Position numbers and translations under genes: made by a program. A stretch of DNA of 43,778 nucleotides, filler included, from Catajapyx aquilonaris (Eukaryota), in the NCBI GenBank assembly GCA_000934665.2. It is 2 parts of 2 records of this genome, joined end to end, with 100 filler letters (N's around TTAATTAATTAA, not from the genome) between each part and the next. Parts side by side here need not be neighbours in the genome. Positions count along the whole stretch, not along the records: positions 21,944 to 43,778 come from KZ539445.1; 1 more part is not named here. One strand, 5' to 3'. Under the pieces are notes generated by a model. That model ran no database searches and was not told the origin of the DNA. It saw nothing but the letters and a program-made list of their open reading frames with translations. Every line of letters starts with the position of its first letter. Positions within the stretch are counted from its first letter, which is position 1. This document shows, piece after piece, positions 1 to 43,778 of the stretch.

Positions 1-1991
1 TTTGCTGTCGCCACAAAGTTGGCAGCCCTGCCTGTAGGTCACTGATTGTGTTCATTGTATACTTGTGCCATTATTTTTTTTCAAATACACATTTAATTTA
101 TGCATATCGATATAAGAGATGTACAGGGTAGTGTCCCAGTCCAAATAGTTGATTTGATTGCTCTAGCAACTTGTTTGCTGGGGTAAACAATAGCTGTGTA
201 CTGGCTGTGTACGTGTCTTTACCTGAAAGTATGCAAGAAAAAATAGCGAGCTTAATTTTATTTTTAGTGTCGCATTTTATATATTTTTATTACACGCTTT
301 GTATCCTGAGAGAGTACATAATGTATACAACGAAATAAATAAACCGTTGGCTCCGATATGTGTTTTTTTTTTCATCGCCATATTATTCAAGAGTGTATTT
401 TTGGCACATTCTATAAAAACACAAGTAGATTTTTGCGAATTGTGTGGACGTTCGAACAATACCGTATGTATGGGGGAAGTAATAAAATTCGCGACGTCAC
501 CCATCGACGTAATTTTTATCGCAATATTTCTGTCGCTTTTTGCGGTTCAAGTTTTGCGTGGGCGTATATGTTTAGCGCCAGGATATGATGCTATAATTAG
601 AGGTTTTTTTCCGCAAAATTGTTGTCGATTCCAATTGCGTGGGAGGGGGGTCTTATCAGTTGTACGTAACATTAAGGGAATGTGCTATTATCTACAGTCT
701 TAGATTTTGCTGTAATGTTGGGCATAATATACGTCATGTCGGTTTGAATTTGGCGAAATTTAATGAGAAACTTATTTTTAATTTGCGCGCTTTTGATATT
801 GCGATTTACGTAAGAGAATGCGGGTTGACTTGCCAGGAAATAGCAATTAAATAAGTACAAAGAGGTAAAATGGAAATAATGAGATAATCCAAATTTATGT
901 GAAAATATGATAATGAATGGTCAGTCTAAAATAATAAATTAATAAGTGGAATAAAATGCATAAAATTAAATACATAGAAATATGCACAAGTTCAAACTGA
1001 ATGCATTTTAAAATTAATAACAAGTATAAATTATTAGAAAATTATTGGGATTTTTTTTAAAGAAAATACTTCAGATTCTCTTTCCAATATAGATGCATGA
1101 CTCGATGTGTCATGCACTACGTGAAGGTCGCGTGCAGTGCAGTGTACTCGAACACGTCATGACAAATTACGTAATTGCATAACCACACTTACTATAGTTC
1201 AAACCTGCACCAACAGATGTCGAATGACTTCAAGAGTTCTTCAAGATTTTTTTTTATCGATCTTCACTACGATGTGCACTGTAAACTATACAGGATAATT
1301 TCTTTATTTTATTAAAGAGGTGCAAATACAGTGATGGTGTACATATGCAATACATATGAATGATGACACGATAGTAATACTGTTGAGTTATTAATTGCAT
1401 TGGGTGGCATTGGTTAATATCGGATATGTATACTCTCTAAAAAAGAGTATTGGGTAATTGATACACAACGTGTATTACTCTTTGTACTAGAGGAAAGTAT
1501 GACTGCTATTTTTTTCTGTTGTAAATGAGTCGGAAAGGTGGCGCCTAAAATACTATTTCTGCTCCCATCAATTTAGTCACAATTCACATGAAACACGTTG
1601 ACTATTGCATGCACGAATCTGAAACTAAACTTCGCCGGAATCGCCTCAGGTGCACAGTTGCATGCTGTGCATCTAACCCGAGCACATCTACGAATCGCAG
1701 TTGCAATTATTTAAAAAAAGTTTAACTACAGTTATACGAGGAAGTCGTAAAGTTGAGACATCACTATACACAGTCAGGAATTTTTCCCAAACCCCCTGGG
1801 TTTAAAGATGTAGTTGATGAGTTACTTCAAATGCATCATTGGTATATATACGTAGATTAATTTTTGTTCGCGCATTGATAATGCCAACCCTGCAAGCTGC
1901 GCGAAATGTGGTGCGCACTTGGTTGCGTTCGTTTAAAAAAAAAAATCATATACTAATGTTATTACGGATCAGTCGTAACCAACGTTGTCTC

Positions 1992-3525
1992 TCAGATGAT
2001 TGAGTGTGGTAGAGGCACCATACCGATGGGTATCCCTGCAGGTGAGAGGCTACAGACACAACCGACGTTGACCACTTCCCATCCGGTACGGTACCCATCG
2101 TACCTTCCCGTAGTCACGTTGCAAGGTCCCCTCCGGATGACCCTCAAGGCGAACCGGATCGGACGACACATGTAGTCACCTTCCGGGGGTCGAACCCTGC
2201 ACTCGTCGCACACACAAGTCGCATTGCCCACCTGTATACAATCAGCTCCAATTATAGCCTCCAAAATAGGCGGCCTCACTTGGCACACCCGAAGCTCAAA
2301 TTAGCCTCCAAGAGAGAGGCGCTCCTCATGGGTCGTAGAGGATGTGCGAAGAATGGGCATGTTCTACATAAGAGGCGCAAACTTCTGTCGGCGCCTTTGA
2401 TGTCCGCGTCTCTCTGTTTGGGGCCGTTGCCAAGGCTGGCTGCCATCTTGAAGTGTGGGGAACGCCAACGAGGGTACAGGCAAAAATAGGGTCCGCCATC
2501 TTTGATGGTTTTGGCGGCCATGGCAACTACACGGCGAGAACACGCGCGAATCAAAGATGGCGGACCCTATTTTTGCCTGTGCCCTATTTACACCTCGTTG
2601 GCGTTGCCCACACTTCAAGATGGCCGCCAGCCTTGGCAACGGCCCCAAACAGAGAGACGCGGAAATCGAATGTTTGCGCCTCTTATGTAGTATATTCTCC
2701 CTGCTGTCCACATATAGGGACGCGCAGGAACCGTTCTTCGCACATCCTCTACGACTCATGAGGAATCGGAGGCTAATATAAGCTTCACACCAGCAGCTTG
2801 TAGACTTACCCGTTCGGGTATCCGGAATGGGTCGTGTGTGATGACCCAGTTCCATGGACACAGGGGCGACTCCTGGGCGCTTGGCCCCTGGCTCGGGAAC
2901 TGAAACTGGGCGTCGCACACGGCCGGATCCACATTCCGATGCCTCAACTCCCAGGCACCTTCTTCCTCTTTGTTTCGACGGTTGTTCCTCCGTGGACCCG
3001 GTGGTATGACGTCGCCCAAGAACTCGGCCCAGAGTGGAACGCGTCTGGCTTGTCTCAGCATCCTGTTCATCTTTCGACGGACCTCGGGGGGATCGCGACA
3101 CCTCTTCTCCGGTTCCGGTACCGCTCCATCGCCGGTACCGATCAGGTGGTGATGGTGACGGTGACGGTGCTCCTGAACAAACAGGGCTATCATCAGAGCT
3201 GGGCCGCAAGCTAACCGAATTTTTTTAGCTCAGCTAACTTCCGCTAACAGCTAATTCGGTTAGTAAACCGTGGGCGGCGCTAAATTGCTAATGATAAACA
3301 GCTAGAATGATTAGGGGGGTTTCCACTAACATTTCTAGCTGTTAAGCATTAAGGATTTGGTGATGTCCATGGTTTTGCCCACCCCTTGCTATCAGTAGTC
3401 CGGAAGTGGGCTTCTTAAGTGTAAGATGTACGTACCTGCTGGTGCGCGGTACCTGCGATGAGTCCCAGTGCGACGAGACCAGCGACGGACAGCAAAAGCG
3501 TCACGTAAGGTGGACCGGCCACCAT
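1992..3525 (-). CDS. Secreted IL-17-like cystine-knot cytokine, 3 exons (3525-3436, 3172-2810, 2231-1992), ~230 aa
   Basis: Exon 1 encodes a signal peptide (MVAGPPYVTLLLSVAGLVALGLIAGTAHQQ). Two phase-0 GT-AG introns join to give SPLCPWNWVITHDPFRIPER|VGNATCVCDEC...CRPIRFALRVIRRGPC...Y...WEVVNVGCVC. This matches the IL-17 pattern (CPW..D..R.P....A.C.C..C; V.VGC.C). Confidence 0.85.
2291..2786. mobile_element. Outer inverted-repeat element (MITE-like) in IL-17 intron 2, hosting a nested MITE
   Basis: GAAGCTCAAATTAGCCTCC...TCCTCATGGGTCGTAGAGGATGTGCGAAGAA is mirrored by TTCTTCGCACATCCTCTACGACTCATGAGGA...GGAGGCTAATATAAGCTTC. Confidence 0.65.
2364..2703. mobile_element. Palindromic MITE family A, copy 1 (left terminus eroded)
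   Basis: CTACATAAGAGGCGCAAAC...GTTTGCGCCTCTTATGTAG-TATATTCTCCCTG, homologous to six other copies in the window. Confidence 0.9.
3270..3372. mobile_element. Short degenerate palindromic element in IL-17 intron 1
   Basis: Imperfect inverted arms, e.g. TAATGATAAACAGCTAGAA / TTCTAGCTGTTAAGCATTA. Boundaries are approximate. Confidence 0.4.
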
Positions 3526-3573
3526 CGGCGCCTCCGTCTTCTGCTCTCGTCTGTCCCTTTCCTTTTCCCTCCC

Positions 3574-3580
3574 TTTTATA
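3574..3580 (-). promoter_or_regulatory. TATA box of the IL-17-like gene
   Basis: TATAAAAGGG on the minus strand, ~50 nt upstream of the ATG at 3525. Confidence 0.55.
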
Positions 3581-4176
3581 TGCTACACCTTGTAATCAGT
3601 CCAGGTAGTAATAATAAAAGTGGTAGGATCGAAGGCCTTCCCCGAAGAGCCCAGTGAGTCAGTCCTCAGCATCGGGGATGAGAAGTTGCACACACAGTCA
3701 ATGGACCTTTCCATGCATGAGGTGCTTGCCAGGGGGGGAATTGTATACGTCACTCTTGGAGCCAATTGGTCTCACATCTGATGTCAATTCGGATTCCAAG
3801 AAAACTGGGACCAATGGCGAGGACATTATGTGTTGTACCCTTAGATCTAACTGTCCTTCCGATAAGCCTTTGAATTTCCTGGATTTCGAAATAAGCACAC
3901 CGTACCCGTTGCGTTTCTTCGAAGTCTGGCATTGCACGATCGGTTTAATGACCATTAAACGCGAAACTTCAGACAGTGGCTGCTCAACCTTGCATGCGAC
4001 CCACTCCGGATCACTCACTGCGATAACTGAGGGCGATACGGCCTTTTATTGTCGAGGCTAAATTATTGCCTGAATTTTATCAACTAAGGCAGACCAGACA
4101 ACGAGGTTTTATCGCTGTCAATAATTGCTGACGTCAATTACAGCGATTTGATCACCATTAATAAAATATGTAAATA

Positions 4177-4265
4177 CACTCTAAGAAATGTCCGGGTTAC
4201 ATGTATTTATCCCGAAAAAAGATCACTTTTGTCATGGTTATTTAACCCGGACATTTCTTAGAGTG
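4177..4265. mobile_element. 89-bp MITE with CACTCTAAGAAATGTCCGGGTTA TIRs
   Basis: Perfect 23-bp terminal inverted repeats, flanked by TA on both sides. Confidence 0.75.
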
Positions 4266-4585
4266 TAACAAACAATAAGTGCAACAAGTAATGAAGTGTG
4301 AAAGTAATTAGTAATTAGCTTGTAACATATGAGTAAATGAGTGGAATAAACATATCGAAAATTAATGATGACTTAGTCTTCCCCAAACGCAGCAATTGAA
4401 TAGCTAAGTACTGCCACAATAAAAAATATTGCATAAATAATGTTGTTATTATGCTTATTGGCAATTAATAACAAGCCCCCATCTAACGTAGTGTTGTGAG
4501 ATAAATGAGAGACTCGTCAGCTGGTATTGGGTGGAAATAGTTGCATAAATACTATTGAGGAAGTGCTTATTGTGGCCGGCCTGTA

Positions 4586-4752
4586 CAGGGTGTCTACAAA
4601 TGATTGCAGCAGTTTCGTGATTTTTTTTTTTTTTTTGCTGCCGTATAGTATAGCCTAATAGATATGTGGTGATCGAGTGTGATGATATGAAACAACCATT
4701 ATCCTAAGGTTTGATTTTCGTGAAACCGCTGAAATCATTTTAAGACACCCTG
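4586..4752. mobile_element. Tc1/mariner-type MITE
   Basis: TA|CAGGGTGTCT...AGACACCCTG|TA, with further imperfect inverted arms. Confidence 0.75.
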
Positions 4753-5709
4753 TATATTTATTTGCCTGGTACTTCCGCCCTGGGAAATTCCGTCCACTTT
4801 TTTTTTGTGCATTTGGGGGAATTTTCGTTGCATCTATTCCGATTCGACACGGAAGCCCATTTACTCTTTTTTTTTTGTACATGATGTCTGCGGAAATAAT
4901 TTCACAGTTACACAACACTGCACTATAGGTTGCACACACACTGTTAGGAAGAGTCTGGAATTAGTGGAAATCCTGCAAAAATAATTGGGTCTTCTCGTAA
5001 TTATTATTTTTTCTTTCCAGGACACACTGCAATTAGTATATTCAAGACCGGTTGTGTTTGACCTTGGTTTCCGTTACGAAGCACGCACTTCTTGTCGGGA
5101 CGCGTGCCTTTTGCTGTGTACATTCCCTTTAAAGTCCAACAATTAAAGGAGGTAGCCCAGGTCTATTCGTGCAATTAATTTCTAATTCATTATTGTTGCT
5201 TATGTTAATTTATTTTTTTATATGTTAGCAATTATTGTCCATTTGTTTGTTTTGACTAAAATGTTCTGGTTGGAGTAGTATGATTCCCCGAACGACATGT
5301 AAGACGACGAACAGGTGTCCAAACAGTAATTATATCCGCTTCGAGAAAGTATTAATAGTCAGGGAAGGCCGTTGGCGTCACTCATCAGGTGCGTAACTGG
5401 ATTTATGAATAAGAGACCATCATTGTAGGCGTCGGTTTTAAAAATACAAGTGATCAGTGCATCACTACGTAAACTAGTAAGTCACCAATTCTAATTTATC
5501 ATCATCTGACCCGGACGTGCTAAAATTCGTAGGAAAATTAGCATTTCTAATTATTACAACGTACGTAGGTTGAAAGTGAAGTTCAATGCAAGTTTATTAC
5601 TACTTCTGTGTACGTGGTGAATGACACCGAAAGGTTAGTAAGAGAAAAGGTTGCTCAAATTAATGCACATTTTTTACTCTGATTATTCGCAATAAGTGCG
5701 ATCACTCAA

Positions 5710-8700
5710 TTAGTATGAAGTAAAGAGAGGCGGTGATTCGCAAATGAAGTAATTCTCCTGCTGGCAATCAAGGTCATCCCAGCTGAATCGCATGTCTCCT
5801 CGGTTGCTGAAGGCTGCACAATCCTGTCGACCATTGTAGCCGGCATTGTCCGGTTGACCTTCGCCCCAGTCAGCGAAGGTCAGCTTCCTCCTCGGGTACT
5901 GGTCGCCGTACCAAACCCCTTCGTGACCTAGGTCATACGCGCCCATCCAATCTGCCTCGCCTCGCTCGTGATCTGAAAGAGATTATATACGCATAACAGT
6001 GGTCAGTCATGATGAGAGGTCAAGACTGACCGTTCTTGGCCAGGTATCTCTTGAGGAAGTGGTTCTCTCTGGCGTCGTCCACCACCACCAGACTTCCTTC
6101 AGCCAGCTCTCTGCATCCTTCAGACGCTGACCACCAATTGGCCTTGGTGTCACTGAAGTGGTAGCATCCCTCACCAACAGGGGTGTATCCCTCGTGGCAG
6201 TCGTGCTGGGCTGATCACACAACAATAAGGGATTAAAACAGTGCATTTGTTGCAGACCAATTAACTGACCTGTCTGGTGGACCTGTTCGGTTTCGCAGAC
6301 GAATGAGAGCTGTTGGTCGCACCCGACGGCGGCCAGGTCCCACTGAGGCGTCGATAGTGGTCCGATCACGACGCACATGGCGTCGGTGGTCACTTCGTTG
6401 GACAGGAAGTGTCCGAACATGTCCATGTCCCGTCCACTGTGGTCCCATCTCCAGTTAAGCTCAGAGTCACTCTTACCGCCGATGTAATGCGAAGTGCTGA
6501 AATCTGCAAGTGAACTCATTGGTGAGCCGGGTTCGGACCCGGTCCACTTTTAGTACTTACGCTCCTGGAGATGCGATTTGATGACGTTGTCTTCTTCTAA
6601 CGAGTCTATTTCAGCCAGATATCCTCCACTACTCATACAATAGGACTTGGCTGCATCCCAATCCAACTTTAGACTATCGTCGACAAACATGTAGCAGCTA
6701 CCTTCCACATGCACGTAACCTTCCAAGCACTTCTCTTCCTCAGACTCGTCGCTTGCTGCTGTTAAACCAAGTGAAGAAATCACAAGTTGAGTACACATAT
6801 AGAGAGAAAAACCTACCTGTTTCGTTTCCTTCAGAGTCGCTTTCGTCTGATGATGAGAATCCAATGGAGCTGTTGTCTTCGTCTGAATCACAGTCGCACG
6901 ATTTTGATTCCGATTCTTCGCTTTCTTTCCATACGATTTCATCAGATGAACCGCCTTCTGAACCGAGGCCAGATCCTTCCCAAGATTCAGACTTTTCTTC
7001 AGACGACTCCAGATCATAATGTGAGCCGAATCCAGAACCAAGGCCAGATCCTTCCCATGATAAGTCTGACTCGTTTGACTCATACGTGGGCAGATCAATG
7101 GGGTTTTCTTCAGACGACTCCAAGTCGCCTTCTGAACCGAATCCTGAACTTTCCCAACCTTCAGAGGATTCTTCAGATGATTCCAGGTCATAATGTGAGC
7201 TGAATCCATCAGAACCGAGGCCAGATCCTTCCCAATATTCGTTTGATTCAGACAGATCACTGGTGATCTCGGATTCTGATGATTCAGGTTCTTCGACTGA
7301 TTCAGAGCTGGAAGATTCACTCGAGTTGGACTTGTCCTCACACGATTCTTTTGATTTCCTTTCGTGTGACTCATTTGCTTCACTCTCACTCGCTTCAGAG
7401 CTCTTGCTTTCACTCTCGGCAGTCTCTTCTGATTTGCTACTGTTTTCTGTAGATTCTTCACTCTCACTCTCTGAAGACTCTTTGGACTCTTCTCCAGACT
7501 CCACAGACTCTTCAGACTCCACAGACTCTTCAGACTCCACAGACTCTTCAGACTCTTCAGACTCTTCAGACTCCCCAGACTCTTCAGACTCTTCAGACTC
7601 CACAGACTCTTCAGACTCCACAGACTCCACAGACTCTTCAGACTCCACAGACTCTTCAGACTCCACAGACTCCACAGACTCCACAGACTCCACAGACTCT
7701 TCAGACTCCACATCAGACTCTTCAGATTCAGAAGCCTCAGACTTTTCTCCAGATTCTTCAGACTCTTCATACTCTTCAGACTCTTCAGACTCCTCAGATG
7801 CTTCAGACTCTTCGGATGCCTTTTTGGACTCTTCAGCATCTTCAGACTCAGAAGCCTCGTCTGACTCTTCTTCTGTTGACTTTTCAGATGCTTCAGACTC
7901 CACAGACTCCTCTTCTTCACTTTTGCTTTCTAGAGATTCTTCAGTATCAGAAGTGCCTTCACCAGACGACACTGCTTTGCTTTCATTCTCCTCAGTGCCT
8001 ATACTGTTGGTCTCGTCTGAAGTTTCGTTGTCACCTTCATACCCTTCAGTAGTTTCGTGTGACTCATCGACTTCACTTTCGTTCGATTCCTTCTTAGTTT
8101 CATTAGATTCCTCTTTGCTTAGTTCGTGCTCTTCTTCGCTCTTTATTAATGCAGATTCTTCACTTTCTGCTTCTGATCCTGGTGATTCTGTAACTTCACT
8201 TACATCTGAGACTGCATGATGATCACTAATTTCGTAGCTTTCAGTGTGAAATTCTGCTGATTCCGTGACTTTCCTCTCATTTGAGCCTGTATGATGATCA
8301 CTAATTTCATAGCTTTCAGTGTGAAATTCAGCTTCTTCTGTTACCTTCTCATCTGAACCTACATGATGACGATCACTGATTTCATAACTTTCAGTGTGAA
8401 ATTCTGCTGCTTCTGTGAACTTTTCATGCGATTCACCTACATGATGATCACTAATTTCGTTGCTTTCAGTGTGAAATAATTCTGCTGCTTCTGTGACCTT
8501 CTCAACATGATGATCACTAATTTCATAGCTTTCAGTGTGAAATTCTGCTGCTTCTGTTACCTTCTCATCTGAACCTACATGATGATCACTGATTTCATAA
8601 CTTTCATTGTGAAATAATTCTGCTGCTTCTGTGAACTTCTCATGTGATTCACCTGCATGATGATCACTAATTTCGTTGCTTTCAGTGTGAAATTCTTCTG

Positions 8701-9824
8701 CTTCTGTGACTTTCTCACCTGAACCTACATGATGATCACTAATTTCAGTGTGAAACTCTGGTTCTTCACTGACCTCCTTTGAACCGTTGTGTTCAGGATT
8801 CTCTTCATGTTCTTCGCTCTTTGATGTTGCTAATTCAGGCTCTTGCGTGACTGACTTTTCGTCCGACTCGTGCTCATTGTGTTCGAGTGATGTTGCATTG
8901 TCTTCAACCGTGTTTTTCTCTCCTTTGTCGTCATCGTCGTGTATTTCAAAGTGTGGTTCTTCCGTCGTTTCGTCGTGACGTCCAGGGTACACCGATTCGT
9001 TGTCTATCTCTCCCCAATCGCGCATGAAATCTGGCTGGATCTCATTACCTTCGCTGTGCTCATTCGAACCGTGCTTTTCTGCGGCCTCTTCAATGTTTAT
9101 CCCTGGGTGCATCACAGCATTGTCACTCTCGTCACCGATGCCATTGTCGAAAGGGTTCGACGTCGGTCTGTGATCTTCATGCAGTGGTTCAAACAGCGTG
9201 TTTGGGGTCGGTGGACCTTCGTGGTGTTCATCGAACGACGGTGTATGGTCATGATCTTCGTGTAAATATTCAAGTATCGGGCTGGGTGTCGGTACATCAG
9301 GTGGCGAATCGTCGCTTGGTCTGTCTACATGTTCTTCGTCATGGTCCGAATCACGTTTGTGCCTGTCTGTAACGAAACAGTGTAAGACGCACCAAGTACT
9401 TATGTGCTGTGAAGTGTATAGTTACTTTTTTCCTGGCACGTGTCTCCTGTGTATCCGTCCAAGCATCGGCACCTTCCTGTGTCCGTACAGAAACCGTTCG
9501 GACCACAATCTTCAGGACACACGTTTGGTGTGCAATGTCCATCAGGACCGTCGCTGAACCCATCGCAGCATGTCTCCACTTCCCTGGTCTGTAGAAATAG
9601 GTTCGTCAGTTTTAAAAAAGGCTGATCTTTACTACGCGACGACAACGGACGTTATTGTGGCTTTGCCAATTCGTCGCGTAGTAAAGATCTTCCGAAAATG
9701 ACCGTACCGTTCCGTCCGGATCAGTTTCTTCCTCCAGGTAGTAGCAGCTGCTTCTGAATCGTCTGTCCGCACTTATAAGGACAACAGTGGACACGACGAT
9801 GAGACATGCAGTGGACAGCTGCAT
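5710..9824 (-). CDS. Large secreted mosaic protein: CCxG[FY]/EGF, acidic His/Glu and Ser/Glu repeats, two C-type lectin domains; 7 exons (9824-9708, 9588-9426, 9366-6817, 6758-6561, 6503-6270, 6210-6031, 5972-5710), ~1234 aa
   Basis: All junctions are GT-AG and phase-compatible, total 3705 nt. Signal peptide MQLSTACLIVVSTVVLISA, then CCDGF..CTPNVCPEDCGPNGFC...CRCLDGYTGDTC, RHKR and an ~850-aa acidic region. CTLD1 begins CLEGYVHVEGSCY..W..A..YC. CTLD2 is CHEGY...GCY...WMG...WGEGQPDN...DC...WDDLDC...FICE. Confidence 0.85.
7480..7910 (-). repeat. Coding 9-bp tandem repeats giving (ESE/ESV)n
   Basis: CAGACTCTT / CAGACTCCA units on the plus strand, inside exon 3. Confidence 0.9.
8215..8760 (-). 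repeat. Coding tandem repeat, 8 copies of ~21-26 aa (EFHTESYEISDHHVGSDEKVTEAA)
   Basis: Visible in the 6740..9115 ORF translation and in the DNA. Confidence 0.9.
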
Positions 9825-10615
9825 GCTTGATGGACAGTACACTGCTCACACAGATTCGTGTCAAGTATTGGTGGCGGACATGCACGTATCTGATCGACAT
9901 TTTGTACGGCTGGTCGTATAGCCAAATGTGATTAAACACCAATCGTATCTATGGTGTGTGCGAGGAGCGTTTTTCCTGCGAGGCTTATCGCGCATCCGTG
10001 TCCTGTATAATAATTTGTTGGGATAAACCATAGCCATGTCCAGTGACGTGTGGCATTTAGGAAGCATTTCCTACAATATTACAAGTAGAAAAAATAAATT
10101 AAAATTTAAGTAGCGTGAATATTGTGACTTTTGTATTAATTTGTACATGTTTTCAAATACTCATTATTCAGTTATACTGTATACAAATTGCATTATTTAT
10201 AATAATAATAATAATTGTATAATTTTTACAATGATCTTACCAAAAGGAATGTACTTGATCATATAATTATTAATTATTATACATTTATAAAATTCACATA
10301 GCCAGCACAGAAAGCATGAGGAGGATAATTGTTATTTCTCATAATCAGAAATCAATTTTCAACATTTCATATAATATCTCCAACTATATTTTAATGTAAT
10401 ATCTTATGGCAATGATATCATTGCCATAAGAAATTGCATTATAGTTGGAGATAGCACTAGTGTGAGTAGCAATTGCAAATGACACCCAATGACTTCACTT
10501 ATTGGGACATAAATTATTAATTATTGGTGTATTATGCAACATATATTTATTGCCATTACTTGGGCATCTTGTTATACAGGAAAGATTATTCTAATGTAAT
10601 TGCAGGGGAGTTGTA

Positions 10616-11066
10616 TCACAGATGCTGTTGTATGTCCTGGAAGTCAACTTCATCTTCGCAGGTGGGTCCGGCGTATCGTCCAGGTTGGCAGGCACAGTCA
10701 CCTGGCCGCACGCAGATCCCCCCGTTGGCACAGGTGTTAGGGCAGAATGGCACGCACTCGCCGTAGATGGGATCATTAGCGTAGCCTTCGCAACACGCTA
10801 ACGTAACCTGCCAGGAATAACACATAAATCAGCATCAATTTAATCAATCTGAATTAATTTCATCAAGTGTGCACATTCACAACATGATCAAGAGCATGCA
10901 AAATTTTAAATTCCTTTAATCTCTTTAAATGCAAAGCCCTTACCGTTCCATCAGGTTGAAAGGATTGATTGAAGCATGTATGTATTCGTACAGTCATGCA
11001 GCAGCCCGCGCTTATCATCGACAGAAGTACCACCGCTGCAACAAGAGTCATGCTGAACTTGGTCAT
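10616..11066 (-). CDS. Small secreted Nimrod-like CCxGY + EGF protein A, 2 exons (11066-10944, 10807-10616), ~104 aa
   Basis: Signal peptide; exon 1 ends PDGT|gtaagg; exon 2 is VTLACCEGY...CVPFCPNTCANGGICVRPGDCACQPGRYAGPTC. TATAAAA lies at ~11104-11110. Confidence 0.8.
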
Positions 11067-11334
11067 CGTCTCGGCAAACTGGAGAAATAATCTAGCAAGT
11101 TTGTTTTATAACCCAGACTACATTCAAATAGTATCTGCTCACTCTTTCCTGCAAAGCAAGTCGTATCTGTTGCACAACTTCCACATTCCAAATCAAGTGG
11201 TGGCAGACCACTACGAGCGATTACTGGAGATATTGCGCTGACTGTTGAGAATGAATTACTGACTAAGCATGAATCTGCATTAATTGATTTAATGTCAATA
11301 CATCACTTATGTACAAGCGTGAAGTACAGTTCGG

Positions 11335-11747
11335 TTAGTATAATCTCTCTTGTGGTCCTAAATCAATTTCACAGTTGGGTCCGGTGTATCGCTCCTCAGG
11401 ATAGCAGATGCACCGGGCTGGACGTACGCAGATTCCTCCATTTTTGCATCCTCCAGGGCAGATCGGTGCACACGTCCCGTGGATTTCACTGTCAGCGTAG
11501 CCATCGCAACACTTGTACTCCTCCTGCCAGAAGCGAAACCACATTTCAGATGCAAGCATACTTTCTCATGGCATATTGCACTAACATAATTTTTTTACCC
11601 CCAGACTTTTAAATTCCTTACCGATCCATCAGGCGACTCCACAGGAACACGGCATCTGTCGATCCGCACGGACAAGCTGTAGACTGCAGATAACGTAGAC
11701 AGAAGTACAACAGCAGTAAGAGCTGTTGCACGTACTGAGTGGGTCAT
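11335..11747 (-). CDS. Small secreted Nimrod-like CCxGY + EGF protein B, 2 exons (11747-11622, 11523-11335), ~104 aa
   Basis: MTHSVRATALTAVVLLSTLSAVYS signal peptide; PDGS|gtaagg; EEYKCCDGY...CAPICPGGCKNGGICVRPARCICYPEERYTGPNC. Confidence 0.8.
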
Positions 11748-12009
11748 GATGATCTTGCTCTCTACTCGAAGCGACCTATGAAACAGAAGTTCGTGGTGAA
11801 TATGCCGGACCTGACAAATCTACATCAGCTCCTCTTTCCTGCGAACCAATCGCATCAACCTAACTTCCACCTTAGCCTGAATCAGACATAGCAGTCATTT
11901 GCAGAGCGATAAACGAGATATAAAATGGCATGTTGAGAGCGAATTACTGACTAGTATGAGTATGCATCAATTCATTTAATGTGTTATACAAGCGTGAAGT
12001 ACAGTTCGG

Positions 12010-12383
12010 TTAGTATAATCTCTCTTGTGGTCCTAAATCAATTTCACAGTTGGGGCCGGTGTATCGCTCCTTAGGATGGCAGAAGCACCGAGCTGGACCC
12101 GTGCAGTATCCTCCATTTTGGCATCCTCCAGGGCAGACCGGTGCACATGTCCCGTAGATTTCACTGTCAGCGTAGCCATCGCAACACTTGAACTCCCCCT
12201 GCCAGAAGCGAAACCACATTTCAGATGCAAGCAATTTTTACCCCCGACTTTTAAATTCCTTACCAATCCATCAGGCGACTCCACAGGAATACGGCATCTG
12301 TCAATCCGCATGGACAAGCTGTAGACTGCAGATAACGTAGACAAAAGTACAACAAGAGCAATTGCACGTACAGAGTGGGTCAT
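12010..12383 (-). CDS. Small secreted Nimrod-like CCxGY + EGF protein C, 2 exons (12383-12264, 12198-12010), ~102 aa
   Basis: Close tandem duplicate of protein B; PDGL|gtaagg; GEFKCCDGY...CAPVCPGGCQNGGYCTGPARCFC. Confidence 0.8.
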
Positions 12384-12665
12384 GATGAACTTGCTTGCTA
12401 CTCAAAGCGACCTTTTAAACAGCAGTTCGTGGTGAATCTACCGGACCTGACAAAATCTACTTGAGCTCCTCCAAATCGCATCAACCTTACTTCCGCAGTA
12501 GCCTGAATCAGCCATGGCAGTCATTTGCAGAGCGATAAACAAGATATGGCTCGTCACATGTTATGCAATGCACTTCCCACATTTAAAATTGCATGACATT
12601 TAGGCATGAAACAGTTTTATTGCCCCACTGGAAAATAACTACAGAAATACATGGACTAGCAAGTG

Positions 12666-13805
<1,140 letters not shown>

Positions 13806-13821
13806 TACTTATAAAGTGTAA

Positions 13822-14067
13822 CTACTGCGCAGGCTCGTCCAGCTCGTCCAGGAACTTCTCCTGCCTGACTGCGTACATGGAGTATCCGTATATCCCGAGG
13901 ACTCCAGCTCCCAGAAGCAGGCCGGACACCAGGTTGTTCCTCCTTGTCTTCTGCAGCATCCGCACTCGGTCCAGATTGTGTCTCTCAGCTGCGCGCATGT
14001 ACTCCTGCAGGGTGCGGTCCACCTCTTTGGACTGGTCCACTCGGGGCATCGGCTTCTGGCTGGACAT
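13822..14067 (-). CDS. COA3: Cytochrome c oxidase assembly factor 3 (CCDC56), ~81 aa
   Basis: MSSQKPMPRVD...RRNNLVSGLLLGAGVLGIYGYSMYAVRQEKFLDELDEP, the COA3 transmembrane and QE.FLD motif. Adjacent to TFB1M as in Drosophila. Confidence 0.9.
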   Translation of the reverse strand: MSSQKPMPRVDQSKEVDRTLQEYMRAAERHNLDRVRMLQKTRRNNLVSGLLLGAGVLGIYGYSMYAVRQEKFLDELDEPAQ

Positions 14068-14368
14068 CTCCAGGAAAGTCACTGGAAAAACCCTCGGGAA
14101 GTCTCTGGAAAAGTAAAACGTTGCAAGTCCATGTGCGTTGATTAGTTAGTTGGGGACGTGGCCGCTAGAGGCGACACTGTACGGCCGGTGGGGGTCTGTA
14201 CGGTGCTGCCATCTGTACTGTTGTGACGACTTACCGTATTTTGCGATACGGTACGGTTGTCCGGAGTGGGTTGCATTTCAGATAACGGCTTTTTATTAAA
14301 GCCCCTTACACAGTCATTTTCGGCTACAAGCTACAAGTAACTGTTATTTGGACGCTGCAGTGTCACAT

Positions 14369-14979
14369 ACACTACATAAGAGGCGCAAACATTCGATTTC
14401 CGCGACTCTCTATTTGGGGCGTTGCCGAGGCTGGTGGCCATTTTGAAGTGTGGGCAACGCCAACGAGGTATAAATAGGGTACAGGCAAAAATAGGGTCCG
14501 TCTTCTTTGATTCGTCCGTGTTCTTGCCGTGTAGTTGCCATGGCCGCCAAAACCATCAAAGATGGCGGCGGACCATATTTTTGCCTGTACCCTATTTATA
14601 CCGCGATGGCGTTGCCCACACTTCAAAATGGCCGCCAAAACCATCAAAGATGGCGGACCATATTTTTGCCTGTACCCTATTTATACCGCGATGGCGTTGC
14701 CCACACTTCAAAATGGCCGCCAAAACCATCAAAGATGGCGGACCATATATTTGCCTGTACCCTATTTATACCGCGATGGCGTTGCCCACACTTCAAAATG
14801 GCCGCCAAAACCCTCAAAGATGGCGGACCATATTTTTGCCTGTACCCTATTTATACCGCGATGGCGTTGCCCACACTTTAAAATGGCCGCCAGCCTTGGC
14901 AACGGCCCCAAACAGAGAGATGCGAACATCAAAGGCGTCGACAGAAGTTTGCGCCTTAGTAGGCCTATTATGCTCCCTG
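14369..14979. mobile_element. MITE family A, copy 2, with an internal ~85-bp unit amplified 4 times
   Basis: Ends TATGCTCCCTG|GTCACAC and the left flank carries GTCACA. Units start at ATGGCCGCC near 14540, 14628, 14713 and 14798. Confidence 0.9.
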
Positions 14980-15268
14980 GTCACACTGTCATGCTTTGTT
15001 TGGTAGGGAGGACACAAACGCATCTGGAGGAAACCATTGGCCACAGTCTCTTTTTTTGTGTGTGCAAATGGCGCACAACCGCGCGGTTGGCCTCAAAGTG
15101 TCCTCCTTTTAAGCCTGAAATAGAACCTAGGTCATGCGCTTTCTACCCATATCATTCAGGGATCTGTTAAGAAAAATATATAGTGTGGTCAGCAGCAACT
15201 TCACAAAAAAAAAAAGTTTGGGTGGAATTTGCGTCTCACTGATAGTCACTGCTAACTTATCACTGGTA

Positions 15269-15342
15269 CAGTGCTGGCCATATACTATCGAGGCAACCGC
15301 CAGCGACATTTTTCCGAAGCGGCAGAAGAAGGAATCTATTGC
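15269..15342. mobile_element. Truncated left arm of the Tc1/mariner-type MITE family seen at 29.2-29.9 kb
   Basis: TA|CAGTGCTGG...TTTTCCGAAGCGGCAGAAGAAGGAATCT is shared with 29251-29409. Confidence 0.55.
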
Positions 15343-15355
15343 TAAGTTACCAGTT

Positions 15356-15691
15356 TAAGAGGCGCAAACTTCGGTCAGCGCCATTGATTTCCGCGTCTGT
15401 TTGGGGCCGTTGCCAAGGCTGGCGGCCATTTTTAAGTGTGAGCAACGCCAACGATGTATAAATAGGGTACAGGCAAAAATAGGGTCCGCCGCATCTTTGA
15501 TGATGGTTTTGGCGGCCATGGCAACTACACGGCAAGAACACGCGCGAATCAAAGATGGCGGACCCTATTTTTGCCTGTACCCTATTCATACCTTCGTTGG
15601 CGTTGCCCACACTTCAAAAAGGCCGCCAGCCTTATTGGCAACGCCCCAAACATAGAGACGCGGAAATCGAATGTTTATTGTATGCTCCCTG
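15356..15691. mobile_element. MITE family A, copy 3 (degenerate, left end truncated)
   Basis: Same palindromic body, ending TATGCTCCCTG. Confidence 0.85.
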
Positions 15692-16680
15692 GTGAAACTA
15701 TCAGTGGGACGAAAATTCCACCCACTGTTCAACAATATCGCGCATTGTTCACTCCAGCAACTCGTTTCTGGAGCAACATTTGGGCACCTTGTACTTTTAT
15801 TGTTTGTTTCGGTTAGTTGGTCACACACACACACCCCCCCAAAAAGTGAAAAGTATACATATGGCATCACTTTTGTTTTATTATCGGTTGAAAGCGAGGT
15901 AATCATATCGACATGCACCTCAAGGTTGATTGGCCGTCTTGAACTGATCTTGTGCAAGTAAACATCATGGGAAGGGGTGGGGAAAGCTTACTTGTATATT
16001 ACACAGTTTGTTGCAGATATGTGATGCAATTTTGCGGATGGTTGGACGCGAGACTGCGGTGCAATATTATATGAAGGTGGTGCAAAAAAAATGAAAGTGA
16101 TACTAATACCAACAAATCAAAAGCATGAACTGTGGCCACTTATAGTTATTACAATAATTTGTATGGGTTGCTTTTCCGATATGGCAAAATTTCAAACTGT
16201 CATGACGACGGCATTTCCACCGCGTCTCGATCGCGTCTGACCCGGTGGTCGAGACGCGGTCGCCATGACTTGCGTTACTTCTGGTTGGTACGGCCCAAGG
16301 TAATGGCCAAACTGCGTATGCACATTGTCACGATCAAGTATGGCATTTTAAGACGCGGTCGAGACGCGGTCACACCGATTTCCTAACAAACTATTGCGAT
16401 TATTGTATGTTGTCATGTCCGCGTCTCGAACGCGGCTGGACGTCGCGTCCGGTTGCCTTCCGGTAGATCCAAAATTGCGCATGTCCGCGTCTCGAACGCG
16501 TCTAATTCGTATACAAACACCATGACAAACACCATCTTTATAGGCATTCAAAACCAGCGCGTGTGACTCAATGAAAGATGGCCGCCTGCTTCTGCCATGC
16601 ACACAATCCATGGGTTAGCTTTGTGTTAGAGGCTAGAAGAGCGAGGGAGCCCTGGCGTTAGAGGCTATCTCCGCACGTGC

Positions 16681-16770
16681 CCAATCAGCTGGCAGTGACG
16701 TCAGACTGGTAGTCAACAAAGCCATGCGCTCTAGCTCCTCTCTTCTTTCTTTTTTTTTATATTTTATATA
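16681..16770 (+). promoter_or_regulatory. Probable FBXO25/32 promoter (CCAAT, CRE, TATA-like)
   Basis: CCAAT at 16681, perfect TGACGTCA at 16696-16703, TATATA near 16765, followed by a GC-rich leader. Confidence 0.45.
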
Positions 16771-17087
16771 CCAGCGCAACCTCCACAGCAGAGTCGAGCA
16801 GACTTCGGCGCAGACACACACTACACCAACGAGAGCAGCTGATCTCTTTCCATCCCACCCAGGGGGCTAGTGTACACGCCCTGATTTAGGGGGTGGGAGG
16901 GCTGGCGGCCCCGGGTCAGGCCCATAGGCTCTTGAAGAAGCCTGGCTGACCCCAAAGGACTAGGTGAGCGTTGGCTCGGACCCTGGAAGAGGAGGAGGAG
17001 GAAAGACGGACTGCGCAGCAACAACAACAACAATACGCGCCAGTGAGTGTGGGAGTGAGTGAGAGAGGCACGGCTGCAAGCACAACA

Positions 17088-17206
17088 ATGCCCTTCCTCT
17101 CCAAGGACTGGAGGTCGCCAGGGGAGGCCTGGGTCAAGACGCACGAAGGGTGGGAGAAGAAGAAGGTGCTAGAGTGCGCGCATCTGCAGCACCAGAGCAG
17201 CTCCAG
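17088..17206 (+). CDS. FBXO32: First coding exon of an F-box only protein 25/32 (atrogin-1/MAFbx) homolog; remaining exons not found
   Basis: [30 protein letters not shown] matches the MPFLGQDWRSPGQ.WVKT..GW N-terminus of the family, followed by donor AG|GTAAAC. Confidence 0.85.
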
Positions 17207-17249
17207 GTAAACAAACAAACATAGGGGGACGGCCCTCTTACTTGACAGA

Positions 17250-18200
17250 ACAAATTGGCACCACTGGAGAGGTATAGAATCAGTGGTGCCAAGCTCAAAT
17301 CACGATAACTGTTACGCTGAACAGGTTGGCACCACCTGAGACGTAAAAAAAACAGTGGTGCCAAACCACAGGCAGGTTGGGTACACTTTAAAATCACGAT
17401 AACAGACTGTGGCTCTGAGCATATGTCTCAGCAGTGGGGTTGGCACCACTGGAATCTCGGAGCAGTGGTGCCAAACTCAAGTCACGATGACTGGTGCCGA
17501 ATATTCGGGCAATGTTGATAGACAAACACCTGCTTGAGCAATTGGCGCCATTGGGGACGTGAAGCAGTGGTGCCAAACTCAAAGTCACGATAACTGTAGC
17601 GCTGAACATTGTTCAAGCAGTGTATCCAACACCTGCGTGAACAATTGGCACCACTGCAGACGTGCAAGTGGTGCCAACACCTGCTTGAACAATTGGCACC
17701 ACTGGAGACGTCGTACAAGTGGTGCCAACACCTGATTGGACAATTGGCACCACTGCAGACGTCGTACAAGTGGTGCCAACGCCTGCCTGAACAATTGGCA
17801 CCACTGGAGACGTACAAGTGATGCCAACACCTGATTAGACAATTGGCACCACTGCAGACGTCGTACAAGTGGTGCCAACACCTGCTTGAACAATTGGCAC
17901 CACTGGAGACGTGCAAGTGTTGCCAACACCTGATTGGACAATTGGCACCACTGCAGACGTCGTACAAGTGGTGCCAACACCTGCTTGAACAATTGGCACC
18001 ACTGCAGACGTCGTGCAAGTGGTGCCAACGCCTGATTGGACAATTGGCACCATTGGAGACGTCGTACAAGTGGTGCCAACACCTTCTTGAACAATTGGCA
18101 CCACTGGAGATGTACAAGTGGTGCCAACTCCTGCTTGGACAATTGGCACCATTGGAGACGTGCAGTGGTGCCAAAGTCAAGTCACGATAACTGTGGCGCT
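17250..18200. repeat. Tandem array of 48/51-bp palindromic units (11 core units at ~17640-18175 plus 4 degenerate units)
   Basis: Unit AATTGGCACCACTGCAGACGTCGTACAAGTGGTGCCAACACCTGCTTGAAC with arms TTGGCACCACT / AGTGGTGCCAA. Confidence 0.9.
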
Positions 18201-19139
18201 GAACCTGTTCGGGGTATATAGTTGTGCCAACACCTTTCGGAGTTGTAATAGGGCCTTCCAGTGAGTTGAGTGTGTGGGCACAGGAAGCACCCGTGACAGG
18301 AAGGTGACCTTGAGGCCGTGACCTTGGCCACCCCTTTGTGTTGTGTTGCTCCGGTTTTGGCAACATGTTGTTTTTTTTTGGCGGTGTTGCGAAGTTACCG
18401 TCGAGTGACGATTTATAGTGCAAATCACGGCGCCTCCAAGATGAAAGTGTAAACAAGCACTGAGAGTGTTTATCATACGGGGTTGGCCTGTCAAGGTGAA
18501 GCCAATCCCGATCAGCTGACGCGGGTTATCTAACTACCTGCCTAGCTCCCACACTCTTCATGATAGCGCCGCAAGACCCCAGGCATCAATTACCCACCCT
18601 TGGAAGTACTATCTATCGCCTATAATATACATTGCAACATATATGGCAACCAGTGCAGTACAGGAAACCTGGCCGACACACTCGAAGGTCTATTACCTGG
18701 ACACACTACTTCCTGGCTGCCTTGAGAAAGTCGCCAATACGTGGAACCATATGGCACACAAAAAATAGGCTGTATAGTTGAATGGCTGCTTACTACAAAT
18801 GTTGGCAGCCCTGCTCATCATGACCAGATCCAAACGTTGCGCAGCAACACTCGGAAAAATAACACTGTAAAAACAGCACCATCATTTAGTGCGAATACAA
18901 AATAAGGTGTGCCAACATTTCATCTCAAGTAGGAAGGCCATCAACTATGGACCCCCGACCAACCAAGCCAATGTTGTAAACAATGCATAAATCAACCGGT
19001 TATAACGATGGATTGCTTTTTCCTCCCAATACAAATTTACGCACCACTAAGCTGCTTATTTGCATCATATAAATTTAGTGGTTATCAATAAATTAGCTGC
19101 CACAATAATTAATATATCAGTCTAACAGTTGAGAGTCAT

Positions 19140-19940
19140 ATAGTAAGATGTTACACCTAACATATTAGTTGTTAAAATTAATAAGTTATACCGGTATTAG
19201 ATGTTACTCTTAATATTAGATGTTACAATCATTACATATTAGTTGTTAAAATTAATATATTAGATGTTACGCTTAATATTAGATGTTACAATAATTATAT
19301 TAGTTGTTAAAATTAATATATTAGATGTTACGCTTAATATTAGATGTTACAATAATTATATTAGTTGTTAGAATTAATATATATGTTACACTTAATATTA
19401 GTTGTTAGAATTAATGTATTATATGTTACACTTAATATTAGTTATAATGAATATATTAGTTGTTATAATGAATATATTAGTTGTTGTAATGAATATATTA
19501 GTTGTTGTAATGAATATATTACATGCTAAAATTAATGTACATTAGATGTTACCAACTTCAATTAATATGTTAGATGTTACAAATTTCAATTAATATATTA
19601 GATGTTACAAACTTACCATTTATGTATTAGCTGTTACACTTACCGCTTTAGCCGATACTATTAATATTATATATTTTACACTTGATATATTAGCAATTAG
19701 CTGTTGCGCATGATATATCAGCTGTTACACTCGATGTTTGCGCAGTTGCAGTTATTATTATATTAGTAGATGTTAGCAGTCACATTTAATATATCAGCAG
19801 TTACAAATAGCATTTAGCTGTTGTTATGTTAGTTGTTACAGAAATCTTTTAGTTGCTACGATAATTTTTTAGTATTTACAGTAAATTTTTAGCAGTTACA
19901 AATTGCTACATTAGCTGTTGCAGTTAATCTTTTAGTAATA
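19140..19940. repeat. AT-rich minisatellite, ~20-bp unit (ATATTAGTTGTTA.../ATATTAGATGTTAC...), degenerating to the right
   Basis: Direct inspection. Confidence 0.85.
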
Positions 19941-21011
19941 CTAGCTCGGTACAAGCAGGCTGTGAATTGCATTGAAGTCATTTGAACAATTGGCTTTTTT
20001 TTCTTTCTTTTCAAAAGGCACATATAACTGTAATATTAGCAGCTAATAGTTTCAGAGCCTGATTTGAAAGTAATAAGAATGATAGCTACATGAGTAGCTG
20101 GTTTAAAATTACGCAGCTTAATCGCCACCTGTTTTAATGGGATGAACCTGCTGTACAGGCTGAACCCATTGCCAAAACTTGCGTCCACGCATAGTACCAT
20201 ATCCCTCGCACGTATGACGCATTGTCCGGACAAACAGAGGCACAGACTGCGAGAGGGGTTAAACACCTTTGGTCTCTTTCCAACCCGGTAGTGCCACCCT
20301 GCTTTTTTGGGGGGATCCAATAGCCAGGGATATTGCATCGGGTGCAAAAATAGCCCCACGCCACCCACCCACCCATCCTATCTATGGGTGGGTTCCAGCA
20401 GGGTGGGAGGCTAGAGAAGAGAGATAACAATGCAGCTCAGGTGAAGTGGAGGACAAAGGAAATTGTCATTTTTGCTCTCTCAGCCACTGACCTAGGGAAC
20501 AAAAAAAAACAACATGTCTGATGACTCATGAACCAGGGTTGCAAAATTTGCAATTTGCGAATACCGTGCGAATCTTTTTCGCAAATGGCGAATAATTTTG
20601 CGACGTTTGTCGAGATGCTTCCTTTAGCATGTGCGCATAAAAAGTGGGAATGTTGCACCCGGATCTTGTTTCGCGTGCTCTGGAGCGTAAACCACACACA
20701 AAAAAATCGCCACCCCCCACCCACTGGTGCATACACACAGCAGTGTGACGTACAACATAAGCCAGAGAAAGCTTATTTTGTGCACAGGGTGTCTCATCGC
20801 TTTTGTTATTATGGGAAAAAAGGAGGGGGAGGGAATTGGCGCAGCAAGTCCAGGAAATTGGCAATATTGCGTCGCTATATAGTCACTGTGCGAAACTGCG
20901 CAAAAACAATTTGGCGCAACCGTTGCAGGGTTTGCGCAAATGTTTCCTGCACATTTCATCGCCCTGCATAAATCTGACAAAAAAACTGTCCACGTAATAC
21001 CAAAGTTGTCA

Positions 21012-21335
21012 CATAGATGGCGCAATCTCCCTCTCTGCACAGTGCTGCCACTCTCAGGCGGAGGAAAGTGGTACTACATGCTAGCAACCATTCGATCATA
21101 GATGGCGCGCTCTCCCTCTTTGCAGTGCTGCCACTCTCAGGCGGAGGAAAGNCATGCTAGCAACCATTCGATCATAGATGGTGCGCTCTCCCTCTTTGCA
21201 CAGTGCTGCCACTCTCAGGCGGAGGAAAGTGGTACTACATGCTAGCAACCATTCGATCATAGATGGCGCACTCTCCCTCTCCGTACAGTGCTGCCACTCT
21301 CAGCTTCGTACGAGTAGTAGTGGTACTACATGCAC
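21012..21335. repeat. ~85-bp tandem repeat, ~4 copies
   Basis: CATAGATGGCGC...CAGTGCTGCCACTCTCAGGCGGAGGAAAGTGGTACTACATGCTAGCAACCATTCGAT is repeated. Confidence 0.85.
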
Positions 21336-21843
21336 CTATAGCTCACCCGATGCGGACAAACAGAGGCACAGACTCGAGCCAGCTCTATGTGATGACTAGC
21401 TGCAGCGGAGACCGTTCTTCGCACAACCTGTCTGGGTGCAAATGGGTATAAAATGAGTATAAATAGGTACTACCTCCCCTGCTACCTGAACAAACGAACA
21501 AACTTAGCCTTTTATATATGTGTGTGTCGTTGCGTACTATCGTCGCATTAAAAAAATTAGCGTATTTTTTTTTAAAAGTGTTGTAGTGCGTACACATTGC
21601 GTGACCTTGGCGAGGACAACTTGGCAGAGCGACTTTAGAGGGGAAGGAGGAAGTGCAACAAGCCAAATGCTATGGATACCCCCCCTCTCCTACCCTCTTC
21701 ATATACCCTCTATCCCCTCTCTCCCTATTTTACCCCACCCACATGACCCCGTCCTTGCCTAACCCCTCTACGGCCCAACATTAGATCGATATGTGCTTCT
21801 CTGCTATTGACTACGATGCGGGGGAGACTGGGGGTAGAGAGAG

Positions 21844-21943
21844 NNNNNNNNNNNNNNNNNNNNNNNNNNNNNNNNNNNNNNNNNNNNTTAATTAATTAAN
21901 NNNNNNNNNNNNNNNNNNNNNNNNNNNNNNNNNNNNNNNNNNN
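21844..21943. other. Artificial 100-bp scaffold spacer (44 N + TTAATTAATTAA + 44 N)
   Basis: Symmetric N runs around a linker that has stop codons in all six frames. Confidence 0.95.
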
Positions 21944-24014
21944 ATAGTAATAAAAAAAGAAAAGGAAAAAAAAAAAAAAACTTGTGAGTTTCAGGTGTTT
22001 GTGAAGGGGCTGGGTGGTACCGGTAAAAAGTATTGGAAAACACGCATTGCATGTTAAGACATATGGGATTACGAGCAGTCGTCTTTTTTTAATTTTTTTT
22101 TCTTCTTCTTTTCGGACAGCTCCAGAGAAAAGGCAAAATGTGAAGGGAAGGGTGCACGGTGCTGGGTAGGGACCGGGAGGGGAGGGGGTGACGTTTTTTT
22201 TTAAAATATTGGTGGCCCCTCACTATTTTTTGCTCTAAGACACCAATCGTTCAAATCAAGCGAAAGAAATCATAGAACAGAAGGCCGAAAAACTACCCAC
22301 ACATGTCAAAAGGCAAGTGGGGGGGCTTTTTTTTTCTGTTACCCTGGAAGCATTGAAAAACACACACTTTTTAATTATTATTATAATTTTTTTTTCTCTC
22401 TCCCATTCCTCTTCCACGAGCATTTTTTTCTCTTATTCTTCTATATACCCTCAACCTCAAACCCCTGGAAATTTACCCTTTGCCTCTAACAGATTTTAAC
22501 ATCGAAGGGGTGTTCAGTAAGTTTCCTATATCTGCATGCATAGCAACGACGCAAGAACAGGGCTTACAGTCCGCGGTAGAAAAACGTGCAAGTTCGTTAT
22601 ATAAAACTGCTGTCGAAACTAAATCGGGTTCGAACACAGCTGAAGCGACTATTCGCTACTGCAGCTTTGACGCAAATGTTATACCGCACCGTTCCGCCAT
22701 AGACTTTAACCCATGTTCTACGGCAAGTAGTACCAGTCACGTGATGAGAAATGCAATTGTTGAACACCTTGCATCACCAGTTTACGGTTCATTACTTTGG
22801 GAAACCTACTGAACGCCCTTTTTTTAAAAAAAGCAGTCATAATCATGCAAAGCCTGCCATAGACAATTTTGGAAAGGACGCCAAAAAATAATTCTGCATC
22901 GGGATGAGCGGGGGGTGGTGGAGGTGAAAAAAAATTGCCAAAGTTTTTTCCAGCAACACCTTTTTACCGAGTACAATAACCTTTTTTTTTTTTTTCCATC
23001 ATCTCCACTTGAACAATGTTTAAGCTACGAAAACTTTAATACGAAAGACAATTGTACAAAAAAAAAAAGTGGCGACTTTGGACACCAAGTCGAGATTGGG
23101 ATGCGGATTTTAAAAAAAACCAACAACAAAAAGCACACTTTCCATTTAAGGTCCTCTAGCACAAGACCCCAAAAAAATTTTGCAGAAAAAAAAAAGGTCA
23201 GCAGGGAGCTTTGATCAGGTAATAAGAAATCACCAAAAAATTGACACCATTTTGTGATTGACAACGGAGTAAACTTTTTTTGTCGAGTCTGTGGTCCACC
23301 AAATTGATAAAACAATATTGCCAAGTAAACATTATATATTCGCATACGACATAATTACAGGGGAGGATTGTCACACCTCCCCCACCCCCACCCCTCTCCC
23401 TCGCACGATTCCAGCCACGACCAAAATCGACTCGGAGTAACCCCTTTGCAAAATAAATAAGGTGATCACAGCAACAGAAATATATAAAAAAAGAGGAAAA
23501 TGTAGGAATGCTCCTTAAGCCGACACCCACCTGTTAAAAACATGTAAAAAAAAAATTCAATTCCGATTGGGAAGGGAAAAGAGTGCACCGGTTGAGGTGG
23601 CAGAAAAAACCAAAGAAAACACCGATGACAACTAATTATTTCTCCACATAAAAAAGCGAGAACATTTTGAGGGATTGGGTAAATGCGGGGCAGGGAGGGG
23701 GGCACGAAACGCAAAAAGAAAGCAGGTTACGACACTTGCGGCAATTTTTCCAAGTCCTGGCTCACATAAGCCTGGGAATAAGTTTGGGGGCAGGGGGCGG
23801 GCACAAGGGACATTTTTTGAGAAACATGAGCTTCTTTCCTTTTTGTTTTTCCAGAGGGCAGCGGCTGCAGGTAAGTGATGGGGAGGGAGGGAACGGGAAA
23901 ACGGATGGAGAGGAGGTGGGGTCAAATTATTGAGGGGAGGTTGTGGGTGGGGGTGGGTGATAGGGAGCGTGGCCCTTTGCTTCACGCATGTGTCGGCACC
24001 TGGAGACCCCCACG

Positions 24015-27000
24015 TTACGACACGTCCTGCTCCTCCACGTCCTGCAGCTGCTCCTTCGGTTCTGATTCGCCTCCTGGGTTGAGCAAGAGAAAGATTAAGT
24101 GTTGCAAGTGTTAATGGCGAAAGTGCTTCATGCCAATACGTACCTGTCTCCCCTTCCTTGGGAACCTCACCGTCTCCCTGCATGTCAGAGGTCCACAGGG
24201 TGAGGTTGTCCCTCAGCAGCTGCATGATGAGGGTGGAGTCTTTGTAGCTCTCCTCGGAGAGGGTGTCCAGCTCCGCAATGGCATCGTCGAAGGCGGCCTT
24301 GGCCAGGCGGCAAGCCCGGTCGGGGGAGTTGAGGATCTCGTAGTAGAACACAGAGAAATTGAGGGCTAATCCCAGCCTGATTGGGTGGGTTGGGGGCAGC
24401 TCTGTGGTCGCTATGTCACTAGCAGCCTTGTAGGCCATTAGGGAGTTCTCCGCTGCCTCCTTCCTGTCGTTACCAGTGGCAAACTCGGCCAGGTATCGGT
24501 GGTAGTCTCCTTTCCTGCAATTAGGACGGTAGCGTTAGTCATGATGTCATAATGTCATGCCCTGCTCCAAGTGCTGACTACTGTAACCTACACCGTTACT
24601 TTTGTAAACAATCTGCCCTTTTCCAGAGCAGTAACCAAATTATCTTTTACTTCATTGATGACAGAAGCTAGCCCCAAGTTTCCAACCACCACTTTCGTTC
24701 GTACAAATTCAATTCCTTCCGTCCTGAATATGGCATTGACACAGAATGCCTTACTTCCGCACTAGTTAAATTACCTGGCAAACCTCGCCTGGGAAAATTG
24801 TTCCACGTGCACGGAACATGCAATAAATTAGCGGGCTTAGTGCAGCCATAACCTAATCAATTCCTTTCATGAAAGCAATGCTTTTCAAATGCAGCCTTAG
24901 CCTCAAGCCTTTTCCAAACAGCGTTGGTGGTGCTTGACCTGAGCCAGCCCTACTTCCTCCAATCAATATCAAGAATAATTGCATTTGACCCCTAGTGGCT
25001 TTCAATTTCCAAGAGGAAGCGGAAATGCCCTGGGAAAACATATCCCATAACTTCTATAACAACATTTCCTGCCCTTGGTTTCATCGCTGTTAAGAGCAGT
25101 ACGTCTCGACAAACACGGGGAGACACAGGAACACATCCGATCCCACCACATCAACAATTCAAAATCGAAAAAGCCACTCACATCTTGTAATAGAAGACTC
25201 TGGACTCCCCGGAAGTAGCGCAGGGGATGAGGTGTTTGTCCAGGACTCCCAGAATGTCTGAACAGATCTCCCGCAGCTCCTTCTCCACCTGAAAAATTGA
25301 CAGAAAATATTACTGTCACATGCACGGAACAACCTCTCAAATCCCCCATGCACTCAGCATCTGAGCTATTGACAACCCTGCACTGCTGCCAACGTTGATA
25401 AGTAGCATAACTGTCAACACAATTCCCAAGGGATGCCATCCACTTGCCTTATCTCTAAGCCACTTATGTTCATTAATCTGAACAAGATCTGGCGATAATT
25501 CACTTTGCACAGTTGAGCCGGGATGGCGCCAGCTATGTCACTAGCCAGCAGGTGGCAAGAGTAATACCAGCGCACATGCCTGCCACCTGCTGCCCAGAGG
25601 GAAGCAACACACACTCGCATGAACACACTGCCCGAGTCTCGATTATAGATTACTGGCTGCTAATCAAATATTGGTAACCCAATTAAATTGATCGACTGCT
25701 CTCTTAAACGCATGTCGTACTAGAATACAACACTTTCCAGCACACACCAGAGAAGGCTTGTATACTGACTTGTGCCCGGTACTGCCTGATCATCTCCAGC
25801 TTGTCCTCGGCCCCCTTGTTCTCCTCCTTCTGCTCAATGCTGCTAATAATCCGCCAGCTGGCCCTCCTGGCACCTATCACGTTCTTGTAGGCCACAGACA
25901 GAAGGTTACGCTCCTCCACTGTCAACTCCACGTCCATTGAGGCCACTTTCTTCATCGCCTCCACCATTTCTGCACCAAGAGAAGCACAACAGATCAGTCA
26001 AGTTCAAAAGCATCAAATCCAAATTCCTGAAAACGGGAATATACCAGCTCCATCGCATCTGTTCATCAGCTAATCGGTTCAGTCGCCAATAATAATGAAC
26101 CCGACATGAGTGCGATAACTTCAGCCTCATTCTACAAAGCAACATGTTTTTGATGCAATTAGCGCCCAAAATGGGTCACATGTCCCTCAACAGCCGCAAG
26201 GGTACTCCACTTTGTGCGCCATAATGGATGGTGTGTGGGACTCAAATTGGATCAAGCTTTTATGAACTGAGAATGGCCTGTTCCTAGATAATTGAAACCA
26301 GTTTTATGCACATGCTCCACATACGCGTACCGTCATTTCAACTTTTAATTGCTCTGGCAACAATGTCGCACGTTTAATGAGAACGGCCTGCACCTGTCAT
26401 GTTCGACCCCCATGCAAATAGACTGCTCCCAACCCTAAAACAGGTTTTTCCGAATATGGGCCGTCCCGATTTGTAGTAAATCGCAACTTCTCAATCAATT
26501 GGTTGTGCAGGGGAGGGAACAGGTAGGCAGAGGGAGAGAGAGGTGGGGTCAAAACTAATGATGGAAATATTGATCTCCCATGCAATAGCCACGCCTTTCA
26601 AGTAGACATTTTTTTTCCTCCCATGGCCACATAAAACAGACCGGCCACGTAATGATCACCGGACAACCTGTTAATTGGGCACCCAAAAATAGGAGTGCCA
26701 CTGCAAAATTGTGCATCGGTAATGACATGCGGAAAAAGGGCGCAGGGTCAATGAATTGACCTCGTGTCATGTGGGGGGACGATGGGGCTTCAACCCTCAT
26801 CTCCAAACCTCCCTTTAATGAATGGAGACTAGTAAGCTTCCCTTCCCCCTTTTTTTTGCGACGGCGTGGCGACATCCAAGTGAGGGGGGGGTTTCCAGTG
26901 GGGGAGTGAGTAAGGGAGGGGAGAGGCAGGGGAGGGGGGTTACGTGGGAAAAAGATCAATATATCGACTTCCCAGCTCAAACGACGCGCCAGGCCCTTTC

Positions 27001-30000
27001 CCCTTCTATGATACAGTGGGGGAGGGTACACCTACAAACTGATACTTCCACCTTCCTCCCCCCCGCACCCCCTCCACCACCCCTGGCACACGACCCACCT
27101 ACTTATGCAGAAATCTACCTGCCAATTAATAATTCATGCCAGTCCCTGTTTAACTTCCCCTCCGCACAAGCCGCCCATTACCATTCACTCACCCTGTGAA
27201 TGAATAGACTTATCTGCCGCCCCATTGTTGCCCGCATTTAACCGGGTCGCATTAGCCGCCATAAATATCAGCCGCACAAAACAATGCTCATCATTGCATA
27301 TCGCAGTACAATGTACTGAATTGCTGCAAATTAGGCTGGGCACACCGAGGGTCAACTAGGGCCCTAGATGTGGTTCAACGTTACTAACAGTAAGTCGAGA
27401 TCCACCGCTGCCACGAGACCCTGCTCCAGTTCACGTCGATATACACAAAAAAAGCACTCAGGCATTCTAACAATATAGAGCTCGGTAATTCTCCATGCCC
27501 ACGACGTATATTGAATGTGGTGCCAATTTCCTACTTCCTATTGCCAATTTCCTATTTTTTCCTGGTCTGACAGCTATTCGAGTTATAAGCCACTCCCACC
27601 GCATTTCAGCAATCTGCACAGGGCCAAAAAAACATGCCGTCCAAAAGGCTTGCTCATCTGGGATCTGTCGATGAATCACTGTTGCAGTTATGGGAAGTGC
27701 CCAGCATCGCAACACCCACTCTTGCAATTCTACACGGCTATGTCACTGGTTGTTTCGTAATTCCCTACCTCCCACTTCTTTTGTCCCCGGTGTTGTCTCC
27801 TACTTTGTCCGACTTCCTACACTTTGCTACCGGCCATGGTATTGATTTGCAACCATTGGGAAGTCATTCACCTTCTCGATAAGTTTCATATTGACCATCT
27901 CATCTTAAATTAGTGCAATGTATTGCAAAGAGTGGGAGCAGGAGAAAGGAAACTGTACAGTCACCAGCAGGGTCAAAGTTCAGGGCTTGAGAATCCTTCT
28001 TTGGTGAATCACATGTCTGGCCACAGTCCACTTTGAACAGCTGATAAAACCGCACAATGACAGGTGGCTTTTTTTCCCCCCTTGCGGTTGACATTTCCCT
28101 GGAGCAGGAGTGTAATTAGGGAAAGAGTGTTTAATCATTCTCAATTGGGCCAATCGATTCAAATTGAGTTGGGGGATTTGCATTAATCTGCAGCAGGCAA
28201 CGGCAGTGGACAGACAGCGTCTGGAGTCGTTTTAATAATGGCATTAGTCGCGGCCGTGCTGTGCGATTACATTATCAGTCAACATAACCCACTGAAATTC
28301 TCACCTGAACTGACGGGCAAAGGTATATCAGCATGCTTTCAAAAACTCCCTTACGCAACTACGTCCTCATCCCAACTAATATTCCAGGCACTTTTAGAAC
28401 CTCATTTAACCCCAATCCCCACTCCTAACGAGAATAGCTCATCATGAAGCAAGAAATCAATGAGGATGCAACGGGTAGCACAAAATTAGTCTGACATGTC
28501 TTATCTCCCGGCATGCAGTAAAATGCTGGCTGCACAAAAGCCCAGGCTGCTGACAAATTTGCCAGGGAACAATCCATAACACGTTTTCTGCGATAAAGTT
28601 GCTTGAACATCACTGGAGGTCAGATGACATCAGACCTCTCCTAGTACTCCTATACTTCATGCCGTCTGCTTCCAAATTGATGGGCACGGTTAACATACCG
28701 CTATTTTCACGCTCGCAAATTACCTCTCATTTCGCACACATTAACTCAATTCCGCAACACTTGCAAACTACCTGATGCTCATAAATAAATCCATTACGAG
28801 TTGAACCGTCAGAATCCTCACAAAATATTCATGATGTCATAGTCATTGACTTAACTTCATCGGAAGTTCAACACTAACCTTGAAGTTTAACTACTCGAAT
28901 ATGAGTCATCTCTACCACTGACAAAGGTTTTTGCACAATTTTCCCATCACAATTATTATTAGATTTCACATTAATAATGTTAGTATTCAGTAAGGTCATA
29001 ATTGCATATTCGGTAGCACTTGCAATTTGTTAGGGGCAAAAATCCTAGAAGTCACTTCCCATGTTAACTTGTTAGTTGCAATCATGCCCGTTTTTAATGA
29101 GCCATCAAATAAGTACTGCCAGTTCCGAACATTGTTATTTCTGAGGACCAACCACCTGTTTAAGGGCACCATGGCAGTTTCAGTGCCATGTTTCCAACCC
29201 CAAACATGGGTACCATATAAAACCGAGCCAACCTAAAGTTGTGAAGCAGAAGTGTTGGACATTAATCAAGTTACTGCTAGCTACATTTTCCTAAGCGGCA
29301 GAAGAAGGAATCTTGCTTGCATGGCTTGCACTATCCATATCTTCAATTCGTTCTTCTGCCGCTTTGGAAAATGTGGCTAGCAGTGTGACTCGATTAATGT
29401 CCAACACTGTACAGCTGACAAAATGCAACCAGGTGTATCCCTCTCGGCCTAACAATTGTTCATTGTGTTGGCCTGTGTGCTCTCCACCAAATAATGGCGT
29501 TTGCCGAATACCATTGACTGACGTTACAAACATGTGTTTAATAATTTTGCTCACATTGTATTGGTTGAAATATAGGCCATCACTGCCTGTGGGTGCATGT
29601 TTCACCTACTGAATGTGGAAACATGAAACACAGTGTGACGATACGTCTACGACACTCGGCTAAGTTAACAAATTCTTAGCCTGTCACACCGAAACGACTT
29701 TCCACTGACAATGAGTGCAGTACAGTGTCAGACATTAATCGAGTCATACTGCTAGTGACCTTTTCTGAAGCGGCAGAAGCGGCTTGCACTGCTTGCCCTA
29801 TCCATATCGTCGATTCGTTCTTCTGCCGCTTCGGAAAATGTGTCGATCAGTATGACTCGATTAATGTCCAACACTGTACACCCCTTGCCAGGTGATTCAC
29901 TCAATTGAAAGTGACAGCCGGGGTGTATGTCGGTGCGGTATTCACTGGCATTGCCCGAATCACAAGGCGGAGTTCAGCCGTGCACACCGTGGCACCTGAC

Positions 30001-30436
30001 ATGCCCGCCATGTCACCAGTAACCCCGTGCACTGCTGTTATTCCCGGTGGGACTTGCCATGTTTGCAACTACGACCGCACTCGCTCCGTGGTCATACGCT
30101 GTCGACACTTCCAAACCTGGGTGCGGCGACATGTCTCTCTCTCTCTGGGGGTCCTGTCACACGCGCACCATCACTTGCCCCTGACTCGCCCCTGTGTGCC
30201 AGTGCCACACCCCCCTCTCCCTCCCCTCCCCTGTCACAATCCCCCCCTCCCTCCCCTCGGCCCTCCCTAGGCCTACTACTAGGCCTGACTCATCCCTCCT
30301 TCCCTCTCCCCGAATTCCTTTTTTTCCCGGCCGGCCGGCCATCATCGTCGGATCCGTGGCTGTGCAACGTACCATCGTATCTCTCTGCCTGCTCGGCCAG
30401 CTTGGCCTTGTAGACGTTGTCCTCCCGCTCCGACAT
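24015..30436 (-). CDS. YWHAE: 14-3-3 epsilon, 5 coding exons (30436-30373, 25969-25770, 25288-25182, 24514-24171 or -24144, 24073-24015), 257 or 266 aa
   Basis: [71 protein letters not shown] ... [23 protein letters not shown] ... [13 protein letters not shown]. All junctions are GT-AG and in phase. Confidence 0.97.
29251..29409. mobile_element. Tc1/mariner-type palindromic MITE in 14-3-3 intron 1
   Basis: AGTGTTGGACATTAATC...GATTAATGTCCAACACTG|TA. Confidence 0.75.
29723..29876. mobile_element. Tc1/mariner-type palindromic MITE, second copy
   Basis: TA|CAGTGTCAGACATTAATCGAGTCATACTG...CAGTATGACTCGATTAATGTCCAACACTG|TA. Confidence 0.8.
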
Positions 30437-30948
30437 GGCTTCGGATTACGACGGATTCTGATCGCAGGGCGGGCAGGGGGAAGCTCTTCTCTCTTTTGGG
30501 CCTCTCTACTCCTTCCCTCTGCTGCTCTCTGCTGCTGCCTCGGCCTCCGCTTCGATATCCAGTCGTAGGGGGGAGCAGGCGGCGCACAGAGAGGGCGGAT
30601 GGGATGGCGGCGGGTCGGGCAAGGGGGAGCTCTGCTGCGGGGGCTGGGAGGAGGAGGAGGGGAAGGAAGAGGGTTCGCCGGCCGCCTTTTTGGAATATAA
30701 NNNNNNNNNNNNNNNGGGCGGGGCGGACAAGGAAACTACATGATTCATTAACAGATGGCGCTGGTGTTCGGGACAAGGAGGGGTGGGGATCTGGCGGGAT
30801 CTGGCGGGAGGGGAGGAAACTACTTGGTCAGTGGCGGTTGAATTGATCAGTTGTAATTGGACGGATGGTAGGTCGTGCGGATAGTAGGGGTTTTCCAGTG
30901 AGGTCATGACGTTTCAAGGGTCGTATGACATCAAGGGCAGGGAGCATA

Positions 30949-31335
30949 TCTTCTTCTATATAAATAAAGCCGTTTGTGAGTCTGTCTGTCTGTCTACCTC
31001 TCTGTCTGTTTGTCTGCCTGCCAACCGTCATTTGCCTGCAATGTGCTCCACCCATGGACATAGCCAGGATTTAGGTTAGGGGGGGGGGNGGGGGGCAGCT
31101 GCCCTCCCTGGCTACGCCCATGGCTCCACCCCCAGGCCGGGAGAGGATGGGGGTTGACTACAGATGGCAGGCAAATGACGGTTGCAGTTATACAGGCGGG
31201 AGAGGTTGAAGGTGTTGGAGTAGCAGGACCACAGATGGCATTGGTGGCCGGACACACAGAAAGACAGACAGTTGACGGGGCAGATGTTTTCCCTTCATTC
31301 ATTTCTTCCCGGGAGACGCCGGGTGCCGCAGCTAG
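30949..31335 (+). mobile_element. Non-autonomous Helitron-like element in the left TIR
   Basis: Inserted between A and T. 5' TC...TATATAAATAAAG, a (CTGT)n tract, 3' hairpin CCCGGGAGACGCCGGG, then CTAG. No TSD. Confidence 0.8.
31053..31122. mobile_element. 70-bp hAT-like mini-element with 8-bp TSD GCTCCACC
   Basis: TIRs CATGGACATAGCCAGG / CCTGGCTACGCCCATG. The sister Helitron copy shows the empty site. Confidence 0.8.
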
Positions 31336-31672
31336 TACTACATAAGAGGCGCAAACTTCTGTCGGCGCCTTTGATGTTAGCGTTTCTCTGTTTGGGGCCG
31401 TTGCCAAGGCTGGCGGCCATTTTGAAGTGTGGGCAACGCCAACGAGGTATAAATAGGGCACAGGCAAAAATAGGGTCCGCCATCTTTGATGGTTTTGGCG
31501 GCCATGGCAACTACACAGCAAGAACACGCGCGAATCAAAGATGGCGAACCCTATTTTTGTATGTGCCCTATTTATACCCCGTTGGCGTTACCCACACTTC
31601 AAAATGGCCGCCAGCGTTGGCAACGGCCCAAACAGAAAGACGTGAAAATCGAATGTTTGCGCCTCTTATGTA

Positions 31673-32439
31673 CAGGGTGGGCGAAAAGTCCCAGGACACC
31701 TGGCTTTTTTTTGCCTGCAAAACAAATCTGTGCATGGAAAAAGTGTCGGGATGCTGGTGTAACATCTTCTGGACACTGACGGAACTGTTTGATGAGGGGA
31801 GACATCTGGGGACCCCCAACAACCCCCACAATAAATTAACAATGTTAACAGTGCGAGATGGCGGATACGAGCGGGTTCACTGTGGAGGAGAGACTTGTGG
31901 CTACTGTGTGGGTCCACGAGAGGCCTCATACGGGAAAGAACCTAACGCACATCATGCAGGATATCAGGGCTCGTTTTGGTAAGGCGCCACCGAGAAGAAG
32001 TAACTTGTTCAAGTGGGAGAAAAAAGCATTTATCAAGGGAAGTGTCTTTCACGCTTCCCGTCTTTCACATTTCACATGCTGAATGCTTTTTTCTACTACT
32101 TGAACAAGTTACTTCTTCTCAGTGGCGCCTTACCAAAACGAGCCCTGATATCCTGCATGATGTGTGTTAGGTTCTTTCCCGTATGAGACCTCTCGTGGAC
32201 CCACACAGTAGCCACAAGTCTCTTCTCCACAGTGAACCAGCTCGTATCCGCCATCTTGCACTGTTAACATTGTTAATTTATTGTGGGTGTTGTTGGGGGT
32301 CCTCAGATGTCTCCCCTCATCAAACAGTTCCGTCAGTGTCCAGAAGATGTGACACCAGCAAATCCGACACATTTTCCATGCGCAGATTTGTTTTGCAGGC
32401 ACAAAAAGCCAGGTGTCCTGGGACTTTTCGCCCACCCTG
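31673..32439. mobile_element. Fold-back Tc1/mariner derivative made of two opposed 5' ends, TA TSD
   Basis: TA|CAGGGTGGGCGAAAAGTCCCAGGACACC...GGTGTCCTGGGACTTTTCGCCCACCCTG|TA, with inverted arms of ~350 bp. Confidence 0.88.
31858..32046 (+). pseudogene. Truncated mariner-like transposase N-terminal helix-turn-helix (mirrored in the right arm)
   Basis: MADTSGFTVEERLVATVWVHER...IRARFGKAPPRRSNLFKWEKKAFIKGSV resembles the F...PP....I..W...F...GSV (DUF4817-like) transposase N-terminus. Confidence 0.7.
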
Positions 32440-32444
32440 TAGTA

Positions 32445-32729
32445 CTAGCTGCGGCACCCGGCGCCGTTGCCCGGGAAGAAATGAATGAAGGGAAAACACC
32501 TGCCAGTATAGACCCGTCAACTGTCTGTCTGTGGTCCTGCTACTCCACCTTCAACCTCTCCCGCCTGTATAACGGCAACCGTCATTTGCCTGCCATCTGT
32601 AGTCAACCCCCAACACCTCCATCCTCTCCCGGCCTGGGGGTGGAGCACAGATTGCAGGCAAATGACGGTTGGCAGGCGGACAGAGAGGCAGACAGACAGA
32701 CTCACAAACGACTTTATTTATATAGAAGA
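32445..32729 (-). mobile_element. Non-autonomous Helitron-like element in the right TIR (mirror copy)
   Basis: Reverse-complement homolog of 30949-31335, with 3' CCCGGGCAACGGCGCCGGGTGCCGCAGCTAG and the same A^T site. Confidence 0.8.
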
Positions 32730-32859
32730 TATGCTCCATGTCAAGGGGGTCGACAGATTTTGTCTTCTATCATTGGGGTTACGCGGAATAGACATAAGCT
32801 CGTACACGCTGTGTACGAGCTGATGTATATTCAGGCGTAGTAACCTCAATGCCTTATCC

Positions 32860-32980
32860 ACCATGCCATAAGGCGTCCGACTGCTAATCGGGAGGTCCTG
32901 GGTTCGAATCCCGGGGCCGACGATCCTGACCATGGTTTTCTGTGGTTTTCCACGGTCTTCCTAGGATAATTCCGGGGTCG
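32860..32980 (+). mobile_element. tRNA-derived SINE fragment
   Basis: ...AAGGCGTCCGACTGCTAATCGGGAGGTCCTGGGTTCGAATCCCGG (B box) followed by GGTTTTCTGTGGTTTTCC. The acceptor stem is absent. Confidence 0.6.
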
Positions 32981-33179
32981 CTTCCACAGCTGCTTCCTAT
33001 CCTTGGAGGTTGAAGAGGCAATACTGGGCCAACCTCCCTAATATCAATTATAAAGTAGGGACAAGATAACTCATGTGTTTTGGGAGGTGGCTTGTGTCCT
33101 TAGCAACTCTATAATTAGCCCCGCCCGCTATACCGGTCGACCAATCAGGATTCGATTTCAAAGGAGATGGGTGTTATGT

Positions 33180-33508
33180 CAGGGAGCATATACTATATAC
33201 ATGAGAGGCGCAAACATTCGATTTCCGCGTCTCTCTGTTTGGGGCGTTGCCAAGGCTGGCGGCCATCTTGAAGTGTGTGGAACGCCAACGAGGTATAAAT
33301 AGGGTACAGGCAAAAGTAGGGTCCCCATCTTTGATTCGCGCGTGTTCTTGCCGTGTAGTTGCCATGGCCGCCAAAACCATCAAAGATGGCGGACCCTATT
33401 TTTGCCTGTATCCTATTTATACCTCGTTGGTGTTCCCCACACTTCAAGATGGCCGCCAGCCTTGACAACGGCCCCAAACAGAGAGACGCGAACATCAAAG
33501 GCCCCCTG
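33180..33508. mobile_element. MITE family A, copy 5, with perfect 7-bp TSD GTTATGT
   Basis: GTTATGT|CAGGGAGCATA...CCCTG|GTTATGT. Confidence 0.92.
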
Positions 33509-33624
33509 GTTATGTTCTGAAACCTCAAGAATGAGATGAGTTTGTTTACACTTACACAATTGGTTACCAAGCAGGGGGGAAATAATTATATTCCCCACCA
33601 ATCATTCTAAATTCCATACAAAAC

Positions 33625-33884
33625 GGGAGGCATGGTGGTCTGGTGGTTACGCCACTGGCTACCAAAGCGGGAGGCTGGGGTTCAAATCCCGTCCCCGTCA
33701 CCGTCTGCTTGGCCGGGTCGTTTTCCGCTTTTCACCCTACATGCCAGGGCAGACTTGCACTCCCTACTCTGCCCAGGGCCAGGAGAAAAGGCCTGGTGTT
33801 TAAAGAATGTCAGAAATGATTACCGCACAGCACCCTCCCTTGGGAACCTCCAATTCCGCCCTATCGGGGTAAATATATTTTTTT
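33625..33884 (+). mobile_element. tRNA-derived SINE with target duplication
   Basis: A box TGGTCTGGTGG, B box GGTTCAAATCC, T-rich tail, TCCATACAAAA on both flanks. Confidence 0.75.
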
Positions 33885-34029
33885 AAATCCATACAAAAAA
33901 CTCAGCAAAGGGCGGGGCTAATTATGGCTGCCAAGGACAAGCCACGCCCAAAACGCATGAGTTATCTTGTCCCTTTGTATAGGTATGTCCAATTTTTAAA
34001 ATATATGCGTCATCCTTATCTCCGAAATA

Positions 34030-34480
34030 CAGTTGACTCCGGTAACAGACTTTAAGGGAACACTGAAAGAAGTATGTTATAACCGAGGTCTTTCCAACTT
34101 TTGCAACAAATGACATAGCAAGATAAATTATTGCAAATACGTTTTCTGCTTTCCATACCCTTAAAATGCACACTACTGCATTTACGAATATTAATGAAAC
34201 TATCCACAAAAATGGAAAATCCAGTTGATTCCGGATATAACAGACTTCAAGGGACCACTTAATGAAGTCTGTTATAACCAAATCGTTTCTTATTTTGCAA
34301 CAAATATGCATATCAAATTATTGCAAAATAATATAGGCCTATACACAGTAGTCTGTGGGGTGAAAAATGAGTATGTTATATCAGGAGTAAAAATACACAG
34401 GGTCTTACGGAAGTTTGCCGGGACCGGCCTTTCGAGTCTGTTATAACAGAAAATCGGTTATAGCCGAGACTGTTATATTA
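34030..34480. mobile_element. Degenerate pogo/Tigger-like MITE remnants
   Basis: Two similar starts CAGTTGA[C/T]TCCGG...AACAGACTT.AAGGGA.CACT and repeated GTTATAAC motifs. Boundaries are uncertain. Confidence 0.4.
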
Positions 34481-35619
34481 TGATATTCGGATATGTGCGT
34501 GTGTCCATTTTTTAAAAACCGTCTGCGCCATATCCTCAGCCTCGAAATATTTGACGTCAGCAGCAAGCACTGTTGTCGTCATCATAGTCTTTATTAGCTG
34601 TGATTGGCGTTGAAACTAACTACAGTATATACAGCAACAAGATTGGCAATAAATCACGTGAGCGTGAAGCGTGATTAGAATATACTTTTTCTCGTTTTTT
34701 CCGGTAGACTTGTGCGGATAGAGTGAACCCGGAAAACCGGGAGTGGCGGGTCACCGGAAGTGCGACCAATACTATATTGCACGTACCTACAATTCAGAGG
34801 AGAGATGTCCTAAACGCTATATACTATATCAGCTGGTCTATCTGGCTGTTGTCCTTGAGAATTCCTTCACCCATGGGTAGTTATTGGGCAATTGGGGTAA
34901 GTGCGACAATGGGGCAAGTGCGGAATTGCTCCTAATATGTAGCATGAGGTGAAAAGATTATCGAAAATCATGTAAACGTTCACGACGACCTTTGACCACT
35001 CTGCTAAAAGTAGAACGATCTTCTCCCTTTCGTCACATTGATATAAAATGGCTGCCAAGCTCAAGATGTCATTTTAACTTTTTCGCCGAGTTATGTAAGT
35101 ATCTTTTGCAGAATTTCGGACGAGTCTTGAACTGTACGTAATATCCCACCAAAAACCTTTCTGTAAAAAAAGGCCAAGTTCTCCTGACTGCTTGGCCGTC
35201 AAAAGTGGTGAGATCTAAAATACGGCCAAGTTCAACGTCGTTGTCAATTACTGGCATTCTCAACTTCTTCAACCTAAACCGCTAACTTTGTTTTTCCAGG
35301 TCGACCTTAAGTTCAATATAAGAGGTTGAGGTGTACTATCACGCTGTTATAACAGCGTTATAACAATGTAAATATTGTTCTGATACAAACTAGCAGTCCT
35401 CGCATGGGTTAGTAGTTAGTTAATCGGATTTTGTTTACGTGGTCGCCAATAAGGGCTCGCATTGCCGGTTACCGATTGTTACCGTATTTTTTTTTGCTAA
35501 TGTGCCACCTTAATTACTGCCATAATGAGTGACAATACATATTTTCACATCAGTGGCAGTGGTCATGTCAAAAGAATATTGGGAAGTGAAAACCGGAACA
35601 TCCTTCGTGAAACATTATG

Positions 35620-35742
35620 TATCCTCCTGAGACCCCTGGTACAGTATACTGTACTTTTGTTTTTTCCATCACCTTCTGACTAACTCAAACGCGTAAAAAA
35701 AACAAAGGTACAGTATGCTGTACTCCGGGTCTTAGGAGGGTA
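35620..35742. mobile_element. ~120-bp palindromic MITE-like element
   Basis: TCCTCCTGAGACCC...GTACAGTATACTGTAC mirrored by GTACAGTATGCTGTAC...GGGTCTTAGGAGG. Confidence 0.55.
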
Positions 35743-36167
35743 TAGGCTACTGTACATCCACAGCACAACGTTACAGAATGGTGTGCAATTCATGATGTAT
35801 CTTCGGACATTTTAAAAACGAAAATGGGCAAACAAACTGTTACAATATGCATATTGGGAAAAATTGACAATTTTAAATGCCAAAAATTAAAACACAGTGT
35901 ATGATCAATATGTGGTTTCAACAGGACGGCTCAACACCGCATATACAGCAGCCAGAGAAACAATACTGACTTTGAAATATCGTATTGTAAATATCGTACA
36001 TTTTTTTCCAAGTCTAGTTTTGGTGATTTATGTTGGCCTCAAAGATTTAACACCTTATTTTTATGTGATAAAATGTGCATAAATACCTCAAACTGTTGCC
36101 ACCAGAAGAACAATATTATACTAGAAATATTGAAATATTTTAAACTGTGGTAAATTTTTGTGTGTGT

Positions 36168-36242
36168 AAAGCCGATGTAAATCCGATTGTAAGCCAATGT
36201 AAAGCCGATGTAAGCCGATGTAAGCCGATGTAAAGCCGATAT
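36168..36242. repeat. 10-11-bp minisatellite (GTAAAGCCGAT)n
   Basis: About 7 copies by inspection. Confidence 0.75.
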
Positions 36243-37387
36243 AAAGAAAAGTTAGTTACTCTGAAAACACCCAACCATCTCGACATCTTAAAAAATCTCC
36301 AATTTACAATAAATCACCACCATTTTCTTCCTGCTTCTGTAACACATGGGTTGGCACCGACCGTGCGATCGACAGCTCCCATCTTTGAAACAAAAAAAAC
36401 ACATCCCTTTCAAAAAAAAAAAAAGCAGCTAATTTTACAGCGTTATAATAATGGTGGTTAACGGTTCTGCTAATCATCAGTCCCCCTCAATTTATAGCCT
36501 CTTTCTCCCTCAATTTTTTTTTCTTCTTCTTGTTATTCTTCAAAGAAACATGGGCGGGCTGGCCTCGTTTTCCAGGGGAATTCTGACAGCTTGTTTCTCG
36601 GTGCCTGCTTCCTTAATGGTTATGAGAACCATTTAGAACCGAGCGTGAAGGTAGCAGGGGTAAAACTAGGGGGGGAAAGGGGTGGGTTAAACGGTTAAAC
36701 GACTGATAGCTGCAAACAAGCTACCTCTAATTTTTTTTTTACCTGGTCTTCGTCAGTTCGTGCCATGTAAAAAAAAGATGGCCATCCAGGTGGGCTCTAA
36801 TGACCCGTGTCCAGTGGTAACCAGTTGGGGTGTTTCATTAGCAGGACAAATTAACATTTGACCTTTATTTTGTCGCACAAATATTCGAGTATTCAAGTCT
36901 CTGCACGATTGGTCTTCTAGGATATCTGGGGGGCCATCACCTGCCTGGGGNCCCCCCCCCCACTAAAGTAAATCGACAGCCATCATTCACCAGGTAATAA
37001 GCTGGATCAATTAACTGGCACCGAGCGTCCCATTTTTCCGTTTCCGTTGGAGTTGCCTGGGATTGGTCAGCTTCCAGCCAATCGTAGCCAACTTTAACGG
37101 AAATTGAGGGTGGGAGGAGCTTCAGTTTATAAATAATAATTAAAAAATGTGTATTAATATGTGGATGTGTGTATGTGACGTTTGATTGATCGACATTGCT
37201 ATTTAGGAAAAGGTTAGGGCCACACCTCCCGGATGACCAAATTGCTTGGAGAGAGCCAATCAAAATGGTTGTTTTGGTCGAGACAAATGAGCCGAGAGGG
37301 GGTGTTGTCAGCGGCCATGTCTCAGTTGGGTACCAAATAATCATGTGGTAGGGAGGTCATCAGGAGTATAGGTGAAGACGCCGAGGA

Positions 37388-40300
37388 ATGACCACTGAGG
37401 GTGTGGTTGAAAAGGTCATGAGCAAACGAGTTTTGGCCTTTAGTGTGGATGCGCTTTTGGGTCATAGGAAGGTCACGAAAAGTGAGGATGAGTCTGATGG
37501 AGGGGTCAAGAAGGAGGTCACACTTGACCTTTGCTCGAGGGATCTTTGGCACAAGTTTTTTCAGTTGGGAACTGAAATGATCATCACTAAAGCAGGGAGG
37601 TAAGTTAATCATTGGGCGGTACCGGTTGTTGCGGTATGGCTTGAAATAGATTTTGCATCATCTTCTGTATGAGTGGTGTTAGGTCACCAGGTTTGAGACC
37701 ATCTGTGTCGTGAAGCTAATAATTAATGAGGATATCTGATAGATTAACTTGCACCGTGGGTAGAGTTTACAAAATTAGCCAACAATATTGCGCATTTTGT
37801 TGGTCAAAATTATTGTGTTAGTGTATATAGCGATGTTCCGTGAAAAATGGGGGTCCGACATTGCAAAGCTATGGGTCCTACTTAGGATAAGGGAATTGAT
37901 TTGACAACGTAGCACCGCAAACTTTTATTATCACTGTCCACTTTGGCTATCCCCCAATTGTCAAACGTTCAGAATTTTTTTTTGTATAAGGTTTTTGAGT
38001 TTTAAGAATTATTATAGAATAATTAGTTTAAACGAACCCATTTACACGGCACTCATCAATTGCAATTATTTCGCATCGTTTCTACTGTACCAAGGGTATA
38101 AAGAAGTTGCTTTTTTATCACTTAAGTCAGTCAATTTCACATGAATAGTGCATTGCCGTAGTGTGAATGTTTTTTATGTAAATAATAACCCATAAAAATA
38201 AATAAAAATCTATGGGAAGTCTGTCAGATTGCATACGATCCGATTTATCATTATCTTTAAAAAAAAATAACCAGTCGATGTTGCTGAACTAGTCGGCTTG
38301 TACGACCGGTACCGCCGATACACCAAAGGTCAAACATGCCCTATAATTATTAGGCATCCATTATGTAAATTCGAACTGCTAATAGCCTGCAGTAGTCTTC
38401 GCAGGTCCTGCCTCATTAACAGTTCCTTTCGGTAAGGCCGTAAAAGAAAGGAGGCAAAAGAAACTAACGTCTTAACACCTCTCAGAAAAACCGTCTCATA
38501 AATTACCAAGTTATTCTATGTTTTTGTTGTTGTTGTTGTTGTTTTTTTTGTAAAGGTGTTGACTGGTTCTAAGGGAGTTGGAGCCTTAATGACTTTTGCT
38601 TGGGTTCGTTTATTATTATATACGCACCTGGGAGGAGAAGTGGTCAAAAAAATTTGTGGGATGGACATGAGGCCATTTGCTATTAAGACAGGACACGACG
38701 GTACAGCCCACTTATTTCACGTTAAGGTGATGACTTCGTCGGAACTTGTTTGCACCTCTTGTACTTTGTTTTTTGAGTGTTTAAATGATGAATTGGGGTT
38801 TTTGTTTTTTTTTCAGGCGGATGTTTCCGACTTTGAAAGTGAGGGTTGGTGGACTGAACCCGAACCTGCATTATATCTTGTTCGTGGATGTCGTACCGCT
38901 TGATGACAAACGGTACCGGTATGTGTATCACAGGTAAGCATTTTTGACATTAGCATCAGTTTGAACAAATAGCTCAAAATAGCCAGATTTTCACTCAACA
39001 TACGGTATATTCCAACACTAGCAGGGAACCCACGGTCATTGATAAAATGCCCGAAATTTAAGAAAAAAATAAATTTTAAATTTTAAAAAATACGGTAACA
39101 AAAATAATCCCTCCGATGAGATATACCAAACTTCATTTGTTAAAAGCAAAAAATTCAACATTTTGGGTATTTAGGCTCAAAAAAGTGTAGTTTTCGAACT
39201 TTATTCTCAATCAGTGGGACGTACGAAGTCAGTTTGCAAAGTTTCAGAACTCCCAGTATAGTCTGAAAGTGGGTTAGGTCTGAGTCACAATTCCGCAGAT
39301 GAGATATACCAAGTTTCATTTTTTAAATCCTAAATTTCGGGCATTTAGACTCAAAAAAGTGCAGTTTTCGGAATTTTCCCGGAATCATCGGGACGTATGA
39401 GGTCAGTTTGCAAAGTTTCAGAACTCTCAGTAGTCTGAAAGTGGGTTAGGTCTGAGTCACAATTTCCGCAGATGAGATATACCAAGCTTCATTTTTTAAA
39501 TCCTAAATTTCGGGCAGTTAGACTCAAAAAGTGCAGTTTTCGGACTTTTCCCGGAATCATCGGGACGTAAGAAGTCAGTTAGCAAAGTTTCAGCACTTTC
39601 AGTAGTCTGAAGGTGGGTTAGGTCTGAGTCGAAATTTCCACAGATGACATACCAAGACTCATTTATTAAAATCCTAAATTTCGGGCAGTTAGACTCAAAA
39701 AGTGCAGTTTTCGGATTTTCCCCGGAATCATCGGGACGTAAGAGGCTAGTTTGCAAAGTTTCAGCACTTTCAGTAATCCGGAAGTGAGTTAGGTAGCCCG
39801 GACAAACATGACCAACAAATTTTCTGGTTTATATACCGTATGTAAGATGTCCAATCAACGAGCCTGAACCATAAACTATCTACATCATCTTCCATCTACT
39901 CCTCCCACCTTATCCTTCGCACCTAGTTTACACCACCATATTTTCTTCATCATTTATCAGGCATCTACAAGTTATTATTAGACACCCTCATAACTCTATA
40001 GGTATAGTTATTCTCAACTTAATTGACTTTTGAGCCAATTTCTTCCTGTTTCGTTTCTTTTTTTGTGTGTAAAAATTGGCATCCATCTATTCGTCGCTTT
40101 GGGGGATCAGTAAACATGTTGCAGTAAACACCACCTCTTGTTAATTACCCCCATTCAAAAAATCTGCCCCATAAGTCACCAAGAAGGCGTAAATAAGGCA
40201 ACAAAAACTGGCACATCCTTTATAATCAAAGGGACGTTTGAATAACCACATAACTCAACTCTTTTCCTCACATTTGGCCAAGAATGAATCCATCACTTGG

Positions 40301-41790
40301 AAGCACCCATTATGAGGAAAGAAAACCAAGCAACAATGCTGTAAAAATAAATTGCTAATCATCAAGGCGGTAAAAAGGGGACATTTTCTTGAGCACCTTT
40401 AAAAGAAGGGCATCAATCTTAAGAAGAAGATGTCGAGTTTTGCCAGACAGGGTTGGAAAGCCTTGAGGGTAATGTTTAGATTACTGGGGGAGAACGTCAA
40501 TTACAGGGGGACTTGATGAGATGTTATTAACTGCGTCCACCCCTCTTTTTACGGCTTCTTTTTTTAGTAAAGGTGCTAAGGAGTGATCTGTATGCGCGAA
40601 TGGGACGGTATTTGCAGTGTACACAACCGATGGAGGTCGTTGGCTGATCAAACATTGGGGATGGTAATGGGTAGTTGGGAACAAAATGGCGTTGACGCGT
40701 GGGTGGAGCGGGATGGGAAGACATAGCATTTGTTGACAACATGTTCCTCTTCAGCTCTCAGTGGATGGTGGCAGGTGCGGGTGATCCTCCGCTGTCTAAC
40801 AACACTTATGTCCATCCTGACTCACCCGCGCGAGGTCAGCTATGGATGGCTCAGGGGGTAGTGACTTTTGACCGTCTGAAGTTGACCAACAACAGAAAGC
40901 CGGTGGTTAGAGGTCAAGTGTCACTACACTCGATGCACAAGTACCTCCCCCGCATCCATATCCAGCAGACTGATGACCTGGACACTCCTCCAGAGTTGCA
41001 GATGGATGTGACCAGGTCACACTCCTTCAGCTTCCCTGAAACAGTCTTTACCACAGTCACGGCCTACCAGAACCAGCAGATCACCAGGCTTAAAATAGCC
41101 AGCAACCCTTTCGCCAAAGGGTTCAGGGAAGCCTCCAGAACCAGGTGTGTCAATTGTTGTACATTGTTGTAACTACGAATCGATGAAGTCATAAACGTCA
41201 TGTTGACGGGCATAAAGAGTCTCCCTTAATTCCTCCGAGGTTCAGACACCTTTCATCACGACAGTACCGACCATACCTCCCCCATTTCCAGACATGATTA
41301 TCCCATTAACCCTCCCCTCTTTATCCCCGCCCCCCCCCCCCTCTACTGTATTATGGGTTGAAATGGGCCGTGGGAATGACTCTATGTCCAACACACTGGA
41401 ACCGATGCGATGTGTAATTAGGACCCATTTCAAACTCCGGTCTTTAGATGGGGCAACAATTAATTTGTCACGCAACTGCACCTTTCGTTACTTATACACC
41501 GTATGTCCTATAGGGAGGTCAACAATGAAGAGTCCAGATGCAACTCGTCGATTATGTCGCCTATGTCACCTGTAGCACCATTGCCTCTACTGGGATGGCC
41601 CTGGGGTATGCCCCTACCGCCTGCCCCGGGGCCGCCCTCCCCATGGTCTGGTTTCTGGACAACAGAGCAGCAGTCACAGCAGCCCTGTTGCTGGACACTT
41701 CCGTTTCCCAAAGGTATGTGCCGTCCCAAGGAGAAACACCGTAACTTCAAAATTAGTAAGGGTGACAGTCGCGTGAATGCCCTGCACTAA
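37388..41790 (+). CDS. TBX15: T-box transcription factor of the Tbx15/18/22 class, 4 exons (37388-37599, 38817-38933, 40755-41144, 41514-41790), ~331 aa
   Basis: eh1 motif [96 protein letters not shown] and [15 protein letters not shown] are Tbx15/18/22-type residues rather than Tbx20-type. Confidence 0.88.
39018..39847 (-). mobile_element. Non-autonomous Helitron-like element carrying ~4 tandem ~172-183-bp repeats, in T-box intron 2
   Basis: Minus strand A|TCTTACATACGGTATATAAA ... CCGTGGGTTCCCTGCTAG|T. Repeat units start near 39115, 39298, 39471 and 39642. Confidence 0.7.
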
Positions 41791-42126
41791 TCCCTTTTGG
41801 CCTAGTGCAGGGCATGCACGCGACTCTCACCCTTACTAGTTATGAAGTTAGGGTCGGAAGGCAGAGGACCGGTCTTACGGTGTACTATTTCCAGAACGAC
41901 ACTCCTGGTTGCCTTCAGTCATACCACCGTCCAATGGAAGAGACTCCATCGTTCTGGATCTCCGAAAGTCGTCTTGAGCACCACGCATTGTCACATTTTA
42001 CTTCTAAATCACCGCTTCTTTCACCCACCAATCATATTGTCATCCACCATATTTTTATGCTTAATAATAAAGCACGTTTTATCCCGCACAATTTACTAAC
42101 ATGTCCAACAGTAACAATACCAGCAG

Positions 42127-43424
42127 TTATTTCCATCCTTCGCAGTAGTAGATGCTCTTGCCGGTACATACGGTGAACTTGGGTATGGCTCCTCTATGGT
42201 TGTTGTCAGCGGACAGAACGCAGGACTGCATACCTCGAAGGCACCCTAGTGTCTGAAACACACAGTAAGGTAAACACGGACAGCATGAGCAGGGAGCATA
42301 TACTACATAACAGGCGAAAACTTCTGTCGGCGCCTTTGATGTTCGCGTCTCTCTGTTTGGGGCCGTTGCCAAGGCTGGCGGCCATCTTGAAGTGTGGGGG
42401 ACGCCAACGAGGTATAAATAGAGTACAGGCAAAAATAGGGTCCGCCATCTTTGATGGTTTTGGCGGCCATCACGGCAAGAACACGCGCGAATCAAAGATG
42501 GCGGACTCTATTTTTGCCTCTACCCTATTTATACCTCGTTGGCGTTCCCCACACTTCAAGATGGCCGCCAGCCTTGGCAACGCCCCAAACAGAGAGACGC
42601 GAAAATGGAATGTTTGCGCCTCTTATGAATGCTCCCTGGTATGAGTGTCAACGCAGTACCATACCGTGAATGTCTTTCGGTCGATGATCCTCAGCAGGTT
42701 TCCTTCTGAACCACCCGCCATGATGCAATCCTTTCCTAGCCACTGGCAGCAATACAACTGTATAGAGAAACGGTACAGTCAGCATCGTTACCAACGTTAA
42801 GAGTCAAATCCGTACCAGCGAGCTGTATATCTCAGGTTTCACATCATACAACAGCTGTCCACTACCGTAGTCCCAAATTTCCAACGCGTTGTTCTTTCGG
42901 TACGAAGCGCTCAAGATCTGCAATGCAAGTACTGTACAGTCTGGAGCTGGACATGTCCCATTTGACTCACTTCGCGTCCGGAGAAGTCGATGTCCAGTCC
43001 TTCCCCGCAGACGTGTGGTCCGAATATCTTCCGGACAGCGTGACGCACCCGGAGGTCCCAGTACTGGACGGTGTTGTCCCAACCTCCGGACAACATCTGG
43101 CTGTTCCCGCTCGGGTGGAAGCACAGGCAGAACACACGGGATTGGTGTCCGTCCATCTGGTCCGGTGTCCCACTGAAGATGGTAAAATTGGACAGTCAGA
43201 TTATGAGGGACAACTCAGCTTCTAAGGACCAAACCTTGGTTGGAGACGAGAGACCTCCTGCAGAGTGTCAGGGTTGTACACGTTGAGTATCCCGTCGTCT
43301 CCACCGGTAACGAAGACATCTCCGTTCGGACTGAACGCCGAAGTGAAAGTCTGTCTGTTCTCCCTGAGGGACATCAGGCACTGACCAGTGGCCGGGTGCC
43401 AGCTCTTGATGAACCCACTGGCAT
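42127..43424 (-). CDS. WD40-repeat protein, 3' exons (43424-43235, 43172-42971, 42917-42816, 42757-42665, 42252-42127); 5' part beyond the window
   Basis: AFSPNGDVFVTGGDDGILNVYN; GHQSRVFCLCFHP...LSGGWDNTVQYWD; LEIWD. GT-AG junctions are in phase. Confidence 0.85.
42290..42638. mobile_element. MITE family A, copy 6, in the last WD40 intron
   Basis: GCATGAG|CAGGGAGCATA...ATGCTCCCTG|GTATGAG (6/7 TSD match). Confidence 0.9.
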
Positions 43425-43460
43425 CTGAAACATAATCAGCATCCCGTCACGTCGCGTGAC

Positions 43461-43778
43461 CAGGGAGCATACATAAGAGGCGCAAACATTCGATTTCCGC
43501 GTCTCTCTGTTTTGGGCGTTGCCAAGGCTGGCAGCCATCTTGAAGTGTGGGGAACGCCAACGAGGTATAAATAGGGTACAGGCAAAAATAGGGTACCCAT
43601 CTTTGATTCGCGCGTTTGTCGTGTAGTTGCCATGGCCGCCAAAACCATCAAAGATGGCGGATCCTATTTTTGCCTGTACCCTATTCATATCTCGTTGGCG
43701 TTCCCCACACTTCAAGATGGCCGCCAGCCTTGGCAATGCTCCAAACAGAGAGACACGGAAATCGAATGTTTGCGCCTC
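43461..43778. mobile_element. MITE family A, copy 7 (runs off the window end), intronic
   Basis: Starts CAGGGAGCATACATAAGAGGCGCAAAC. Confidence 0.9.

Follow-up and report, generated by a model that had tools for sequence, protein, structure and literature searches.

The locus between positions 9824 and 5710 of the window (the whole stretch of DNA that was analysed, 43,778 nucleotides from Catajapyx aquilonaris) raises the question of whether a small Nimrod-type head, a very long acidic linker and two C-type lectin domains (CTLDs) belong to one gene and, if they do, what kind of protein such a gene would produce. An earlier note had described these elements together with a furin-type site, and our exon-by-exon model, combined with Pfam searches, recovered all of them in place on the minus strand. 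The fused mosaic gene is a well-formed prediction. We estimate at roughly 55% the probability that it is an intact secreted-protein gene, in which the last of several tandem mini-Nimrod genes was joined to an acidic dual-lectin gene, and that it codes for a processed precursor of a lectican- or mucin-like proteoglycan.

Gene model and the join between exons 2 and 3

On the minus strand from 9824 to 5710, seven GT-AG exons combine into a single reading frame with a CDS of 3,705 nt, which encodes 1,234 amino acids (Table 1). The modules follow each other in the order signal peptide, 10-cysteine head with CCDGF and EGF, RHKR, acidic exon of 850 codons and two CTLDs. All six introns are of the GT..AG type (119, 59, 58, 57, 59 and 58 nt). 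Introns 2-6 measure 57-59 nt each and are of phase 1 throughout, and each of exons 3-6 has a length divisible by three, which makes them symmetric 1-1 exons. Intron 1 exceeds this length class because it carries a hairpin-like insert of 66 nt.

Table 1. Features of the predicted mosaic gene and of the neighbouring small genes, in positions of the window
Feature	Position	Strand	Description
Exon 1	9824-9708 (117 nt)	-	start codon 9824-9822; putative signal peptide; first head cysteine C27; ends ...PDGT, phase 0
Intron 1	9589..9707 (119 nt)	-	GT..AG; perfect 19-bp inverted repeat 9624-9642 / 9671-9689, 28-nt spacer
Exon 2	9588-9426 (163 nt)	-	starts TREVETCCDGF; one EGF; 9 cysteines; ends ...CQEK, phase 1
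Intron 2	9367..9425 (59 nt)	-	GTAACT...TTTCGTTACAG; in-frame TAA 9402-9400
Exon 3	9366-6817 (2550 nt)	-	completes Asn codon, then RHKR DSDHDEEH
RHKR, residues 95-98	9353..9364	-	candidate proprotein-convertase site; encoded entirely in exon 3
Linker part 1, residues 99-296	8759..9352	-	non-repetitive; rich in Asp, Glu, His, Pro
Linker part 2, residues 297-489	8180..8758	-	eight His-rich repeats of 21-26 aa, e.g. EFHTESYEISDRHHVGSDEKVTEEA
Linker part 3, residues 490-800	7247..8179	-	Ser/Glu-rich; ~46 copies of a 9-bp unit (SEE/SVE tripeptides)
Linker part 4, residues 801-900	6947..7246	-	four W-E-G/S-S-G-x-G repeats
Exon 3 end, residues 901-944	6817..6946	-	acidic; CDC motif
Exon 4	6758-6561 (198 nt)	-	N-terminal third of CTLD1; Lectin_C profile 3-36, E 4.7e-5
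Exon 5	6503-6270 (234 nt)	-	remainder of CTLD1; Lectin_C profile 40-107, E 3.3e-5
Exon 6	6210-6031 (180 nt)	-	N-terminal third of CTLD2; Lectin_C profile 2-35, E 8.4e-4
Exon 7	5972-5710 (263 nt incl. TAA 5712-5710)	-	remainder of CTLD2; Lectin_C profile 39-106, E 9.2e-6
S1-S3 array	10616..12383	-	upstream two-exon 'mini-Nimrod' paralogues, each with its own poly(A) signal
S1	12383-12264 + 12198-12010	-	two exons, 102 aa
S2	11747-11622 + 11523-11335	-	two exons, 104 aa
S3	11066-10944 + 10807-10616	-	two exons, 104 aa

In the model, a predicted phase-1 splice joins exon 2 to the 2550-nt exon that opens with NRHKR. We tried 26 GT..AG pairs for this join and the frame stays open in nine of them, but 9426->9366 alone has the GTAACT donor together with a pyrimidine tract and CAG and retains the sixth EGF cysteine, and this is the sole well-formed, in-frame splice. 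Three of these nine keep the donor but pair it with acceptors that lie within exon 3, by which RHKR would be skipped; those acceptors have no pyrimidine tract.

The linker that follows is coding sequence. The coding frame of exon 3 contains no stops, while the five remaining frames have 17-128; within its first 600 nt the chosen frame is open and the other five hold 3-21 stops; and the eight aligned His-rich repeats give a pN/pS of 0.40. These data bear on a different account of the same DNA, in which the gene model is an artefact: the head would be a fourth stand-alone gene that ends at the TAA in 'intron 2', and the acidic and lectin exons would be a separate gene or a decaying remnant. Unspliced read-through of exon 2 would indeed give a product of 101 aa, close to the 102-104 aa of the small paralogues, and the fused layout appeared in no relative among the best 150 of the 1,041 found by phmmer with exon 7. 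Against this stand the intact 1,141 downstream codons, the distance of merely 59 nt between the parts, the absence of a start codon or signal peptide at the beginning of exon 3, and the length and phase of intron 2, which match those of introns 3-6. Moreover, the 1,242 nt that come after the read-through stop of the head contain no poly(A) signal, whereas ATTAAA or AATAAA is located 29, 41 and 64 nt after the stops of S1, S2 and S3; the big gene has its own AATAAA 111 nt downstream of its end. We consider an artefact very unlikely, and the head exons and the acidic/lectin exons probably form one gene.

The head and its three small neighbours

The big gene begins with hydrophobic residues 1-19, a putative signal peptide that is likely cut after ISA, as judged by eye. 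Its first two exons share the two-exon plan of S1, S2 and S3, as had been proposed earlier, and its exon 2 shares 39-43% identity with those of S3, S2 and S1, with 9/9 cysteines invariant; at the DNA level, blastn detected no resemblance of the head region to the small genes. S1 and S2, which are 83% identical over 680 bp, represent a young duplication. Judged from these sequences, the head belongs with S1-S3 as their fourth paralogue. The tails of the three small genes lack a phase-1 GT donor, therefore they are stand-alone genes, and the option that they serve as alternative 5' heads spliced to exon 3 was ruled out. The notion of a mini-Nimrod gene fused to an acidic/lectin gene gained a true paralogue as head and an in-frame splice. 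The length of the read-through product fits either direction of evolution, the fusion of a fourth small gene as well as the origin of the small genes as 5' truncations.

The designation of the head as Nimrod-like requires more caution. The definition of the Nimrod superfamily includes the NIM repeat consensus CxPxCxxxCxNGxCxxPxxCxCxxGY, and the relevant sections of its source count 7 repeats in a row in AgNimB2 and 21 in AgEater (PMC4073527). The head and each small paralogue have one EGF/NIM-type module. When residues 58-85 were aligned by eye to the consensus, 11/12 fixed letters agreed, at the price of two one-residue insertions and a Pro->Thr change. The CCxG[FY] motif is CCDGF in the big gene, with Phe for Tyr, and CCDGY, CCDGY and CCEGY in the paralogues. 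Pfam assigns the head module to generic EGF families only (exon 2: EGF_Teneurin, 1.8e-6; EGF_2, 1.1e-4), the best PDB sequence matches are the EGFs of WIF-1 (9.3e-6; SCARF1 0.35), and a language-model atlas places it near EGF_2/EGF_PEAR1L/Teneurin clusters and one EMI cluster with scores of 0.84-0.86, which below 0.9 are leads only. The predicted fold of the head (pLDDT 69.7) had no Foldseek match in the PDB at E<=0.001, the best being the Notch1/DLL4 EGF complex (0.16), with the SCARF1 N-terminus in 27th place (0.57), and a word-index protein search with exon 2 returned no candidate. The Nimrod-like character holds only at the level of motifs, namely the signal peptide, the CCxG[FY] motif and a single EGF that fits the NIM type loosely. 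No sequence search matched the head to a named Nimrod protein.

Candidate cleavage site, acidic linker and lectin domains

Proprotein convertases recognise R-x-K/R-R in exposed regions of secretory proteins, and strongly acidic residues right after the cut site could affect cutting. The RHKR reported earlier is situated exactly between the folded head/EGF and the disordered linker, a boundary at which it would be exposed, and we infer that a convertase would cleave there. A reading that we find possible, though on balance unlikely, keeps the same gene but leaves RHKR unused or only partly used, so that the intact chain would be a bridge or opsonin with the acidic chain as a mere spacer: the lectin pair would bind glycans of microbes or debris and the Nimrod-type head would address phagocytes. 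The accessible parts of the literature describe secreted Nimrod B proteins of Drosophila as opsonins or corpse-binding factors (10.64898/2026.08.28.747790, 10.1101/2025.01.07.631694) and dual-CTLD immulectins as pattern-recognition receptors (PMC5842395), and cutting would part the two binding ends. In addition, at least one R-x-[KR]-R occurs by chance in 619 of 20,000 composition-preserving shuffles (3.1%). However, RHKR is the sole such site in the 1,234 residues and most shuffles have none, it falls at the exposed border of head and linker, and nothing in the sequence shields it.

The acidic linker of about 850 aa proved to be an exon of 850 codons, for which Pfam has no family. Exon 3 consists of 27% Glu, 20.5% Ser and 6% His, the whole protein has a pI of 4.1 and a net charge of -285, and the linker contributes about -240 before any modification. 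The repeats of part 2 correspond to 7.4 copies of a 75-nt period in TRF, and their single-sequence fold, which is of low confidence (pLDDT 56.2, pTM 0.54), has one beta-strand per repeat. The protein contains 96 S-x-E motifs, mostly in part 3, and the linker has four acidic SGxG motifs, with acidic-flanked Ser-Gly sequons at residues 808, 834, 867 (with 871) and 892 of part 4. According to the relevant passages of the cited sources, S-x-E/pS is the target of FAM20C (PMC8348777, PMC11714710), and xylosyltransferases modify Ser-Gly in unstructured regions, where adjacent acidic residues and Trp favour heparan sulfate (PMC10570366). The linker would probably be phosphorylated and may carry glycosaminoglycan (GAG) chains. 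A plus-strand ORF of 341 aa (7194-8219) was considered as a gene and rejected, since it runs antisense to the Ser/Glu repeats, no Met was listed for it and no domain exons flank it. A tblastn search of the model protein against the window revealed neither a further linker nor further CTLDs.

This composition could also mean that the main function resides in the acidic His-rich chain, which the lectins just localise. The product would then be a metal- or calcium-binding storage or structural secretion, for instance of cuticle, gut lumen, or the matrix of egg or spermatophore, and its counterparts would be phosvitin, starmaker or phosphoproteins of the DSPP type. The abundance of Glu, Ser and His, the nine HH pairs and the S-x-E motifs speak in favour, as does the nearest atlas cluster of exon 3, 'protein starmaker' (0.81, below 0.9 and so a lead only). 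DSPP is also a processed precursor, which in the text consulted yields an N-terminal proteoglycan part and a phosphoprotein part (PMC3039539). The resemblance to DSPP and to fish starmaker, which extends to the extreme Ser/Glu/Asp content and the many S-x-E kinase motifs, is nevertheless compositional and without homology, and these proteins lack lectin and EGF domains and act in mineralised vertebrate tissues. Such a function overlaps with our main explanation and differs from it in emphasis alone; taken as a separate explanation it is doubtful. Also against it, springtails are not known to mineralise.

The presence of two CTLDs was corroborated by exon pairs 4+5 and 6+7, which span Lectin_C positions 3-107 and 2-106, respectively. 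Three of the four exon pieces exceed the Lectin_C cut-off of 22.6 bits alone, both domains are interrupted by an intron at the same point of the profile, and each has six cysteines. CTLD1 is divergent: it has neither an EPN/QPD nor a WND motif, and a search of PDB sequences gave nothing for it at E<=0.1. CTLD2 matches the CRD of DC-SIGNR (1.9e-8) with EPN->QPD and WND->WDD at the sugar/Ca2+ site; a Gln replaces the Ca2+-ligand Glu of DC-SIGNR, therefore carbohydrate binding is not assured. No membrane anchor follows CTLD2.

Proposed precursor and its likeness to known systems

The layout of head, linker and two CTLDs had no match in the protein, profile and metagenome searches made. In word-index protein searches, none of the 7,999 candidates scored for exon 3 reached E<=0.001, and exon 7 gave 7 candidates with 0 matches. 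Against 1.84 billion representatives, phmmer with exon 7 reported 1,041 matches at E<=0.001, none of them at 1e-30, with a top identity of 46%. Among the best 150 of these, CC.G[FYW] was present in 0 and one protein (P0015) reached 30% Asp+Glu or more over a stretch of 200 aa; its architecture is six CTLDs, fn2 and an acidic tail. Pfam analysis of 15 of the best 150 found the layout in none, and neither exon 7 nor the first 199 residues of exon 3 retrieved a relative in metagenome scans. A sequence-based look-up likewise turned up no similar stretch of DNA. In the literature searched, neither a Nimrod-type head with C-type lectin domains nor an acidic dual-CTLD protein of springtails is described. 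What we have is probably a real gene for an exon-shuffled mosaic lectin of the arthropod CTL-X kind.

The explanation that we prefer, an intact gene for a processed precursor, would work as follows. A small Nimrod-type gene would have been joined to a downstream acidic dual-lectin gene through a short phase-1 intron. The signal peptide would route the chain of 1,234 aa into the ER; the 10-Cys head would fold there, as would both six-Cys CTLDs, and a furin-type convertase in the Golgi would cut after RHKR98, yielding a mini-Nimrod peptide of about 75-80 aa, like the products of S1-S3, and a polyanionic lectin of 1,136 aa. Many of the S-x-E sites of the disordered linker would probably be phosphorylated and the four acidic SGxG motifs may bear GAG chains, while the lectin pair, with the galactose-type QPD in CTLD2, would tether this hydrated, cation-binding 'brush' to glycans, which could be those of matrix, cell surface or microbes. 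Overall, processing of the precursor would yield a protein that works much like a small lectican or a proteoglycan of the mucin type.

Provided that exons 2 and 3 are really joined and that RHKR is cut, the gene is a clean case of exon shuffling via phase-1 introns, and the secreted precursor would couple a Nimrod-type module to a lectin-tethered polyanion, a design not found in the databases and literature searched. It would also offer a testable non-vertebrate lectin-anchored 'brush' protein, possibly phosphorylated or GAG-bearing. The most far-reaching version, which we regard as very unlikely, is that a hexapod independently built a lectican-like proteoglycan/phosphoprotein in the form of a two-in-one precursor, from which furin releases a phagocyte-addressing Nimrod peptide and a polyanionic lectin with GAG and phosphate that coats glycan targets. 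In that event an opsonin or matrix-tagging system would have its two halves supplied by one gene, and S1-S3 would correspond to the released peptide in free-standing form.

Several known systems resemble the predicted protein in part. As far as the available descriptions go, the secreted Nimrod-B proteins (Drosophila NimB1-5, Anopheles AgNimB2) likewise have a signal peptide, a CCxGY-type motif, a six-cysteine repeat of NIM/EGF type and no anchor, and their genes also stand as paralogues in a tandem cluster. Unlike them, our protein has a single repeat with CCDGF and an imperfect consensus fit, and none of the Nimrods in the portions of literature examined has a lectin domain or acidic linker. 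Immulectins share with it two tandem CTLDs in a predicted secreted protein; however, in the portion of the source available they are a lepidopteran clade with two CTLDs alone (PMC5842395), whereas here about 950 residues of other modules precede them. CTL-X is a descriptive class of CTLDs plus other modules, e.g. EGF, CUB, CCP and FA58C, and its members in the same portion have no Nimrod-type head, furin-type site or polyanionic linker of 850 residues as found here (PMC5842395). In any exon of our gene Pfam detects no Ig, link or Sushi (CCP) domain, the EGF is N-terminal and not beside the lectin, there are two CTLDs and no homology of the linker was found. In these respects it departs from the lecticans (aggrecan, versican), which have an N-terminal Ig/link G1 and a C-terminal EGF-CTLD-CCP. 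Nevertheless, the design is lectican-like in its long disordered acidic middle, its predicted Ser-Gly GAG sequons, its C-terminal lectin, which could tether it, and the EGF in the chain.

Gene model and the junction between exons 2 and 3

Reading of the exons, their joining by script and the Pfam matches bore out the coordinates and details of the earlier note wherever these could be checked. The big gene, a seven-exon minus-strand model, has a reading frame of 3,705 nt that encodes 1,234 residues. Its introns measure 119, 59, 58, 57, 59 and 58 nt, and GT..AG borders are present in 6/6; the first is in phase 0 and introns 2-6 are in phase 1. Since the introns are in phase 1 and the exon lengths are exact multiples of three, exons 3-6 are symmetric 1-1 exons of the shuffle-capable type. 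Intron 1 harbors an inverted repeat of 19 bp whose arms match perfectly and lie 28 nt apart (9624-9689), and because of this insert it exceeds a length of about 58 nt. The repeat is unique in the window (two matches in 0/100 shuffles) and may represent either a hairpin RNA or a small insertion of the foldback kind.

In line with the earlier note, exon 2 is predicted to splice in phase 1 to the 2550-nt exon 3, here through a GT..AG intron (9426->9366) with the frame intact, and sequence logic indicates that this join is probably real. It might be argued that the head (exons 1-2) and the acidic-lectin exons are two separate genes joined by artefact, as the unspliced head would have 101 aa, the size of its paralogues. 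However, the frame of exon 3 opens directly past the exon 2 donor, the exons are only 59 nt apart, and no Met or signal peptide is found in this frame near the start of exon 3. Of all 26 GT..AG pairs tried around the gap, nine preserve an open frame. A GTGCCA donor serves five of the nine, at the cost of the final cysteine of the EGF; three more end at acceptors inside exon 3, at 9333, 9324 and 9255, which are rich in purines and would skip RHKR; and the combination of a GTAACT donor with a TTTCGTTACAG acceptor is unique to 9426->9366. At 59 nt, intron 2 also falls within the tight size range of introns 3-6 (57-59 nt). An ATTAAA or AATAAA lies 29, 41 and 64 nt 3' of the stops of S1, S2 and S3, the small two-exon genes upstream, and an AATAAA lies 111 nt past the true stop of the big gene, but the 1,242 nt that follow the stop of the unspliced head (TAA, 9402-9400) are free of either signal. 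Finally, the tails of S1-S3 contain no phase-1 donor, which also rules these genes out as alternative heads for exon 3. Because of these five arguments the two-gene artefact seems unlikely. A head of 101 aa when unspliced is compatible with a fourth small gene that acquired a donor and took over the gene 3' of it; it is equally compatible with the opposite direction of evolution, in which the small genes are 5' truncated duplicates that read into the intron.

The head and its small neighbours

The layout that the earlier note ascribed to the head and S1-S3 is indeed common to all four: a signal peptide, one cysteine, ...PDG[LST], a phase-0 intron, CCxG[YF] and an EGF module (in the head EGF_Teneurin 1.8e-6, EGF_2 1.1e-4; Pfam). 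Between exon 2 of the big gene and its counterparts in S1-S3 the identity is 39-43%, and 9/9 cysteines are invariant. S2 is a young duplicate of S1 (83% identity across 680 bp); the recent tandem duplicate, at 11243-12547, takes in ~160 bp 5' of each start codon. No likeness of the head to S1, S2 or S3 was found at the DNA level within the window, thus the head is an old paralogue of these genes.

Three features define the Nimrod superfamily (PMC4073527): a signal peptide, the motif CCxGY, and repeats of the NIM type with the consensus CxPxCxxxCxNGxCxxPxxCxCxxGY. The head has CCDGF instead of CCxGY, and by eye its single repeat agrees with 11/12 fixed letters of the NIM consensus after two one-residue insertions. 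Searches placed its EGF in a broad PEAR1/Teneurin/WIF-type class and gave no tie to any named Nimrod protein. Judged from these motifs, "Nimrod-like", as the earlier note called the head, is a fair description, while membership is not demonstrated.

The acidic linker and other features of the window

The predicted acidic linker of ~850 aa corresponds to exon 3, which matched no Pfam family and is composed of 27% Glu, 20.5% Ser, 6.7% Asp and 6% His; for the protein as a whole, the pI is 4.1 and the net charge approximately -285. The exon is coding, as its frame has 0 stops vs 17-128 in the other five, and its eight His-rich repeats, of 21-26 aa, differ from one another only by entire codons, with a pN/pS of 0.40. 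Folded as a single sequence, these repeats seemed to form one beta-strand each, although the confidence was low (pLDDT 56). An open frame of 341 Ser/Asp-rich codons on the plus strand (7194-8219) was rejected as a gene, having neither a start codon nor flanking domain exons; it lies opposite the Ser/Glu tract of exon 3, in antisense, and arises from the low-complexity repeat as a by-product.

The protein contains 96 S-x-E motifs, the target of the Golgi kinase FAM20C as described in PMC8348777 and PMC11714710, and four acidic SGxG motifs. According to PMC10570366, xylosyltransferases start GAG chains at Ser-Gly in an unstructured acidic context, and acidic residues and Trp nearby favour heparan sulfate. 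Phosphorylation and GAG addition on the linker are thus predicted from motifs. Further motifs are 14 N-x-S/T sequons, and three cysteines lie in the linker.

Elsewhere in the window, the ~330-bp dispersed repeat (75-92% identity between copies) aligns with its own sequence in both orientations wherever it occurs and is therefore palindromic and MITE-like; partial tandem copies lie at 14.4-15.0 kb, and its ORFs matched no Pfam family. The RrnaAD, 14-3-3 and T-box exons are parts of three conserved genes and mark the genome as that of an animal. A minisatellite at 17482-18525 has long open frames on both strands, the minus-strand one of 347 aa with repeated ...SGANCS.RCWHHLYDV... units; neither strand gave a Pfam match. 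Tracts of N, either gaps in the assembly or masked sequence, lie at 21844-21887, 21900-21943 and 30701-30715, and the window has 106 N in total.

Coordinates of the features (window positions, or residues of the big-gene protein where stated)
Feature	Position	Strand	Remarks
Big gene exon 1	9824-9708	-	ends in phase 0
Big gene exon 2	9588-9426	-	phase-1 intron next; EGF
Big gene exon 3	9366-6817	-	849 whole codons; symmetric 1-1
Big gene exon 4	6758-6561	-	symmetric 1-1; Lectin_C positions 3-36 (Pfam)
Big gene exon 5	6503-6270	-	symmetric 1-1; Lectin_C positions 40-107 (Pfam)
Big gene exon 6	6210-6031	-	symmetric 1-1; Lectin_C positions 2-35 (Pfam)
Big gene exon 7	5972-5710	-	Lectin_C positions 39-106 (Pfam)
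Linker zone 1	residues 99-296		non-repetitive Asp/Glu/His/Pro
Linker zone 2	residues 297-489		eight His-rich repeats
Linker zone 3	residues 490-800		Ser/Glu tract with ~46 copies of a 9-bp unit
Linker zone 4	residues 801-900		four W-E-G/S-S-G-x-G repeats
S1	12383-12010	-	two exons, 102 aa
S2	11747-11335	-	two exons, 104 aa
S3	11066-10616	-	two exons, 104 aa
Dispersed repeat, ~330 bp	2361-2692, 14371-14956, 15356-15676, 31300-31700, 33198-33505, 42301-42627, 43470-43778
rRNA adenine dimethylase exon, TFB1M/DIMT1-like	13158-13808	-	RrnaAD 7.7e-31
14-3-3 protein exon, C-terminal half	24091-24534	-	6.8e-55
T-box DNA-binding domain exon	40696-41172	+	2.6e-40

Lectin domains, proposed processing and known architectures

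The two C-type lectin domains (CTLDs) expected downstream of the linker were recovered as Lectin_C matches in exons 4+5 and 6+7, each with six cysteines and each split by an intron, which falls at one shared position of the profile. CTLD2 aligned with the carbohydrate-recognition domain of DC-SIGNR at 1.9e-8; it has QPD, a galactose-type motif, where DC-SIGNR has EPN, WDD in place of WND, and Gln where one of the ligands is Glu. CTLD1 has diverged: it lacks the sugar-site motifs, and a search of PDB sequences gave nothing at E<=0.1. Eleven residues follow the last cysteine of the protein, a hydrophobic anchor is absent, and the protein is therefore expected to be soluble.

The furin-type site RHKR (R-x-[KR]-R) lies directly at the start of exon 3, where the earlier note had placed it. 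Residues 95-98 are the single occurrence of this pattern in the protein, located five residues beyond the final cysteine of the EGF, where a disordered region begins; at least one occurrence was found in 619/20,000 shuffles of the protein (3.1%). The site is coded wholly by exon 3, which suggests that it may have come with the acidic-lectin partner. Most likely, the product of the big gene is a secreted, convertase-processed precursor. In agreement with the earlier note, a putative cut after RHKR98 would yield a head of ~79 residues (20-98; about 9 kDa), resembling the neighbouring mini-Nimrod proteins, and a polyanionic lectin of 1,136 residues starting DSDHDEEH at Asp99. The chief competing view is an uncleaved chain that links phagocytes to targets bearing glycans, and a second reading puts the emphasis on metal or calcium binding by the linker. 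If processing occurs, the large product would be a polyanion that is tethered by its lectins, binds cations and is strongly hydrated; it would probably be phosphorylated and might carry GAG chains.

The structure of the big gene is unusually tidy, and its head-linker-CTLD layout is unreported within the searched material. The CCxG[FYW] motif occurred in 0 of the 150 best of 1,041 phmmer hits to exon 7, and the motif-bearing head, polyanionic linker and two CTLDs were combined in 0/15 phmmer hits checked for domains. Word-index protein searches (exons 2, 3 and 7) gave no match, metagenome scans (first 199 residues of exon 3; exon 7) no relative, and the literature search nothing similar. As the layout searches cover arthropod proteomes only partly, these blanks are weak evidence. 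The earlier note had also raised the possibility of an already named family: the layout itself did not turn up in these searches; the big gene falls in CTL-X, a descriptive arthropod class in which CTLDs are combined with other modules (as outlined in PMC5842395). C-type lectins are reported among the most expanded families of the springtail Sinella (PMC6389355). In its design, the putative large product would be akin to a small lectican or a mucin-type proteoglycan.

Follow-up and report, generated by a model that had tools for sequence, protein, structure and literature searches.

The genome of Catajapyx aquilonaris (assembly GCA_000934665.2) contains a small transposon in which a short Helitron-like element interrupts both terminal inverted repeats (TIRs) at the identical base, its two copies facing each other in mirror orientation. 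How did the same guest come to lie in both ends of one host? The locus was analysed within a 43,778-nt stretch (hereafter the window) made of two parts of two records, joined by 100 filler letters.

Anatomy of the composite unit

The host element, labelled family A, is a fold-back MITE. The focal unit occupies 30938-32740 (1,803 bp) and on direct reading is enclosed by a perfect 7-bp target-site duplication, TCAAGGG, at 30931-30937 and 32741-32747. The outer 11 bp of the left terminal repeat (CAGGGAGCATA, 30938-30948, plus strand) and of the right terminal repeat (CATGGAGCATA, 32730-32740, minus strand, with one mismatch to the left) are present at the tips. After the eleventh base, at A^T, both repeats are broken by the guest: a 387-bp copy on the left (30949-31335, plus strand, 5′ TCTTCTTCTATATAAAT... 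and 3′ ...CCCGGGAGACGCCGGGTGCCGCAGCTAG), inserted at A^T without duplication, and a 285-bp copy in mirror orientation on the right (32445-32729, minus strand, 5′ TCTTCTATATAAAT... and 3′ ...CCCGGGCAACGGCGCCGGGTGCCGCAGCTAG). Past the insert, the family-A repeat resumes with TACTAC... on both sides. On the left it continues as the inner repeat TACTACATAAGAGGCGCAAAC, the beginning of the family-A body (31336-31672, plus strand), which further comprises the fold-back arms (31392-31490 / 31534-31632) and the right inner repeat as far as a TA hit by a mariner-like element. On the right, a 3-bp remnant of the repeat (TAC on the minus strand, 32442-32444) stands between the 3′ end of the Helitron-like copy and the mariner-like target TA. 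The left/right asymmetry that family A shows just inside its repeats (…GCAAAC-TTCTGTCGG… versus …GCAAAC-ATTCGATTT…) is retained in the focal copy.

Two further elements are each confined to one side. A 70-bp MITE with 16-bp imperfect TIRs (31053-31122) lies in the left Helitron-like copy and is absent from the right arm; it lies between the two copies of a perfect 8-bp duplication (GCTCCACC, 31045-31052 and 31123-31130), a length that fits the P superfamily as well as the hAT-like label first given to the insert. One N stands in a G run within this MITE. A 767-bp fold-back (31673-32439) lies in the right repeat only, between TA at 31671-31672 and TA at 32440-32441. Its two inverted halves are 94.4% alike, and its 39-nt inverted ends are perfect; the TA duplication and terminal inverted repeats are those of Tc1/mariner elements. 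A Pfam search of the sole ORF (63 codons, 31858-32046) with an E cutoff of 0.1 gave no family, and thus no homology to a DDE/D transposase; the name Tc1/mariner-like is assigned by the ends of the element only. The preliminary description had reported the same Helitron, inverted, at one base of both TIRs, a perfect 7-bp duplication around the 1.8 kb, two one-sided inserts, and a readable order of nesting. Direct reading and alignment agree with all of this, and both inserts, each with its own duplication (TA/TA and 8 bp), are confirmed as one-sided.

Next to the unit lies the first coding exon of a 14-3-3 epsilon-type gene (30371-30436, minus strand), identified by a PDB sequence search, in which it matched residues 1-21 of 14-3-3 epsilon chains at E 3e-05; the 51-residue frame holding the exon hit no Pfam family. 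Its ATG at 30436 is 502 bp from the element, in keeping with the ~500 bp given earlier, with a 15-N gap between them. Between 30000 and 34000, ARAGORN found no tRNA and Rfam returned below-threshold hits only. As far as these tests go, the position upstream of the 14-3-3 gene is incidental.

The guest element and the unoccupied family-A ends

The insert carries terminal features of Helitrons. TCT... directly follows the host A in both arms, giving the 5′ TC, and both arms terminate in CTAG, which agrees with the 3′ CTRR consensus and forms part of a shared 3′ terminus, ...CCGGGTGCCGCAGCTAG. Comparison of the occupied site (GCATA|insert|TACTAC) with the empty site (GCATATACTAC) revealed insertion between A and T without duplication, with the usual 1-bp ambiguity of the boundary. 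In these respects, and in having many copies with varied AT-rich flanks, the insert resembles the non-autonomous canonical Helitrons (HLE1, following the HELIANO definition, PMC11417382), which have 5′ TC, 3′ CTAG after a short hairpin, and A/T insertion without target duplication. It differs from them in that the 3′ hairpin (CCCGG...CCGGG, ending 12 nt before the 3′ end) has a stem of only 5 bp (7 bp, bulged, in the right arm) and is no more stable than shuffled sequences (-5.8 and -7.6 kcal/mol, z about -1), and in the extra 5′ TCT units that both arms carry relative to the commonest 5′ end of the family, TCTATATAAAT. Three other assignments were rejected. An insert with a TA duplication would call for GCATACTACATAAG as the empty site, unlike both the long and the short family-A end; a Spy-type element, which makes no duplication (PMC4122938), does not fit an insert located elsewhere than at AAA^TTT and lacking terminal inverted repeats; and a Helentron (HLE2) does not fit insertion at A^T rather than T^T or the lack of short TIRs.

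Within the window, self-BLAST found no third copy of the guest. The 26-mer of its 5′ end and the 17-mer of its 3′ end each occur at exactly two places there, both at the focal arms (chance expectation 0.00 and 0.07, respectively). An exact 23-mer of the Helitron 3′ region and an exact 21-mer of family A each had 0 loci in metagenome_contigs and genome_contigs. Copies of both elements were found in public contigs from one sample (runs X1, X2 and X3). This sample is probably the assembly's own source, and the contigs are therefore not independent support. Both the Helitron and family A are highly repeated, with summed depths of thousands to tens of thousands against ~9 at the unique flank; summed depth was taken to mean highly repeated only, never as a copy number. 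The 5′ flanks of the other Helitron copies are AT-rich and varied and are not CAGGGAGCATA (agreement 0.41); in X3, matching stops at 30955 in 37 contigs with varied AT-rich flanks.

The ends of other family-A copies had been described as uninterrupted at A^T, and two termini in the window and 36 contigs of X1 bear this out. The insert is present in 0/7 of the other recognisable family-A termini in the window. Two of the seven read CAGGGAG(C/A)ATATACTACATAA, three are a short form without 5 bp, CAGGGAGCAT(A/T)CA(T/A)..., and the remaining two comprise one longer and one different variant. In the 36 X1 contigs, ...CAGGGAGCATA immediately precedes the sequence beginning at 31336. The same 11-mer also opens family-A copies at 33180, 42290 and 43461. 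The only other family-A copy in the window with both ends, at 42290-42638, has a duplication matching at 6/7 positions (GCATGAG / GTATGAG), compared with 7/7 at the focal copy. A 7-bp duplication is that of the P superfamily; despite it, family A, which has no ORF, is not filed there.

One insertion copied across, or two

The two Helitron-like copies are 95.8-98.5% identical in aligned columns, with 4/262 to 11/264 substitutions and ~10 indels between them in the alignment. The focal host copy differs from the in-window family-A consensus at 18/334 positions, so the host insertion predates the arms. Among the contig difference rows listed (41 of 85), the window's C at 30997 and the matching base at 32688 are in the minority, accounting for ~5% and ~12% of the X1 depth. 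Position 32653, which pairs with the A at 31040, has the other letter in 54/54 X1, 46/46 X2 and 54/54 X3 contigs; the left-arm partner 31040 itself is absent from those 41 rows. Two minority letters and the 3-bp TCT unit, as seen against collapsed contigs of one sample, suggest that the arms are close kin.

Because most family-A ends in the contigs are empty, the flanks of most Helitron copies are varied, and the arms share at least two minority letters, we favour one Helitron insertion that was later copied to the opposite end by repair or template switching, a reading to which we give about an even chance. The same base, the mirror orientation and the single perfect 7-bp duplication around the whole unit also speak for one origin. 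Of the two routes offered by the preliminary description, copying between the TIRs is thus the one favoured (by the shared letters, the TCT unit, the varied flanks and the empty termini); its alternative, that the Helitron targets this sequence, found no support, as 0/7 other termini in the window are occupied and the 5′ flanks of other copies are not family-A ends.

Unlike the layout and the order of the one-sided inserts, which are read from the DNA, we infer the single integration and the copying mechanism. The starting point would have been a fold-back MITE of ~350 bp with ~32-bp terminal repeats, inserted with its 7-bp duplication ~500 bp upstream of the 14-3-3 gene. A short non-autonomous Helitron of canonical type may then have landed a single time in one terminal repeat, at its A11^T12, and the insertion may have been mirrored into the other, probably through DNA repair or replication with the first repeat as template. 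Gap repair with a template switch or a short conversion tract could have done this, as could loop repair in the hairpin into which the palindromic element can fold; the only anchors would have been 11 bp of repeat on the outer side of the insert and ~21 bp on the inner side. The inverted ends would thereby have grown from ~32 bp to ~320-420 bp, and the arms would have diverged later, the left Helitron copy receiving the 70-bp MITE and the right repeat the Tc1/mariner-like fold-back. The copied tract would have been short, because the left/right asymmetry inside the repeats was kept; the same asymmetry rejects regeneration of a whole arm by snap-back synthesis and a macro-transposon made of two left ends. 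Several points count against copying. A daughter copy jumping from arm to arm would give the same signal of kinship, the outer homology of 11 bp is short for ordinary gene conversion, and ~10 indels are many beside 4-11 substitutions, a pattern that two structural variants of one family would also fit.

The strongest competitor, which we consider possible at perhaps half that weight, is two separate Helitron integrations, either through a sequence preference or through a daughter copy re-inserting a few hundred bases away on the opposite strand. Both families are highly repeated, as their summed depths show; both repeats present the same sequence, with only three A^T sites in 32 bp; and sequence-directed insertion would yield the mirror orientation observed. 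The ~10 indels between the arms also count in its favour, and an arm-to-arm daughter insertion would account for the shared rare letters. Two draws from the bulk family, however, would rarely share a letter absent from 54/54 contigs, and a sequence preference is at odds with the unoccupied window termini, with the empty site in the 36 X1 contigs, and with the varied, AT-rich 5′ flanks of other copies. For canonical Helitrons, an A-T site is described as sufficient (PMC11417382), and by a rough estimate random double hits on a 350-bp element would be far too rare without more than 1000-fold targeting.

A family-A derivative whose ends had been extended by the Helitron elsewhere, and which then transposed here as a unit and made the 7-bp duplication, is rather unlikely. 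In its favour, the perfect duplication encloses the entire unit, whose 11-bp tips survive, and in Galileo TE fragments belong to both ends of transposing copies (PMC4168063). The original family-A insertion explains the duplication equally well, however, the window contains no second CAGGGAGCATA|TCTTCT junction, and the sequence most often found 5′ of the Helitron is not that of a family-A end. This account is in any case a variant of the copying explanation that concerns where the copying occurred, not how.

An inverted duplication wrongly built in a short-read scaffold is improbable. Such an error would find openings in the 15-N gap 223 bp upstream, in the single N inside the left arm, and in the high copy number of all the repeats, and none of the contigs listed spans the whole stretch. 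The arms, however, are 95.8-98.5% alike yet ~10 indels apart, which speaks against an inverted-duplication artefact, as the arm-specific differences had already been said to do; in addition to the 4-11 substitutions they carry two one-sided inserts with their own duplications, and the 7-bp flanks of the unit are direct, not inverted. At the left junction, a single-copy contig of depth ~9 (records 1 and 9, 30717-30971, 0-1 other letters) runs through the flank, the duplication and the 11-bp tip, then 23 bp into the left Helitron; a single-copy contig at the right junction was not seen among the contig rows listed, which is no evidence against that junction. Finally, it is very improbable that the segment is an original part of a long-TIR element, deleted from the short family-A copies: family-A ends do vary exactly at the insert site, where long and short forms are 5 bp apart, but the segment forms a repeated family of its own with varied AT-rich flanks, has TC...hairpin...CTAG ends at A^T without duplication, and its loss would require an implausible set of identical clean deletions at both ends of thousands of copies.

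Long terminal repeats in Galileo and in Catajapyx aquilonaris

Lengthening of transposon ends in this manner is not new. In Drosophila willistoni, TEs that had inserted in one TIR of Galileo, a P-superfamily transposon, came to be included in both (Goncalves et al. 2014; PMC4168063), and for the Galileo of D. mojavensis an extension of the TIRs by repair has been put forward (PMC3573991). The route to TIR elongation named in the preliminary description has Galileo as its precedent. The focal unit agrees with D. willistoni Galileo in that one guest TE occupies both terminal repeats, in mirror position and orientation, and has lengthened them, in the 7-bp duplications of the host, and in the proposed cause, namely repair, template switching or non-allelic recombination. 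It differs in its host, a 350-bp non-coding fold-back MITE in an arthropod-type genome outside Drosophila; in its guest, which is Helitron-like rather than P, Mar or 1360; and in that the extended form is known here from one locus, whereas in Galileo it is found in transposing copies (PMC4168063). With just 11 bp between guest and tip, the outer anchor here is of microhomology size.

Related processes operate on other inverted repeats. An adenovirus inverted terminal repeat can be restored from the other through a single-strand 'panhandle', and quasi-palindromes are corrected by template switching in replication. In both, as proposed for the focal unit, one arm of an inverted repeat templates the other and a change reappears in mirror image. 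Unlike at the viral ends or in the few-base changes of quasi-palindromes, ~300 bp would have to be copied here inside a chromosomal transposon.

The value of the locus is modest, because the phenomenon has already been published for Galileo in the account cited above. If one insertion was copied across, the unit would be a clean, datable case outside Drosophila of short terminal repeats growing long, in which one transposon class becomes part of the ends of another, and it suggests that such copying is possible with only 11 bp of outer homology. The case bears on the origin of fold-back and long-TIR elements, and it calls for caution in annotation, since composites of this kind resemble new long-TIR families. 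More speculatively, and in our view doubtful, the Helitron-extended element may itself have moved as a unit, through family-A transposase acting on the 11-bp tips, with the mirror copy made by a microhomology-anchored template switch rather than by ordinary gene conversion. If so, a rolling-circle element would be spreading by cut-and-paste ('hitch-hiking'), the mariner-like fold-back, in which one end is present twice as inverted halves of 385 bp, would have arisen in the same way, and template switches would generally give rise to long TIRs and fold-back elements in the genome of Catajapyx aquilonaris.

Architecture of the composite unit

Reading of the locus at 30700-33400 and alignment of the left arm with the right arm in reverse complement confirmed the anatomy reported in the preliminary description, namely that the same Helitron-like insert occupies the mirror base of both terminal inverted repeats (TIRs) of a family-A fold-back element, in inverted orientation. 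The outer left end, CAGGGAGCATA (30938-30948), is followed by the left guest insert (30949-31335, + strand), and the outer right end, TATGCTCCATG in direct reading (32730-32740), borders the right guest insert (32729-32445, - strand). Each insert starts after the 11th base of the family-A end, and beyond each the family-A repeat resumes as TACTAC(ATAAGAGGCGCAAAC). The perfect 7-bp duplication proposed for the whole unit was also present, with TCAAGGG adjoining CAGGGAGCATA at 30931-30937 and following the right end, in direct reading, at 32741-32747; by our estimate, the same 7-mer would be found at a set place by chance with a probability of ~6e-5. A 17-mer taken from the insert 3' end and a 26-mer from its 5' end each occur twice in the 43,778-bp window, both times here (chance expectations 0.07 and 0.00, respectively), and self-BLAST of the window revealed no third guest copy.

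Family A is a ~335-bp fold-back without an ORF, whose arms in this copy (31392-31490 and 31534-31632) are 93% complementary. Six other copies or part-copies lie in the window (2361, 14371-14956, 15356, 33180, 42290 and 43461), and in that at 14371-14956 an inner arm segment is tandemly repeated several times with a period of ~85 bp. The guest insert was found in none of the seven other recognisable family-A termini in the window (0/7): two read CAGGGAG(C/A)ATATACTACATAA and represent the occupied site without its insert, and the rest comprise one longer variant, three short forms lacking 5 bp, and another variant. The sole other two-ended copy (42290-42638) has a flanking repeat matching at 6/7 positions, and a 7-bp duplication fits both complete family-A copies. 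This length recalls Galileo and 1360 of the P superfamily, a likeness from which we assign no superfamily; Galileo flanks are given as 7 bp in PMC3573991.

Comparison of the termini at 2703, 15691, 33180, 42290, 42638 and 43461 distinguished a long form of the family-A end, CAGGGAGCATA-TACTA-CATAAG, from a short form, CAGGGAGCATACATAAG, 5 bp apart; copy 42290-42638 has one end of each. The 5-bp difference sits exactly at the entry point of the Helitron and the mariner-like element. The long end equals the short end with TA changed to TA-TAC-TA, a pattern with the shape of Tc1/mariner excision footprints.

The guest family and kinship of the two arms

Both arms begin with TC, end with CTAG, and are inserted between A and T without target duplication; in each, a small stem (CCCGG/CCGGG) stops 12 nt short of the 3' end. 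The terminal and A-T insertion features are marks of canonical Helitrons (HLE1) in the HELIANO paper (PMC11417382). The hairpin is weak, with folding energies of -5.8 and -7.6 kcal/mol that do not improve on those of shuffled sequences (z ~ -1). In the flank, a 21-bp stretch at 30751-30771 (ACAGATGGCGCTGGTGTTCGG) is 81% like a left-arm internal motif (31231-31251) and is either the degraded remnant of a related repeat or a chance likeness.

Logan contigs from four public sequencing runs of one sample (X1-X4) were mapped to 30717-33200 at 80% likeness. The sample is probably that of the assembly, so that the contigs, in which the families are still visible, do not constitute independent confirmation. 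Word depth was ~9 in the unique flank, and summed contig depth in X1, which is not a copy number and was taken as "highly repeated" alone, was 5,800-47,000 in Helitron-arm bins and up to 235,000 in family A; both families are accordingly read as highly repeated. On the left side, single-copy contigs (depth ~9, 0-1 differences) run from the flank through the duplication and the 11-bp end into the Helitron for 23 bp; the left junction is the one so covered among the contigs listed. Empty family-A ends were represented in X1 by 36 contigs with ...CAGGGAGCATA immediately before 31336. In X3, the match ends before 30955 in 37 contigs and gives way to AT-rich sequence that varies between contigs (agreement 0.41). 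Hence TCTATATAAAT is the most frequent start of the guest family, and it lies in ordinary AT-rich sites and not in family-A ends. Both arms of the present unit have extra TCT ahead of this start, twice in the left arm and once in the right.

With the 70-bp nested element removed, the arms match at 258 positions and mismatch at 4, with 11 gap runs, and MAFFT alignment gave 11 mismatches in 264 shared columns. Letters were polarised against the majority of the collapsed contigs, among the 41 of 85 differences listed, which do not include 31040. Two states rare in the family are common to both arms: C at 30997 and its partner 32688, where the majority letter takes 8,870/9,358 and 22,801/25,789 of X1 depth, and A at 31040 and its partner 32653, at the latter of which the other letter is found in 54/54 (X1), 46/46 (X2) and 54/54 (X3) contigs and takes nearly all depth in X4. 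Changes at 30996, 31010 and 31314-31315, the 70-bp insert, and loss near 31277 of a 9-bp stretch mostly kept in other copies (letters at 32509/32511; joint 31281/32508) are confined to the left arm. The right arm alone has three extra bases at 32462, absent from 31 X1 contigs (24,813/27,554 of depth). The shared rare states would hardly be expected from two draws out of the bulk of the family.

Nested elements and neighbouring sequences

The host copy differs from the in-window family-A consensus at 18/334 positions and the arms from each other by 1.5-4.2%, so the arm pair is younger than the host insertion or was homogenised. The 70-bp nested element (31053-31122, left arm), flanked by a perfect 8-bp duplication, GCTCCACC, came after the arms had become two. 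The Tc1/mariner-like fold-back (31673-32439, flanks TA/TA) is probably also later than the doubling, because with it present just 5 bp of the repeat lie beside the Helitron 3' end. It is a palindrome whose ~385-bp halves (21 mismatches in 378), each with the start of a 63-codon ORF (ATG 31858), are inverted copies of one end, so that it would be a second instance at this locus of an end copied across to the opposite side. Summed contig depth of hundreds to thousands in its bins indicates a multi-copy element. Its central hairpin (31991-32122) scored 54.7 bits against the Rfam microRNA precursor family MIR7486, below the 67 needed, and is read as a hairpin look-alike.

The most repeated sequence of the stretch, 32865-32985 (summed contig depth up to ~650,000), begins like a tRNA (27.5 bits to Rfam tRNA, slightly short of the 29-bit threshold) and probably represents a tRNA-derived SINE; ARAGORN made no tRNA call on the stretch containing it. 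Open frames at 38785-41172 (+) and 42900-43450 (-) resemble, by their motifs, exons of a putative T-box transcription factor (for instance ...LKLTNN...SLHSMHKY...) and of a putative WD-repeat protein.

Origin of the mirrored inserts

Directly inside GCAAAC, the sequence is TTCTGTCGG on the left and ATTCGATTT on the right, matching other family-A copies. As this asymmetry was kept, the copied tract appears to be short; regeneration of the whole arm and a unit made of two left ends are both ruled out by it. We favour, with about an even chance of being right, a single Helitron integration in one repeat, which would then have been copied to the opposite repeat. Homology of just 11 bp outside and ~21 bp inside the insert points, for the inferred copying step, to a template switch made while a gap was being repaired or the DNA replicated, or else to the repair of a loop within a hairpin or panhandle, and not to classical gene conversion.

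Two separate integrations, which would require strong targeting or, as may be the case, arm-to-arm re-insertion, seem rather unlikely. The preliminary description had offered targeting alongside copying; the varied, AT-rich flanks of other guest copies and the vacancy of all seven neighbouring termini argue against it. Of these two routes, copying across is the favoured one, and the interpretation given there is supported in part. A unit that came ready-made, a variant of the one-integration reading, is improbable. The many changes confined to one arm, together with the direct orientation of the flanking repeat, contradict an inverted-duplication assembly artefact, which was earlier named as a possible refutation and which we consider very improbable.

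In D. willistoni, other transposable elements that had entered one Galileo TIR came to form part of both (PMC4168063). For Galileo of D. mojavensis, repair of one TIR from the opposite TIR is proposed as a cause of TIR extension in PMC3573991. A limited search of open-access text found no Helitron case of such extension. Compared with Galileo, the unit would represent the same phenomenon in another host with another guest, and its insert sits just 11 bp from the tip. On the favoured reading, the unit is a further example of an already described process.
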